Below, one piece after another: positions 1-64,000 of a stretch of DNA of 64,000 nucleotides. The notes under the pieces are model-generated. The model was not told where the DNA came from. It worked only from the letters and a program-made list of their open reading frames with translations, and searched no databases. Source of the DNA: Octopus sinensis (taxonomy: Eukaryota); contig NC_043018.1 in assembly GCF_006345805.1 (NCBI RefSeq), forward strand, positions 28,520,001 to 28,584,000, in the 5' to 3' direction. Position 1 is the stretch's first letter. Every line of letters starts with the position of its first letter. Both the position numbers and the translations under genes were made by a program.

Positions 1-233
1 GTTGAAAGTAAAGGAATTTTGTTAAAATCTTCGTTCGACTCCATTCTTTCATATGAACACACACGTGTGTATATATATATTATATATGTGTACGTAAATA
101 TGTGTGTGTGCATGTATGTAAGTATGCGTATATGTATGTATTTAACTTTCTTTTTATGTATATATCCCTCTCTCTCTGTATGTATATCTATGTGTGTGTA
201 TGTATATATATATATATATATATACATATACAC

Positions 234-295
<62 letters not shown>

Positions 296-980
296 GTATA
301 TATATTATATATACATACACACACATAGATATACATACAGAGAGAGAGAGGGATATATACATAAAAAGAAACTTAAATACATACATATACGCATACTTAC
401 ATACATGCACACACACATATTTACGTACACATATATAATATATATATACACATGTGTGTGTTCATATGTTTAAACGGATATAAATTCAGTTTTAACACAC
501 AGTAACAGATCATGTGAAATGTTAGACAAGTGCAATTCCTAAATATTAATTGATTGCATTTCCCAGAGAAATGTTGATTGAAAAATGAAATCTACTTTTT
601 ATTGAATCAAGTGTCCGTTTTTTTCTTTTAATTTTAAAACTTTAAAACATTTTTCTAATGGTAATAAAAACTTTTGTTCAATGATTGCTAAAATTGAAGA
701 TGTTATGACATTAAAAGTGAAAAGAATTAATATGCATTCCTGCTATATACATCATAATTCGTTGTACTCTATGCACAAGGACTTAAATTCTGCAGGAGTT
801 TCATCGATATTATCGACTCCGTTGCTCAACAGGTTTTTTTTGTGTCGACACTGAAAGGATGAAATGCAAAGTATAACTCGGCGGAATTTGAACTCAAATC
901 GTAAAGCCCAACAGAGGTAGTCTAGCGGTGGTGGTGGTGGACAAACAAAACAAAGATACAATGACCTACATATGCACACA

Positions 981-1014
<34 letters not shown>

Positions 1015-1237
1015 ATCAATATAGGGTGGCAAAAAATTTCGTAGAATTTATTTGCCACCAGCGGCCTAGTGGGAAAAAATTAAATAGTCATAGACCATTT
1101 ATAAGTTCAACATCACAATCAAGGAATGGCCATAATAGGCCATTCACCCACTAGAAATAACAGCCAAAGCTTCAACCGCAAAATAACAATAATTCCGCAA
1201 ACCAGGAGAAAATTAAAAAAAAACATTTACCCTGTAA

Positions 1238-1342
1238 TTTCTTATACGATGCACCGTTTCATCTATTGTTTAATGGTAAACTAACCTGATTAAATTAAAT
1301 CAAGCCAATCTTCCATAGGCCGATAGATTCGTCAGTAAGTAA
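1238..1342 (-). ncRNA. Type I hammerhead ribozyme (inverted copy, subfamily A)
   Basis: Minus strand: ttactta-CTGACGA-atctat...atagat-GAAA-cggtgcatcg-TA/taagaaa, with one mismatch in stem I. Confidence 0.8.
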
Positions 1343-1519
1343 CAGCCAGATCCGAGCAGATATTATCACGAGGCACCTCTATCCCTGCCTCGGCAATATC
1401 TGACCTAAAATTTTCAAATCATCGCACTCGCGCCAAATTTATCGGCAGCAAATATAAGCCGCCGATTCCCGAGGCAGGGATAGAGGTGCCTCGTGATAAT
1501 ATCTGCTCGGATCTGGCTG

Positions 1520-1624
1520 TTTCTTACTGACGAATCTATCGGCCTATGGAAGATTGGCTTGATTTAATTTAATCAGGTTAGTTTACCATTAAACAATAGA
1601 TGAAACGGTGCATCGTATAAGAAA
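1520..1624 (+). ncRNA. Type I hammerhead ribozyme, unit 1
   Basis: Stem I tttctta (1520-26)/taagaaa (1618-24); core CTGACGA 1527-33; stem II atctat/atagat (1534-39/1596-1601) enclosing 56 nt; GAAA 1602-05; stem III cggtgcatcg; predicted GUA cleavage after 1617. Confidence 0.9.
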
Positions 1625-2004
1625 TTACAGGGTAAATGTTTTTTTTAATTTTCTCCTGGTTTCCGGAATTAATGATATTTTGCGGTTGAAGCTTTGGCTG
1701 TTATTTCTAGTGGGTGAATGGCCTATTATGGCCATTCCTTGATTGTGATGTTGAACTTATAAATGGTCTATGACTATTTAATTTTTTCCCACTAGGCCGC
1801 TGGTGGCAAATAAATTCTAGGAAATTTTTTGCCACCCTATATTGATTAATTATGAATTTTCTGGTTAATTCCGTAATGGAATCGGCGGCTTATATTTGCT
1901 GCCGATAAATTTGGCGCGAGTGCGATGATTTGAAAATTTTAGGTCAGATATTGCCGAGGCAGGGATAGAGGTGCCTCGTGATAATATCTGCTCGGATCTG
2001 GCTG

Positions 2005-2109
2005 TTTCTTACTGACGAATCTATCGGCCTATGGAAGATTGGCTTGATTTAATTTAATCAGGTTAGTTTACCATTAAACAATAGATGAAACGGTGCATCG
2101 TATAAGAAA
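2005..2109 (+). ncRNA. Type I hammerhead ribozyme, unit 2
   Basis: Same motif as 1520-1624, shifted by 485 bp. Confidence 0.9.
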
Positions 2110-2488
2110 TTACAGGGTAAATGTTTTTTTTTAATTTTCTCCTGGTTTGCGGAATTAATGTTATTTTGCGGTTGAAGCTTTGGCTGTTATTTCTAGTGGG
2201 TGAATGGCCTATTATGGCCATTCCTTGATTGTGATGTTGAACTTATAAATGGTCTATGACTATTTAATTTTTTCCCACTAGGCCGCTGGTGGCAAATAAT
2301 TCTACGAAATTTTTTGCCACCCTATATTGATTAATTATGAATTTTCTGGTTAATTCCGTAATGGAATCGGCGGCTTATATTGCTGCCGATAAATTTGGCG
2401 CGAGTGCGATGATTTGAAAATTTTAGGTCAGATATTGCCGAGGCAGGGATAGAGGTGCCTCGTGATAATATCTGCTCGGATCTGGCTG

Positions 2489-2593
2489 TTTCTTACTGAC
2501 GAATCTATCGGCCTATGGAAGATTGGCTTGATTTAATTTAATCAGGTTAGTTTACCATTAAACAATAGATGAAACGGTGCACCGTATAAGAAA
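2489..2593 (+). ncRNA. Type I hammerhead ribozyme, unit 3
   Basis: Same motif; stem III is the perfect palindrome cggtgcaccg. Confidence 0.9.
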
Positions 2594-2858
2594 TTACAGG
2601 GTAAATGTTTTTTTTAATTTTCTCCTGGTTTGCGGAATTAATGTTATTTTGCGGTTGAAGCTTTGGCTGTTATTTCTAGTGGGTGAATGGCCTATTATGG
2701 CCATTCCTTGATTGTGATGATATATATATATATATGTAGGAAATAGTAAGAAGTGAAAAAACTACAGAAGGCTTGTTTTAAAAGGTTAAAAAATATATAT
2801 TTGAGTCAATATGTCTGAAGAATATTATAAATTTTTTTCTTACAATGACATAGTTTAG

Positions 2859-2898
2859 AAGAAATGACCGGTTTCGCGTTTAGCTTTTCAAATTTCTT
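2859..2898 (-). ncRNA. Decayed minimal type I hammerhead in the PLE 3' region
   Basis: Minus strand: aagaaat-TTGAAAA-gc taaac gc-GAAA-ccgg-TC/atttctt. Stem I is a perfect 7 bp; the core differs from CTGAAGA by two transitions. Confidence 0.7.
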
Positions 2899-3007
2899 AC
2901 ATCGTTATGTTTATGTTGAGAAGAGTTATCGTTATGTTTATGTTGAAAAGAGTTCTAGATAAGGGGAGGTAATAAGTGATTTCTTCCGGTGTAAGGGAGA
3001 TAATCGC

Positions 3008-5290
3008 TTAAAATTGTTTGCCTTTCCTTTGGGGTGAATTTCTCTGTATAAGTATGTTGGAATGGTTAAGTCTGGGCTTGTACTTATCAATGAAGAATGT
3101 TTCCTTGTTTAGTCTAATTTGTGTTGGTGTTCCGATAGCACATTGGTAAAATGGAAAGATTAAAAATTGTGGTAGTAGTTGCTTTGCGCATTTCTCAATG
3201 TGCTCACTAATAGGTATCATTCTGTATTCTGGGAATGCAATCTGTTGTCAATGCAGTGTGCATCTACGTCTGAGTGATAGTCCCGTGGATCCCACGTAGT
3301 CTTGGTGGCAGCCCGAGCATTTTATGACATAAATTATGTTTTCAGAGGCACAAGTAAAATTAAATTTGATCTTGAATTTCTGTCCCTCTTTGAAGAGGAA
3401 TTCTGATCCTTCTAGCAGGTTTGGACATGTTGCACAGTTCGATCTACCACATTTTTTTACTTTTGCATCCGTAATTTCAGAAAACAATTTTGCCTTTGTG
3501 AGAATCTTTTTAAGTGATTTAGGCTGTTTGTAGCTTTTAATGATTTGGTGTATGTTTAGAATTTCCTTTAATTTTGGGTTTTTATGAAGTATTGGTAAAT
3601 TCTGGGTGATGATGGTGAAGGCTTCTTTGTTTCTGGGGTTGTATGTGGATATGTAAGGTAGTATTTTCGGGGAAGGTGTGTTGTTGTCTTGAACTTTTCT
3701 TAAAGTTTCTATGTTGATTTCTGTTGCACGTCTGATCCCATCCTCTATGAGTTGAGCTGGGTAATGTCTGTCAATTAGGGTGTTTTTGAGTTCTTGCAGT
3801 CTAAAGTTCCTGGTATTTTGTTCTGACACTATTGTGCATATCCTTCTTGCAAGGTTGAAGGGGGAGTTTGTTTTAGTGTGTCTTGGGTGGCATGAATTAA
3901 AAAGAAGGTATTGTTTGGCGTCTGTGGCTTTGTAAAAAAAATGTCTGTTTCTATTTTAAGGTTAATTTTTTTAATTAGTCTATCCAAGAATGGGAGCTCC
4001 TTTTAGTTGTATTCCATTGTGAACTGTATATTTGGGTTTATGCTGTTCAATAGGTTTTTAAATTTTAGGAGTTTATCTGTGTTTTCATTGCAGAGTATAA
4101 AACAATCGTCCAGGAATCGTTTCCAATTCTCTTTTATGTATTGAGAGAGGGGGTTTCCAAAGATTGATAAAGATTCCTGGTAAATGATTATTTCCAGGTA
4201 GCCCATTGTTAGGTTTGCAATGACTGGTGCTGCCCTTGTACCCATGGCAATTCCAGATTTTTGACGGTAAAATGTATTGTCAAACATGAAGTGGTTATTA
4301 TGAAGGATAAATTCAATTGATTTAGTAATGAATTCTTTACTGATCCGTTTTGGTATTTCTTCCGGAAATTGGTCCAGCCAGAACTGTATTGCCTCCAGTC
4401 CATAATTATGAGGTATACTGGTATATAAGTTAACTACATCAAATGAAACCATGATTGTTTCTTCCTTGGCTTTTTTTGGAAGGTGGTTTAACACATCTAA
4501 GTCATCTCTGATATGGCTATCGATATGTTTAAGGAAGGGTTTCAGGAGGATGTCCATAAATAGACTTAGTCTGTGTGTTTCACAGGTTGGGCCAGCTACA
4601 ATGGGTCGTAGTTTTAGGTCCCCCGGGTTAGGTGTGTGTATGTATGTCTTTGGTGATTTTTTAATGGTTTCATTTATAATTTGGCTTTTATGAATTTTTG
4701 GCAGACCATAGAAAAGGCTAGGTTTGCATTTAAAGTTTGTTAGAAAGTCAATCTCTTTGGTTGTCAGTTCCTTTCCATGGGTTTTAATTAGTGAGGACAG
4801 AGTTTTCATTATTTTTTGCGGGGTGTAGTTGGTAATTTTTTCATAATATTGGTTGTCATCAAGCAAGGAAATTACAAGATTTCTATAGTATGATGTATCC
4901 ATTATTACAACTGCATTTCCCTTATCTGCTTCCTTAATGGTTATATCTTCATCATTTTGAAGTTCTATCAGTTCCTTCCATTGTGTAGTGTTAAAATTTG
5001 AGTTAACTTTCTGTTTATGTATAGTATGGTAGGGAAAGTTCTCAATGTGGTTGCAGAATTCGTCAAGATCTTTATTTCTTCCTCTGTGGGGGATGTGTTC
5101 ACTTTTGTTCTTGACTAGTGATTCATCTTCAGTATTGAAACTGGTTGATGCTTCTGCTAGTCTTAATGTTCTGCAAAATTCTGTTATATTATCCTTGAAT
5201 TCATTTAGGTTGGCTCTGCGTGGAGTTGGTGTAAATTTGAGCCCTTTTGAGAGGATGTCAATTTTTATGTTAGAAAGAGGTTTGGTTTAA
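3008..5290 (-). pseudogene. PLE reverse transcriptase + GIY-YIG endonuclease, broken by stops/frameshifts
   Basis: ORF pieces 4003-4902 (RT), 3248-3829 (thumb/linker/GIY-YIG start) and 3008-3220 (GIY-YIG end) are collinear. There is a stop after IQFTMEYN and frame changes near 3.9 and 3.24 kb. Confidence 0.9.
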
Positions 5291-6479
5291 AGATTGATTA
5301 TCTTCGGTTTTTCCTTTTACTAGGTTCCAGCCTGTGTCCTGGTGTCTCTGATCCCTGGCTAAAAAATGTTGGGTGTAATTTTGTTTGTATGAGTTGTCTG
5401 TGAGGTTGTGTGATATTGGGTCGGGGGAATGGTGGTATTGTTGCCCCCGATTGTTGTGTGTGTGGGAATCTATGGTTGTTTTTGTTTGTGGTGTGTGTAA
5501 ACTTTCTGTATGTGAAATATTTTGGTTTCGAACTGCTTGTATGTGGGATGTTGCTTGACATAGTGTTTTTTTGCGTTTGTCTTGTGTTCAGTGGGGACCA
5601 GTAATTTTGGTTCATGGGGTAGTAGCGACTTGTGTGTGGTGTATTTCTTACTCTAGTGTCGTTTTGTGCTGTATGGTGATTGGGTGTGGTATTAGGATAT
5701 TGTTGGTGTGTTCTGTTTTTGGTGTAATTTATTTCATAGACGCGTTGTCTGTCAGCTTGTTCCCTGTTAAGTCTTGCGTGGTTTGAAAATGTTGGTTGTG
5801 GGTGATTTCTGTTTCTAGTGTATGGAGGATAGTTGGGGGTTGTTCGTGGGTTGTTTGGTTTTTCTTTTTTATTTTTTGTAATTTTCTTAAGGAAGGGATT
5901 ATTTGTATCCAATTCATTTTTGAAAGTTAAACTATATCTTTGGAAGAAATCGTTGCTTTTTTCCCAGCGCAGGAGAGAATTTCTCTCTTCTTTTTCACAG
6001 GTATCCTTCCAATGATCTAATGTATTTTCAAGGGGTTGTCCCTCGGTATGTTTTTGTATTATATTGTGTATCTCCTCGTCGATGCTTTTAAATTTTTCCT
6101 CAAGTAAATAAATATAGTTGAACGCAGATGTTATAAAAATTCTTTTACTTTCGACATATGTTTCGAAGACAACATTGGTTGGTAAACATGTGTTTCGGTT
6201 TCAGTTGCACTGCGCAGCATCTTCTGTTATAACCCCCGGGCCGTCCAAAGCTTGGTGAATAAATTTGGTGGACAGAAACTGCGTGGAAGCCCCTGTATGT
6301 GTGTGTGTATATGTGCCTTACTATTTGTATTTGAACCCACCTCCACAATTAACAGATATTCGTTTGTTTATGATCACGTAACCTGGCGCATCGGCAAAAT
6401 AGATCTATTAATTATGTACCAGAAGTTTAAACCAAAAATTTTTAAAAATACATATTGGGGACGGTTTGTTTGATTAATT

Positions 6480-6785
6480 CCCTCAAGGCGGTACCCCAGC
6501 ATGGCCGCTGCCCAACAACTGAAGTGAATGAAACATAAAACATGGTGACACAACAGAATAATTATCAATCATGATTCATTCTATAAAACACTTGAGGTTA
6601 GTGCTACAGCATGACCGCAGCCCTACGACTGAAATGAGTGAAACATAAAACATGAAGACAAATCAGAATACGTATTAATCATGATTTATTCCTTAAAATT
6701 CTTGAGGTGGGTGCCCCAGCATGACCGCAGTTCAGCGACTGAAAAGTGTAAAGCACAAGAAAAAACATGAAAACAGAGTAAGTAA
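6480..6785 (+). repeat. Three degenerate 110-bp tandem units containing the CORE-SINE 3' tail
   Basis: cagcatg(g/a)ccgc at 6497, 6607 and 6717. Confidence 0.7.
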
Positions 6786-6789
6786 TAAT

Positions 6790-7210
6790 ACTCTTTACTC
6801 TTTTACTTGTTTCAGTCATTTGACTGCGGCCATGCTGGAGCACCGCCTTTAGTCGAGCAAATGAACCCCGGGACTTATTCTTTGTAAGCCCAGTACTTAT
6901 TCTATCGGTCTCTTTTGCCGAACCGCTAAGTTACGGGGACGTAAACACACCAGCATCGGTTGTCAAGCAATGCTAGGGGGACAAACACAGACACACAAAC
7001 ACACACACACATACACATATATATATATATATATATACATATATACGACAGGCTTCTTTCAGTTTCCGTCTACCAAATCCAATCACAAGGCATTGGTCGG
7101 CCCGGAGCTATAGTAGAAGACACTTTCCCAAGATGCCACGCAGTGGGACTGAACCCGGGACGATGTGGTTAATTAGCAAGCCACTTACCACACAGCCACT
7201 TCTGCTCCTA
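6790..7210 (-). mobile_element. tRNA-derived CORE-type SINE (family A), full length
   Basis: tRNA-like head, a CORE-like segment (ggcatcttgggaaagtgtcttctactatagc) resembling the MIR core, an internal microsatellite and an (aaagagt)n tail. There are many homologous copies in the window. Confidence 0.85.
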
Positions 7211-7987
7211 TGTCGATTTGTTTGATAAAACTCTTCACGTTTTTGCTGTAGCAATTCCGCAGGCCCTTGATTGAAACGAGTGATATAAAATATAAAGGAT
7301 ATTAAGTTTAGAAGACCGATATTTGAAATATGTACTTCTCTGACCACACTTTGGTGATAAATTGAGACCGAATATAGAGCAAAAGAAGCGAAAAGTACAC
7401 CATGGATTATTCTTCTCAGCTACTTCACGTTGCACATCGTTAGATTGCACTCGCTCTTTTGACATGACTAAATCTGAAATGTCGCGGGAAATAATAATTT
7501 ATGGAGAAATCATCATAGTAAGTAAAATGAACATACTATCAAATTATAGAAGAAAATCAGTTTGAGGTCATTTTCTTTTTGCCATTTGTTTTTACTGGAG
7601 GTGGATGGGCGCTTGGCGTTGTGATGTCGTATCAGAAATTGTCTTCAAGAATTAACCACTGGGAAGGATATATTCTCTATGAAAAGTTAATTGAAAGTGC
7701 AAAGCAAAAGTGACTCAAGTATTGGACATGTTTTCATCTAAACTGAAGATTTTCATTTTTTCTTTCCTTTTTATGTTTTTTTTAGAACTACAGGTTAATG
7801 ATGAAGAAGAAATAAAACATCTATTCTCTTTTGTTTTTTGTGTATAGAATAGTAAATTGCTTTAACACAATCAAACATATTTCTCTCACCTGCCGACGTC
7901 TGATTTATTGATCAAGTTTTATTATTACTCTTAGAGAAAATACAAATATATGAAACAATTTACCTTAAAGTTCACTCTCTCTCCCTC

Positions 7988-8022
<35 letters not shown>

Positions 8023-8046
8023 GTTTCTCTTCCTACACACACAAAT

Positions 8047-8117
<71 letters not shown>

Positions 8118-9434
8118 TCCAGCTCAAAAAAAGAACATACATATATCGTTTATCTTTTACTTGTTTTAATCATTAGACCAGTATCATGTTTGAGTATCGC
8201 TTTGAAGGGCTTTAGTCGAACTGATCGACCCCAGGAGTTACTTTCTAAGGCTGGGACCTTATCGGCACGAATCCTACTGTACTCTTTCACCACAACTTTG
8301 TCTCACTCCTTCCTGTTTCTGTCATACCTGTGTTTTAAAGGGGGTCAACCTGGTCACACTCTGTGTCACGCTGAATCTCCCCGAGAACTACGTTAAGTGT
8401 ACATGTGTCTGATGAGTGCTCAGACACTTGCACGTTAATTTCACAAGCAGGCTGTTCCGTTGATCGGATCAACTAGAAAAGAAATATAAAAAAAAAAACT
8501 GATAATGAATTAAATAGTCTATAGTAAATATTAGACTCACATATTTTCAGGTTTATTTATGGATAACCATGCACACACGTATGTGTGTTGGAGTGTGCGT
8601 GAGTGTGTATGTTTGTGCGTGTGTCTGCATGCGTGTATGTATGTGTATATGTGTACGCATGTAATGGATGTGCAAAGTTTGTAAGTTCAGATGTTACAAT
8701 ATAAATGCTTAATCGATGCCAATTATTAAAAATACTCCACGTTCATTGTAGGCAAGAAATAATTACAAGTAATTTTTATTGTCTAATTAAATTAATTACC
8801 ACCATTATTCGTTTACGTAAAGAAAAATTAAATCTACAAAAATTAATTTCATATATTAAACTATCAACGATGATTTATGATTATAGTTAAAGGAGATGAC
8901 CATATCTGGATTACAGTACTTTTGTATCAAAGATTTTAGTCATAGTACGTGGCGAATGCGTTTTTGAGATGTGTGTTGCACTGATATACATGCCAATTGG
9001 TAGAACTGCATCATGATCTCCGAAAGTAATGATATTAAAATGACATTGGTGAAATTCGATCCAGTATATAAAATAATCGTTGGCAAATTGCAGCTCATGC
9101 GATTTTTCTCCATAGAATGCCTAACGAAGGATTATTTTGAAATTATCTTTGCAGTACGCGCCGCCGCCTGATGATACAGCATGTCCATTGCGGTCCATTG
9201 CGGTCCACCTCTCGAAAAGGGTTTCAAATGCCGCATTGGAAAGAATACTGCTGGATTCTGTAATCTGCATATTTACAAATGAGGGAGTATATATGTGGTT
9301 TCAAAGTGTATATACCAGTAAGATATTCATGAAATAAATCACTACAAAAAAATGGAGTGATCCCTACCCATCTATCTATCAATATGTTACCCTCATTTTC
9401 TTAGCATAAATATATGTACGCGCGCGCGTGTGTA

Positions 9435-10683
9435 TTGGGTCATCCCATAAATAACGTGGGTTTTTTTTCCAATTGCATGAACTAAAAGTCACAGGGGACG
9501 GGATAAACTCCCTACATCAACTCGCAATAAAAGCAGGTGATAATTTTACCTTGTACTTATTCTTAGTGAAAGTTTTGAAGATTGCAGTTCGATTTTAACA
9601 ATTCTTTTTGAAAGCTATAACACAAGTGACAAAGGAGCACATTCGGTATGTTTTGCAACGGAAAGTGCGAGGAATATTAATGCTGTATATCGGAATCGGA
9701 CAATAAGCATAATTCAGTGTCAAAAGTGTTTCCAGAAATTCTGAGGAGGAAACTACAGCCTAAAAGGCGCGCTTCGTCCTGGAAGATCTGTAGAGCTCGA
9801 TAAGTACGTAAAGCAAACCCTAGTGGAAGAAAATCCCGTCGTAACTGTTGAAGAACTAGCAGAGAAGCTTCGATTTGGTAATTCTACCATTCATCAACAC
9901 ATGCGTGTCATCGGAAAAGTCTGTAAATTGAGTGAATGGGTTCCTCACGAACATTCTGAGTTTAATTTTTACTCTTCTTTGCTGTCATGTCACACGAAAG
10001 AACCTTTTTCGGATCGAATAGTGACTGGTGACAAGAAATGGGTTCTCTATAAAAAAAAAAGTCTAGCGCTGAAGACAGTGGACAAGGAAAGGAGAAACAC
10101 CGGTACCCCAGAATAAAGAAGGTTTTCACCTACGTAAGGTAGTTACCTGTTTGGTGATATATAAACGGTTTAGTCTACTTTGACCTTTTAAACCCAAACC
10201 AAACGATAACAAAAGAGACCTACTGCGAGCAGCTTGAGCTGCTTAAGTCAGCGCTAGAAGAAAAACGACCAAGTTTTGTTTCAAGACCAAACGTGTTCTT
10301 CCATCAAGATAATGCTCAGCCACATACAGCGAGGATGACATTCCACCAAAGGCTGGAGCAGTTTGAATGGAAAACGATACCCCACTTAACATATATACTG
10401 GACGTTGCTCCATCTGATTATTAATTTATTCCGCAGTCTTCAATATCATTTGGACGGAAAAAAATATGAATTCTGGAGACCAGGTCAGAACAGTACTGCA
10501 GAAGCATTTTTCGTGACGGTCAAGTGAATTTTGTAAGAAGGGCTTTGCAAGTCTACCAGAAAGATGGGAGAACATTCTAGAAAATGAAGGAGAGTAATTT
10601 TAGACTTAAAAAGAATTTTCTTTATCATAATTTTGAAAAATGAGATACGTATAAAAAACCGCATTATTTTGGGGATGACCCTA
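9435..10683 (+). mobile_element. Mariner (DD34D-type) DNA transposon, full length, transposase pseudogenised
   Basis: Imperfect TIRs ttgggtcatcccataaataa / ttattttggggatgacccta with a TA left flank; ~1.25 kb; motifs WVPHE, RIVTGDKKW, FHQDNA.PH, DVAPSDY. Confidence 0.9.
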
Positions 10684-10688
10684 CATAA

Positions 10689-10723
<35 letters not shown>

Positions 10724-10745
10724 CATATATATAGGCATATACGCT

Positions 10746-10790
<45 letters not shown>

Positions 10791-10911
10791 TTTGAAACTA
10801 GTTAAAGTTCTTTGTAAAACAAAATTTCTGAGACTGAATATAAAGAAAATAGGTGGAAATGCACGTAGGTGTATTACGATGAATCTCTGGAAAACAAAAG
10901 ATTTTCGATAA

Positions 10912-10960
10912 TATTTTTCCAGGTTTCGACTGTTTTTGCAGTCTTATCAAAATCTAATAT
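10912..10960 (-). ncRNA. Decayed hammerhead-like motif
   Basis: Minus strand: TTGATAA-gactg caaaaa cagtc-GAAA-cctgg-aa. Stem II is a perfect 5 bp; the core and cleavage triplet are mutated and stem I is poor. Confidence 0.4.
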
Positions 10961-11609
10961 TTTTATCAATATTCAATTCGTCACATATTACGAGTGCTTT
11001 CAAGAGATGACATCAAAGATGTCTTGTGTCTTATTATTCTTATCGTAAAAAGAAATAAAAATAGATGCAATGTTGAACCCTTTCTTCAACATATCATTTT
11101 TTTCTCCTTTCCATCTTGATCACAACCGCACACGTTTTCTCTATAAAAAAATTCTAAGACGTTTAAAATTTCAACCTCGTCTGATTCAATGTACATTTTT
11201 ACCTGGATCCCCTTCTGAAGTCCTCCCGCCCCACCTCAACACATTTGTAGATTCAAATGACGTAGATATGTGCGTGTAGGCATAGATATGTATGTATATG
11301 TGTGTGTGTGTGTACGTCTGTATATACGTGTGCATGTATGAATATAGATGTTTATCTATATATATATATGCATATGTATATATACCATATATAACATATA
11401 GACACACACACGCACACACATTTATATATATATATAAGTGTGTGTGCGTACGTATATACCTTCTGGTCCTTTTTCTATCTCGTTAAAAGATTGGAAAAAG
11501 ACCAAAAGCGTGTATAAAATGTATATATATAACCATGCATACCATCTCATACGTACATACACGCACACAAACACACACACGCACACACACAAACACACAC
11601 ACATATATG

Positions 11610-11653
<44 letters not shown>

Positions 11654-11664
11654 TATATATATCC

Positions 11665-11698
<34 letters not shown>

Positions 11699-12097
11699 AA
11701 TGTATGTAAGAACTTATGTTTACTTTTTGTGTGTGTATGTGTGTGTGTATGTGTGTGTGTATGTGTGTGAGTGTGTGTGCGCGCGCGTTGGCGTGTATAC
11801 ACACATCTGAAACCGACGTACACTAAAATAAAAAATACAACTGAAAAGATAGAATTATTTCACAAAAAAGATTTGCATTACTTGACTTCGTTAATTTTGA
11901 TAACGTTATTTTTATTTTGCTTCAATAAAACTCCAAAAGAAATGTCGAAACTGGTGAAAATACAATGTTAACTCTTGTTTTCTATAAAACATGTAATCTA
12001 TGTAAACTAATGTTTTCTATAAAAAATAAAAATTCATTTTAACACACATCGTGTATTTCCACATGTTCCAACGTTTTAAATTATCTTTCTCTCTTTC

Positions 12098-12202
<105 letters not shown>

Positions 12203-12220
12203 CATATACACGTTCATATG

Positions 12221-12264
<44 letters not shown>

Positions 12265-12795
12265 TGTTTATATATATTTGTATATAAATTTGTGTGTACG
12301 CGTGTGTGTGAATGGAAATATATTTATATGTACACATACATATACAGACACATATATATAAACACACGTATATATATACACATATATATTCATATATAGC
12401 AAACAAACTGAGCTAATAGAACTGTCTAGATCTTTGTATGGAATGTTGATACATATGTATGTGTGACACATACACACATGTATATATGTGTATATATATG
12501 TGTATATGTTTATATATATAAATAAATATATATATATATGTATGTATGTATATTTATACATAGGATGAAATATAGTTTGTATATATTAATAAAACAATGT
12601 AGCCAGATGTTTGGAGAATAAAGTGCGTTTATTAATTCTTAGTTTCAAATATTTTCCATTTGAAGGAATTTATCGAGGAATCTCTTTGATTGCTTCCTTC
12701 GAATGGAAAAAAAGAGTTTAGAAGTTAAAGGTAATAAATAAAACATGTGTCCAATTTCTGATTAATTTTGTTTTATTGATTATAAGCAATCAGAA

Positions 12796-13030
12796 AGGTG
12801 CTGAACTGACAGAATCGTTTAAGACGCCGGACAAAATGCTGTGCAGTATTTTGTCCGTCCTTATGTTCTGTTTTCAAATATCACCGAGATCGACTTTCCT
12901 TTTCATCCTTTCGGAGTTGATAAGATAAGTACCAGTTGAGTACTTGGGCCGACGTAATCGATTCAACATTTCCCCAGTTATTGCTGGCCTATTCCCAAAA
13001 TTTGCAGCCAATATATACAACCAGTATTGA
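12796..13030 (+). mobile_element. tRNA-derived SINE with Deu/Nin-like domain (family B)
   Basis: tRNA-like head followed by cctttcatcctttcggagttgataagataagtaccag, which resembles the Deu/Nin domain. Confidence 0.75.
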
Positions 13031-13229
13031 TAATCTATACGTGTGCATAGATTGTCCGTACGGAGAAAGAAAATTTGGTGGTGAAAATGGGCCAATGTTT
13101 TGCAACAAGGTGTGACTGTTGTTGAATGAGCCAAGTTTAGAGGATCGTCCTATGTGTGGCTTTATGGGTAAATTAGCGCCTATTGGGGCGTATTAGCAGC
13201 AAAGCGTAAGTCAGCGAGCTGGTAGTATC

Positions 13230-13432
13230 ATTAGCCCCACAAGGGGCTAAACATAAAGGGGACAAAGAGGACAGACATAGGTATTAAGTCGATTACTGGT
13301 ACTTAATTTATAGACCCCGAAATGATGAAAGGCAAAGTCGACCTCGATGGAATTTGAACTCAGAACGTAACAGTAGACGAAATACGGTTACGCATTTCGC
13401 CCGACGTGCTAACGTTTCTGTCAGCTCGCCGA
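13230..13432 (-). mobile_element. SINE family B copy
   Basis: Reverse complement of the family B head, domain and tail. Confidence 0.75.
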
Positions 13433-13504
13433 CTTAAGTTCAAATGCCTTAACAGTCTAAATACAGTATAAATGCATTTCATACATTTGCCTTCGTATCA
13501 ATTA

Positions 13505-13737
13505 GCCTTCAAATGACGCCACCCCGCTGACTAAGCGAGCAGGCCAACAGAAGGAAGAGTGAGAGAAAGTTGCGAAAGAGTACAGCAGGGATCGCCCCCC
13601 CTCCCCATGCCGGAGGCACGTGGAGCTTTGGGTGTTTTCGCTCAATAAACACTCACAACGCCCGGTCTGGGAATCGAAACCGCGATCCTACGACTGCAAG
13701 TCCGCTGCTCTAACCACTGGGCCATTGCACCTCCATA
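13505..13737 (-). mobile_element. tRNA-derived SINE (family D; homolog at 56050-56370)
   Basis: Minus-strand head tggcccagtggttagagc (A box) ... ggtttcgattcc (B box); the body is shared with the 56.2-kb copy. Confidence 0.75.
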
Positions 13738-14198
13738 TATATATATATCTCTTATTATAAAAGGCAGATTTTATCTGCTTCCCTTTGTCAGTTATAGAAA
13801 TCTACAATATAGGATTTCTTCAATTACAATTTACTTAGCATTTTTAAGAGTAGAATGCATCGGGTTTTGCCAGGTCCACTTTTTAAAATTTAAACTCCAA
13901 TTAAGCAAAATTTACAGAAAACTCACATTCTGGTGTGTATGTCAAATGCTTTTCTTAATGTGTTTTACACCACACGCACACGCACACACACAGTGTGCAA
14001 CGAATAAAATGAAAGTAATTCACCTTTTGTAGTGAGTGACTCTTTCAGTCTGCCACTTCCTCTTTACACACATAGACACGCAAATATATAAATAAAATTG
14101 TAAGCTAACGTGCGTGTGTGTGAGTGTGTGTGTGCGTGTGTGTGTGTGAGGGTGCGTGTGTGTGTGTGTGTGTGCGTGCGTGTGCGTGAGTGTGTGAC

Positions 14199-15157
14199 AG
14201 GAAAGTATTTTAGGACGAATATAAGACCTATATCGGCGATGTTTCGCTTGTCGTAGCACATGTTTCCGTCGATTTCCGTAAAAAACTTTTATTTTTTACA
14301 TAAGTAATGAGAGCGAAAGAGACTAAGAGAAAGCGATTGTATGACGAGGGTTTCTTTTGAAGTTACCGTGCATGGGACGCATTGATGTACATGTGTGTGT
14401 GTGTGTGTTTGATGGAGTGTGGGAGACAGACAGTGTTGTGTAAGTAAGTGCTTCTGTTAGTGTGTGTGAAGAGACAGAGAGAGTAATGTGTGAAAGAGAG
14501 AGATAACTGACATTTTTTAACTCGTTTATGTGTATATGTATGTATGCATGTATGTGTTGGTGTGTGTGTATTGTATGTGTGTGTGTATGTATGTATGTAT
14601 GGCCGATTCAGTGTTTACATTTTTTACGGAAATCGACGGAAACGTGTGCTACGACAAGCGAAACATCGCCCCTATATCCAAGTAGCAGAAAGATCGCCCA
14701 AAAGTGTATATAGATATTTAAATGTATTGATATATTCATCTATACACAGATGTATGTATAATGTGTGTGTATATATTTCCATACACGTAACCATTCACTC
14801 CGCACAAAGTTTTTTAGGACGAAAATAAGATCTAAAGTTATCTCTAAGTAGCACAGAGATCGCCCAAAAGTGTATATAGATATATAAATGTATTTATATA
14901 TTCATCTATGCACACATGTATGTATAACGTGTGTGTATATATTTCCATAGAGGTAACCATTCACTCCATACAAAGTTTTTTAGCACGAAAATAAGATCTA
15001 AAGTTATCTCTAAGAAACAGAAAGATCGCCCAAAAGTGTATATAGATATTTAAATGTATTTATATATTCATCTATACACACATGTATGTATAATGTGCGT
15101 GTATATATTTCCATAGAGGTAACCATTCAATCCATACAAAGATTTTAGGACGAAAAT
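14199..15157. repeat. ~55-bp inverted repeat around a microsatellite spacer, followed by ~3 tandem 166-bp units
   Basis: 14230-14286 is the reverse complement of 14620-14672; gatcgcccaaaagtg at 14692, 14858 and 15024. Confidence 0.8.
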
Positions 15158-15158
15158 A

Positions 15159-15998
15159 TTTATATATAAAAGAAAGGTTGTGTGTCTGTCTACTCCGATT
15201 TAGATTCCTAACTACTCCCACATTTTGCGATGCAGTTTAACCAAAACCGGGTATCTTATAGTCGTGATTCATATCGAGCCCTTCTGGGTATTAGCGCGCG
15301 TCTACGATGAGTCTATGATTTTACAAATAATTTACCATCATTTTTTCCATTTTAATGCATATTTTTTAAAATAAACGGAAGTAACTCTCAAACTTCACAC
15401 CAATATGCGTGCTCATATGCGACGTAATATCACATCAGCAGCATTTTCTCACACCCTCCTTGCACTTGGCGAAGGCCAAATACCAGGGGATGAAAATGGT
15501 AATATTGCCATCGATTCCATTTGTACCATTGTTAAGACGCCTTCTGATCTCAGAGATGCAGTGTTCCCAGATCTACAAGCTAATTATCAGAATATGGATT
15601 GGATTGGCAAAAAGGCTATACTGGCCCCGAGGAATAAAACTGTTCACCATATTAATGATGAAATGCTAAAACTCATTCCTGGGGAAGTCTATGTATATCA
15701 GTCTGTCGATACAACTCCTGACCCGAGGACGTCATCAACTATCCAATAGAGGTACTCAATTCCTTTGAGCACCCCGGACTACCACCACACTTTCTCAAAC
15801 TTAAAGTTGGTGCCCCTATAATGCTCATCAGAAATTTGGTTCCCCAAAACATTCAATGGCACACGTTTGATCGTTAAGTCCTTATCTCCCCCGTAAGCTT
15901 ATATCAATATTTGCCTGAATAATCATCATAATTCAGTGCAATCATTAACAGTACTTTCAAGCAATTCAGCCCCGAGCAACGCCGGGCAATTCTGCTAG
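15159..15998 (+). mobile_element. Internally deleted Helitron with a PIF1-like helicase fragment
   Basis: Helicase motifs (AILAPRNKTV..IN, VDT, GLPPH.LKLKVGAPIMLIRNL, NGTRLIV) at 15405-15895; 3' hairpin cccg-agcaacgc-cggg followed by CTAG (15995-98) and T; AT-rich 5' end t(t)tatatataaaag. Confidence 0.85.
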
Positions 15999-16040
<42 letters not shown>

Positions 16041-16042
<2 letters not shown>

Positions 16043-16758
16043 CAAATTGAGGAACGGCTATAATAGGCCGTTCGACCCACTAGAAAAGCAGCCAGGGCTT
16101 CAAACGCAATAGTAGTAATTCCGAAGCCCTGGCTGCTTTTTCTAGTGGGTCGAACGGCCTATTATAGCCGTTCCTCAATTTGTTGTTGAATTTATTAATA
16201 GTCTCTGACTATTTCCTTTTTCTCACTAGACCGCTGGTGGCACAATAATTTCTATTGAATTTTTTGCTACCCTAATATTGATTAATTGATAATTTTGTGA
16301 TTAATTCCGAAATTGAATCGGCAGCTTATATTTGCTGCCGATAAATTGGCGCGAGTACGTTGATTTTGAAAATTTTAGGTCAGATATTGCCGAGGCATTA
16401 AGGCAGCTGCTTCGTGTAATTTCTCTCCCTCCTGTCTCCTTTACTGATGAATTGCGTTGGCCTTTGGAAGATTGACTTGATTTAATTTAATCAGGCTGGT
16501 TTACCATTAAAAAACACTGAAACAATGCATTGTCTAAAGATGAACAGGGTAAATGTTTTTCAATTTTTCCTCTGTTTCCGGAATTACTACTATTTGCGGT
16601 TGAAGCCCTGCTGCTTTTTCTAGTCGGTCGAACGGCCTATTATAGCCGTTCCTCAATTTGTTGTTGAATTTATTAATAATCTCTGACTATTTCCTTTTTC
16701 TCACTAGACCGCTGGTGGCAAAATAGTTTCTATTGAATTTTTTGCTACCCTAATATTG

Positions 16759-16761
<3 letters not shown>
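16041..16761. mobile_element. Retrozyme-like array, subfamily B: 83-bp inverted 5' piece plus ~1.3 units on the plus strand
   Basis: Homologous to 1011-2719; inversion junction at 16123/16124; (TA)n on both sides. Confidence 0.85.
16439..16539 (+). ncRNA. Type I hammerhead ribozyme, subfamily B
   Basis: cttta-CTGATGA-...-GAAA(16519-22)-caatgcattg (perfect palindrome)-TC/taaag; predicted GUC cleavage after 16534. The base of stem II is weak. Confidence 0.75.
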
Positions 16762-16800
<39 letters not shown>

Positions 16801-16804
<4 letters not shown>

Positions 16805-17556
16805 CAATAATAGGGTAGCAAAAAATTCAGAATTTATTTGCCACCAGCGGCCTAGTGGGGAAAAGGAAATAGTCAGAGACTGTTAATAAATCAACAGCAA
16901 AATTAAGGAACGGCCATAATAGGCCGTTCAACCCACTAGAAATAGCAGCCAAGGCTTCAACCGCAAAAAAGTATTAATTCCGTAAACAAGGAGAAAATTT
17001 TAAAAAAAAACATTTACCCTGTTATACTTTATACAATGCATCGTTTCATCAATTTTTTAATGGTAAATCAGCCTGATTAAATTAAATCAAGCTAATCTTC
17101 CATAAGCCAACAGATTCATCAGTAAAGTAGGCCAGACGGGAGAGATATTTTCACGAGGCAGCACCACTACTGCCTCAACTATATCTAACCTAAAAATTTT
17201 CAAATCATCGTACTCGCGCCAAATTTATGGGCAGCAAATATAAGCTGCCGATTCCATTTCGGAATTAAACAGAAAATTCATAATTAATCAATATAGGGTA
17301 GCAAAAAATTCAGAAATTATTTGCCACCAGCGGTCTAGTGGGAAAAAGGAAATAGTCAGAGACTATTAATAAATTCAACAGCAGAATTAAGAAACGGCCA
17401 TAATAGGCCGTTCAACCCACTAGAAATAGCAGCCAAGGCTTCAACCGCAAAAAAGTATTAATTCCGTAAGCCAGGAGAAAATTTAGAAAAAAAATTTACC
17501 CTGTTATACTTTATACAATGCATCGTTTCATCTATTTTTTAATGGTAAATCAGCCT
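16801..17556 (-). mobile_element. Retrozyme-like array, subfamily C: ~1.6 units, sense on the minus strand
   Basis: agggtagcaaaaaatt at 16812 and 17295 (period 483); homologous to subfamilies A and B; (TA)n flanks. Confidence 0.85.
17025..17129 (-). ncRNA. Type I hammerhead ribozyme, subfamily C
   Basis: Minus strand: tacttta-CTGATGA-atc...gat-GAAA-cgatgcattg-TA/taaagta, with a 7-bp stem I. Confidence 0.85.
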
Positions 17557-19194
17557 AATATATATATATATCCTCTTCCACGTAAGTTTTATCTTAATAA
17601 TTATGATGCGCAATCTTAACCTTACTGTCTCTATTTTTCTAACATTGCTGCCCCCTCTCGCTCATTCTTCATTTTTTCTGGTTTTCTCTACCATTCTCTC
17701 CCTTTCACCGTTCCCTTTCTCTTACTCCTCCTCCACATTCTCCTCCCTCTCGTCACTGCCCCCCTCTCTCTCATTCTTCATTCTTTCTGTTTTTGTCTAC
17801 CATTCTCTCCCATTCACCGTTCCCTTTCTCTTACTACTCCTCCTCCTCCTCCTCCTCCCTCTCGTTGCTGACATGTGAGCAGAGTCCTGTCTTTCTGACC
17901 ACACCCTTCAACGAGTATAGACGGCATCCTATCCCTTTCTTATGTCGTTGTTGTCACGCGTTCAAAATAATTTTTCTTTCGTTCGGCTTAACGTCCATAT
18001 TACTGTTATTCTACTTGACCTGTCGTTTACTGTTTTTATTTTTATTCGTACTTTTACTGTCTTGTATTCTTTTTACAGTCCTGTTTTTGTTACCACTTTT
18101 ACCCCTCCGCAAAAAATCTCAAATTTTATTTAATTTGATTTGCGGGAAGGACCGTTTCACCAAAGTCGTGTCTCGCCTTTACCTTCGAAACGCGGAGTAG
18201 ACGAAACAGAGGAGGCTGAAGAAGGGGAATTTTCCTTGTGTTGTATGTCCTGTACCCTGTTTTTTCGTTGTTTTAAAAAATGTCCGTTTCCATGTTCTGT
18301 TTTTATGTTTTCGTTTCTCATTGTGTTCGGCGTTTTTTTGGTGTCCTGTACCTATATATGGATGTATATATACATATAGATGTAGGTCGGTACATATATG
18401 TATGTATATATGCATATGTTTCATTTATTATTTTGTTATATATATATTAAATGGCGGAATCAAGCGATGAAGGAAGAAGTAAAGATACAGAAAGAGAGAG
18501 AAAGAGAGAAAGAAAGAAAGAAGAAAGAAAGAAAGAAAGAGAGAAAGAAAGAAAGAAAGAGAGAAAGAAAGAAAGAAAGAAAGAAAGATCGTGTTCATGG
18601 GAATTAAAATTAATAAAAATATTCATACGTGTGTATTTCATATCATAACAGGATTGTTGTTGAATAAGAAAACAGTAAAGAACCAGCTGTTTCTTTTACG
18701 TTATTCGTCTCTCTAATTCCCCCAGAGACTTTTTAGACCTCTGCATCTGTTACTACACTTAATGACAGAAAACAGTCCTCTATCATTACGTATGTTTACT
18801 AATTATGCTCGTTAATTACATCTCAAATATTAATTCCGGTAATAATTCAACCACAAAATTAAGTATTCCATAAAGAAAAAAAAAACATTGTAAAAATCAT
18901 TAAAATATATTTTCTGTTTTTTTTAATTTTTATTTTGTTTCTTTTGTTCTTAATGCTCTTCGTGATAATGGTCGACAGACGAAAGTTTCTGACACAATTT
19001 GGTGAATTTCTATTCGATAAATAGTTGGTTCGTATCATGTTAAAAGTAGCTATTATTTGTTGTCGATGAAAGAAATATGCATTTTCTCTCGTGGAAATTA
19101 AGGCTATTTGAAGTTAAATCCAGGAATAATTTGAAAGAAATTTTTTGTAATGTGCGTGAATAGATAAGTAAGATGCTGGTTTTTTACGTATGTT

Positions 19195-20165
19195 TGAACG
19201 AGTGTCTGTGCTTGAGTGTTGTGTGTGTGTGGAGTGTGTTTCTTTACTTGAGTGGTGCGTGTCCGTGATTGAGTGTCTGTATGCGTTTCAGTGCGTGTCC
19301 TTGCTTGAGTGTCTTTGAATGTTTGAGTGCGTGTCCGTGTTTGACTGTCCGTGTGTGTTTGAGTGTGTGTTCGAGCTTGAGCATCCGTGTGTGTTTGAGT
19401 GTGTGTTCGTGGCTGAGTGTCAGTGAGTGTTTGAATGCGTGTCCGTACTTGAGTGTCTGTGTGTGTTGAGTGCGTGTTCTTACTTCAGTGTCTGTGTGCG
19501 TTTGAGTGTGTGTTCGTGCTTGCATGTTCGTATGTGTTTGAGCGTGTTGAGTCCGTATGCGCGCTTGTGTATTTGTGTCTGGTTGCGTGCGAGTCTCTAC
19601 TTGAGTGTCTGTGTGTCTTTGAGTGCGTGTCTGTGCTTGAGTCTCAGTGTGTGTTTGAGAGCGTGTTCCTGCGTGAGTGTCAGTGTGTGTTTGAGTGCGG
19701 GTCCGTGCTTGAATGTCTGTGTGAGTTTGAGTGCATGTTCGTGCTCGAGTGCCTGTGTGTGTTTGAGTGTCTGTGTACCTTTGAGTGCATGCTCGCGCTC
19801 GAGTGTATGTGTGTGTTTGAGTGTCTGTGTGCCTTTGAGTGCCTGTTCGCGCTCGAGTGTCTGTGTGTGTTTGAGTGCGTGTTCGTGCTTGAGTGTCTGT
19901 GTGCGTTTAATTGCATGTTCGTGATCGAGTGTCACTGTGTGATTCAGTGCGTGTTGTGCTTGAGTATTGGTGTGCGTTTGAGTGTGTTCGTGTTGCATGT
20001 GTATGTGTGTGTGTGCGTGTTGAGTGCGTGTGCGCGCTTGTGTATTTTTGTCGGGTTGTGTGCGTGTCACTATTTGAGTGTCAGTGTGCTTTGAGTGTGT
20101 GTCCGTGCTTGTGTGTCTGTGTGTGTTATTGAGTGCGTGTCCATGCTTGAGTGTCTATATGCGTT
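19195..20165. repeat. Degenerate ~36-bp GT-rich minisatellite
   Basis: Repeats of about gtgtgtttgagtgcgtgttcgtgcttgagtgtct, which generate spurious 12-aa periodic ORFs. Confidence 0.85.
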
Positions 20166-20469
20166 TTGCTTGTTTATGAATGAGCATTCAACTACAACCT
20201 TCGTGGTAAACGTGTTAGGCGCTTTCAGTTTTTTTGTAGAGTCGTTGATTTGTAAGGAAGAGGAGGAAAATCAGACACATAACTGTCAAGTTTGTAGATG
20301 ATTAGTAACCATGTACATTTTCAAATCCTCTGAGAGTTTTCGAAGGACGAGTCAGTGCAAATAAACTGTTTCATGACCTATGATACAATTTAATGAAAGA
20401 ATGAAAACATACTCCGATCAAAACCCTTTTCCAAATGCTTGCAACTGAGTAGCCTTCACAGAAGGCAAG

Positions 20470-20785
20470 TACATGGCAGAAACAGAAACAGGCCCTGCAG
20501 CAGGTTTTTCACACATATTTTCTCAACCAAGTGCCCGTCAAAAACTTTGGCCTCCCCTAGCTAATCATGAAGCAAAGAAAACCGCACAGTTCTTAGGGGA
20601 ATATTTTGCCAAAGAAGCCATATCTGCACACAAGACACTACCAGGTTGAACAACTGTGTTGTTTGAACTTCTATTTCTCTATGACATAATTACTTGGGAG
20701 GGCTAAAGTTTTTCGAGGGGTACTTGGTTGACAAAATCTACATGAAATATCTGATGGAAGGCCTGTTTCTGTTTCTGCCTTGTAT
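20470..20785. repeat. Fold-back/MITE-like inverted repeat with ~88-bp arms
   Basis: The arm tacatggcagaaacagaaacaggcc...actttggcctccc matches the reverse complement of 20697-20785 with scattered mismatches. Confidence 0.7.
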
Positions 20786-22581
20786 AACTCCTGTGTAACA
20801 AACCATCACACAAAATTCTTTGGCTTTCCCAAATAATTGTGACAGCAAAGAATAAAAATTGAAGCCAGACAGTTACTAAAGGAATTCGTTAACCGCCCCA
20901 CATTCCATCGGAGCCAAAGATGCGTACAAAATTTTTCCAGATTTCATTCCCATCCTGCCTCTGGTTGGGGTCCTTCGACATGTCTTCACTTTCTTCCTCA
21001 AAAGACATTGATTTTTTCCCCTATTAAATATGATACCGAAGAATAGAAATTCGAGTCACATGATTTGTAACCCACGGGTCCAAAGCAGCTTACAAAATAT
21101 TTACATATTTGTTTCCTCATCCCACGTCTGCCCGGGGTCCACCAACATGGTTCTTTGTAACATTAGACACCCCAAAGTCATTGATTGGATTTTTTCCAAC
21201 TAAGTAATAACGCCGAGGATCAGGAATAGAATTTAGAGCGACTTGGTTGTGAAGAGAGTTTACTACACATGGACTCAAACATTACTGCAAATAAGGTATT
21301 ACCAAATTTCTTGGGCTTACCGGAAGGTTATTCGTATAGTTTCTTTGTAAAATGCACCATTCAAAAGACTTTGTTCATCTCAACTAATTATGCCACAGAA
21401 GAAAAGAATTTCTAAACACATGGTTGCTAAGAGAATTTGTTATACACAGAACTAAAACTGCAAACCAAGACATTACAAGATTCGATCCCTTATTCGACAC
21501 GATGAAAATCCAACCCTTAAATATATTGCTGTATATTGGCTTCCCTTTCAACTGATAGCTCGATTAAAAAATATATTATCTTTGTATTTTTTCTTATATA
21601 ATCGAGATAAGAGTTGCTCCAATCGATTTCCAAATGATCGATTAATTTGCAAAAGTTGAAATACTGATGTGTGTGTGTATATAAATATATATATATATAT
21701 ATATACAAATATATATCTGTGTGTGTATATATGTGTATATATATATATATAATATATATATATATATTATATATATATATATAATATATATATATATACA
21801 TGCATACATTTTTTATTCCTGAAGAAGGAACATTATATATTAATATATTAACAATATAGTCACCACACAAGATAATAGATCACTACTTTCATTTCATATA
21901 TTATCAAATATTCAATCTCCATTAAATTGATTCCAATAACGTTTGTACGAAAATAAAATAACAAACAATTATATCATTTATTAGTAATTATGTATCAAGG
22001 ATCAAGGGAAAAATCGATCATCATTGATCTTTTGTATCGTTAATTGCAAACATTCATTAATGTCGTATTGTATTGATAAGGAGTATAATGTTACATTGTT
22101 ATATAGAAACACACCACAATGCCATTGTTTCCCTTGCAGGTTCCCATACAGCACGACGCTGCTATAGCGTGTACGTGTATGCGTATGTATGTATATATGG
22201 TTGTATGTATGCGTGTTCGTGTGTGTGTGAATATTTTTGTGGTGAATATTTTTGTGTGTGTTAGGATACAAAACTATTTCATTTCGTTTTGCGCGGTATT
22301 ATGCATTGCAATGATATGAATCAGCGAATAGATACATTTCATAAATGTAGCGTTAAAATGGCTAACAAATGTTTATAGTGTGTGTGTGTTTGTGCGTATG
22401 TGTGTGCGTGGTGTGTGTGTGTGTGGTGTGTGTGTGTGCATATATTCACATACATACACATACATACATATATGAGTCTGCTTTTATAAACTTATACCTT
22501 TGTATATACTTACACACAAACGCCTACACATTCTCTCATATTCACTGATTCCCTCTCTCCGTCTCTGTCTCTTTCTTTCTC

Positions 22582-22614
<33 letters not shown>

Positions 22615-22799
22615 GTCACTCTCTCTCTCATAAACACATTCACACACATATGTCTTCCGAGCCAGTTTCCTTTTTTACTCCCTCTGTAATGTTTATAAAT
22701 TGATTACTCGCTCTCCCTCAACTGCCAATCCAAATATACTATATAGTTAAACGAAATAGATACAAGAAAAAATAAAGCTGTCCCTGTTTTTTCTCCACC

Positions 22800-24520
22800 C
22801 ATTATTCCTAGGAGAGTCATGGAAATAGAATCCTCAAGCCCCTCCTATATTGGGTCTTGTCAAAAGCAACCATAATTACTCTTTCCGGATGGACCTCACA
22901 TGGGTCTAACTAGGACTACAGATATTATAAAACCATCTCATTCTCATTCTATCTCTAGGCCTCCTGCTCATTGGCTTCACTTGAAGAAACCGTCTTTGGG
23001 TTCTTTCCAGGGACATTCTGCTCACATGTCCGTAGTACTGGAGTTGTGTTCTCACAATGCAGAGAAGTCTCGGCTCGACCTAGAGATACTCCATGATCTC
23101 CGAGCTGGTTCATAGTTCAAAGATCAGGTAACGTTGATCGGGTAATGTTGCCCCAGAGATATTTCCGAGTAACTCCATTTCGGCCGCTTATAAGATCTTC
23201 GCAATCCTGTTCCTTCGTTCATTTCTTAACATTAATAACCATATTTGATGATGGGCACGAAAACGGATTTTTGGGGTTTTGTTTTACCAATTTCTCCTTT
23301 TCTGAGGTTGAAATGCTGGAAGTTGCACGTTATTCTACCACCACCTGCAATTCTCGCATCCATTTTTGCCTCTTGCCTCCCATCACTCGTATATGCGTTC
23401 TCAAATTACTTAAACTGTTCCACTTGCCTTAGTGAAGTTCCCCTCATATACAGAGTGCACTTTGAAAACTTTCTCTAGGAGAGCAACGTTCCAGTCTTCA
23501 CAACACTAGTTCTTAACTATGCTTGCAGCACGCGACAATTAATGTATGCTGGAGATTACCTACTGATGAACCAAGCTGCACTATCTCATCTGTAAATATC
23601 AGCCGACTGGTCCTACACACACCAATTGTTATACCACGACGCATGTCAATCTAGTTTACTCTTTTACTCTTTTACTTGTTTCAGTCATTTGACTGCGGCC
23701 ATGCTGGGGCACCGCCTTTAGTCGAGCAAATCGACCCTGGGACTTATTCTTTGTAAGCCCAGTACTTATTCTATCGTTCTCTTTTGCCGAACTGCTAAGT
23801 GACGGGGACGTAAACACAACAGCATCGGTTGTCAAGCAATGCTAGGGGGACAAACATACACACACATACATATATATATACGTATATACGACAGGCTTCT
23901 TTCAGTTTACGTCTACCAAATCCACTCACAAGGCATTGGTCGGCCCGGGGCTATAGCAGAAGACACTTGCCCAAGATGCCACGCAGTGGAACTGAACCCG
24001 GAACCATGTGGTTGTTAAGCAAGCTACTTACACACAGCCACTCATGCGCCTGTTTATTAAAGTTATGAAAAGGAAAGTCCAGCACTCATTTTGAAAGGGT
24101 TCGTTTGAATACTTTTCACCCGAGCACAAACATCTGAGTATTCCTATAGGGACTTTACGGCAACCAGATGTCCATGTATCTCAAATTCCTGCATGTTCCA
24201 TCGTATGGGGCCATGTGCATTTTCGGGTGTTCAAAGTTAGCGTGCTTCCCCTTCTGACGATTTTTTGGAGACCTACAGTAGAGAAACTATTTGGCCGATT
24301 GTGCTGCGACAAATTCAGAAGTTTCCCTGATCTCCAACCAACTTGGGTTTCACAATTTCCGTACATCCCTTTCCTAGACACCTAGAGTAGCGTTCACTGA
24401 GGAGGTTCTGCAAGGAGATTCATCTATAATGACAACACTCTTTCCTTGACCCCTTGTTAAAAAATTGTGATTATCACTCCGAATTGCCACTGCTTTGCTT
24501 TCTTTCCCTTTATCCTTCAA
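22800..24520 (-). mobile_element. Degenerate RTE-clade LINE RT fragment interrupted by a SINE
   Basis: Minus-strand remnants of WQ.GVI..IF..G, HL.AVKSLY, L.F.D.IV, SVFVPI..YG and YGHVSRM. The family A SINE at 23656-24052 splits it. Confidence 0.75.
23656..24052 (-). mobile_element. CORE-type SINE family A, full length
   Basis: Near-identical to 6790-7210. Confidence 0.85.
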
Positions 24521-24559
24521 TCTAATTCATTTGACCCTTGTAAAAGAAAGAGAGATATA

Positions 24560-24960
24560 CATAGTGACCAAAACTATCGTTGAAATCAATTCCAATATTA
24601 GAGTCGATTTGAGACATCTGATGGAACTGCAGTAATGCAATTAAAAGATTCTGTCTTCAGAATTATCCAGTTTGATATCGTGAATATATTTGCTTCCATA
24701 TTAGCATCTCTTCTCCTGAACGGCCCCAATATCGAAATAGCTATGAACTCAAGACGCCAAAAAGATGGTGACCAATACCCACAGATCTCTAGGGGGAGCT
24801 AAGATGAGGCTGAGGTGGAAGATCTTTTTGGACAATTTATCCTAGATAACTTCAAGGAGTGCAGATTCCACAATATTCCGTGCTTACACAGCGATGATGG
24901 ACTCGCAATTTCAAGACATATACGGCCAGGCAATGGATAGATTTCGAAATATGTTCAATT
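24560..24960 (+). pseudogene. Highly degenerate PLE-type RT fragment
   Basis: Remnants IQFDIVN...SI, G..D.AEV and L.SDDGLAI, matching the FIQFDI/GAEV/YRDDGL type of PLE RT. Confidence 0.55.
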
Positions 24961-25350
24961 CTGCAAAATCTTTAATTTAAATTAATCAATTTACCTTGGT
25001 TTATATCATCATGATGATATGAAATTAGGATGAAAATGCGTTATACAAAATTATCCATGATAAAAAAGAATATTTAACATTTTTGTAATGAGTTAGAAAA
25101 AGAATCGAATATGTATATTCAATGCATCGCCTTAGATTTATTCGATTTAAAATTCAAACTTATAGCGCCAGCCTGATTTATCAGAAATGATTATCTCCCT
25201 TAAAATAACTGCCACTTGGTCAACACGAACTTTACATTTCACATAATCATTACTACCACTACTAACCTAAACACAGTCAATTTCTTGAGATTAATTTAAA
25301 CCAAAAGATAGATGAGTACTAGTCATATAGAAAACCTAAATAGGAAATTG

Positions 25351-25769
25351 GGATGTTTTCGGTTTGAACGGCAGTTTTTAACATAATTTCTAGGTAACTA
25401 AAAAATTTTAAACTTCGTATACTGGTAGAATGTGTTTATAAAACATCTTTTTCTCTTGGCTTTATTGAGAAAATTCTATAGTTTCTAAGATATTTGTTGT
25501 TTCTAAGATATTTCAACCAATCACTGACGTCTATTGAGGTAAAAACATTCTGTGCCGTATGAATATGTCCCTCGTTTAAGAAACAGATTGGGTTTATTTA
25601 CATTTGTGAAGAAAAAAATATACCCTTCCCCCACCCTTAACCCTAACTCTAACTAACCCTAACACTAAAACAGATTGAAATGCAATAGATCGATACTAGG
25701 GTCATAATTATGGGTGACAATTTGATATTACACCGCTAGAAAAAACTGCCGTTCAAACCGAAAAGATCC
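25351..25769. mobile_element. MITE with 29-bp TIRs and an internal telomere-like (taaccc)-type tract
   Basis: TIRs ggatgttttcggtttgaacggcagttttt / aaaaactgccgttcaaaccgaaaagatcc (1 mismatch); cttaaccctaactctaactaaccctaac near 25637-25665. Confidence 0.8.
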
Positions 25770-27129
25770 AGACATTGTACAGTTTCATTAAAATTATTGC
25801 CCAACCCCAAATATCATTAGAAAGGTAGCAGTTAGCGGCATTAACAACGTCTTGTATTTAAACCCTATAATTGTCTGTATTAGAACACAGCATTAGCGAG
25901 AAGTGGCTTTAATGAGAATTTAGTGTTTATTTTGGATATCTACTCTCATTTCCAAGAGTGTTATGAAGAGAAAAGCAACTGGGTTCAGTCCGCCCTTCAG
26001 ACTATATATCACTACGAAATTAGCCCCCAAATATACATCTCCGACTTGGCAACACCTTCCAAGCTCTTATAAATACTGCTGCTCCCATATAAGCGAAATG
26101 TTAGAGTTCGTTATTGCGAAGACCACACCGTTTATAACTTCAAACTGAAAAGAAAAAAGAAATACTCCACTGTTTTCAGTCGAGAAACCCAACTGCAACA
26201 GCCGTAAACCTAAATTTCTGCATAGAAAAAGACTAGATATTCATCGTGTATACAGCAATAAGTGCTATCATTCCTTCAATAAGAAACAAGAAAGTTGGAA
26301 ATTATATAAGATACCTAAAACCAGTCTCTAAATCTGTCTAAGGTTATATACTATTCATTAAGTGGGAGAAATAATTGTGTAATGGATATACTTTAGGTAA
26401 GTCGTATCTCCTTTCCAGCGAGATTGACGACCGCAAACCTAACTTTCTGTATAAAAATGATGTGGTATTCACCTTGAATATGGTAACATGTGCTAACATC
26501 CCTTCTCTTACAAAATAAGAAAAATGGAAATTGTATGAAATACATAATACTAGACTTTAAAACTGCCTTGAGCGGTATACTTTTCTTTGGGTGAAAGAAA
26601 TAATTGTGTAGGGGATATATTTTACGTGAGTCATGTCTCCTTTCCTGCGAGATTATGTTCATAATTCTTGTATTTTGCAATGGAAATACTGAACAGAAAT
26701 TCTTATCCATTCACCAGAATTGGTTTACTTTTAATTTTTTTTACCAAAAAACTTACAAATATTTAATGACGCTTCAACATTGTTACTATATCGTTCTTTT
26801 GAAAATATCAGTATTTGAGTAATTTATTTAGATGTAATGGTAATGTAACTTTTCAGCAATGCTGTTTATATCTAACCAACATTAAATTAAATATCTCCTG
26901 GCAAAAAGCGAAATCAGATTGTAATCCTTGTTTACCGGCAGATTTGTACACCTAAAGCTATTTTTTTGTTATATTGATGTTTTGATAAAGTTTTCATATA
27001 GTGTAACGTCCACAATCGAAAATATTATTGATTCAGACCAACATACGTTACCGAAAAGACTAATTAAAATAGTATTTTTTAATAAAAATATGCGTGAATG
27101 GAATATATTATATATTTCGTACGGCACTA

Positions 27130-27176
<47 letters not shown>

Positions 27177-27198
27177 AGACGCACACATACACACAAAT

Positions 27199-27233
<35 letters not shown>

Positions 27234-27739
27234 TATACGTGTGTGTGTGTTGTTTGTTTCTTTTTTCAACATGGAATTCCATCGTCGTATATCTTATTAG
27301 AAGGAAAATTTATTCGGATTTCAAAACGATAAACAATCGTTGCAAAGAAAGCATACAGCTACAAAAATATAAAACAAAACTTATAACACCAGGGAATAAA
27401 TGTTTATGCGGTAATTTAAAGAACATTGGAAAAGTTTAGAGTGGGAATGGGTGAGGAAACCCATATATAGGCGTAGGAGTGGTTGTAAGGTGTACGTGTG
27501 TATATTTATGTCTCTATGTTTGTCCTCCTCACCATCGCTTGTCAACCGATTTGGTGTGTTGATGTCCACGCAACTGAGTGGTTCGGAAAAACCGACCGTT
27601 AGAATAAGTTCTAGGCTTACAAAGAATAAGTCCTGGGGTCGATTTGTTCGACTAAACGTGGTGCTTTAAATATATAAAGTAACAAACCAAAGAAAGGAAT
27701 TCGTTCAAAGGGGTGTGTAAGACATCCAATTCACTAGTA

Positions 27740-27869
27740 CGTGGTAGTAGTAGTAGTAGTATTAGTAGCAGCAGCAGCAACTGTAGTAGTAGTAGTAGTA
27801 GTGGTGGTGGTGGTGGTGGTGGTGGTGGTGGCAGCAACAGTACTAGTAGTAGACGTCGTCGTCGTTGTC

Positions 27870-27915
<46 letters not shown>

Positions 27916-27955
27916 CAGCAGCAGCAACAGTGGTAGTAGTAGTAGTAGTAGTATG
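27740..27955. repeat. Compound (GTA)n/(GGT)n/(GCA)n microsatellite
   Basis: Read directly from the sequence. Confidence 0.95.
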
Positions 27956-28572
27956 ACACTAAAAATAACTAGAATGCAGGAAAGAGCTGTTATCTCTTTA
28001 TGGTCGACTTGACGATGATTGGTTCAAAAAAGAAAAAAAGAAAAAGAAAAAGACAAAAGTAAGACTATTTGAAACCAGTTTTCTTAGTACAAAGAGAATT
28101 TGTGTTGGCTTGAAACATTTTGGATTAAAGATCTGACAGACTGGATAATGGCACGACGAGAAACTACAACAGCAATTAATGGAATAAAATTACCAGATAA
28201 ACTAGCTTTCATACATGGAATATATGTGACAACTGGATACATGAGGATAAAATTCCAACGTAAAAGATTGCAGTATGTAATTGTGGCTTTAACAATTATG
28301 TTATGCAACAGCTTTTGGTGAAGGTTAGCAGCTAGTTAAACTAACTTTACTGTAATTAAAGACGGCGTCTAACGTAGGCGCAAGGGCGTAAATCTTGGGG
28401 AAACTGGTTATAATTGATTGTAAGTCAACTAGAACTTGACTGGTAACAGGAAATCTGAAATTGGTGAAAGTGTGTGCATGCGTATGTGATTATGAATGTA
28501 TGTATATATGTATAGATTGATAACAGATAATTGATATCCTGTACATTATGAATATGCGTATGTATATATATA

Positions 28573-28616
<44 letters not shown>

Positions 28617-28681
28617 AATTATGTATACGTGTATCTGCATCAGTATCTATCTATCTATCTGAATATATATATATATACACA

Positions 28682-28717
<36 letters not shown>

Positions 28718-28719
28718 TA

Positions 28720-29077
28720 TACTCTTTTACTTGTTTCGGTCATTTGACTGTGGCCATGCTGGAGCACCGCCTTTAGTCGAGCAAATCGACCTCAGAACCC
28801 ATTCCCTGCAAGCCCAGTACCCATTCCATCGGTCTCTTTAGTAACGGGGACGTAAACATACCAGCATCGGATGCTGGGGGGGGGGCAAACACAGACACAC
28901 AAACGTATACATACGACGGGGTTCTTTCAGTTTCCGTCTACTAAATCCGCTCACAAGGCTTTGGTTGGCCCGAGGCTATAGTAGATGACACTTGTCCAAG
29001 GTGCCATGCAGTGGGACTGAACCCAGAACCGTGTGGTTCGTAAGGAAGCTACTTACCACACAGCCACTCCTACGCCT
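28720..29077 (-). mobile_element. CORE-type SINE family A
   Basis: Homologous to 6790-7210. Confidence 0.85.
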
Positions 29078-29744
29078 ATATATATATATAAATACAAAAT
29101 GAGACAAGAACGCAAAACATCCAGAAGTCGATACGTAAAACACGGACGGGTTCCTTCGAAGCCTTTGATCTTCAGTCAAGAACTGGATCATCCTCGCAAT
29201 TTCGGCTGCAGCATTCTACCACTGAACCACAGATGCTGTTCTACCGAAAACTTAATTCTATTATTATTTCATCGGTTTTGAAACAATAACTATCAAATGT
29301 GCCCTAGGCGGATTTCGAACTGGGAACGTAAAGCAGCATATTTAAATAACGCTGCATATTTATATGATGTTCTTTCCTTCCTCTTTACCGATTATGCTAT
29401 CCGCCCCCAGATTCGCAGTGTGGATAATGTGAATGGAAATTATGAATCTGTAATAACTACTGATTTTCGAATATGCCAAGTTAATTGAGATTCAAGTAAC
29501 TTTGCATATTAAAATACCGAAACAACCGTGTCTCGAATATCGAGTTTCCATAAGAGAATAATCAAATGTTTCGCTAATTTCTCTACGAAGTACCATAAGC
29601 ACCACAAACCATATTCTCTTGAAGCTTAACGGAGTTGTATTTATGATATTGGTTACAAAAGAATGTCGATGGATTAACAGAGAAAAATGGGCGCCGAAAG
29701 AAATCTCTTCCGTTTAGCTCGTGGGTTCACGTGGTGAGGGCAAA

Positions 29745-30480
29745 TTAGGAAGAAGAAGAAGAAGAAAAAGAAGAAGAAGAAGAAGAAGAAGAAGGGGAGG
29801 GGAGAAAAGAAAAAGAAAAGGTAGGAGAAAAGAAGAAGGAGGAGGAGAAAGAAGAAGAGGAAGGGGATGAGGAGAAGAAGGAGAACAGCAGCAGCAAACA
29901 ACAACAGGAACAAGAAGAAAAACAAGAAGAAGGAGAAGAAGGAGAAGAAGAAGAAGAAGAAGAAGGAGGAGGAGGAGGTAGAGGAGGAGGAGGAGAACAA
30001 GAACAATTTTCGATAGTTTTGTTGTGTCTGGTGTCGTTGCTTTCATTGTTGTTGTTGAACACAACCATCACTATCACCACCATCAGCACCATCACAACCA
30101 CCAACACCACCACCATCACAACTACTACCACCATCACCTCCACCACCACCAACACCACCAACACCACCATCACTACAACCACAACCACCACAATAACCAC
30201 CACCAACATCACCGACACCAACACCATAACAACCACTACCACCATTACCTGCTCCACCACCATCACCACAATCACCACCATCACCACAACCACAACCACC
30301 AAAACCACCACCACCAACAACAACACCACCATCACCACAACCATAACAACCACTACTGCCATCACTTCCACGACTACCTTCGCCATCACCACCAACACCA
30401 CCATCACCACAACCACAACCACCACAATCACCACCAACATCACCGACGCCAACACCATTACAACAACAATCTCAGCCCTT
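29745..30480. repeat. Compound trinucleotide microsatellites (AAG/AGG, then ACC/ACA)
   Basis: Read directly; the poly-T/H/V ORFs here are artefacts. Confidence 0.95.
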
Positions 30481-31124
30481 ACATCCCGAAAGACAAATGT
30501 AGATGGAAATCAGAACCCAATCAAGTCAGATGAACGAAACAACACCAACAACACCAACAACACAATACAAGGTAGAAAACCAAAACGAAACGAAACGAAA
30601 GCCAAAATTATCCGCAAAACAATATATTATTCAACTGAAAGCCGTTAATCATGGTGCGTTTGCATTTTTGAGACTCATATTGCTTACCAATCCATTGTGT
30701 AGTGGAAAGAGAATCGATTATTAGCCAATGAACCACATCTGTTTTCTTCAAACTCCTAGCTTTCGTTTTTACATAAATTTTGCTTGCTTTTAAATCTTTA
30801 AATCGCGATTCTTATTTTCATGTATTTTAGATTTCGAATTTTTCTAGTATAGTTTTTTTTTCTATTTTAGGAAAAGTTATTTCTCAACTTGATTCCCGAG
30901 GAAAGAAATAAAGTAAGCACTTAGCACGTTGATTATTATTTCATATACGTACAAAATATACGCATAACAGATTAAACTGTTGCCAAGAAAATTTCTTAAC
31001 ATCGGCCTACACAAGTAACATCAGATGTCAAGAAACCTCCTACATGTTCGAGTTGGCCCTAATAACATTATTTTCTGGGGCTGACCTAAGCTAGATATTA
31101 TGCCTATACCGTGTATACCTATTT

Positions 31125-31335
31125 CTTTATTACCCACCAGGGGCTAAACATAGAGGGGACAAACAAGGACAGACATAGGTATTAAGTCGATTACATCGAC
31201 CCCAGTGCGTAACTGGTACTTAATTTATCGACCCCGAAAGGATGAAAGGTAAAGTCGACCTCGGCGGAACTTGAACTCACAACGTAACTGCTAAGCATTT
31301 CGCCCGGCGTGCTAACGATCCTGCCAGCTCACCAC
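31125..31335 (-). mobile_element. SINE family B
   Basis: Homologous to 60955-61190. Confidence 0.8.
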
Positions 31336-31544
31336 ACATAATGTGCCAGCTCACCACACATTATGCCTATACCGTGTATACCATCGTTCTCTCCTTTTTT
31401 TAACATTTTTATTATATAAAAACTCCCAAATTTCTTGTCTGCCTTTGTATTGTCCCATGCAACCTTAACCCTAAAGATAAATAAATGAAATCATCATCCT
31501 CATCATCATCATCATCATCATCATTATTATTATTATTATTATTA

Positions 31545-31586
<42 letters not shown>

Positions 31587-31888
31587 GTATTAATTATTAT
31601 TATTATTATTATTATTTTAATTTTTTTCCTTCTTTCTTCAAATTTTCTTCCGTTTCTCGCCGAGTTTTTTCCATACATCTAGGACAGAGAAGGGCATTGT
31701 ATGCATTCCCAGATTACACGCGCAAATTCACAGATAAAATATGTATCTAAAAATTAATAAATAAATAAATTCATGGATGGATGTTATTTTCACAGCGATA
31801 ATGCTCTTCTCAGTACATGAGCCGTTCCAGTTAACACGATTTTTTGCACTTTCTGTAGGGATGGTAAGTCTGGAATCATTTTCATTAT

Positions 31889-32455
31889 TATTATTATTGA
31901 GTGAGAGAGCAGTGCATGCCATCAAAGTGACACTGGGGTAAAATATACGAAGCCCAATATACCCATCATGACTACCCGTCTGATAAAGGTACACCAGGCA
32001 CATGCATCACAACCATATGTGCGCGACATGGTGATCTCATATCAAGATAAACAGCACATGACCTTGCAGGTGGGGCCCAGTTAGAATTTTCTTCAGGTTG
32101 AGTAGCCCATCCCGCTCAAAAGGTCTCTGAATAAGGGTGTTTAAGGATGTTGAAAGAACCGCCCATGTTTCCAGAGGTGAATTATTCAAACCCCAAGAAT
32201 CCCTCTCAACACATGGCTATGATGCTCCCCCACTACTTCTGCTCGTGATCAGAGATGCACATATCGTCAGCCACTAAGGGACATGCTCAACTGGTTAAAG
32301 TCAAACAACTGACAAGCAAATCTGTGGTATTGAGCAGAATATTGCTGTAGCCCATCTTTTATACCAAAACAAAACAATGTACATGATAACACTTCCAATC
32401 AGTTAAGATCAGAAGCCATGAGAGCCACTGCCTGGTACTGCATCAGGGCATTTAT
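31889..32455. mobile_element. Unclassified ~565-bp non-coding insert within (ATT)n
   Basis: A complex-sequence block sharply bounded by (ATT)n on both sides, with no ORF and no clear TIR. Confidence 0.45.
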
Positions 32456-32462
32456 TATTATA

Positions 32463-32511
<49 letters not shown>

Positions 32512-32521
32512 GTTGTTGTTG

Positions 32522-32552
<31 letters not shown>

Positions 32553-33238
32553 CATTATTATTATTATTATATTATTATTATCATTTATTATATTATTATT
32601 ATTATGATAATTATTATTATTATTATTATATATTATTATTATTATTATTATTATTATCATTATTTCATTATTATTATTATTATCAGTCTGAGTTCAAATT
32701 CCGCCTAGGTCGACTTTGCATTTCAACATTTCGGGGTCGATAAATAAAGTACCAGTTTCGCAATGGGTTCGATGTAATCGACTTAAACCGTTTGTCTGTC
32801 CTTGTTTGTCCCCTCTATGCTTAGCCCCTTGTGGGCAGTAAAGAAATATATTGTTATCATTATTATTATTGTTGTTGTTGTTATCTTTATCATCGATGGT
32901 GGTAGTGCACGTTTTGGCGGTGGTGATAGTGATGGTGGAGCTGCCTGTGGAGCTGGTCGCCGTGCTAATAGTAATTTAGGGGAGAATCCGTAAAGACGTG
33001 ATTTTCGTAACTTTCATTTCTCTTACTCCAATCACATTTTCAAATTAGAATTTTTGTTTTTTTCCTTCAACGTACGACGTAGCAATATTCTCTTTACCTC
33101 AACCACTCCCACCTCCCTACATTGCATTAACTGTAATTAGCGTGTCTTGTTAACGACTTCTCGATTTCGTTACGTCAGATAAATCCCACAGTTTCTCTTG
33201 GAACGGCGCTGAATGGGAAGGAAGACTGTGAAATAAAG

Positions 33239-33263
33239 ATGATGGTGATGATGGTGATGATGG

Positions 33264-33312
<49 letters not shown>

Positions 33313-33367
33313 AGTGGTGGTGGTGGTGGTGGTGGTGATGATGATGGTGATGATGGTGATGATGATG

Positions 33368-33399
<32 letters not shown>

Positions 33400-33604
33400 G
33401 ATGATGATGATGATAATGATGGTGGTGGTGGTGATGATGACGCTGATGATGATTATGATGATGTTGCTGCTGCTGCTGCTGATGATGATAAGAGGGAAGA
33501 TTATGATGACGACGAACAGGAGAATAATGATGGTAATAATGACGATGCTGTTTATAATAATAATTATATTATTAATAATAATAATAATAATAATAATAGT
33601 AGTA

Positions 33605-33643
<39 letters not shown>

Positions 33644-33700
33644 TAATAATAATAATAATAATAACGATAACAACAACAACAATTATAACAGCAAACAGAT
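33239..33700. repeat. Compound (GAT)n/(GGT)n/(AAT)n microsatellite
   Basis: Read directly from the sequence. Confidence 0.95.
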
Positions 33701-33960
33701 ACATTACTAAACAAATAAATAAGCTAAGTAAAATGGCGAATATTTGAAATAGCTAAACACCTGCTTCAGGATGGTTTAAAAGTCAGGAAAGGATGGTAGA
33801 AAAAATTACTGGCTTAACACACGGATGATTGTCGATGTTGCTAATTTAAATTACCAAATTGAAAAGAAAACTTAGAATTACTAATGTATTTTTTTAAGCG
33901 TAAACAAAATAAACAAGACAAGCGATTAACGAGTCGCTACCCCCCCAAGACAGGTTTCAT

Positions 33961-33993
<33 letters not shown>

Positions 33994-34169
33994 CCGTTAA
34001 ATATTTGTTGTGCAAGATTTTTTATGTGAAGTCGTGTGTGTTGAAACAGATATTGTTATATTTCGGATGGTCATATTGCCAGTTTAGCCAATAAAAACAC
34101 ACGCACTATATATTGGTGTTATTTTGCTTCAGTGATATTTATTTTTTACATTAATCTTAATCTTATTTC

Positions 34170-34213
34170 GGCCAAAGTTCTTTCGTCACACTCCTGTGAC
34201 CGCATCAGTGGTC
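34170..34213 (-). ncRNA. Variant minimal hammerhead-like motif (inverted pLTR copy)
   Basis: Minus strand: ggacca-CTGATGCG-gtcac aggagt gtgac-GAAA-gaac-tt/tggcc. Confidence 0.5.
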
Positions 34214-34443
34214 CTTTGTTTCTTCTCACTTATTTGTGTCTCGCCTTACTAACCGTCAGCCATTTTGTATTTCTATTGTATGTCTTCATTTGCGCATGCT
34301 TATATCTCTATGTGCGTCTATGTTTATTTAGTGTGTGTGTGGGGGGGATGCCTGTAATATACATTCTTGTAATTTGTATTTTGTTTTTGTTGTTGTTGCT
34401 TTTGTTCTAATTTTGTTCATGTGTTTACATCCACCCATTATTA

Positions 34444-34941
34444 TTTAGAAGGACCCTAGATAAACTTAAACTAAGAATTAAGGTTTTTGAAAAGCCAGGC
34501 AACCCTATCAGATCTATAATTGGTAGAACCTATCCTTTTAGTAGAACCCTCTGTACGGATAACTATTGCACTGTATGTAGATTTAGCCCACAAAGAAACT
34601 GTAAAGCCAGAAATGTAGTCTATAGTATAAGATGTATAGAGGGACGATGCAGTAACAAGACAGTAACATACGTAGGGGAAACAGCAAGAAGCATTGGAGA
34701 GCGGGTGAATGTACATTGTAGACAACTCAAGGAAGGTAAAAGCTCATCGATTCTGTACCAACACGCTGAACAGGAACACGGGGGATCAATCAATAACATA
34801 GAGATTAAGATATTGTCCACACATAGAACAGATGCAACAATTAGACAACTTACAGAAGCTACACATATAATAGAAAATAAACCTAGCCTGAATAGAAAAC
34901 TAGAATGGAGCAATAGCACACACCACAACATACGACGATAG
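34444..34941 (+). pseudogene. PLE C-terminal linker + GIY-YIG endonuclease (open frame, 5'-truncated)
   Basis: Uninterrupted frame FRRTLDKLKLRIKVFEKPG...CTDNYCTVC...NCKARNVVYSIRC...TYVGETARSIGERVNVH...RQLTEATHIIENKPSLNRKLEW. Confidence 0.88.
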
Positions 34942-35428
34942 AGGATCCTGAAAACATAATAAATACACAGATAAATAAACAAATAGAAATGAATAACTAT
35001 ATATATGTATATATATCTATGTATGTATATGTGTATATATATATATATGTATATGTGTATATATGTGTGTATATATATATATGTATATAATATATATATA
35101 TATATATATATTTTTTTTTTTTTCGATTAGATTATTATTATTACTAATATTGTTGTTATACATACATGCAATATGTAATGATAATAATGGGTGGATGTAA
35201 ACACATGAACAAAATTAGAACAAAAGAAACAACAACAAAAACAAAATACAAATTACAAGAATGTATATAAACAGAAATAACAATATTACAGGCATCCCCC
35301 CACACACACACTAAATAAACATAGACGCACATAGAGATATAAGCATGCGCAAATGAAGACATACAATAGAAATACAAAATGGCTGACGGTTAGTAAGGCG
35401 AGACACAAATAAGTGAGAAGAAAACAAA

Positions 35429-35472
35429 GGACCACTGATGCGGTCACAGGAGTGTGACGAAAGAATTTGGCC
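35429..35472 (+). ncRNA. Variant minimal hammerhead-like motif (sense pLTR copy)
   Basis: ggacca-CTGATGCG-gtcac/gtgac-GAAA-gaatt-tggcc; the core is non-canonical. Confidence 0.45.
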
Positions 35473-35588
35473 GAAATAAGATTAAGATTAATGTAAAAAA
35501 TAAATATCACTGAAGCAAAATAACACCAAATATATAGTGCGTGTGTGTTTTTATTGGCTAAACTGGCAATATGACCATTCCGAAATAT

Positions 35589-35638
<50 letters not shown>

Positions 35639-35641
35639 TTT

Positions 35642-35675
<34 letters not shown>

Positions 35676-35686
35676 ATAATATATTT

Positions 35687-35718
<32 letters not shown>

Positions 35719-35725
35719 ATTTATA

Positions 35726-35773
<48 letters not shown>

Positions 35774-35852
35774 TATATATATATTATATATATATATTAT
35801 ATATTATATAAATATAACACGTATATATATATATGTGTGTGTGTGTATATAT

Positions 35853-36015
35853 AGGCGTAGGAATGGCTGTGTGGTAAGAAGCCTGCTTACCAACCACTTG
35901 GTTGCGGATTCAGTCCCACTGCGTGGCACCTTGGGCAAGTATCTTCTGCTATAGCCTAGGACCGACCAAAGCGTGAGTGGATTTGGTTGACGGAAACTGA
36001 AAGAATCCCGTCGAA
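35853..36015 (+). mobile_element. SINE family A, 5' half
   Basis: tRNA head plus CORE segment gcgtggcaccttgggcaagt. Other partial copies lie at ~6170-6310, 27468-27665, 37170-37385, 52645-52790 and 55720-55940. Confidence 0.8.
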
Positions 36016-36427
36016 TATATATATATATATAAATATGTGTGTGTGTGTGTGTGTGGTGTTAAACAGAGGTTAAACTAATAACGCCAGCTGGAAAGCAGAC
36101 CGTTTTTCAATCGATGTTTTTGGGAAGCCTGACATGAATGCTATCCAGAATACAGTCATTTTGTTTAAAGCCACTGGATTTGGTTAAAAAGATACGATGA
36201 GCAATGGTTAGAAGAAGACGGAGCGAAGCCTTATAACAATTTGATCTAGAAAGCGGGACTTCATTTCGGTGTGACGGGGTGCGGTGCACAATGATGCCGT
36301 CGAGAGACGGACCTGAAACGGTCCCCATTCTCTCCTGGTGACCTTATAAAACTGCTACCATCCGTATGCGGACCTTTCAACTGGTAGCAAATGAATTTGC
36401 AAGTTGTATGTATATATATCTGTGTGT

Positions 36428-36472
<45 letters not shown>

Positions 36473-37965
36473 TGTGAGTGTGTGTGTGTGTGTGTGTGTA
36501 CGTGCGCGTGTTAAAAACAGGGACACAGGAACAGTGAGAAAATAAGAAAAAGCAGGAAAAAAAGGCGAAGGAGTTCGATGCTAAAAATTGGATCATGAAA
36601 GAAAAAGAGAGCAAGAAAAGTAAATTCTCAGTCCTTCCTAGTTGCAGAAACCGCAAATAGTACAGCCAGACAGCAACTCAATCCGGAGCAAGTTATGTTT
36701 TCCTATTTGACAAAAGAAACATGTCCATGTATTAGCACCTGATGAAATATTGGTGACGGGCAAAAAATCTCACACACAATACTAAGATATGCTCCCAATG
36801 ACAATTCTTTCACAGTGCGAATAAGGACCAAACACAAATCCTGGGTTTCTCATAGGACTCACGTCCTAAATCGAAAGGGGGCTGTTCGCGGTGATAATGA
36901 CAAGAGGTGAATGTGGTAGCTAGGAACTTCAAGCTAACGCTTCAAGTTTATGGAAATCATTCACCTGAGAAGGTATTTCAACTAAAAGGGGTTAAGCTGT
37001 TCTGTTGCCTTGCGGGCATTCCTCACCCGTAACAAAAGGCCTTGGTCGTGAACCTTGAAGAAAACCTGGAATTTTAGTGTTTAAGGTAACCTGAGACTGT
37101 TTTCATCAAGGTTCTTACATCTTCTGCAAACAGTCATGGTGCTATCTAAGGGTATGTGTCTTTGCGTCTGTCTGTCTTCTCACCACTGTTGCCAATCGGT
37201 GTTGGTTTATTTATGTCCCGTAACTTTACAGTTCAGCCTAAGAGACCTATAAAGTAAATACTAGGCTTTAAGGAAATAAGTACCGGCTTCTATTTCTTCG
37301 ACTAAAACATTTCAAGGCGGTGCTTCAGCATGGCCGCCGTCCTCTGACTGAAACAAATAAAAAAAAGCATAAATAATAAAACAAGAATAGGACAATAAAA
37401 GTATGGACAGTGTCCATTGTTTCCACAGCCATTGTAATTTTATTTATTTTTTTATGTTTTATTTTTTCTTCTAAAAAGCCAACTCTGTAATTACTGGTGA
37501 TTGAATAACACCGGAAGATCGATAAACCGATTGATTGGTGACGTTGTTGTCCTTAACAGAAAGCATTAATTTGTTCACTTATTGTTCCCACTCCACACAG
37601 GCTAAAATACACCTGAGACTACAAGGTAAGTGATTACGTAAGTGTACCAATACATAGTAGGCGTGACCTACTACTACTACTACTACTACTACTACGAGCA
37701 TGCGTATGAGTGTGTATGTGCGAGTGTATTCAATATTCCATATCAGTAATTGTAGCTAGTCTATTTATGAAGTGGTTATAAAGGTATTCTGCCGTTTTCT
37801 CGGCACCAGATTTCTATTCCCCCGGTTCACAACAGCAGACAGCACTTACGTGCCATCAAACAACAGTATTTGTTACGTCTCATCTCGTATTTGGTAAATG
37901 AATTATATATATATATGTGTGTGTATGAGTGTGTTTTGTATGTGTACGTTGTATATATATATATT

Positions 37966-38036
<71 letters not shown>

Positions 38037-38481
38037 ATATATATATGTATATATGTATATATATATATGTATATAATATGTATTTATATGTATATATGTA
38101 TACACATATACATATATATACATATGTACATATATATATGTATATATGTATATATGTGTATATACATATGTATTTATATGTATATATATACATATACATA
38201 TATATATATAAATGAATGTGTGTGTGTGTATGTATATCGATCTACTAGAGGTAGAATCAACGAAAACAGCGTTCCATCCAGAAAGAGATAAATATCAATA
38301 TAATACACAACCAAAAGCGCTATTAATAGTTTCATGTTTCCATGATACTTGAACAGGTATATTCATAAAATACGCCATGTAACTCCGAAAGATTGGTAGG
38401 AGATACTACATGGTGTATTTTATAAATATGTCTGTTCAAATATCATAAAAGCACACACACACATATGTGTGTGTATGTATG

Positions 38482-38542
<61 letters not shown>

Positions 38543-38754
38543 TATATATATATATATATATATCTATATTATATATATATACGAATGTATGTAAGAATAG
38601 AACTGTTGCGTTAGTGTGTATATGTCTCTCAGTCTGGGTTCGTTTGCGTGTCTGCATATTTTGTTTTCAGCTCTTTAGAATCTGAGTTCAAATCATACCG
38701 ACGTATGCTTTGTCTTGCAATATATCTCGATCAATAAAAGATAGTACCAGAGGA

Positions 38755-39005
38755 GTACTCTCAGCTAATGATGGTCATGTGCTAAAATTTGGAACCCAGG
38801 TGACGAGTTATCAGAATTGTTAGTGCGTTGGACGAAATGCCTAGCGGCGTTTCTTCAAATTACGTTCAAATTCCACCGAGGTCAACATTGCCTTTCATCC
38901 TTTCCGTGTCGCCAAAATATTCACCATTCAGATGCTAAGGCTGGTGTGATCGACTAGTCTCCCTCCCACTAAAATTTAAGGCCTTTTGCCTAAAGTATAA
39001 AGGAC
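38755..39005 (+). mobile_element. SINE family B (degenerate)
   Basis: Head plus gcctttcatcctttccg domain. Further copies lie at ~32685-32848, 40405-40800, 48960-49335 (minus), 56395-57015 and 60345-60590 (minus). Confidence 0.7.
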
Positions 39006-39019
39006 TGGCGGTCCATCTG

Positions 39020-39680
39020 TTGCCAGAGCCCTCTCGAAAGCGGGTTTAGTGTACCATGGCTGCTAGTGAGCAAACATGCGCTGCGGCTAAGTCACATACA
39101 GATTTTCCGGGAGAGTGAATCCGTGTTCTCTTTGATTACAAGACACGCTTTTCTGAGGCAAGTCTCTTTGACAGAGCAACAATCCTGACACCAGAAAAAA
39201 CCAAAATCAGGCGTCTAGAATGTTGGCAGACGTTCATTGCTCTCTACAAGCCGGGTACTACATTGGTGGAAGTTCTTCGTTAGATATATATAGAAATATA
39301 TTTCGGGTAAGCGCGTCGACGCAGATGAATTAGCTGGTATATATCGGAAGGCTTTCGGGCCTGGTATAATCATGGTTGATTTCCAGAAATCGCTAGCCTG
39401 ACAGTGCTATCGTGGTGCATTGCCGGTTCGAGACAAACTCTGTAGGTATCGAAGAGCTATCAGGCAGGACTGCCGAAGCTGTGCGCAGAGCGACGAAACC
39501 GTTTTGCGTGCTCTTGTGTAATGTCCGAGCATTGCTGACTTTTGAAATTTATGTCGAACAGCTGGTGACACGTGTAGGATGAATCCTACTATCTGCCGAA
39601 TCCATAGTGAGGATCGCCCATCATCCAACTTCTAAAAGGGTTGGTCAGGTGTTGATCCTACAGGCTATGGTGAACGACTT
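39020..39680 (+). pseudogene. Tx1/L1-clade LINE C-terminal (zf-RVT-like) fragment
   Basis: GALPVRDKL...DCRSCAQSDETV.RALV.CPSI resembles the CxxC..ET..H...C motif. Confidence 0.65.
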
Positions 39681-39864
39681 GGTGGGGAGGACGAGTTTGA
39701 AAGGATTAAGTTAAAAAAAAACACATTCGTCTTCTGTCAAGCCTTCGTCGACGTTTTTCAGAAAAATGAGGGTGGAGAGGGAAGTGATGAAGTGATAGCC
39801 TTCAGTAAATATTTGAAGAGATGGGTAACTATTGTTTAAGTGAAGAGGTCATACTCTACGTATG

Positions 39865-40110
39865 TGGAAGCACGTAGCTTAGTGGTTAGAGTATCGGACT
39901 TATGATCGTAAGATTGTGGTTTCGATTCCTGGACCGGGCGATACGTTGTGTTCTTGAACAAAACATTTCATTTCTCGTTACTCCAGTTCACTCTGCAAAA
40001 ATGAGTCATCCTGCGACGGGCTGAAGTCCCATCCAGGTAGGGGATATATAGACCATGAAACCGGGTAAAAAACGGTCTTTACGAATCTGCATGACTTGAG
40101 AAGATTATTT
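39865..40110 (+). mobile_element. tRNA-derived SINE family C
   Basis: A/B-box-like head (agcttagtggttag ... ggtttcgattcc), tgtgttcttgaacaaaaca and cctgcgacgggctg..cccatccagg. Related copies lie at 43461-43800, 45868-46000, 53788-54010 and 59155-59275. Confidence 0.7.
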
Positions 40111-40124
40111 TACCTTACATACTA

Positions 40125-40395
40125 TAAACATGAGGTTGTTGCTCGAAAAGCAACTATTGGGAGAGGGTTCATGCCTTCGGTGGGCTGGATATGTCTAGAT
40201 ATGTGCGGTCCTTGATTGGTCCTACATGGAGTTTGTCCGGTATCAAGAGGACTCCATTATTCATGTTACCACATACTTTTTATACCATGTATAATTTTAT
40301 CGCATTTCATCGTCTTCTCTATTTCTTCCTTCTCATCTTTTCTGTAAATCTCCACCCAAGTTCTTGACTGTCCGTGTCATGACCCATCATCTATG
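40125..40395 (-). pseudogene. Possible CR1-type LINE 3' fragment
   Basis: Minus-strand remnant resembling the E.RR..D.I..YK tail motif. Confidence 0.4.
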
Positions 40396-41360
40396 GCTCC
40401 TGTGGTAAATAAGAGATTCGTTAACGCACCGGACAAAATATTTAACATTTCTTCCCTCTTTACGTTCTGTGTTCAAATTCCACCCAGCTCGACTTTACAA
40501 TTCATCCGTTCAAGGTCAACGAAATACGTACCAGTTGAGTACTAGGAGTGATATAACCGACAAGCCCCTCCCCCTGCTAAATTTCAGGCCTTGTGCTGCG
40601 CCTATATTAGAAAGGATTATTAAAGAGTCGGTGAACCTGCAGAATAGTAAGTGCGACTGCTAAAATGCTTAACGGCATTTTAGGGGTCCTTACCTAACGG
40701 CCTCATATCGTCTCAACGTAAACTTTACCTTCCATAATTTCGGGGGTCGACAAAATAAAGTACCAGGTAATTATTTGAGTCAATGATACTGACTAACCTA
40801 CTCCCACGAAATTTTCGTGAGATTCTACTGTGGGTTGTTAACAATATTTATACAACGTTATTCATATTCAATACAGAATATATACGAGACAAACAGATTG
40901 TAGCTTGTTCGCGAGATTACACTTACGCTTACAAACACAATCTCTCTCACACACACACACATACACACACAAACACACAAAAAATATATATTCACTCATT
41001 ATGCATATGCACACGATGTCATATCCGTTCTGATGCAAGTGATCGCATAACTTAATCTAATTTCCGTTTATATACTTATATAAGTTTTTGAGGCAAGATA
41101 TACTCGATTCAGTATAATAATAATATATAATACGAATTTATAATAACGGCAGCTTAGAAATAATTTTATTCTTATCTATAAATATTACACGGTACATGTA
41201 TATTTCTATATACATTTATCTATACGTTTAGAGGTATCTACACACACACACACACTACACACACACACATTTATATATGCACATATATATACATTTATGC
41301 ATATATCTATACAACTATATATTTTTTAAATGTATATATTGTATACATATATTTGTATAC

Positions 41361-41414
<54 letters not shown>

Positions 41415-41637
41415 GCATTTATGGATACACTTTATATATATATTTATTTATATATAGATATACACATATATATATACATTTATATATACATAAATATCTA
41501 TATATACATTTTATTTATATGTATGTAGATATATATATATATATAAATATGTGTGTGCATGTGTGTATGCGTGTGTGTATATATATACATACATACATAC
41601 ATATATACATGCATGCATGCATACATACATACATACA

Positions 41638-41672
<35 letters not shown>

Positions 41673-42233
41673 TCATGTAAAAATTAAACTTTGTATATGA
41701 ACAAACATAAAACTACAGACACACAGATATAAAATATTAAATATTTATAGAGATAAGAGAACAGAGTGCAATACTGTTTTCCGTTAATTCGTTACTCCTA
41801 TGCTCGTTTTATTTTTATTTTAATACTTACTTAAATATTATCACGTGCTCTTCAGATGTATTCCATGAATTTTAGACAAAGTTTTATTAACGGAATTTTG
41901 CAAACTAAAGTTTTGAATTATAGAAATGTTTGATTTGACAAAATGAATATGGAAATAGATGGTGGCGCTGGCGGTAAATTCCAGGTTTCTTTCTTTGTCC
42001 ATTTGTTACATACACGAGTTGTGTGTGGTGTGTGTGTGTGTGTGGTGTGTGTGTGTGTGTGTTTGTGTGTGTGTGTGCGTGTGTGAATGAAAACAGATTT
42101 TAATTTTTTGCTTACGCATAGCGATAATAATAACCTGGTGTTAGAATTCAATCTACAAATGTTTAGGAACGAAGCGTCAGTGAGTCGAGTGCAGTAATAA
42201 GAAATTAGACGGACGAAGGACTAAACAATTACG

Positions 42234-42369
42234 TTATGAGTTCCATTAGCTTACATCTGTTTCTGCTGTAAGATACAATGCACTCAGAGCTGAATGCTTG
42301 AGTAGAACCCTACAGTTTCTTTGAATCTTGAAACATGAAGTGCTCATCATGTTTGAAATTCCGATGAAG

Positions 42370-42375
<6 letters not shown>
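42234..42375. mobile_element. Second copy of the 62.5-kb head-to-head hammerhead-like element, truncated by (TA)n
   Basis: ttatgagttccattagcttacatctgtttctgct ... ttccgatgaagctata has the same layout as 62505-62622. Confidence 0.65.
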
Positions 42376-42407
<32 letters not shown>

Positions 42408-42591
42408 TGCATACATTTTCTTTTGCTGTAGTTTCAGTTCATAGCTGCGGCCATGCTGATGCACCGCCATTTTGCTACACTGTTATTACTGAGAGCCTCC
42501 TCCAATATGTGGCACTTGGTGAAGAATGGAGTTTGATGTAGCTACCCTCATTTGGTACACACATATATATAATATATATATATGTGTGCGC

Positions 42592-42622
<31 letters not shown>

Positions 42623-43972
42623 CAAACTGGGACAAGAACGCAAAACATTCAGAAGACGATACAAAAAACACGGATGTGTCATTCGAAGCCTTTAAACTTC
42701 AGTCAAGAACGGGACCATCATCGCAATTTCGGATGATTAATCTTGAGATTGTTCCAATCTGGCCAGCCCAAGGAAAAAACTAAGCTGATATATATGATAT
42801 ATTTAATATATATTAAAGTTTAACAGAGAAGACGGAATGCATCTAAAATATAATATTTTATTACCAAAGAAATTATTTCACAATCAAGGAGCACGACCTG
42901 GCATTTACCCTGAAACAAGGGGTTTGGATACTGTGTTTAACATATTTCCTTAACCTTAATTCTTAAACCTTAATTTTGACTTTGCTGATACTATTTCCCA
43001 ATAATCTCTTGCCCACGAGTTTCTGCTAACACAAGTCGATTTAATAAATGGCGTCATACTAAGATTCTCATAAACTCACGCTCTTAGATATTCTTATGTA
43101 AACATTATACTAGTATCTGTGGAATGTGCAGCGTTATATCAGAAAGACTACCATGATATTTCATCACAAGAGACTGACAAAGTAGTTTGGCATTATGCTC
43201 CATAATGATGTTATTCTCTGATGTTTATAATGAATTTTCAATCTTGTTATGTTTACACTGTTTACCTAACATATCCAGAATATTCACCTTAAATTACTAT
43301 CTTTGAAAGATACATACCGTACTCAGTACTGACAATATTATAGCAACACATATTTTGTCCGCTTTAACCGAGATCCGACGTAACGAGGTATATTTTGATG
43401 AGGGCTTACTTCATGTGTGCGCCTGTTATATGTCTTGTATATTATAGTAGTAATACAAATGCGAATGGCTCAGTGAGCGTCGAGCGTTGAGCTCACAGTC
43501 GTGATGTAGTGAGTTCGATTCCCGGACCGGGCTGTGTGCAGTGTTCTTGAGCAAGACACTTTATTTTATGATGTTCCTGTTCACTCTGCTGTAGAAATGA
43601 GTTGCGACATCACTGGTGACACGCTGTATCAGCCTTTGCCTTTCCATTGGATAACATCAGTGGCATGGAGAGAGAGAGACTGGTATGCATGGGCGACTGC
43701 TGGTCTTCCATAAACAACCTTGCCCGGACATCTGCCTCAGAGGGTAAGTTTCTAGGTTCAATCCCATGGTCACTCATGACCGAACGGGGTCTTTACCATT
43801 TTATTACAGTAGTAAGTTTATTCAAAGGAGGTGATTTGCGATAGGCCTCAAACCAATGTTCAGTTTTATAAAACTCTTTTATTTAAATATCTTTTATTTG
43901 AATATTTTGGCTATATTGATTATTTCTTGCAAAATCTTATAAATATATAAATAACACACGCACGCGTGTTAC

Positions 43973-44021
<49 letters not shown>

Positions 44022-44261
44022 AGATGAGGACCGAAATCTTTCAAAGGGATGTCAAACATCCAAGTCCGCCGGTCCAGTCCAAGCAAAGAATATATATAAA
44101 TATATATATACAATATTTGTAAAAGCAGTAAATGAAATATAAGGAAAAGACAAATTTCAAGTGAAGACCCAAAGACAAGAACAAAAAGCTCTTCATGAAA
44201 TAATTTGTTCGTTCACGTCTGGGATATGAAAGGTCTTTTTATATTTTTGTTGGTCGTAATT

Positions 44262-44356
44262 ATTTCCTCCGACGAGGAATCTAATTGTTATTTCATGAGG
44301 AGTTTTTCGTTTTTGTCTTTGGAATCAATTAGACACCGAAACAATTTGTAGAATGT
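44262..44356 (+). ncRNA. Degenerate hammerhead-like motif with long stem II
   Basis: CCGACGA-gg aa tctaattg...caattaga ca cc-GAAA-caatttg-TA-gaat; stem I is poor. Confidence 0.4.
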
Positions 44357-44469
44357 ACGTTGTTTCCCTACCAACTTGGGATTATGAATAGAATTAAAGT
44401 TCGTCTACACTTATAATTTTCCTTTACTTATGATAAAATAAAAAATACAGTAAAACATAAAATCATTAC

Positions 44470-45603
44470 TAAAAGCTTCGATAATGATGATAGTTATGAG
44501 CAATTGCTCGTAAAATGTCCATCTTAGTTTCGGGACTATATCGGTCAATAATCATCTTTGGTCTCGCAGATCTCACCTCGATTAAATCAACCTTTTTCAG
44601 TTGTACCTTCCCTTTTCAATGCATTAATTAATTTCCATATAATCGGATGTGTGCAAGATAAAGAACTTTGTGGTGCGTTGTGATATTCCTCTAAATGGTT
44701 ATTAGGGTTAGTGTGAGACATATCCGATTCTGTTCTAAAGCGTACATTCTAACTATCAATGGGAAGCAAAGGAGAAGTTCGTCATCGTCTAATTCGTCTA
44801 CCATAATTCAAAGTGGGATACACATTCTTGCAGAAGATCGCCACCATCTACAAGATCTTCGAATCCGTCAATCGCATCATCGAGCGGGAGAAAAGCCTGC
44901 GCTAAAAAACGTCTGATTTTAATGCTAAACTCATTATCATGATGGCATCTTTCCTCATGCTAAATTCACATACTATATATTCTGTACACATTTTGAGATA
45001 GAGGAAAAAGACTCCATGAGATGGAATCATTAGGAAACACAAATTAAATGCTATTAATATGAGTTTTTCAGAATCCATCATAACGTTTTCACGGCTCGGT
45101 CCTTCACGTAATTCAATTAGCTTATTAAAATGGCGGATGTAAGTTTCTTGATTTTTAGTTGGGAGTAATGCAAAAAAGACCGCGGAACCCTGAATGAACC
45201 CAGTTGAATATGAAGCATGTATAACTGATAAAACACAAATGGGAAGCACTTAAAAGTCCTGTCACCTGCCCAGTGTTTTACTGGGCATTCATTAGGACAT
45301 CAAGCCCTTTATCAGTTGCAAACACAAGTAATCTGTCTGCATCAGTTTCACTACTATCAAACTGCAAGAAATGCCCGGCACTATCAAGGAACTTGTATTC
45401 ATCGGGCATCACTTCGGGTATCTCCTTCATCAACAGTAACGAATGAGGCAGGGATGGATTACGGGTAAACATGTAAAGTATTTTAAATAAAACATCCGAA
45501 GGGATGACAGAACTGATACCTTCATTTGACTAAATCACGCGGGAAACAAATAACGAATAAATGACATATGATGCTTTTAATTAGCAGAATAACTCTGTAA
45601 ATT

Positions 45604-45635
<32 letters not shown>

Positions 45636-45735
45636 TAATAACAATAATAAAAATAATGAATTTCAACGTTTTATATATATTTTTTTCTAATATTAGGAGT
45701 GAAATTACCCGGAGTCAAATCACAAAGAGCCATAT
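44470..45735 (-). mobile_element. Degenerate Mutator-like (MULE) transposon
   Basis: Minus-strand remnants D.LLVFAT, W..D.TFK..P..FYQLY, VFFALLPTKNQETY, VM.D.E and LWKLINALKRE; a TIR-like end near 45690-45732. Confidence 0.75.
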
Positions 45736-45764
45736 ATATACACAAACACACACACACACACACA

Positions 45765-45848
<84 letters not shown>

Positions 45849-46024
45849 ACATACACACATACACATAAGGGCGCATGGCCTAGTGATTTCAATTCCTAGA
45901 CCGAGTGGTGCGTTGTGTTTTTTGAGCAAAACTCTGCGTCTCACGTTCCCTTGCGATCACCTCGATACCTGACGCGTTGCACACAGTGCACCTGTTCAGA
46001 TATACACACACACACATACACACA

Positions 46025-46420
46025 TACTCTTTTTCTCCTTTACTCATTTACTTGTTTGAGTCACTTGACTGTAGCCATGCTGGAGCACCGCCTTTAGTCG
46101 AGCAAATTGACCCCAGGACTTAATCTTTGTAAGCCTAGTACTTATTCTATCGGTGTCTTTTGCTGAACCGCTAAGTTATAGAGTACGTAATCACACCAGC
46201 ATCGGTTGTCAAGCGATGTAGGGCGAGACAAACACACACAAACACACACACACACTCACACACTCACACACATACATATATATATATAATTATATATACG
46301 ATGGGCTTCTTTCAGTTTCCGTTTACCAAATCCACTCACAAGGCTTTGGTCGGCCCGAGGCTATAGTAGAAGGCACTTGCCCCCGTTGCCAAGCAGTGGG
46401 ACGGAAGCCGGAAACATGTG
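46025..46420 (-). mobile_element. CORE-type SINE family A
   Basis: Homologous to 6790-7210. Confidence 0.82.
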
Positions 46421-46903
46421 CAATATATATATATATACATAGAAGAAGATGAAGAAGGGAGGTGGAGAAGGAGGTGTGAGAGCTGCTGCATTTAGATGAA
46501 CTGAATTCAAAAAACCTTGCATGGCTCGTTCATTTAGAAAAAATCAAAGGTGATTCAGCATCCGTAATTAAATGATGAAGCTGCTCATATGTTGCGTGGA
46601 ATTAAATATAGAATATTCTATGACATTTCATAAAACGTAAGACTTCTTCCAAATTCCAAGACGGTGCCGCAAAATTTGCCAGATATGTTCCACTTGTTGT
46701 TGATCTTGCTGTTGTTGTTATTGTTGTTGTTGTTGTTGTTGTTCTTCTTCTTCTTCTTCTTCTTCTTCTTCTTCTTCTTCTTCTTCTTCTTCTTCTTCTT
46801 TCTCTCCCTCTTCTCCTTCTCCTCCTCCTTTTACATTTTCTTCAACATCATATTCCTCATAACCATCACCTTTAGCTTTATTTCTTCGTTTTATTCTTTT
46901 TCG

Positions 46904-46937
<34 letters not shown>

Positions 46938-47237
46938 TTTCTTCTTGTGCGTCTTCTCCTTTTCCTTCTTTCTCTTCTTCTTCTTCGTCTTCTTCTCTTC
47001 TCTTCGTTCTCCTCGTTCAATTTACCTTCTTCTTTCCAAGTGCTGATGATTAATAAAAAAAATAAACGACCTTATCTTCAACCAATAACAAATTTGAAAT
47101 CAAATTACCGACGGTCCCCATAAATAGTAAATATCTATTTACAACTTGTCCTACATTAAATATAATAAACATCACTCATAATAAATCACTATATAAAATA
47201 CAACACACATCTATAGACACAAACTGAAATAATAATG

Positions 47238-47306
<69 letters not shown>

Positions 47307-47564
47307 ATAATAAAAAAAATCATGTAACATGTTTTGCGATATCTTACAGCAGACATCTTGATTTTATTAAAGGATGTTAACATAATTTGTAATTGACGAG
47401 AAATTATCGATTAATAAAATTTATCGAAGTAACGAGACATCAGTTCGGAAGAAAATAATGAATAAATAAATAAATACTTCAATGAAAATGCAATATAGCT
47501 CAGAAAAGGCCTAATAAAAATATTAATGCCACGATACTAACATGAAAATGCTATTCATTATTAA

Positions 47565-47618
<54 letters not shown>

Positions 47619-47710
47619 CATCATTATTATTATTATTGTTATTATTGTTATTATTGTTATTATTATTATTATTATTATTATCATCATTATTATTATTATT
47701 ATTATTATTA

Positions 47711-47755
<45 letters not shown>

Positions 47756-48197
47756 TATTATTATTATTATTGTTATCAATATTTAACAGATTGAATTTCG
47801 TGTTCAGCTCATGAATATTTTGATGACAGAATTATAATAGGCAGGATGAGAAATTGCAGTTCAATAGAGATTGTTGTGCAGAAATCGATAAACAAAGATA
47901 AATGCGGGGGTAATATATTTGTTTATTATTATATATATTTTTTAATTATGTAATTTGTATTTCGCAATCATAGAAACTTTGGTTATTCTGCGATTACTGT
48001 TCATCAACGTTAGTAAATGTTCGCCATATTAGGTTTTATTAAATTACGTAATTCAAAATGAAGGAAGTTCGCCATATATTATATGAATTTATAACTTTTT
48101 TAACTAATAAACACACACACACAAACATACACACACACACACAAAGACACACAAAGATCTATGCATAAAGACACACTCAGACACACGCACATATATC

Positions 48198-48242
<45 letters not shown>

Positions 48243-48287
48243 CATGTCCCTATTATATATATATATGTGTATAAATGCGTTTGTGTG

Positions 48288-48323
<36 letters not shown>

Positions 48324-48689
48324 CACACGCAGACATACATATCAGGACAGATGATACTTCTTCCAGCATTTGTGTGGGATCGAGCTTCACAGATGATTTA
48401 AGATTGTTGTAGTGTCTCTCCTTTCTCACTTCTAGCCCATCTTTATTTTTAAGAGACGTTTGCCCTGATCTATAAAGCACCAGTCCTCTACTGCATCTTT
48501 TTAAACGTTTTCTTTCCTCTGCGACCTGCAACAATATATATATATATAATTTATATATATATATATAATTATAGGCAAGGAAAAATTATAAATGGGCAGA
48601 ATGCTAAATTGAAGGTAAACTTTAATGAAAATGGGTGTATAGAAAATTTTAAGAAATTTTTTAAGGAAAGCGAAAAATCTGATAAATAA

Positions 48690-48865
48690 AACCCTCTTAA
48701 GTACAAAACAGCCCGCTATGGAGAATGAAGAAGGTGAAGGGAACAGTATCAGAAGGCATCAAGTGGAATATCGAGGAAATTGGAATAGAGTGCACAATAG
48801 AACTGTTATAAAAGATTTGGGTCCTTGGCACAGCGAGAATAATCAGGAAAGTATTCTATAGCTGA
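48690..48865 (+). pseudogene. C-terminal remnant of an RLE-type (Hero/NeSL-like) non-LTR element
   Basis: GTVSEGIKWNIEEIGIECTIELL*KIWVLGTARIIRKVF matches the typical ...LLGTARIIRKVL end. Confidence 0.55.
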
Positions 48866-49460
48866 AAAGAATGGATAGCATGGAACCGTAGGCTGTATGT
48901 AGCAAGCCTGCTAGGCATGCAAGACTCTAGGGGTTCCAACAAAACTTTGATCAGAAGAAATAAAAATTCTTTGTAGTATAAGCACAAGGCCTGAAATTTG
49001 TGGGGAGGGATGAAGGCGATTACATCGAGCACAGTATTCAACAGGTACTTAATTAAGCGACCCTGAAAGCATGAAAGGCAAAGTCAACCGCTGCGTGATT
49101 TGAACTCAGAACTTTGCGGCAGACGAAATATTGCTAAGCATTACGCCCGGTTCGCTGCCTGGACTGGAATTTAGGAGGAGGGGCACTAGTCAATTACATA
49201 GATCCCGTTGTTTCCCTGGTACTTAATTTATCAAGCCCTAAAGAATGAAAGGCAAAGTCAACCTCGGCGGCATTTGAACACAACGTAAAGGCGGACGAAA
49301 TGCCACTAAACATTTTGACCGGTGTTGTGCTTGCGATTCTGCCAGTTCGCAGCCTTTATGATAATAATAATAATAATAATAATAATCTAATAATAATAAT
49401 AATAATAATAAGAAGAAGAGAAGAAGAAGAAAGAAGAAGAAGAAGAACAACAACAACAAC

Positions 49461-49560
49461 NNNNNNNNNNNNNNNNNNNNNNNNNNNNNNNNNNNNNNNN
49501 NNNNNNNNNNNNNNNNNNNNNNNNNNNNNNNNNNNNNNNNNNNNNNNNNNNNNNNNNNNN
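49461..49560. other. Assembly gap (100 N)
   Basis: A run of N. Confidence 1.
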
Positions 49561-49860
49561 TAACACAATATAAATGCTAAGATATATAAGTGTGAATCTG
49601 TGAGAGAGAAGGGAGTGAGATAGAAAGAGACAGAGAGAAATAGAGAGACGGAGAGAAACAGAGAGAGAGAGAGAGAGAGAGCGTGAGAGTGTATGCATAC
49701 GTATGTTTAATTTTTTTGTGCATTTATATATTCTCGTAGGTAATCTCATTAAATCCACCCCAAGCTAAGCTCCCTCTACTTGACGTTCTTCAAACAATAA
49801 TCTAGTATAGCTATTCTATTAACTACACAATAAACAGTAATCTACTATTCCACACACCCC

Positions 49861-49893
<33 letters not shown>

Positions 49894-50597
49894 AGTATGT
49901 ATGTATGTATATATATATATATACATATATATATATGTATGCATGTATATATATACATATATACACACGTATATTCGTGATTATATTTAATTACCGCAAC
50001 CATTACATACCTTGCGCACAACATTAAAGAAATTCTCAAGCGTTCATTTTACATAACAGACAGTGTGCAGCATGAGATATCCTAGCGTATCTTCACTTCG
50101 TATTATCATTATGAAAGGATAGTGCTAATTAGACAAACAGTACGATTTACCGAATCTTTAATAATTATTCCTGCATTTATCAATTACATTTCCATCCATC
50201 GCGTTCAGTTTTCATGTATGTGTGTGTGTGTGTGTGTGTGTTGTGCGTGCGTGTGTACGTGTGTGTATGAGTGCGCAACCTACTCTCCTGCATGCGTATA
50301 CGTTCGCACACACTCACATACGAATACAAGCGTACGTACATCAATATCTATCTGTCTATCTAACTATATATATATATATATATACGGGAAGCTTTATGAA
50401 AATAAACAGAAGACGAAGGCAGGTGGAAAACAAACGAACAATTGTATTAGTATGGCGCTCAGGAAATATAAATTAAACAAGTCTTTAACGTTTCGAGCCT
50501 ACGCTCTTCAACAGAAAGATACACAGAGAGAAAAAAAACACAGAAAGAAGGAGAGAAAAAAAATGCGTGCAGTAGCTAACGAATCAACATGGCGATC

Positions 50598-50646
<49 letters not shown>

Positions 50647-50712
50647 TTTATAGTATATTCAAATAAACGAATAATGAAATTTACAATATATATATATATA
50701 CAAGAAGTGTGT

Positions 50713-50713
<1 letters not shown>

Positions 50714-50773
<60 letters not shown>

Positions 50774-50781
50774 AAGATAGT

Positions 50782-50840
<59 letters not shown>
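50714..50840. repeat. (GATA)n microsatellite
   Basis: Read directly from the sequence. Confidence 0.95.
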
Positions 50841-50841
<1 letters not shown>

Positions 50842-51323
50842 AATATGTGCATATTGAATAAGAATAGGCCAGCAACGTGTATAATAGATAGTGAAAACTG
50901 GTTCTCACATTGGTGTAAGATGCCTAAAATACAGCGTAAGTCAATAGGAAACAGGATCCAGATAAGCAAAAGTTGGAGATAGGCAATATAACGGTCTAAC
51001 TAATAAAGCTACAATAAAATAAAAGAAGGAAAAGTGATGTCCCCTCTGTGTTTAGCCCCTTGTGGGTAATAAAGAAATAAGTATTCAAAGGACTTATAAA
51101 ACAGTTATCCAGAACTGACTGTAAACGTATGTAGTTGAAAACCGGAAAATGAGGATAGTAATCGTCTGCAATTAGTTCTCCATAGAAAGGTAAACAGACG
51201 TGCTCAAAGATCATACGCTGTTGTCATGAATCCTTCATCTGCCTCTTTTTTTCCCGTTTATCTATTTACGCTAATTTATGTATAAGTATGTTACGAATAC
51301 TTTGGTATCATTAACATCCGCCT

Positions 51324-51735
51324 GAGTGGCTGTGTGGTAAGTAGCTTGCTTACCAACCACATCGTCCCGGGTTCAGTCCCATTGCGTGGGACCATGGGCA
51401 AGTGTCTTCTACTATAGCCTCGGGCCGACCAAAGCCTTGTGAGTGGATTTACTAGACGGAAACTGAAAGAAGCCGATTGTATGTATGTATATGTATATAT
51501 ATATATATATGTATATGTATGTATACCCTTGTGTGTCTGTGTTTGTCCCCCAACATCGCTTGGCAACCGATGCTGGTGTGTTTACGTCCCCGTAACTTAA
51601 CGGTTCGGCAAAATGACCGATAGAATAAGTACTAGGCTTACAAAGAATAAGTCTTGGGGTCGATTTGCTCGACTAAAAGATGGTGCTCCAGTATAGCAGC
51701 AGTCAAATGACTGAAATAAATAAAAGAATAATAGA
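51324..51735 (+). mobile_element. CORE-type SINE family A, full length
   Basis: Head, CORE, microsatellite, 3' domain and (aaagaat) tail. Confidence 0.85.
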
Positions 51736-51770
51736 ATAAAAGAATATATATAGTAAAAAACATATATTAG

Positions 51771-51804
<34 letters not shown>

Positions 51805-51862
51805 TATATATATATTATATATATATATATATACTACACAAACACACACACACACATACACA

Positions 51863-51900
<38 letters not shown>

Positions 51901-52827
51901 CACACACACACGCACACACACACATATATATTATATATATATATATGCATTTATATAGACAGAGGGATGGAGAATTATATATTTCTAATTAGCGTACGCA
52001 CGTTTCAAACACGTTAGTATTGCATAATTCTGCGATTTATTCATCATGCTCACTAATTGATCTACACTTGAGCAGCTCAGGTTCTACGCCAACGTATCCT
52101 TCTCAAAGCTCATCCTCACTATTTTGAATAGATAACAGGGCATATATTAAGGAAGATAACATTAAGCTTACAAATATTTGGTTAGGGCAATCAGTAGGTA
52201 TGACCACAAGGGAACTTGAGTACGAATATTAATGATAAATTTTAATTGAAATATATGACAAATATTATTCCCATCACTTGTAAACTGGTAATGAAACTTA
52301 TAAATATATCAAGATGCATATATAAGTGAAGTTGTTCATAGTCGTAGTTGGTAGGTCATTTCATCAGTGATGAATTGTAAATATATTAATTAGTGAGAAA
52401 TCCGAAGGGAAATTATATTTACTAAGGAAGAAATTTTATGTAGAAGAGATTGATATTCTTATAAGGGATACATATTTACAGTTTAAAATTTCGTACACTC
52501 TTAATACAGTTTAGATAACATAAGATTTTTAAAAAATGAATCTAATTAAAATTAATTACAAATAGATTAAAAATAAGAAGATTTATACATGACATGCTTT
52601 TATAGATTATATATATGTGCGTGTGTGTGTGTGTGTGTGTGTGCCCGCGTGTGGCTGTGTGATAAAAAGCTTGCTTCCCAACCACATGGTTCTGGGTTCA
52701 GTTCCACTGCGTGACACCTTATATAAGTGTCTTCAGCGATTTCCTCGGACCGACCAAAGATTTGTGAGTGGATGTGGAAAGCGGAAACTTCATATATATA
52801 TATATATATAATATATATATATATATG

Positions 52828-53190
52828 TTCAGGATGGGTGAAAAGTAAGTAGGCATTAAGCATTGGTAATAAAATCCGTATTCCTTTTACAAATTTATTC
52901 AAACAAATAACACATGTTCTTTATTACATGGCAAAATGAAAGTAAATCTTCATATTTCAGCGTCAGGACCGGTGGCATCAAACAGGTTCCTCAAACGGCT
53001 ACGGATGGAATGAATAACTTTCTGAAGAACATCGCCTGGTACATCATTACAATCTCTTGAATCCGTGTCTTCAACTCGTCCAGTGTGCGAGGTTTTGTCT
53101 TGTACACCTCTTTTGTGGAACCCTACAGGAAAATATCACATGGAGTGAGATCTGGACTTCTTGGAGTTCTGGATTTCTACGGTCACATTC
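52828..53190 (-). mobile_element. Tc1/mariner-superfamily transposon 3' fragment
   Basis: Minus strand PRSPDLTPCDIFL.G..KEVYKTKPRTLDELKTRI; terminal cagg(a)tggg..aaaagtaagtag next to a TA-rich tract. Confidence 0.75.
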
Positions 53191-53204
53191 TTCAGGTTAT
53201 TAGC

Positions 53205-53580
53205 TCCAGATATTTTGTCTGTCGTTACGTTTTGAGTTCAAATTCCGCTGAGGTCGACTTTAACTTTCATTCATTCGGGGTCGATTAAATTAAGTACCAG
53301 TTACGCACTGGGGTCGATATAATCAACTTAGTCCGTTTGTCTGTCCTTGTTTCTCCTCTCTGTGTGTAGCCCCTTGTGGGCAGTAAAGAAATAGGTATTT
53401 CGTCTGCCGTTACGTTCTGAGTTCAAATTCCGTCGAGGTCGACTTTGGCTTCCATCCTTTTGGGGTCGATAAAATAAGTACCAGTTACGCAATGGGGTCG
53501 ATGCAATTGTCTTAATCCCATTGTCTGTTCTTGTCTGTCCCCTCTATGTTTAGTCCTCTGTGAGCAATAGAGAAATACAT
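53205..53580 (+). mobile_element. SINE family B dimeric 184-bp units
   Basis: Junction aaagaaataggtatttcgtc near 53390. Confidence 0.8.
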
Positions 53581-54791
53581 ATTTCGTTTTTTGACGTCTA
53601 TTTTTAGCATAAAAGGGATCCATATAGTGATCTCTCATATTGTTTATGTTTAATATAATTCTTGGTCCTCTATACACATGACTGTAAAAGAACATTTTAA
53701 ATATTTTTAACGTTCAGTAACAAAAAATATCCGTTAGTAAAGAGCTACCAGTACAACTTGAATATCTCGTCTACCAGCAATTTCCGTGAAGGCGCAGGGA
53801 CCTAGTGGTTTGGGCATTTTATCCACAATCATAAGATCGTACTTTCTATTACGTACCGGATCATTCATTGCGTTCTCGGGCAAAACTCTTCTTTCCATGT
53901 TGCTCTAGTCCAGTCCACTCAGCGACTGGCCGGCATCCTGTTCAATGGGGAATTTTGTGATCTCAACATGGAAAACCGTGAAACAAGCTCTGTCGGTTTT
54001 AGGGCCCGAGAGAGCAATGTCAAGAAGATTATAAACATATTCGTAATTTACCGATTTCAAAGTCAGTATCTGCTTGATTTGAACACAGAACCTAGAAATT
54101 CCGGGCTCTAAAACGTTCTAAAATATAAAATTTATCACAGAGATTTCTTAAAGAATGAAAAACAGAATCCAACCCTATTAGATCCCCCAAACATCTCTCG
54201 GAGTTTATGCCAATTTAAAATCTTCACTTTTCTTAATAATACAGAAAAAAAATATTACGTCCTGCAATATTTCACTTCATTGCAAGAGAATTCAACAATT
54301 TAAACAGAGATACTTGAAGAAATGTTATGATCGGTGCCAATCACTTTAATTGTTGTCACTCGTTTTACGTTTAAACTTCTATAAATCTATTTTTTTAATA
54401 CCATTTCGAAATCCACTTTTCTATATCTCCTCCTGTTTATTTCTTTCTAGAATATTCTCAATATACTTGTTTCATAAGTGCGTATTTCATGACTGAAGTT
54501 ATCAAATCGATTTTAAAACTATTCTTTCTTCTTCTATATATATAGTTTTTTCTTTTCCAAAATATGATGCAAAGCAAAATATCGTGTTTAATACAGTTGA
54601 TTTTTCTTCAATGATCAACTATCGAAATCACCATATCAAGATAATTCTGTTTCGTTTTGTTTTGCTTTCTCTTTTTTTAACGTATTATATCAAAATAATT
54701 ATTCAGCAACATTCCAATATTTTTATCATCCAAATATATATATATATATATAATATAATGTGTGTGTGTGTGTGTGCGTGCGTGCGTGTGC

Positions 54792-54836
<45 letters not shown>

Positions 54837-55267
54837 TATATATGTATATATTTATGAACATATATATATATGTATGTATTATATAATATGTATATATATG
54901 AATATATATATGTGTACATATATATATATATGTATATATAATGTATATATACGATTATATATCATATGTATATGTATATATGCATATATATATATGCGTG
55001 TATATATATATATATGTATATATACGTAATATATATATATGTGTATATAATATAATATATACGTATATATATATGTATATATTACATATATATATCTACA
55101 TATATATACATACATATATATATACAAATATATATATAGACCTATATATATACATATATACAGTATATTACATAAATACATATATATACATATATTCATA
55201 CACACACACATGTATTTAGGCATATATATATACGCATTTAGGTATATATATGTATATATATTATTAT

Positions 55268-55317
<50 letters not shown>

Positions 55318-56049
55318 TATATAAGGTATATGCATATATAGTCTTTTGTGCATGTGTACCTGCGCTTAGTTAGTGTGTGTGTGTGTGTGTGTGGTGTGTG
55401 TGTGTGTGTGTGATATTTCTACAAGAACTGCAGCTGCGCTTTTACATTATCATTCTTGTGTAAACCCAAAAGGATTCATTACGAACAAAGTATGGTGTTC
55501 AAACTTCTACTGAAAAAAAAAAGTTTAAAATTAAAAACATGCAATCTGCAGTTCTATGTCGTGTATTTTTGCAGTGTGCAACTAACATAGGATGCAGTCA
55601 GTGAGTATTATTAGAAAAGGAGGTATATTTCCCAGAATGTTAAATTTGCATGCCGGTTTCCATCCCACTATGGAACGCTTACATTTCACTTTACTCTGTC
55701 AGGTACCACTATTATTTTTTTAGATAAAGATTATCGTCTGAGTTTGTCCGGCACCACAACTTGACAACCGGTGATGGTTTATTTACGTCTCCCATAACTT
55801 AACGGTTCGGCAAATGGTAACAGATCGTATAAATACAAGGTTTCAAAAACAAGTATTGCGGTCGTTTCATTCGAGTAAAATCCTTCAAGGCTGTGCACCA
55901 GCATGGTCGCATTCTAATGAATGAAGCAGATAAAAGATTATTATTTAGATAAATTCATGATGTATTTATTTTGTCTCAATTTATAGATAATAGCGTCGGT
56001 GATTATCTTTCGAGTAGAGAAATGTTGTGCCTCGATATGAAACAATTGT

Positions 56050-56370
56050 TCCCTTCTTTGATATTTTATTTGTTCCTTCTCGAGCCATGCCTAGCTCATA
56101 AGGGCCAGTTTCCCGGTTTCCTTGGCGTATAGGTTCCCCACCTGGACAGGACGCCGGTCCGTCGCAGGTGAGCTGCAAGATGCAGGAGGAAAGAGTGAGA
56201 GAATGTTGTGGCGAAAGAATAAGCAGAAGTTCGCCATTACCTTCTGCCGGAGCCGCGTGGAGCTTAGGTGTTTCGCTCATAAACACACATATCGCCCAGT
56301 CTGAGATTCGAACCAGCGATCCCTCGACCGCGTGTCCGCCACTCTAAACACTAGGCCATGTGCCTCCACT
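56050..56370 (-). mobile_element. tRNA-derived SINE family D
   Basis: Minus-strand head tggcctagtgtttagag ... ggttcgaatctc; cctgcgacggaccggcgtcctgtccagg; tail ggctcgagaaggaac. Confidence 0.75.
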
Positions 56371-57016
56371 CCTTAACGTTATTATTACTATTAAGAATGC
56401 GAACAGGCAGAATAGTTAGCACGCCGGACAAAATGCTTAGCGTCATTTTTCAGGCTTTACATTCTGACGCTAAATTCCGCTGGCATATATTTGGCCTTTC
56501 ATCCTTACAGAGAAGATAAAATACGAACCAGTTGAGCCCCGGAGTGAATGTAATCGCTTAACCTCTTCTCCCTAATTTTTGTGCTCGAACCAACAGCAGA
56601 AAGGATTTTTATTTTGGCGGCAAACTAGGAGGACCATTAGTACGATGAATAAAATGTTCAGTGGTATTACTTCTTGCTTCATGCTATAAGTTTAAATGCC
56701 GTTGAGATAAATAAGTACTAACTAGTTAAGCAATGGAATTTACGTAATCTCTCATCGAAATTTCAGGCCTTGTGCCTAAAGAAGAAAAGATTATTGAAAG
56801 GGTTACGATGTGACGAAATCGGTAGCACATCGAACACAATGCTTAGCGGCATGTCTTCTAGTTCTTTACGATCTAAGAGCAGATTCCGCCGAGATTGATT
56901 TGCCTTCCATCAATATGCGGACAACAAAATAAATTATCGGTCTGGTACTGGAGTTAATATAATCGACTTAATCCTAACCCTCAAAACTGTTGCTCTTGTG
57001 TCAAAATATGCAACCA

Positions 57017-57398
57017 TTATTACCGCCGCCTTATCGAAGGCGGAGGTATTGTTTTCAGACATGTTTGTTTCTTTGTTTGTTGGTTAGTTTGTCCGTGGAC
57101 AAGATATCTCAAGAACCGCTGGATGAATTCGGATGAAACCTTTGTTTGACCTTGTGACTGGCACGAACTGATTAGGTTTGGGGATCGATCCGGTACCGTA
57201 CAAGGATTCTGGCTAATTTTTCTTGTTTTATTTAAATTAATTTTTGAGAGTAGTCGGTTCATTATTAGTATTCTCGTTTGTAAGAGCAGTCGAGTTTATT
57301 TCAGATATTCTAATTTTAAAAATGATCTCCAGTTAGTCGTTGAGAGACGTTAGTGTTGCCCTGGTGGTGGTTTGCGCTCTCTGAGTCCTTTCGCTATT
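57017..57398 (+). mobile_element. HINE/DINE-1-like (Helentron-associated) non-autonomous element
   Basis: Starts ttattaccgccgcc..ggcggaggt, contains a (GTTT)n tract, and ends ggtggtggtttgcgctctctgagtcctttcgctatt. Confidence 0.55.
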
Positions 57399-58134
57399 AA
57401 TAAATTGGCAGAATCGTTAAAGTGGCGAACAAAATGGCTGGCCATATTTGTTCTGAGAGTAATTATTACCATCTCCGTTACCAGCATTACCATCATACCG
57501 AATCCTTTAGCACTTTATCACGATGAACATTGGATATAGTGTTGTGAGCATTGGACAGAAGGCTTTATACAATTGCATCTGAACTCTGTCCTGATTTAAA
57601 ATTCAATCAAGGTCAACTTTGCCTTTTATCTCTTCGTATCCGATATATATATTACCAGTCAAGTCTTAATGATTGATCTTTCTTTTCTTTATTCTCTGTA
57701 TCCTCCCGCAAGATACTGTATCTCATTCCGCAATGAGAAAGGTCGTGGGAGAACGCTCACATCGATAAACATGTATGAATGATAATGGCAGCTAAGTAAC
57801 GAAGCTTAAGAGCAGGCAGACGATAAATGATGGAGTAAATTGAAGACAAAAAATAGTGATAAACAGCTACATGAGGTGTTTTTTTAAGGAGAATTCTTTG
57901 AAGCAAAACTGACTGAATATGTGATAGAAGAGAGAAAAGTTAGAAAGAGACGGAGACAGACAGACAGGGAGAAAGGAGAGAGAGATGGGGAAGAGAAAGG
58001 GAGAGACAGACAGACAGAGACAGACAGAGAAGCATCACTCTTTACAGTAATGAAGAATGGTTGGATGAAAGCCTAACAACTTCTCATAGAAAAACTGGAA
58101 TGCGACTGGAACTTTGGTGATCAATTGGTAATGT

Positions 58135-58560
58135 TAGTAAGGTCGATTAAATAAGTACCAGTTACGCACTGGGGTCGATATAATCGGCTTAATCCGTTTG
58201 ACCTCTCTCTGTTTAGCCCCTTGTTGGTAGTAAAGAAATAGGTATTTTGTCTGCCGCTACATTCTGAGTTCAAATTCCGCCGAGGTCGACTTGGCCTTTC
58301 ATCCTTTCGGGGTCGATTAGATAAGTACCAGTTACGCACTGGGTGGATATAATCGACTTAATCCAGTTGTTTGTCCCTTCTGTATTTAGCCCCTTGTGGG
58401 TAGTAAAGAAATAGGTATTTCGTCTGCCGCTACGTTCTGAGTTCAAATTTCGCCGAAGTCGACTCAGCCTTTCGTCTTTTCGTCAAACACTGGGATTGAT
58501 GTAATCGACTAGTCCCCTCCTCCAAAAGGTCAAACCTTGTGCCTTTAGTAGAAAGGAGTA
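58135..58560 (+). mobile_element. SINE family B multimer
   Basis: Two aaagaaataggtattt junctions (~58240 and ~58415). Confidence 0.8.
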
Positions 58561-59099
58561 TTATTGTTGTTAAACTGGATCTATCTTGTTCTTGTTGTTA
58601 CAGATGTTAAAGAAATTGTTCTTGTTATTTTTATTGATGTCTAATTTCCATATTCGCTGACCATTTTCCACTCACATCTTTCTTACTCTTCTTCCTGCGT
58701 TATTGTATCCGTTTAATAAGATATATTTAATTTTATAGCAATCCGGAAGGTTACTACGTCAACGTATTTTGAAAGAAATATCGCTGAAGTTTCAGGGACG
58801 GAAGTCAGCGAAAGAAATAACAAAACAGCATCTGAGGATACATGACAATCGAATTTACAATGTAAAGAAACATTAAAGGAAAATCTAGTCAGGGAAAAAA
58901 AAAAGCACAAAAAGAAAAGAACAATGCGAGAGAGGAAGGTTCTGTGATTGTAATGTTTACAATAGAATGTGAAATGAATAATGAATGCCATTGTAATGGC
59001 AGAGTGTGTTGACAGAAGGTGATGTTTAGCCAAGGGATACAATGTCCGAGAGCTTCTGGCCAAAGGAGATCAGGTCTGATAGGATGTTCTTTAGGTGTT

Positions 59100-59144
<45 letters not shown>

Positions 59145-60954
59145 ATTTGTGTGTGAAGTACGTGGCTTAGTGGTTAGCGTATTCGACTTACGATCGTAAA
59201 GTCGTGAGTTCAATTCCAGGCGGCGCGGTGTGTCCTTGAGTAAGACATTTTATTTCACGTTGCTCCAGTCCACCCTGTCCTTGTTTGTCTCTCTGTGTTT
59301 AGCCCTTGTGGGTAGTAAAGAAATAGGTTTTCCGTCTGCCGCTTTGTTCTGAGTTCAAATTCCGCCGAGGTCGACTTTGCCTTTAATCCTTTCGGAGTCG
59401 ATTAAATACGTACCAGTTACGCACTGGGGTCGATGTAATCGACTTAATCTATTTGTCTCTCCTTGTTTGTCCTCTTTGTATTTCAAAGGAGCAGCTCTTT
59501 CATATGCTGTGCGACGTTTAATCGTCCTGAGATTCACATTTCCGTGGAGTACTCAACCACTTGCACGTTAATCTCACGAGCAGTTTGTTCCGTTGATCAC
59601 AAGTAGAACCCTGATCATGGTTGTGTGTGTTTTGAAGTTTGTTCGTGTAAAACAGAATGCATGTGAGCATACTATGTTTAGGTGTGTTGCCGTTTTAGCG
59701 GACGGTGTGAATAAGATCTACTATCGAGTTTTGTGTGATATATAGCTAATATGTGTATTATGTACGTGAGGGTGGAGACGGTGCGGGTTTGAGATGCGCA
59801 AGTGTCATCGTTGTGTGGATCCTAAGGCGGACAGTATTATTAAACAAAAAGATGATGATTAACCCTTAACTTATCCAAAGCATTTTCGTAAGTTTGTCCT
59901 AAACTTCCATCCTTATTTCCAGTCTTTTAGTCTGCCCTTTTTTCTACATTTTGAGTAGCATAAAACCTACCTTTTGTTAGTTACAAATATCTTTGACGGT
60001 AGAAAAAATTTGAGAATGTGTCTCGTATATGATACAAGGACGTCAAGAAAATGTCCTGTTTATCAGATGTGATACACAGAACTGGCAAATGATGATTGTA
60101 ATGGGACAAGTTGTTTTTAGACACAATCTTAGCAGGAAATTTGGCCAGAAAAGTTAAAGTGACGGCCTGCAAGGTTGTAATGATCCGGTGTTTTTATGTC
60201 CAAAGTCTTACAGATGCTACAAAAGGTTTGCGAATCAACGACAGGTCTTCCCATTATAAAACCAACAACAAACCGGACTTCGTTGCAGTAAATAATTCGC
60301 TCAAAATAATTCGTTCAACGCCAGCAATGTTAATGGGAGAGAAATACTCGATTTTATTGATCCCGGTACTTGATTGATACTTATTTCATCAACTCTGATA
60401 GGATGAAAGTAATTTGAACAGAGAATGTATAATATATATTTCTTTACTATCCAGAAGGGACTAAACATAGAGGGGACAAACAAGGACAGACAAACGGATT
60501 AAGTCGATTACATGGACCCCAGTGCGTAACTGGTACTTAATTTATCGACCCCGAAAGGATGAAAGGCAAAGTCGACCTGGGCGCAATTTGGTGGTGGTGC
60601 TGCTGCTGCTTCAGCTGCTGCTCATGATGATGATGATTTCTACATTTTTATACATCTGATAACACATTATCTATACGGAAGGTACTGGGATCATTTCTAG
60701 CAGATTTATTTTTCCTCTCCTCCTCCTCCACCATCATCTTTTCTTTTACTTCTTCTCCTCTTCCCCTTCCCCCTCTTCTGACTACTACTACTTGTTCCAA
60801 TTCCATCAAGGTCAATTTCACTTTTCATCCTGTTCAGGGTTGATAAAATAAGTACCAGTAGAAAACTGGTGTCGATATAATCAACACACCACCCTCCTCT
60901 AAAAACTGCTGGCCTTGTGCCAAAATTTGAAACTATTATTATTATTATTGGTTA

Positions 60955-61715
60955 AAGCAGTGAGCTGGCAGAATCGTTAGCACGCCGGGTGAAATGCGTA
61001 GCCGTATTTCGTCTGGCGTTACGTTCTGAGTTCAAATTCCGCCGTGGTCGACTTTGCCTTTCATCCTTTCGGAGTCGATAAATTAAGTACCAGTCACGCA
61101 CTGAGGTCGATGTAATCGACTCAAATCGTTTGCTTGTCCTTGTTTGTCCTCTCTGTGTTTAGCCCCTTGTGGGTAGTAAAGAAATAGGTATTTCGTCTGC
61201 GATTACGTTCTGATTTAAAATTTCGCCGAGGTCGACTTTGCCTTTCATCCTTTTGTGGTCGATAAATTATGTACCAGTTACGCGCTGGGATGGATGTAAT
61301 CGAATTAATCCGTTTGTCTGTCCTTGTTTGTTCCCTCTGTGTTTAGCCCCTTGTGGGTAGTAAAGAAATTGGTATTTCGTCTGGCGCTACGTTCTGAGTT
61401 CAAATTCCTCCGAGGTTGACTTTGCTTTTCATCCTTTCGTGGTCGATTAAATAAGTACCAGCTACGCACTGGGGTCGATGTCATCGACTTAATACGTTTG
61501 TCTGTCCTTGTTTGTCCTCTCTGTGTTCAGCCCCTTGTGGGTAGTAAAGAAATAGGTATTTCGTCCGTCTGACGTTACATTCTGAGTTCAAATTCCACCA
61601 AGTTGACTTTGCTTTCCATCCTTTCGGGGTCGATTAAATAAGTACCAGTTACCCACTGGAGTTGATCTAATCGCCTCCCCACCACACAATTTCAGACTTT
61701 GTGCCTATAGTAATT
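60955..61715 (+). mobile_element. SINE family B with ~3.6 internal tandem 184-bp units
   Basis: gtatttcgtc at 61004, 61188, 61372 and 61556; one head and one terminal tail. Confidence 0.88.
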
Positions 61716-62504
61716 ATTGTTGTAGTTGTTGTTGCTGTTGACATTGTTATTCTACTTTGCGTTCACTCTTCTGTGGTTTAAGATTACAACTTTTGATCTT
61801 GTATTTGCATAAATGTATTGTTTCTAAATTAGTTATTATTCTTTTAATATAAATAGTCTCGAATCATTAAGGAATTTACTGCCCTTACTGTACATCAAGA
61901 TCTAATCCACTTTGACCTTGGTCTATTTGGGCAAAAACAAACTGCAAACTTAAATGAATAAACAACATTCTCAACAATCGAATGTAATTTAACTGTAGTT
62001 AGGTAGGAACTTGGAGGGTAAAAGTCACCGCTGTGTTCCCCGCTGAGAGATCGCTGTTATTAACTAAAGTGTTACATTAATAAAGGCCACGACTAATGGT
62101 ATGCAAGCTCTGTTCTCTGAGGTCACTAGATGTAATGTGCATATAAACGGATTCGTTACTCGTTCCTCAGGGCTTAAACACTTCTGATGAGATCTAAAAC
62201 AAGTCGCAAATCAATTAACACCGTTCAACTTTGTTTAATCTTCACACAAGTGGCTAAATTTGATATGTTTGTATGTCTACTACGTGGGTGTATTTACAGC
62301 ATATATATATAAGGTTAAACTTTCTTATAAAGTATATTTTGAAGTATATTTCACAATATATGGACTGTATTAAGACATGGTCATTGAGAGCTAAATCGAA
62401 GGATAAGAGTAATTATAGGACCAACACATCTAGGCAATCAATAAAAATTCCAAAGTATAATATATATATGAAGAAAAGAGATGACAAAGGAATAAATGGT
62501 TCTC

Positions 62505-62703
62505 TTATGAACTCCATTAGCTTACAGATGTTTCTGCTATCAAAAGCAGTGGACTCAGCTGAGTTCGTGAACAGCACCTTATTACTTCTGCACTTAATAT
62601 TCGAAGTTCCGATGAAGCTATAAAGTGTTATTCAGGCACTGAACAATAAGCCCACTGCGCCTTATAGCAGAAACAGCTGTAAGCTATTAAAGTTCACAAG
62701 CTA
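62505..62703. mobile_element. Head-to-head pair of hammerhead-bearing arms
   Basis: 62505-62595 is a diverged reverse complement of 62600-62700. Confidence 0.7.
62605..62686 (+). ncRNA. Type I hammerhead-like ribozyme with extended stem II
   Basis: agtt-CCGATGA-a-gctataa...ttatagc-a-GAAA(62670-73)-cagctg (palindrome)-TA/agct; stem II is extended by agtg/cact, tta/taa and ttcag/ctgaa. Confidence 0.65.
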
Positions 62704-63334
62704 ATCACGATGATCATTTATTATTTTGTCCTTGCTCTTTCTTATACCCATATACTCAGCTAACACTTCATTCTCAAATATACGCATATTGAGTTCTACA
62801 CCGGTTTGTTAGTCTCGTAATGCCTAAGCGATATATATATCTGTGTGTGTGTGTCCCATTAATGTATATGCTCTGTGTGTGATTGTCAAATGCTTCCGGT
62901 TGTAGAGATTTGGTTCAGAAGTTCCATTGTTTTGAAGCGTATGGAACCACCTATTAATTACACCTGTTGATAGGTCTACTCTACCCAGGTGTAATAGCTC
63001 CTCTCAGGGTCCAAGCAATGGTTTAACTGTTATATGTACGAAGGGACTTAGAAATACTCAATGGACTTGGAAATACTCAGTAGCCCTACTGGAAGTGAGA
63101 GATCCTTTGGTTTTTGTTAAGGCATCCCTCTAGGAAAAGGCTAACACGTATATAAAACTCGTTGCTCTATTGAGCCGGATAATTTGCAAATGGCTTGACT
63201 CTGGTTTTCTTGGTATTGCTAGTGAGACTCATCGTGTTGTCGTGCAATTTACTCTAGACTGAAAGCCCTTGCACGACGATAGCTGACACTTAGCTGTCAG
63301 CAATGGCCACACTGGTATAACGAGTATATTTCCA

Positions 63335-63371
<37 letters not shown>

Positions 63372-63372
<1 letters not shown>

Positions 63373-63585
63373 TCAAAATTTGACCGCGTGTGTACCGTTG
63401 GCGATTTCTTTCCTTCGTCTTTCCTTCCTTGGATCTTTCCTTTTCCTATGTTTCTGACGAAGAGCTCCGCTCGAAACATTAAACCCTCCTTCTTTCCTTA
63501 TTTCCTGAGCGTCCAATAATACTATACTCGTTCCACGTCCTCGCGTTGTTGTGTTTTCTCTTTGTATTTTCATGTTTGGATTAAC
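63372..63585 (+). mobile_element. Solo pLTR-like element in (TA)n carrying a minimal hammerhead
   Basis: A ~210-bp pyrimidine-rich block between TA tracts with an HHR motif inside. Confidence 0.6.
63450..63484 (+). ncRNA. Minimal type I hammerhead (extra-A core variant)
   Basis: gttt-CTGACGA-a-gagc tcc gctc-GAAA-ca-tt/aaac. Stem III would be the palindrome aacgtt if the A at 63478 is a CpG-decayed G. Confidence 0.65.
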
Positions 63586-64000
63586 TATATATATAACATA
63601 TACATATATATATTGCTATTTCTACTAAGTTCAGTATGTGGCAAAGTAATTTATTTTACTAAGCCCTAATTATATAATGTAATATTTTGAATTCGCCTTA
63701 AATGGTCCTTTTACATACTGAACACTTGGTGAAATTGATTAATTAATTTTACCCTCAATTGTTGATATTATAATTCATTTCTCTCTGTCATACTGCCTCG
63801 GTTCTCGCGGTTAAAATATAATGTTTGCTAGATAGACCACGTGGGTGGAAAAGGAGTGCAGAAATTTACGCCTGCGCATTTTGAATTTGTTGGCACTGTC
63901 AGTTGGAGCTGGTTCATTTGAAGCGACAAGTTCGCAGATAGGTAAGGTTCCTTCTTTTTAGTGTTTCCAAATCCAAATTAAGAAATTTTGAGCTGACCAA

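What the first reader, a model, noticed from the sequence alone, without database searches (positions are those of the whole stretch)
1470..2719. ~485-bp 'satellite' is a retrozyme-like array: each monomer encodes a complete type I hammerhead ribozyme
Seen: each unit has a 7-bp stem I (tttctta/taagaaa), an exact CUGACGA core, a 6-bp stem II base (atctat/atagat) closing a 56-nt insert that itself folds back (atgg/ccat, tgatt/aatca), GAAA, a self-complementary stem III (cggtgca(t/c)cg) and a GUA cleavage site. Established: tandem HHR monomers with short palindromic helix III characterise animal non-LTR retrozymes and PLE pseudo-LTRs, whose multimeric transcripts self-cleave to monomers, often via dimeric folds, and circularise. 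Inference: transcripts would give ~485-nt monomers or circRNAs. That is long for an animal retrozyme as far as I recall, and the stem II is unusually extended. I know of no description of this family but cannot search to confirm novelty.
Basis: partly seen in the sequence, partly recalled or inferred. Interest (0 to 1): 0.93.

Follow-up and report, generated by a model that had tools for sequence, protein, structure and literature searches.

The report
Hammerhead-ribozyme tandem repeat in an octopod genome
A 485-bp repeat in what looks like an octopus-type genome carries a plausible self-cleaving hammerhead ribozyme in every unit, so it is a new but fairly ordinary member of the known animal "retrozyme" class, inserted into (TA)n tracts the way Penelope-like retrotransposons insert.

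Summary
A 485-bp repeat (1465-2719, 2.6 units, 98% alike) has a type I hammerhead in every unit: CUGACGA, GAAA, A15.1-U16.1, GUA cleavage site and three helices. An inverted 0.95-unit copy lies head-to-head at 1008-1469. A diverged locus (77-82% identity) lies at 16050-17549. A decayed Neptune-like Penelope element abuts the array (~2737-5950, minus strand). Across the three lineages all 11 fixed core bases are invariant. Only N7 and H17, the two free positions, vary. Helices I and III keep pairing through double changes. All six repeat ends lie within 9 nt of (TA)n. The architecture (tandem units, an inverted 5'-truncated partner, a microsatellite target) matches Penelope-type integration.

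Caveats: Rfam's hammerhead models do not match. The 10.1-11.1 pair is A-U rather than G-C. Helix II is 68 nt. An alternative rod-like fold is equally conserved. Only five distinct sequences were available. Cleavage and circular RNA are untested.

The 485-bp size is not unusual: pDo500 is ~500 bp and vertebrate families span 51-972 bp. Verdict: a new member of the non-LTR retrozyme kind, of moderate interest.

The parts
1465..2719 (+). Head-to-tail array of the 485-bp unit (2.6 units). The unit junction ...TTTTAGGTCAGAT|ATTGCCGAGG is the same in every unit.
   Evidence: TRF period 485, 98% matches; BLAST of the monomer against the window; alignment
1008..1469 (-). Inverted, 5'-truncated 0.95-unit copy. 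It joins the + array head-to-head at ~1465-1469, and its 3' end abuts (AT)n.
   Evidence: Inverted repeats I1-I6, 98-100% complementary; BLAST
1519..1625 (+). Hammerhead 1: stem I 1519-1526/1618-1625, CUGACGA 1527-1533, helix II 1534-1601 (68 nt), GAAA 1602-1605, helix III to U1616, cleavage after A1617
2004..2110 (+). Hammerhead 2 (identical to 1), cleavage after 2102
2488..2594 (+). Hammerhead 3 (helix III CGGUGCACCG, a perfect palindrome), cleavage after 2586
1237..1343 (-). Hammerhead 4, in the inverted copy. It has one stem I mismatch (T>A). Cleavage after 1245 on the minus strand.
984..1011 (.). (AT)n tract at the left end of locus 1
2720..2736 (.). (TA)n tract between the array's right end and the 3' end of the Penelope-like element
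16050..16762 (+). Second locus, unit A. A 74-nt inverted arm (16123->16050, minus) joins head-to-head to a + array at 16123-16762 (1.3 units). Hammerhead d1 is at 16439-16539: CUGAUGA at 16444, GUC site with cleavage after 16534, and a damaged helix II base.
16803..17549 (-). Second locus, unit B: minus-strand array of 1.5 units. Hammerhead d2 is at 17129->17025 (CUGAUGA at 17122, cleavage after 17032). The 3' half of another hammerhead lies at the truncated 5' end (~17549->17505).
15999..16041 (.). (TA)n flanking unit A on the left
16761..16801 (.). (TA)n between units A and B. The 3' ends of both point into it.
17558..17571 (.). (TA)n at the right (5') end of unit B
2737..5950 (-). Decayed Neptune-like Penelope element. 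RT and GIY-YIG reading frames run 5262->3010 with one in-frame stop, a frameshift and a stop inside the endonuclease. The CX5CXXC linker is CGRSNCATC. The 3' end abuts the same (TA)n. The 5' limit is uncertain. This is context and a candidate class of mobilising enzyme, not the parent of the repeat.
2859..2898 (-). Remnant of the Penelope element's own small hammerhead: aagaaat UUGAAAA gcuaaacgc GAAA ccggu C|auuucuu, where C3 and G8 are mutated
   Evidence: relative L002 3010-3048: cgcuaa CUGACGA ... GAAA ccggu U|uuagcg

Best explanation
This is a non-autonomous retroelement of the animal non-LTR retrozyme kind, in an octopod-like genome. Shown: a 485-bp non-coding unit is arranged head-to-tail with one constant junction, so the unit behaves as a closed circle or multimer. 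Each unit carries a type I hammerhead on the + strand. Inferred mechanism: the array is transcribed into a multimer. Helix III is too weak alone (0 to -3.9 kcal/mol), but its palindrome lets two hammerheads pair into a 12-bp extended helix III (-16.5 to -24.7 kcal/mol). Cleavage after GUA (GUC in one copy) would then release 485-nt monomers with 5'-OH and 2',3'-cyclic phosphate ends held together by stem I. A host RtcB-type ligase would close them into circles. In the circle the hammerhead would be held in a conserved alternative rod-like pairing. A Penelope-type RT/GIY-YIG endonuclease would nick a (TA)n tract and copy the circular or multimeric RNA by target-primed reverse transcription. That would give tandem units with variable 5' truncation, and template switching would give a head-to-head inverted partner.
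For: Motif: all core bases and three helices are in the type I order in five complete copies; the sixth, d1, keeps the core but has a damaged helix II base. The strict descriptor gave 0 hits in 100 shuffles. Conservation: three lineages are only 77-82% identical overall, yet C3 U4 G5 A6 G8 A9 G12 A13 A14 A15.1 U16.1 are all invariant. With ~72% of columns invariant, the chance of that is 0.72^11, about 0.03. The only two variable core columns are N7 (C/U) and H17 (A/C), the two positions allowed to vary (1 in 78 if placed at random among 13 positions). Covariation: 94% of cells are paired, against 25-42% when partners are slid. Seven pairs changed on both sides: 4 in stem I, 2 in helix III, 1 in helix II. 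Strand: 5 of the 14 pairs in the helix II extension are G.U, which cannot form on the other strand. Energetics: the hammerhead fold lies within 2-6 kcal/mol of the MFE in five of six copies, and the helix III dimer is far more stable than the hairpin. Retro-insertion: the unit junction is constant in both loci. All six ends lie <=9 nt from a pure (TA)>=5 run, while only 6.8% of window positions lie within 12 nt of one. Head-to-head inverted 5'-truncated copies occur at two of three insertion units. This is the Penelope insertion architecture and (TA)n bias described in PMC8557442. A Neptune-like element with the CX5CXXC linker sits in the same (TA)n. The class features match PMC7229834.
Against: No Rfam hammerhead model matches at gathering or at E<=10, even on 131 nt. 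The 10.1-11.1 pair is A-U in all copies, whereas G-C is the most conserved pair after 15.1-16.1 (PMC3088659, PMC4209133). The 68-nt helix II departs from the usual 4-bp helix II, and no loop1-loop2 contact could be identified. RNAalifold prefers an alternative pairing of the core with the helix III strands, and that pairing is 95-100% kept, so covariation does not single out the hammerhead junction. Only 5 distinct sequences, from 3 lineages, were available. The hammerhead is not more conserved than several other blocks of the unit. No copy was found in ~170 kb of Octopus and Argonauta DNA. No parent element sharing sequence with the unit was found. Transcription, cleavage, circles and mobilisation are all untested.
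Confidence: 0.72

Rival explanations
1. The repeat is an inert satellite or dead repeat. The hammerhead is a relic or never worked (A10.1-U11.1, over-long helix II). The arrays grew by unequal crossing-over or replication slippage at fragile (TA)n tracts, not by reverse transcription.
For: Rfam does not recognise the motif. The 10.1-11.1 pair is non-canonical. Copy d1 has a broken helix II and c4 has a stem I mismatch. The hammerhead is no more conserved than other blocks. An unrelated (TA)n-centred palindrome at 50-468 shows that such tracts generate inverted structures on their own.
Against: Three independently diverged lineages keep every fixed core base and vary only at N7 and H17. Compensatory changes occur in stems I and III. 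Units A and B at locus 2 differ by ~20% yet sit in the same (TA)n, which suggests separate insertions rather than local amplification.
Confidence: 0.15
2. The units are not an independent non-autonomous family. They are terminal (pseudo-LTR) pieces of an unidentified autonomous Penelope-like element, inserted as extremely 5'-truncated tandem copies.
For: Penelope elements carry their hammerheads in pseudo-LTRs and insert as partial tandems with inverted copies (PMC8557442, PMC4209133). Xenopus retrozymes are sister to pseudo-LTRs (bioRxiv 10.64898/2026.07.22.740005).
Against: The unit shares no detectable sequence with the adjacent Penelope element or its relative L002. That family has a different, small hammerhead with helix III ACCGGU. 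Successive units join at one constant junction with exact 484-485 spacing, rather than each restarting at a variable truncation point.
Confidence: 0.1
3. The hammerhead boxes are a chance match inside a long imperfect hairpin.
For: The motif is simple, and chance matches occur in large databases (PMC3088659). The alternative rod-like fold explains much of the pairing. A chance CTGACGA...GAAAC hairpin exists at 63447-63483.
Against: There were 0 hits in 100 shuffles for the full descriptor. The core is conserved and variation is restricted to N7 and H17 in diverged copies. Tandem context and a palindromic helix III are what known animal hammerhead repeats show.
Confidence: 0.03

Closest known systems
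Animal non-LTR retrozymes (Cervera & de la Pena 2020, PMC7229834: coral, mussel, axolotl)
   Same: Head-to-tail repeats of a few hundred bp, low GC (37%), no ORF, LTR, PBS or PPT, one type I hammerhead per unit, a highly self-paired monomer (z about -5), and co-occurrence with Penelope-like elements.
   Different: The unit is 485 bp against ~170-400 nt in that paper. Helix II is 68 nt rather than ~4 bp plus a loop. The 10.1-11.1 pair is A-U. No recognisable loop1-loop2 contact was found. No expression data exist. No cephalopod case was found in the searchable literature.
pDo500 satellite of Dolichopoda cave crickets (PMC2837043) and newt satellite 2
   Same: Each unit of a ~500-bp (pDo500) or ~330-bp (newt) tandem repeat contains a hammerhead. 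Double-hammerhead cleavage through helix III has been proposed for them. Compensatory changes occur in the stems, including at 10.1/11.1 in pDo500.
   Different: Those hammerheads are compact (49 nt) and were shown to cleave. Here the motif spans 107 nt and is untested.
Minimal or palindromic-helix-III hammerheads in Penelope-like element pseudo-LTRs (Cervera & de la Pena 2014, PMC4209133)
   Same: Type I topology and a palindromic helix III that suggests dimeric action. The insertion architecture is also Penelope-like: tandem plus inverted 5'-truncated copies and a (TA)n target (PMC8557442).
   Different: No RT/EN ORF lies between the units, and there is no sequence similarity to the neighbouring element. 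Helix III is longer (3 bp plus A15.1-U16.1 with a UGCA loop). The bulged base after A9 and the G10.1-C11.1 pair are both absent.
Rfam Hammerhead_1 (RF00163) and related hammerhead models
   Same: Core sequence and helix order.
   Different: No match at any threshold tried.

Membership tests
Hammerhead ribozyme, type I | Core C3 U4 G5 A6 N7 G8 A9 ... G12 A13 A14, in this order | tested here: met
   CUGACGA or CUGAUGA plus GAAA in all six complete copies
Hammerhead ribozyme, type I | A15.1-U16.1 pair followed by H17 (not G) at the cleavage site | tested here: met
   A-U is invariant. H17 is A in five copies and C in d1.
Hammerhead ribozyme, type I | Three helices around the core, with helix I open-ended | tested here: met
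   Stem I is 5-8 bp, helix II is a 6-bp base plus an 18-bp extension, and helix III is 4 bp. 94% of cells are paired, with 7 double changes. The fold lies within 2-6 kcal/mol of the MFE except in d1.
Hammerhead ribozyme, type I | G10.1-C11.1 closing pair of helix II | tested here: not met
   A-U in all copies (pair 20-88). Natural variation at this pair is known (PMC3088659, PMC2837043), but its effect here is unknown.
Hammerhead ribozyme, type I | Tertiary contact between helix I and helix II loops (canonical metazoan form: helix I 6 bp, helix II 4 bp) | tested here: inconclusive
   Helix II has an internal loop after 6-7 bp where a contact could form, and the 3' flank ACAGGG is invariant. 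No contact could be demonstrated.
Hammerhead ribozyme, type I | Score at or above the gathering threshold of an Rfam hammerhead covariance model | tested here: not met
   No hammerhead hit at gathering, nor at E<=10 on 1.9 kb or on 131 nt
Hammerhead ribozyme, type I | Site-specific self-cleavage | not testable with these tools
   Needs in vitro transcription
Animal non-LTR retrozyme | Short head-to-tail repeats, each with a type I hammerhead | tested here: met
   Period 485, 2.6 units, plus two further arrays
Animal non-LTR retrozyme | Low GC, non-coding, no LTR/PBS/PPT | tested here: met
   GC is 37%. The longest ORF within the array units is 52 aa; a 60-aa frame at 972-1154 spans the (AT)n flank and the end of the inverted copy. 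The 52-aa ORF has no relatives among 5.8 billion proteins.
Animal non-LTR retrozyme | Expressed as linear and circular monomer RNAs | not testable with these tools
   No transcriptome access
Animal non-LTR retrozyme | Coexists with autonomous Penelope-like elements | tested here: met
   A decayed RT plus GIY-YIG element is adjacent. Its best relatives are in Octopus and Argonauta.
Penelope-like element pseudo-LTR | The repeat flanks, and is continuous with, an RT-EN ORF of the same element | tested here: not met
   No similarity between the unit and the neighbouring element or L002. The units are contiguous.

The most novel reading that the evidence does not exclude
The conserved 68-nt helix II and the equally conserved alternative rod-like pairing make this a switchable hammerhead: active only as a dimer in nascent multimers, and locked in the circle. 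In addition, the insertion scars (a constant circular junction, two preferred 3' ends at unit positions ~285 and ~387, (TA)n targets, snap-back inverted partners) would be direct structural evidence that a Neptune-type Penelope RT/GIY-YIG enzyme copies retrozyme circles by rolling-circle target-primed reverse transcription. So far that step has been inferred mainly from co-occurrence and phylogeny.
Probability: 0.3. Interest if true: 0.6.

Novelty: new member of a known kind. Interest (0 to 1): 0.4.

Why it matters
It would add cephalopods to the animals known to carry hammerhead retrozymes. It also shows that a family with a long helix II insert is invisible to Rfam models, and probably to descriptors with short loop limits, so current censuses may undercount such elements. 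The clean insertion architecture next to a Penelope element offers a small, testable case for how retrozymes are mobilised. It does not change the current picture of hammerheads or retrozymes.

Tried and rejected
- Rfam at gathering on the whole window, and at E<=10 on 1.9 kb and on 131 nt, gave no hammerhead hit. The only hits were spurious miRNA-type matches to the large inverted repeat.
- Exact-pattern scans with the most conserved 20-30 nt of helix II found one chance 21-nt match in metagenome contigs (L001), none in viral contigs and none in prokaryotic genome contigs.
- I tried to reach other copies through spurious ORF calls. The 52-aa ORF is not on record and has no relative.
- I fetched ~170 kb around related Penelope genes in Octopus sinensis, O. 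bimaculoides and Argonauta hians (L003-L008) plus an ENA contig (L002). BLAST covered L002, L003 and L005. Pattern searches and covariance model R1 covered all loci. None found a copy, so the comparative evidence is limited to the window.
- The neighbouring Penelope element as parent of the repeat is rejected. It shares no sequence with the unit and has a different hammerhead.
- CTGACGA...GAAAC at 63454-63477 is rejected as a hammerhead. It is a plain hairpin.
- Strand asymmetry of folding energy is not decisive. The z-scores are alike on both strands (-5.2 and -5.7).

Full report
**1. What is there**

TRF finds a single array at 1465-2719 with period 485, 2.6 copies and 98% matches.
- Stem I is gtttctta / taagaaat.
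- CTGACGA starts at 1527, 2012 and 2496.
- A 6-bp helix II base (atctat/atagat) encloses 56 nt, so 68 nt separate the core from GAAA.
- Helix III is cggtgca(t/c)cg.
- The GUA site puts cleavage after 1617, 2102 and 2586.

I wrote a type I descriptor: CUGANGA, helix II of at least 3 bp, GAAA, a helix III closed by A15.1-U16.1, H17, and a stem I of at least 5 bp. It hits the three array copies and one further site. It gives 0 hits in 100 shuffles of the window on both strands. Relaxing stem I to 4 bp adds one more copy.

**2.

- The array is only part of the structure. A 0.95-unit copy lies inverted at 1008-1469, joined head-to-head to the + array at ~1465-1469 and 98-100% complementary to it. 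It carries a fourth hammerhead on the minus strand (1343->1237) with one stem I mismatch.
- A second, diverged locus lies at 16050-17549. It has two insertion units.
  - Unit A is a 74-nt inverted arm (16123->16050) joined head-to-head to a + array (16123-16762).
  - Unit B is a minus-strand array (17549->16803).
  - The three lineages (locus 1, A, B) are 77-82% identical.
- Every outer end abuts a (TA)n tract: 984-1011, 2720-2736, 15999-16041, 16761-16801 and 17558-17571. All six ends are within 9 nt of a pure (TA)>=5 run. Only 6.8% of window positions lie within 12 nt of such a run.
- The 3' ends fall into two tight classes: unit position ~385 (three cases) and ~285 (two cases).
- The junction between successive units is the same in all arrays. 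The unit therefore has no fixed genomic termini and behaves like a circle or multimer.
- Immediately right of the (TA)n at 2720-2736 lies a decayed Penelope-like element on the minus strand.
  - RT (Pfam RVT_1) and GIY-YIG endonuclease frames run 5262->3010, with one in-frame stop, a frameshift and a stop inside the endonuclease.
  - The endonuclease part, with a CX5CXXC linker (CGRSNCATC), aligns to residues 478-669 of a 731-aa relative at E = 5e-42.
  - The named hits with highest identity are from Octopus sinensis, O. bimaculoides and Argonauta hians (54-63% identity); bivalve proteins also rank near the top. The window is therefore probably octopod.
  - The linker places the element with the Neptune/Nematis type, for which (TA)n targeting has been proposed (PMC8557442).
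  - The element has its own small hammerhead remnant at 2898->2859, with C3 and G8 mutated. A 74%-identical relative (L002) keeps cgcuaa-CUGACGA-...-GAAA-ccggu-U|uuagcg.
  - The 485-bp unit shares no sequence with this element.

**3. Is the hammerhead real?**

Evidence for:
- All 11 fixed core bases are invariant in the three lineages. About 72% of columns overall are invariant, so the chance of this is about 0.03.
- The only variable core columns are N7 (C/U) and H17 (A/C), exactly the two free positions.
- With the hammerhead structure imposed, 94% of cells pair, against 25-42% when partners are slid by 1-3 columns.
- Seven pairs changed on both sides: four in stem I, two in helix III and one in helix II.
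- The helix II extension is an 18-bp interrupted stem. Five of its 14 apical pairs are G.U, so it can form only in + strand RNA. Its changes are structure-preserving.
- The hammerhead fold is within 2-6 kcal/mol of the MFE in five of six copies.
- Helix III alone is marginal (0 to -3.9 kcal/mol). Its palindrome gives a 12-bp intermolecular helix of -16.5 to -24.7 kcal/mol. This is the double-hammerhead logic known from newt, cricket and Penelope hammerheads (PMC4209133, PMC2837043).

Evidence against, or limiting:
- No Rfam hammerhead model matches at gathering or at E<=10, even when only 131 nt are searched.
- The 10.1-11.1 pair is A-U in every copy. G-C is the most conserved pair after 15.1-16.1 (PMC3088659, PMC4209133).
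- Helix II is far longer than the usual 4 bp, and I could not identify a helix I-helix II contact.
- RNAalifold, run without my structure, keeps stem I and the helix II extension. However, it replaces the helix II base and helix III with a rod-like pairing of A6-A9 with the 3' strand of helix III, and of the helix II base with the 5' strand of helix III. That pairing is 95-100% kept in all copies.
- So the covariation, most of which sits in stem I, does not by itself choose the hammerhead junction. The alternative may be the inactive conformer of the monomer, but that is inference.
- Only five distinct sequences from three lineages were available.
- The hammerhead region is no more conserved than several other blocks of the unit.
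- Copy d1 has a broken helix II and c4 a stem I mismatch. This is expected for individual genomic copies after insertion.

**4. How it most likely works**

Shown: the motif, its conservation, the array architecture, the (TA)n flanks and the neighbouring Penelope element.

Inferred:
- The array is transcribed into multimers.
- Cleavage occurs mainly through dimeric hammerheads and gives 485-nt monomers.
- A host ligase circularises the monomers.
- A Penelope-type RT/endonuclease copies the circular or multimeric RNA at a nicked (TA)n.

Three features of the loci match how Penelope insertions are described (PMC8557442): tandem units with variable 5' truncation, an inverted 5'-truncated copy at the 5' end, and the microsatellite target. 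[quoted passage not shown]

**5. Comparison with what is known, and novelty**

- The class features of non-LTR retrozymes (PMC7229834) are met wherever they could be tested.
- The unit size is not remarkable. pDo500 is ~500 bp (PMC2837043), and vertebrate families range from 51 to 972 bp.
- Full-text searches found no hammerhead repeat or retrozyme described for cephalopods. That library is incomplete, and Repbase and Dfam could not be consulted.
- I could not find further copies. Pattern scans of metagenome, viral and prokaryotic collections gave only one chance match. About 170 kb of octopod DNA contained none.

**6. Verdict**

This is a new member of a known kind, with an unusually long and conserved helix II and an A-U 10.1-11.1 pair as its distinguishing features. 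Interest is moderate.

Noticed in passing
window 2737-~5950 (minus strand): Decayed Neptune-like Penelope element. It has RT, a CX5CXXC linker and GIY-YIG, broken by one in-frame stop, a frameshift and a stop inside the endonuclease. It is inserted in the same (TA)n as the repeat. A small hammerhead remnant lies at 2898->2859 with C3 and G8 mutated. The relative L002 (3010-3048) keeps CUGACGA, but its helix II is irregular.
   Followed up: partly
window 50-212 and 306-468: A 163-nt inverted repeat, 93% complementary, centred on a long (TA)n tract (199-317). It is unrelated in sequence to the 485-bp unit.
   Followed up: no
window 53210-53587, 58141-58482, 61004-61673: SINE-like units of ~173-184 bp in short tandem arrays of 2-3.6 copies. 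ARAGORN finds no tRNA, Rfam has no match, and my descriptor finds no hammerhead.
   Followed up: partly
window 19255-20156: GT-rich 36-bp minisatellite of ~25 copies, 71% matches.
   Followed up: no
window 63447-63483: The hairpin tgtttCTGACGAagagctccgctcGAAACa contains both hammerhead boxes but lacks the helix III and helix I arrangement. Judged a chance match.
   Followed up: yes
window 2000-2117 (alignment A1 columns 16-19/100-103 and 24-28/93-97): An alternative rod-like pairing sequesters A6-A9 and the helix III strands. It is kept in 95-100% of cells across all copies and may be an inactive conformer of the monomer.
   Followed up: partly
window 15405-15749 (+): A 114-aa ORF beside the second locus looks by eye like a PIF1/Helitron-type helicase fragment. 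It was not searched.
   Followed up: no
window 6497-6744: A 110-bp tandem duplication (2.3 copies, 81%) in a repeat-rich stretch upstream of the Penelope element. Its inverted partner is at 6794-6852.
   Followed up: no

What the first reader, a model, noticed from the sequence alone, without database searches (positions are those of the whole stretch)
16041..17556. Two diverged subfamilies of the same element show compensatory changes in the ribozyme
Seen: the core and geometry are retained while the pairs co-vary. Stem I is tttctta/taagaaa (A), cttta/taaag (B) and tacttta/taaagta (C). Stem III is cggtgcaccg (A), caatgcattg (B) and cgatgcattg (C), always near-palindromic. The triplet is GUA (A, C) or GUC (B), and N7 is C or U. 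Inference: covariation across lineages indicates selection on RNA structure rather than a passive satellite, and the retained palindrome points to dimer-dependent cleavage. B and C are distinct variants sharing one (TA)n tract (16761-16800), which implies independent insertions.
Basis: partly seen in the sequence, partly recalled or inferred. Interest (0 to 1): 0.88.

Follow-up and report, generated by a model that had tools for sequence, protein, structure and literature searches.

The report
Octopod tandem repeat carrying hammerhead ribozymes
This is a roughly 485-base tandem repeat in an octopus-type genome whose every unit encodes a hammerhead self-cleaving RNA, a new family of the already described animal "retrozymes", inserted three separate times into (TA)n microsatellites in the manner of Penelope-like retrotransposons.

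Summary
The window holds seven copies (six full, one truncated) of a type I hammerhead motif. They sit in a ~485-bp tandem unit at two loci: 1012-2708 (variant A) and 16041-17556 (variants B and C). In 13 core columns only N7 and the cleavage-site base H17 vary. Helices I and III differ between variants through double compensatory changes and G·U intermediates. The variant A copy at 2488-2594 (A3) folds into the hammerhead as its minimum-energy structure.

The element fits the known class of metazoan non-LTR retrozymes. It is non-coding, low in GC and strongly self-paired. A degenerate Penelope-like element lies next to locus 1. All six outer ends of the three insertions abut (TA)n. Three arrays end at the same unit position, and two insertions are head-to-head, which is the published Penelope-like insertion pattern.

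Unusual points:
- Helix II is 68 nt long.
- Position 10.1-11.1 is A-U, not G-C.
- No Rfam hammerhead model matches.

Limits:
- B looks like a decayed copy.
- Dimer-dependent cleavage is plausible but not shown.
- There are only three lineages, and no copies were found outside the window.

Verdict: a new member of a known kind, of moderate interest.

The parts
984..1011 (.). (TA)n tract flanking the left end of locus 1
1012..1468 (-). Variant A array, minus orientation (about 0.94 unit). Its 3' end lies at unit position ~155 (…CCCTATATTGATTAA) next to (TA)n. It is 99.3% identical to the plus array.
1470..2708 (+). Variant A array, plus orientation (2.6 units of 485 bp, 98-99% alike), head-to-head with the minus array. 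Its outer end lies at unit position ~57, next to (AT)n.
1237..1343 (-). Hammerhead copy Ainv. Helix I is cut to 4 bp by one T>A change. Predicted cleavage between 1245 and 1244.
1519..1625 (+). Hammerhead copy A1 (helix III CGGTGCATCG). Predicted cleavage after 1617.
2004..2110 (+). Hammerhead copy A2 (helix III CGGTGCATCG). Predicted cleavage after 2102.
2488..2594 (+). Hammerhead copy A3 (helix III CGGTGCACCG). Its minimum-energy fold is the hammerhead fold. Predicted cleavage after 2586.
2720..2735 (.). (AT)n tract between the A array and the 3' end of the Penelope-like element
2738..5290 (-). Degenerate Penelope-like element. The RT is at 4006-5286. A C-terminal GIY-YIG-type endonuclease with a CX4CxxC linker is at 3011-3955. 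The frame is broken by a frameshift and a stop. It shares no sequence with the 485-bp unit.
16004..16041 (.). (TA)n tract flanking the left end of locus 2 (imperfect from 15993)
16041..16122 (-). Inverted 82-nt piece of variant B, with its outer end at unit position ~54 next to (TA)n. With the start of the B array it forms the 16041-16175 palindrome.
16123..16762 (+). Variant B array (1.3 units, 96.9% internal identity). Its 3' end lies at unit position ~155 (…CCCTAATATTGATTA) next to (TA)n.
16437..16543 (+). Hammerhead copy B. The core is intact and the triplet is GUC, but helix II is broken at its base. Nominal cleavage after 16534.
16761..16801 (.). (TA)n tract shared by the 3' ends of the B and C arrays
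16800..17556 (-). Variant C array (1.56 units, 94.9% internal identity). Its 3' end lies at unit position ~155 (…CCCTATTATTGATAA) next to (TA)n. Its 5' end is truncated inside helix II of a hammerhead.
17024..17130 (-). Hammerhead copy C1. Predicted cleavage between 17032 and 17031.
17500..17556 (-). Truncated hammerhead copy C2 (3' half only). It keeps ATAGAT as the helix II 3' strand. Cleavage position between 17514 and 17513.
17558..17571 (.). (TA)n tract flanking the right end of locus 2

Best explanation
The element is a non-coding, non-autonomous retrotransposon of the metazoan non-LTR retrozyme class, in an octopod genome.

**Shown here**
- Each ~485-bp unit encodes one type I hammerhead ribozyme.
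- Helix I is open, with 7-8 bp, an internal loop and a conserved CUG/CAG extension.
- Helix II is 68 nt long: 6 bp, an internal loop, then a 4+14-bp hairpin.
- Helix III is 4 bp including A15.1-U16.1, with a palindromic UGCA loop.
- Pairing is kept across three lineages by compensatory changes.
- The arrays have consistent junctions with (TA)n, and a Penelope-like element lies next to locus 1.

**Inferred, from the published retrozyme model**
1. The tandem array is transcribed into multimers.
2. The hammerheads cut after GUA or GUC, possibly as double hammerheads through the 12-nt palindromic helix III of neighbouring units.
3. This gives 482-485-nt monomers, which a host RNA ligase circularises into compact circular RNAs.
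4. The reverse transcriptase and GIY-YIG endonuclease of a Penelope-like element break a (TA)n microsatellite and prime on the circle at an AU-rich site (UUGAUUAA|UUAU, unit position ~155).
5. Rolling-circle reverse transcription gives tandem copies with variable 5' ends.
6. A second priming from the other DNA end, at unit position ~55, gives the inverted head-to-head segment.

Loci A, B and C are three separate insertions of different ages. A is the youngest, and B carries a decayed ribozyme.
For: **Motif and chance**
- Five copies pass a hammerhead descriptor. Shuffled windows give 0.01 hits.
- The minimum-energy fold of copy A3 is the hammerhead fold, z = -4.9.
- The hammerhead fold lies within 2.1 kcal/mol of the minimum for A1, A2 and C1.

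**Covariation**
- 94% of cells are paired and 7 pairs changed on both sides, against 0-1 in slid controls.
- Double compensatory changes give P about 2e-4 for C and 3e-6 for B.
- In helix III the states run G-C/G-C, G-C/G·U, G·U/A-U, A-U/A-U.
- In distal helix II, all four changes between A and C keep pairing through G·U.
- Only N7 and H17 vary in the 13 core columns.

**Strand asymmetry**
- The covariance model scores 105-145 bits on the hammerhead strand and 26-28 bits on the other strand.
- The monomer folds at -155.8 kcal/mol (z = -6.4), against -115.9 for its complement.

**Retrozyme traits**
- Period 485, 2.6 copies, 98% matches.
- GC 0.36-0.38.
- No stop-free stretch longer than 61 aa, and no protein homologue for the one unit peptide searched (a 59-aa stretch).

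**Insertion pattern**
- All six outer ends abut (TA)n, which covers 3.1% of the window. Three 3' ends fall at the same unit position and two outer ends at ~55.
- Arrays are 95-99% identical internally, but the B and C arms are 87% alike.
- A Penelope-like RT and endonuclease remnant sits directly across the (AT)n from the A array.

**Literature**
- Metazoan retrozymes and their circular RNA cycle: PMC7229834.
- Penelope-like partial tandems, inverted 5'-truncated copies and (TA)n bias: PMC8557442.
- Retrozymes as derivatives of Penelope-like elements: bioRxiv 10.64898/2026.07.22.740005.
Against: - No Rfam hammerhead model matches, either at the gathering score or at E up to 10 on a 201-nt slice.
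- The normally conserved G10.1-C11.1 pair is A-U here. From my own knowledge, that usually lowers activity.
- Only three lineages and seven copies are available, all from one window. B and C share two of the helix I changes, so independent events are few.
- No copy was found in 130 kb of Octopus sinensis and Argonauta hians DNA, or in the metagenome and prokaryote collections.
- The neighbouring Penelope-like element shares no sequence with the unit, and no hammerhead was found in it.
- Microhomology at the second priming site (~55) is weak.
- Cleavage, circular RNA and mobilisation are all untested.
Confidence: 0.8

Rival explanations
1. The arrays are pseudo-LTR (pLTR) fragments of an autonomous Penelope-like element family. 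On this reading they are left-over terminal repeats amplified locally, not a separately mobilised non-autonomous element.
For: - Hammerheads sit in the pLTRs of Penelope-like elements (PMC4209133).
- Xenopus retrozymes match the pLTRs of Penelope-like elements (bioRxiv 10.64898/2026.07.22.740005).
- The architecture and the (TA)n targeting are those of Penelope-like elements (PMC8557442).
- A Penelope-like remnant is adjacent to locus 1.
Against: - The unit has no similarity to the adjacent Penelope-like element.
- That element lies beyond an (AT)n tract, and the nearest array is in the opposite orientation.
- Three separate insertions consist only of 485-bp units with no ORF.
- Each unit carries a whole hammerhead, and monomer-length units are repeated up to 2.6 times.
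Confidence: 0.12
2. It is a passive minisatellite whose hammerhead-like motif is fortuitous or long dead, with no selection on RNA.
For: - No Rfam hit.
- A-U at position 10.1-11.1.
- B is clearly degenerate.
- A loose descriptor also gives unexplained single-copy hits in other octopod DNA.
Against: - Double compensatory changes are far above the null, and slid controls collapse.
- Core variation occurs only at N7 and H17.
- G·U intermediates appear on one strand only.
- Shuffles give 0.01 hits per window.
- The three insertions come from diverged source variants, which implies a lineage that kept replicating.
Confidence: 0.05
3. It is a DNA-level element that targets TA sites: either a foldback or MITE-type transposon, or cargo moved by the neighbouring Helitron. 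On this reading the inverted arrangement reflects terminal inverted repeats.
For: - A palindrome at 16041-16175 and head-to-head arrays.
- Flanking TA repeats.
- A Helitron-like helicase remnant that appears to end at 15988, just before the (TA)n (for the helicase domain; the end is read from the sequence).
Against: - The C insertion has no inverted partner.
- The ends fall at internal unit positions, not at shared terminal repeats.
- Array lengths vary from 0.17 to 2.6 units.
- The arrays lie outside the Helitron.
- The tandem same-sense units, each with a ribozyme, fit an RNA circle template.
Confidence: 0.03

Closest known systems
Metazoan non-LTR retrozymes (Cervera and de la Peña 2020, PMC7229834): coral, mussel and axolotl tandem repeats with type I hammerheads
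   Same: - Short tandem repeats, each with one type I hammerhead.
- Low GC, no ORF, LTR, PBS or PPT.
- A strongly self-paired monomer.
- Helix III with a palindromic tetraloop.
- Co-occurrence with Penelope-like elements.
   Different: - The unit is 482-485 nt, against expressed RNAs of ~170-400 nt and genomic repeats of 150-450 bp.
- Helix II is 68 nt instead of about 4 bp plus a loop.
- Position 10.1-11.1 is A-U.
- No Rfam match.
- The host is an octopod; no paper in the searched library links hammerheads or retrozymes to octopus.
- The (TA)n junctions and head-to-head structure are documented here at base resolution.
Hammerheads in the pseudo-LTRs of Penelope-like elements (Cervera and de la Peña 2014, PMC4209133)
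   Same: - Type I topology.
- Helix II larger than usual.
- Palindromic positions 15.2-16.2 and loop 3.
- Families full of compensatory changes.
- Tandem context and a proposed dimeric mode of action.
   Different: - Those motifs lie inside an RT-encoding element.
- They have minimal or no helix III and a short helix I (4-5 bp).
- They have an unpaired base between positions 9 and 10.1, and a conserved G10.1-C11.1 pair.
- Here helix III has 4 bp, helix I has 7-8 bp, there is no bulge, and 10.1-11.1 is A-U.
Newt satellite 2 and axolotl HHR_Amex1 repeats
   Same: Tandem ~330-bp repeats transcribed into self-cleaving RNAs. Helix III is weak with a palindromic loop, and cleavage is efficient as dimers.
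   Different: Helix III there has a single base pair. Here it has 3-4 bp, and copy A3 is predicted to be stable as a monomer.
Plant LTR retrozymes (PMC4918200)
   Same: Non-autonomous retroelements that spread through hammerhead-processed circular RNAs.
   Different: The plant elements have type III hammerheads inside LTRs, with PBS and PPT and 4-bp target duplications. They are mobilised by LTR retrotransposons.
Double hammerheads of avocado sunblotch viroid and viroid-like satellites
   Same: Weak helix III, with cleavage through a dimeric hammerhead during multimer synthesis. The circular monomer is protected from cleavage.
   Different: Those are infectious RNA replicons with hammerheads in both polarities. 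Here the element is genome-encoded and has a ribozyme on one strand only.

Membership tests
Hammerhead ribozyme, type I | Conserved core: C3 U4 G5 A6 N7 G8 A9, G12 A13 A14, A15.1-U16.1, and H17 not G | tested here: met
   All six full copies carry it. Only N7 (C/U) and H17 (A/C) vary.
Hammerhead ribozyme, type I | Three helices around the core, with helix I open and helices II and III closed | tested here: met
   The minimum-energy fold of A3 is exactly this. It lies within 2.1 kcal/mol of the minimum for A1, A2 and C1, but 7.9 kcal/mol above it for B.
Hammerhead ribozyme, type I | Helices supported by compensatory changes | tested here: met
   Seven pairs changed on both sides, against 0-1 in slid controls. 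P is 2e-4 and 3e-6 for double changes. Only three lineages are available.
Hammerhead ribozyme, type I | G10.1-C11.1 pair at the base of helix II (typical and highly conserved; PMC4209133) | tested here: not met
   A-U in every copy. No alternative register restores G-C.
Hammerhead ribozyme, type I | Match to the Rfam hammerhead covariance models | tested here: not met
   No hit at the gathering score, nor at E up to 10 on 201-nt and 821-nt slices. The 68-nt helix II is the probable cause, but this could not be tested.
Hammerhead ribozyme, type I | Tertiary contact between loops of helices I and II | tested here: inconclusive
   Internal loops exist at suitable places: after 7-8 bp of helix I and after 6 bp of helix II. 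No known contact motif could be assigned.
Hammerhead ribozyme, type I | Site-specific self-cleavage | not testable with these tools
   Needs in vitro transcription of monomer and dimer constructs.
Metazoan non-LTR retrozyme | Tandem repeats of about 150-450 bp, each with a type I hammerhead | tested here: met
   Period 485, 2.6 copies, and arrays of 1.3 and 1.56 units. The unit is slightly longer than the published range.
Metazoan non-LTR retrozyme | Low GC, non-coding, no LTR, PBS or PPT | tested here: met
   GC 0.36-0.38. No stop-free stretch longer than 61 aa, and no protein homologue for the one 59-aa unit peptide searched.
Metazoan non-LTR retrozyme | Highly self-paired monomer RNA | tested here: met
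   -155.8 kcal/mol, z = -6.4. The hairpins are conserved across A, B and C.
Metazoan non-LTR retrozyme | Expression as linear and circular RNAs of unit length | not testable with these tools
   No transcriptome data were available.
Metazoan non-LTR retrozyme | Co-existence with Penelope-like elements in the same genome | tested here: met
   An RT and GIY-YIG remnant lies at 2738-5290 (-). Its relatives have the RVT_1 plus GIY-YIG architecture.
Penelope-like element pLTR hammerhead | The motif lies in the terminal repeat of an RT-encoding element | tested here: not met
   The unit has no similarity to the adjacent Penelope-like element, and the arrays contain no ORF.
Penelope-like insertion architecture | Partial tandems, an inverted 5'-truncated copy at the 5' side, and a bias for (TA)n (PMC8557442) | tested here: met
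   Two of the three insertions are head-to-head. All six outer ends abut (TA)n.
MITE or foldback DNA transposon | Terminal inverted repeats shared by all copies, plus target-site duplication | tested here: not met
   The C insertion has no inverted partner and the ends are internal unit positions. The flanks show no duplication.

The most novel reading that the evidence does not exclude
This would be a cryptic structural class of hammerhead. Its features are a ~70-nt branched helix II with an invariant apical hairpin, and A10.1-U11.1. It escapes both the Rfam models and the usual RNAmotif descriptors.

It would be carried by circular RNA retrozymes that a (TA)n-specific Penelope-like enzyme copies by rolling-circle target-primed reverse transcription. 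Copying would start from a fixed AU-rich site, with twin priming producing the inverted segment.

If that is general, some Penelope-like clades reported as lacking canonical hammerheads may in fact carry such long-helix-II ribozymes. In those clades 'half cores' lie 35-50 nt apart (PMC8557442).
Probability: 0.25. Interest if true: 0.6.

Novelty: new member of a known kind. Interest (0 to 1): 0.4.

Why it matters
Which enzyme moves animal retrozymes, and how, is still argued mainly from co-occurrence and sequence similarity. These two loci add evidence at the level of insertion junctions. Three independent insertions all lie in (TA)n. All three share the same 3' junction inside the unit, and two have the head-to-head form typical of Penelope-like elements. 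One sits back-to-back with a Penelope-like element across a single (AT)n tract.

That gives a concrete, testable model: target-primed, rolling-circle copying of a circular RNA from a defined start site.

The ribozyme also shows that a hammerhead with a 68-nt helix II and an A-U pair at 10.1-11.1 is missed by Rfam. Surveys that rely on those models may therefore undercount such elements.

Tried and rejected
- **Rfam.** Four searches of the window or slices of it found no hammerhead. The many sub-threshold miRNA hits come from microsatellites and from the B/C inverted arrangement at 16659-16899.
- **Search for more copies, all negative.** Two pattern scans of JGI metagenome contigs. One scan of prokaryote genomes. 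An exact look-up and a homology search with a peptide read from the unit. BLAST and a purpose-built covariance model over 130 kb of Octopus sinensis and Argonauta hians DNA fetched through Penelope-like relatives.
- **Source record.** It could not be identified.
- **Whole-unit alignment for covariation.** MAFFT puts a 2-nt gap in the diverged helix I strand and shifts the pairs, which changes the counts. I used core-anchored positions instead.
- **Hammerhead in the adjacent Penelope-like element.** None found, and no pLTR-like repeat there.
- **Flank comparison for target-site duplications.** Nothing beyond chance.
- **Loose hammerhead-like hits in O. sinensis loci.** Five hits against 0.37 expected. 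They are single-copy in the data at hand and were not pursued.
- **CGATGCATTG at 25120-25129.** Rejected as a chance match.
Full report
**1. What is there**

The region 16041-17556 and a second locus at 1012-2708 consist of one repeated unit of about 485 bp (BLAST; Tandem Repeats Finder gives period 485, 2.6 copies and 98% matches at 1465-2719).

Locus 1 (variant A), left to right:
- (TA)n at 984-1011
- a minus-orientation array at 1012-1468
- a plus-orientation array at 1470-2708, head-to-head with the first
- (AT)n at 2720-2735

Locus 2, left to right:
- (TA)n at 16004-16041
- an inverted 82-nt piece at 16041-16122
- the plus-orientation B array at 16123-16762
- (TA)n at 16761-16801
- the minus-orientation C array at 16800-17556
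- (TA)n at 17558-17571

Whole-unit identity is 78% for A-B, 83% for A-C and 83.5% for B-C. There are therefore three lineages rather than two.

**2. The hammerhead motif**

Every unit contains, 5' to 3':
- the helix I 5' strand
- CUGANGA
- a 68-nt helix II
- GAAA
- a 10-nt near-palindrome
- U, then H (the cleavage-site base)
- the helix I 3' strand

Only one of the four A copies has CGGTGCACCG. The other three have CGGTGCATCG, which gives a G·U pair.

My descriptor scan finds five copies: 1519-1625 (+), 2004-2110 (+), 2488-2594 (+), 1241-1339 (-) and 17025-17129 (-). B fails because helix II has a single closing pair. The same descriptor gives 0.01 hits per dinucleotide-shuffled window. A strict version gives no hit in any of 200 shuffles.

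For copy A3 the minimum-energy structure is exactly the type I hammerhead (z = -4.9):
- helix I of 8 bp
- an unpaired core
- helix II of 6 bp, an internal loop, then 4+14 bp
- helix III of 4 bp with a UGCA loop
- an unpaired A17

Forcing the hammerhead fold costs this much above the minimum-energy structure:

| Copy | Cost (kcal/mol) |
|---|---|
| A3 | 0.0 |
| A1, A2 | 2.1 |
| C1 | 2.1 |
| Ainv (minus-strand A copy) | 4.3 |
| B | 7.9 |

No Rfam hammerhead model matches at any threshold tried. I attribute this to the 68-nt helix II and to A-U at 10.1-11.1, but I could not test that.

**3. Covariation**

On the seven-copy alignment, 94% of pair cells form standard pairs and seven pairs show changes on both sides. 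When the 3' partners are slid by 1-3 columns, pairing drops to 25-42% and at most one pair shows a double change.

With pairs anchored on the core:

| Compared with A3 | Pairs changed | Still paired | Double changes | P (still paired) | P (double changes) |
|---|---|---|---|---|---|
| C1 | 13 | 10 | 4 | 0.015 | 2e-4 |
| B | 14 | 7 | 6 | not significant | 3e-6 |

The nulls are drawn from random A-paired column pairs of the same units.

Further points:
- Helix III runs through G-C/G-C (A3), G-C/G·U (the other A copies), G·U/A-U (C) and A-U/A-U (B).
- The four differences between A and C in distal helix II all switch between G·U and Watson-Crick pairs.
- Such intermediates pair only in RNA of the hammerhead strand. 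In line with this, the monomer folds at -155.8 kcal/mol against -115.9 for its complement. A covariance model built from the copies scores 105-145 bits on that strand and 26-28 bits on the other.
- Of 13 core columns, only N7 and H17 vary. I estimate the chance of both variable columns falling on those two positions at about 1 in 78.
- The helix I region is among the most diverged stretches of the unit (55-65% identity). The core and the apical part of helix II are among the most conserved.

Limits: there are only three lineages, and B and C share two of the helix I changes. The MAFFT whole-unit alignment shifts helix I and changes the counts.

**4. What kind of element it is**

The unit is non-coding. 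No stop-free stretch exceeds 61 aa, and the one unit peptide I searched, a 59-aa stretch, has no protein homologue. GC is 0.36-0.38. The monomer is very strongly self-paired, with hairpins conserved among A, B and C.

These are the published traits of metazoan non-LTR retrozymes: tandem repeats of 150-450 bp, each with a type I hammerhead. They are transcribed, self-cleaved and ligated into circular RNAs, and Penelope-like elements (PLEs) are thought to mobilise them (PMC7229834; bioRxiv 10.64898/2026.07.22.740005).

The window is octopod DNA:
- A PLE lies at 2738-5290 on the minus strand. Its RT is at 4006-5286. A GIY-YIG-type endonuclease with a CX4CxxC linker is at 3011-3955. The frame is broken by a frameshift and a stop.
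- Most of its best named relatives are from Octopus sinensis, Argonauta hians and O. bimaculoides (54-63% amino-acid identity), with bivalve proteins (Mytilus, Saccostrea) interleaved among the top hits.
- Interspersed repeats match O. sinensis at 80-93%.

**5. Insertion anatomy**

All six outer ends of the three insertions abut pure (TA)n, which covers only 3.1% of the window.

The three arrays whose sense-strand 3' end faces a (TA)n tract all stop at the same unit position:

| Array | Sequence at the 3' end |
|---|---|
| A, minus | CCCTATATTGATTAA |
| B | CCCTAATATTGATTA |
| C | CCCTATTATTGATAA |

The unit itself continues with TTATGAA at this point.

In the two head-to-head insertions (A and B), the other outer end falls near unit position 55. 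Identities within and between arrays are:

| Comparison | Identity |
|---|---|
| Within A | 98.8-99.3% |
| Within B | 96.9% |
| Within C | 94.9% |
| B arm against C arm | 86.8% |

So A, B and C are three separate insertions from diverged sources and of increasing age.

Partial tandems, an inverted 5'-truncated copy and a (TA)n bias are the described insertion signature of PLEs (PMC8557442). The PLE in this window ends at the same (AT)n tract as the A array. It shares no sequence with the unit, and no hammerhead was found in it.

**6. Mechanism**

Shown here: the motif, the covariation, the tandem organisation, the junction positions and the neighbouring PLE.

Inferred:
1. The arrays are transcribed into multimers.
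2. The hammerheads cleave after GUA or GUC, at 1617|1618, 2102|2103 and 2586|2587. On the minus strand the sites are 1245|1244, 17032|17031 and 17514|17513. The nominal site in B is 16534|16535.
3. A host ligase circularises the monomers.
4. A PLE-type enzyme breaks (TA)n and primes on the circle at the AU-rich site near position 155.
5. Rolling-circle reverse transcription produces the tandem copies.
6. A second priming from the other DNA end produces the inverted segment.

On the dimer idea: as an isolated hairpin, helix III is worth -2.9 kcal/mol in A3, -0.2 in the other A copies and 0 in B and C. The 12-nt palindrome as a duplex gives -14.5 to -22.7 kcal/mol. Palindromic loop 3 is a known trait of metazoan type I hammerheads, read in the literature as dimeric action (PMC4209133). 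The idea is therefore reasonable. But a conserved hairpin with a UGCA loop is a palindrome anyway, so the sequence alone cannot decide.

**7. Comparison and novelty**

The class is known. What differs:
- the host is an octopod; no paper in the searched library links hammerheads or retrozymes to octopus
- the unit is 482-485 nt
- helix II is 68 nt, with an apical hairpin that is invariant across lineages
- 10.1-11.1 is A-U
- no Rfam model matches
- the (TA)n junctions can be read at base resolution

I file it as a new member of a known kind. No copies were found outside the window.

Noticed in passing
window 2738-5290 (-): Degenerate Penelope-like retrotransposon. [quoted passage not shown] Its 3' end meets the same (AT)n tract as the A array. 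The closest relative is 76% identical at the protein level (an ENA metagenome contig); most of the best named hits are octopod proteins at 54-63%, with bivalve hits interleaved.
   Followed up: partly
window 15375-15988 (+): Helitron-like remnant. It has the C-terminal part of a Pif1-type helicase (Pif1_2B domain at 15722-15874, E = 3e-12). It is followed by a short GC-rich hairpin and CTAG at 15985-15988, directly before the (TA)n tract that also received the B insertion. This one microsatellite therefore appears to have collected three kinds of mobile element.
   Followed up: partly
window 16659-16899, both strands: Sub-threshold matches to plant miRNA precursor models (MIR7533, MIR7723, MIR8007; 60-82 bits against gathering scores of 195-230). 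They are explained by the B and C arrays facing each other across (TA)n, which makes a long imperfect hairpin. They are not miRNA genes.
   Followed up: yes
window 2532-2551 and the equivalent position in every copy (CTTGATTTAATTTAATCAGG): The apical hairpin of helix II is invariant across A, B and C, which differ by about 20% elsewhere. It is among the most conserved stretches of the unit, and the reason is unknown. It could be a protein or RT recognition site, or a tertiary contact.
   Followed up: no
window 2112-2127 with 2567-2585 (monomer 2103-2586), and equivalents in B and C: In the cleaved monomer, the 5' end (ACAGGGUAAAUGUUUU) is predicted to pair with the 3' half of the hammerhead in all three variants. 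This alternative fold could keep the ribozyme off in the circular form.
   Followed up: no
L002:16093-16147 (+) and L004:42014-42093 (+) (Octopus sinensis): Loose hammerhead-like motifs with a 6-nt palindromic helix III (CAGCTG, CACGTG), a GUA triplet and a helix II of 28-55 nt. In 130 kb there were five loose hits against 0.37 expected from shuffles. They are single-copy in the DNA at hand.
   Followed up: partly
window 53210-53587, 58141-58482, 61004-61673, and a fragment near 880-930: Tandem arrays (period 173-184 bp, 80-87% matches) of a repeat with a tRNA-like or SINE-like look (…TTCAAATTCCGCCGAGGTCGAC…).
   Followed up: no
window 14673-15158 and 19255-20156: Other tandem repeats: a 166-bp unit in 2.9 copies, and a 36-bp GT-rich minisatellite in about 25 copies. 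The window as a whole is very rich in microsatellites, with 96 pure (TA)n tracts of at least 6 units.
   Followed up: no
window 25120-25129: An isolated CGATGCATTG identical to helix III of variant C, with no hammerhead context. This is a chance match.
   Followed up: yes
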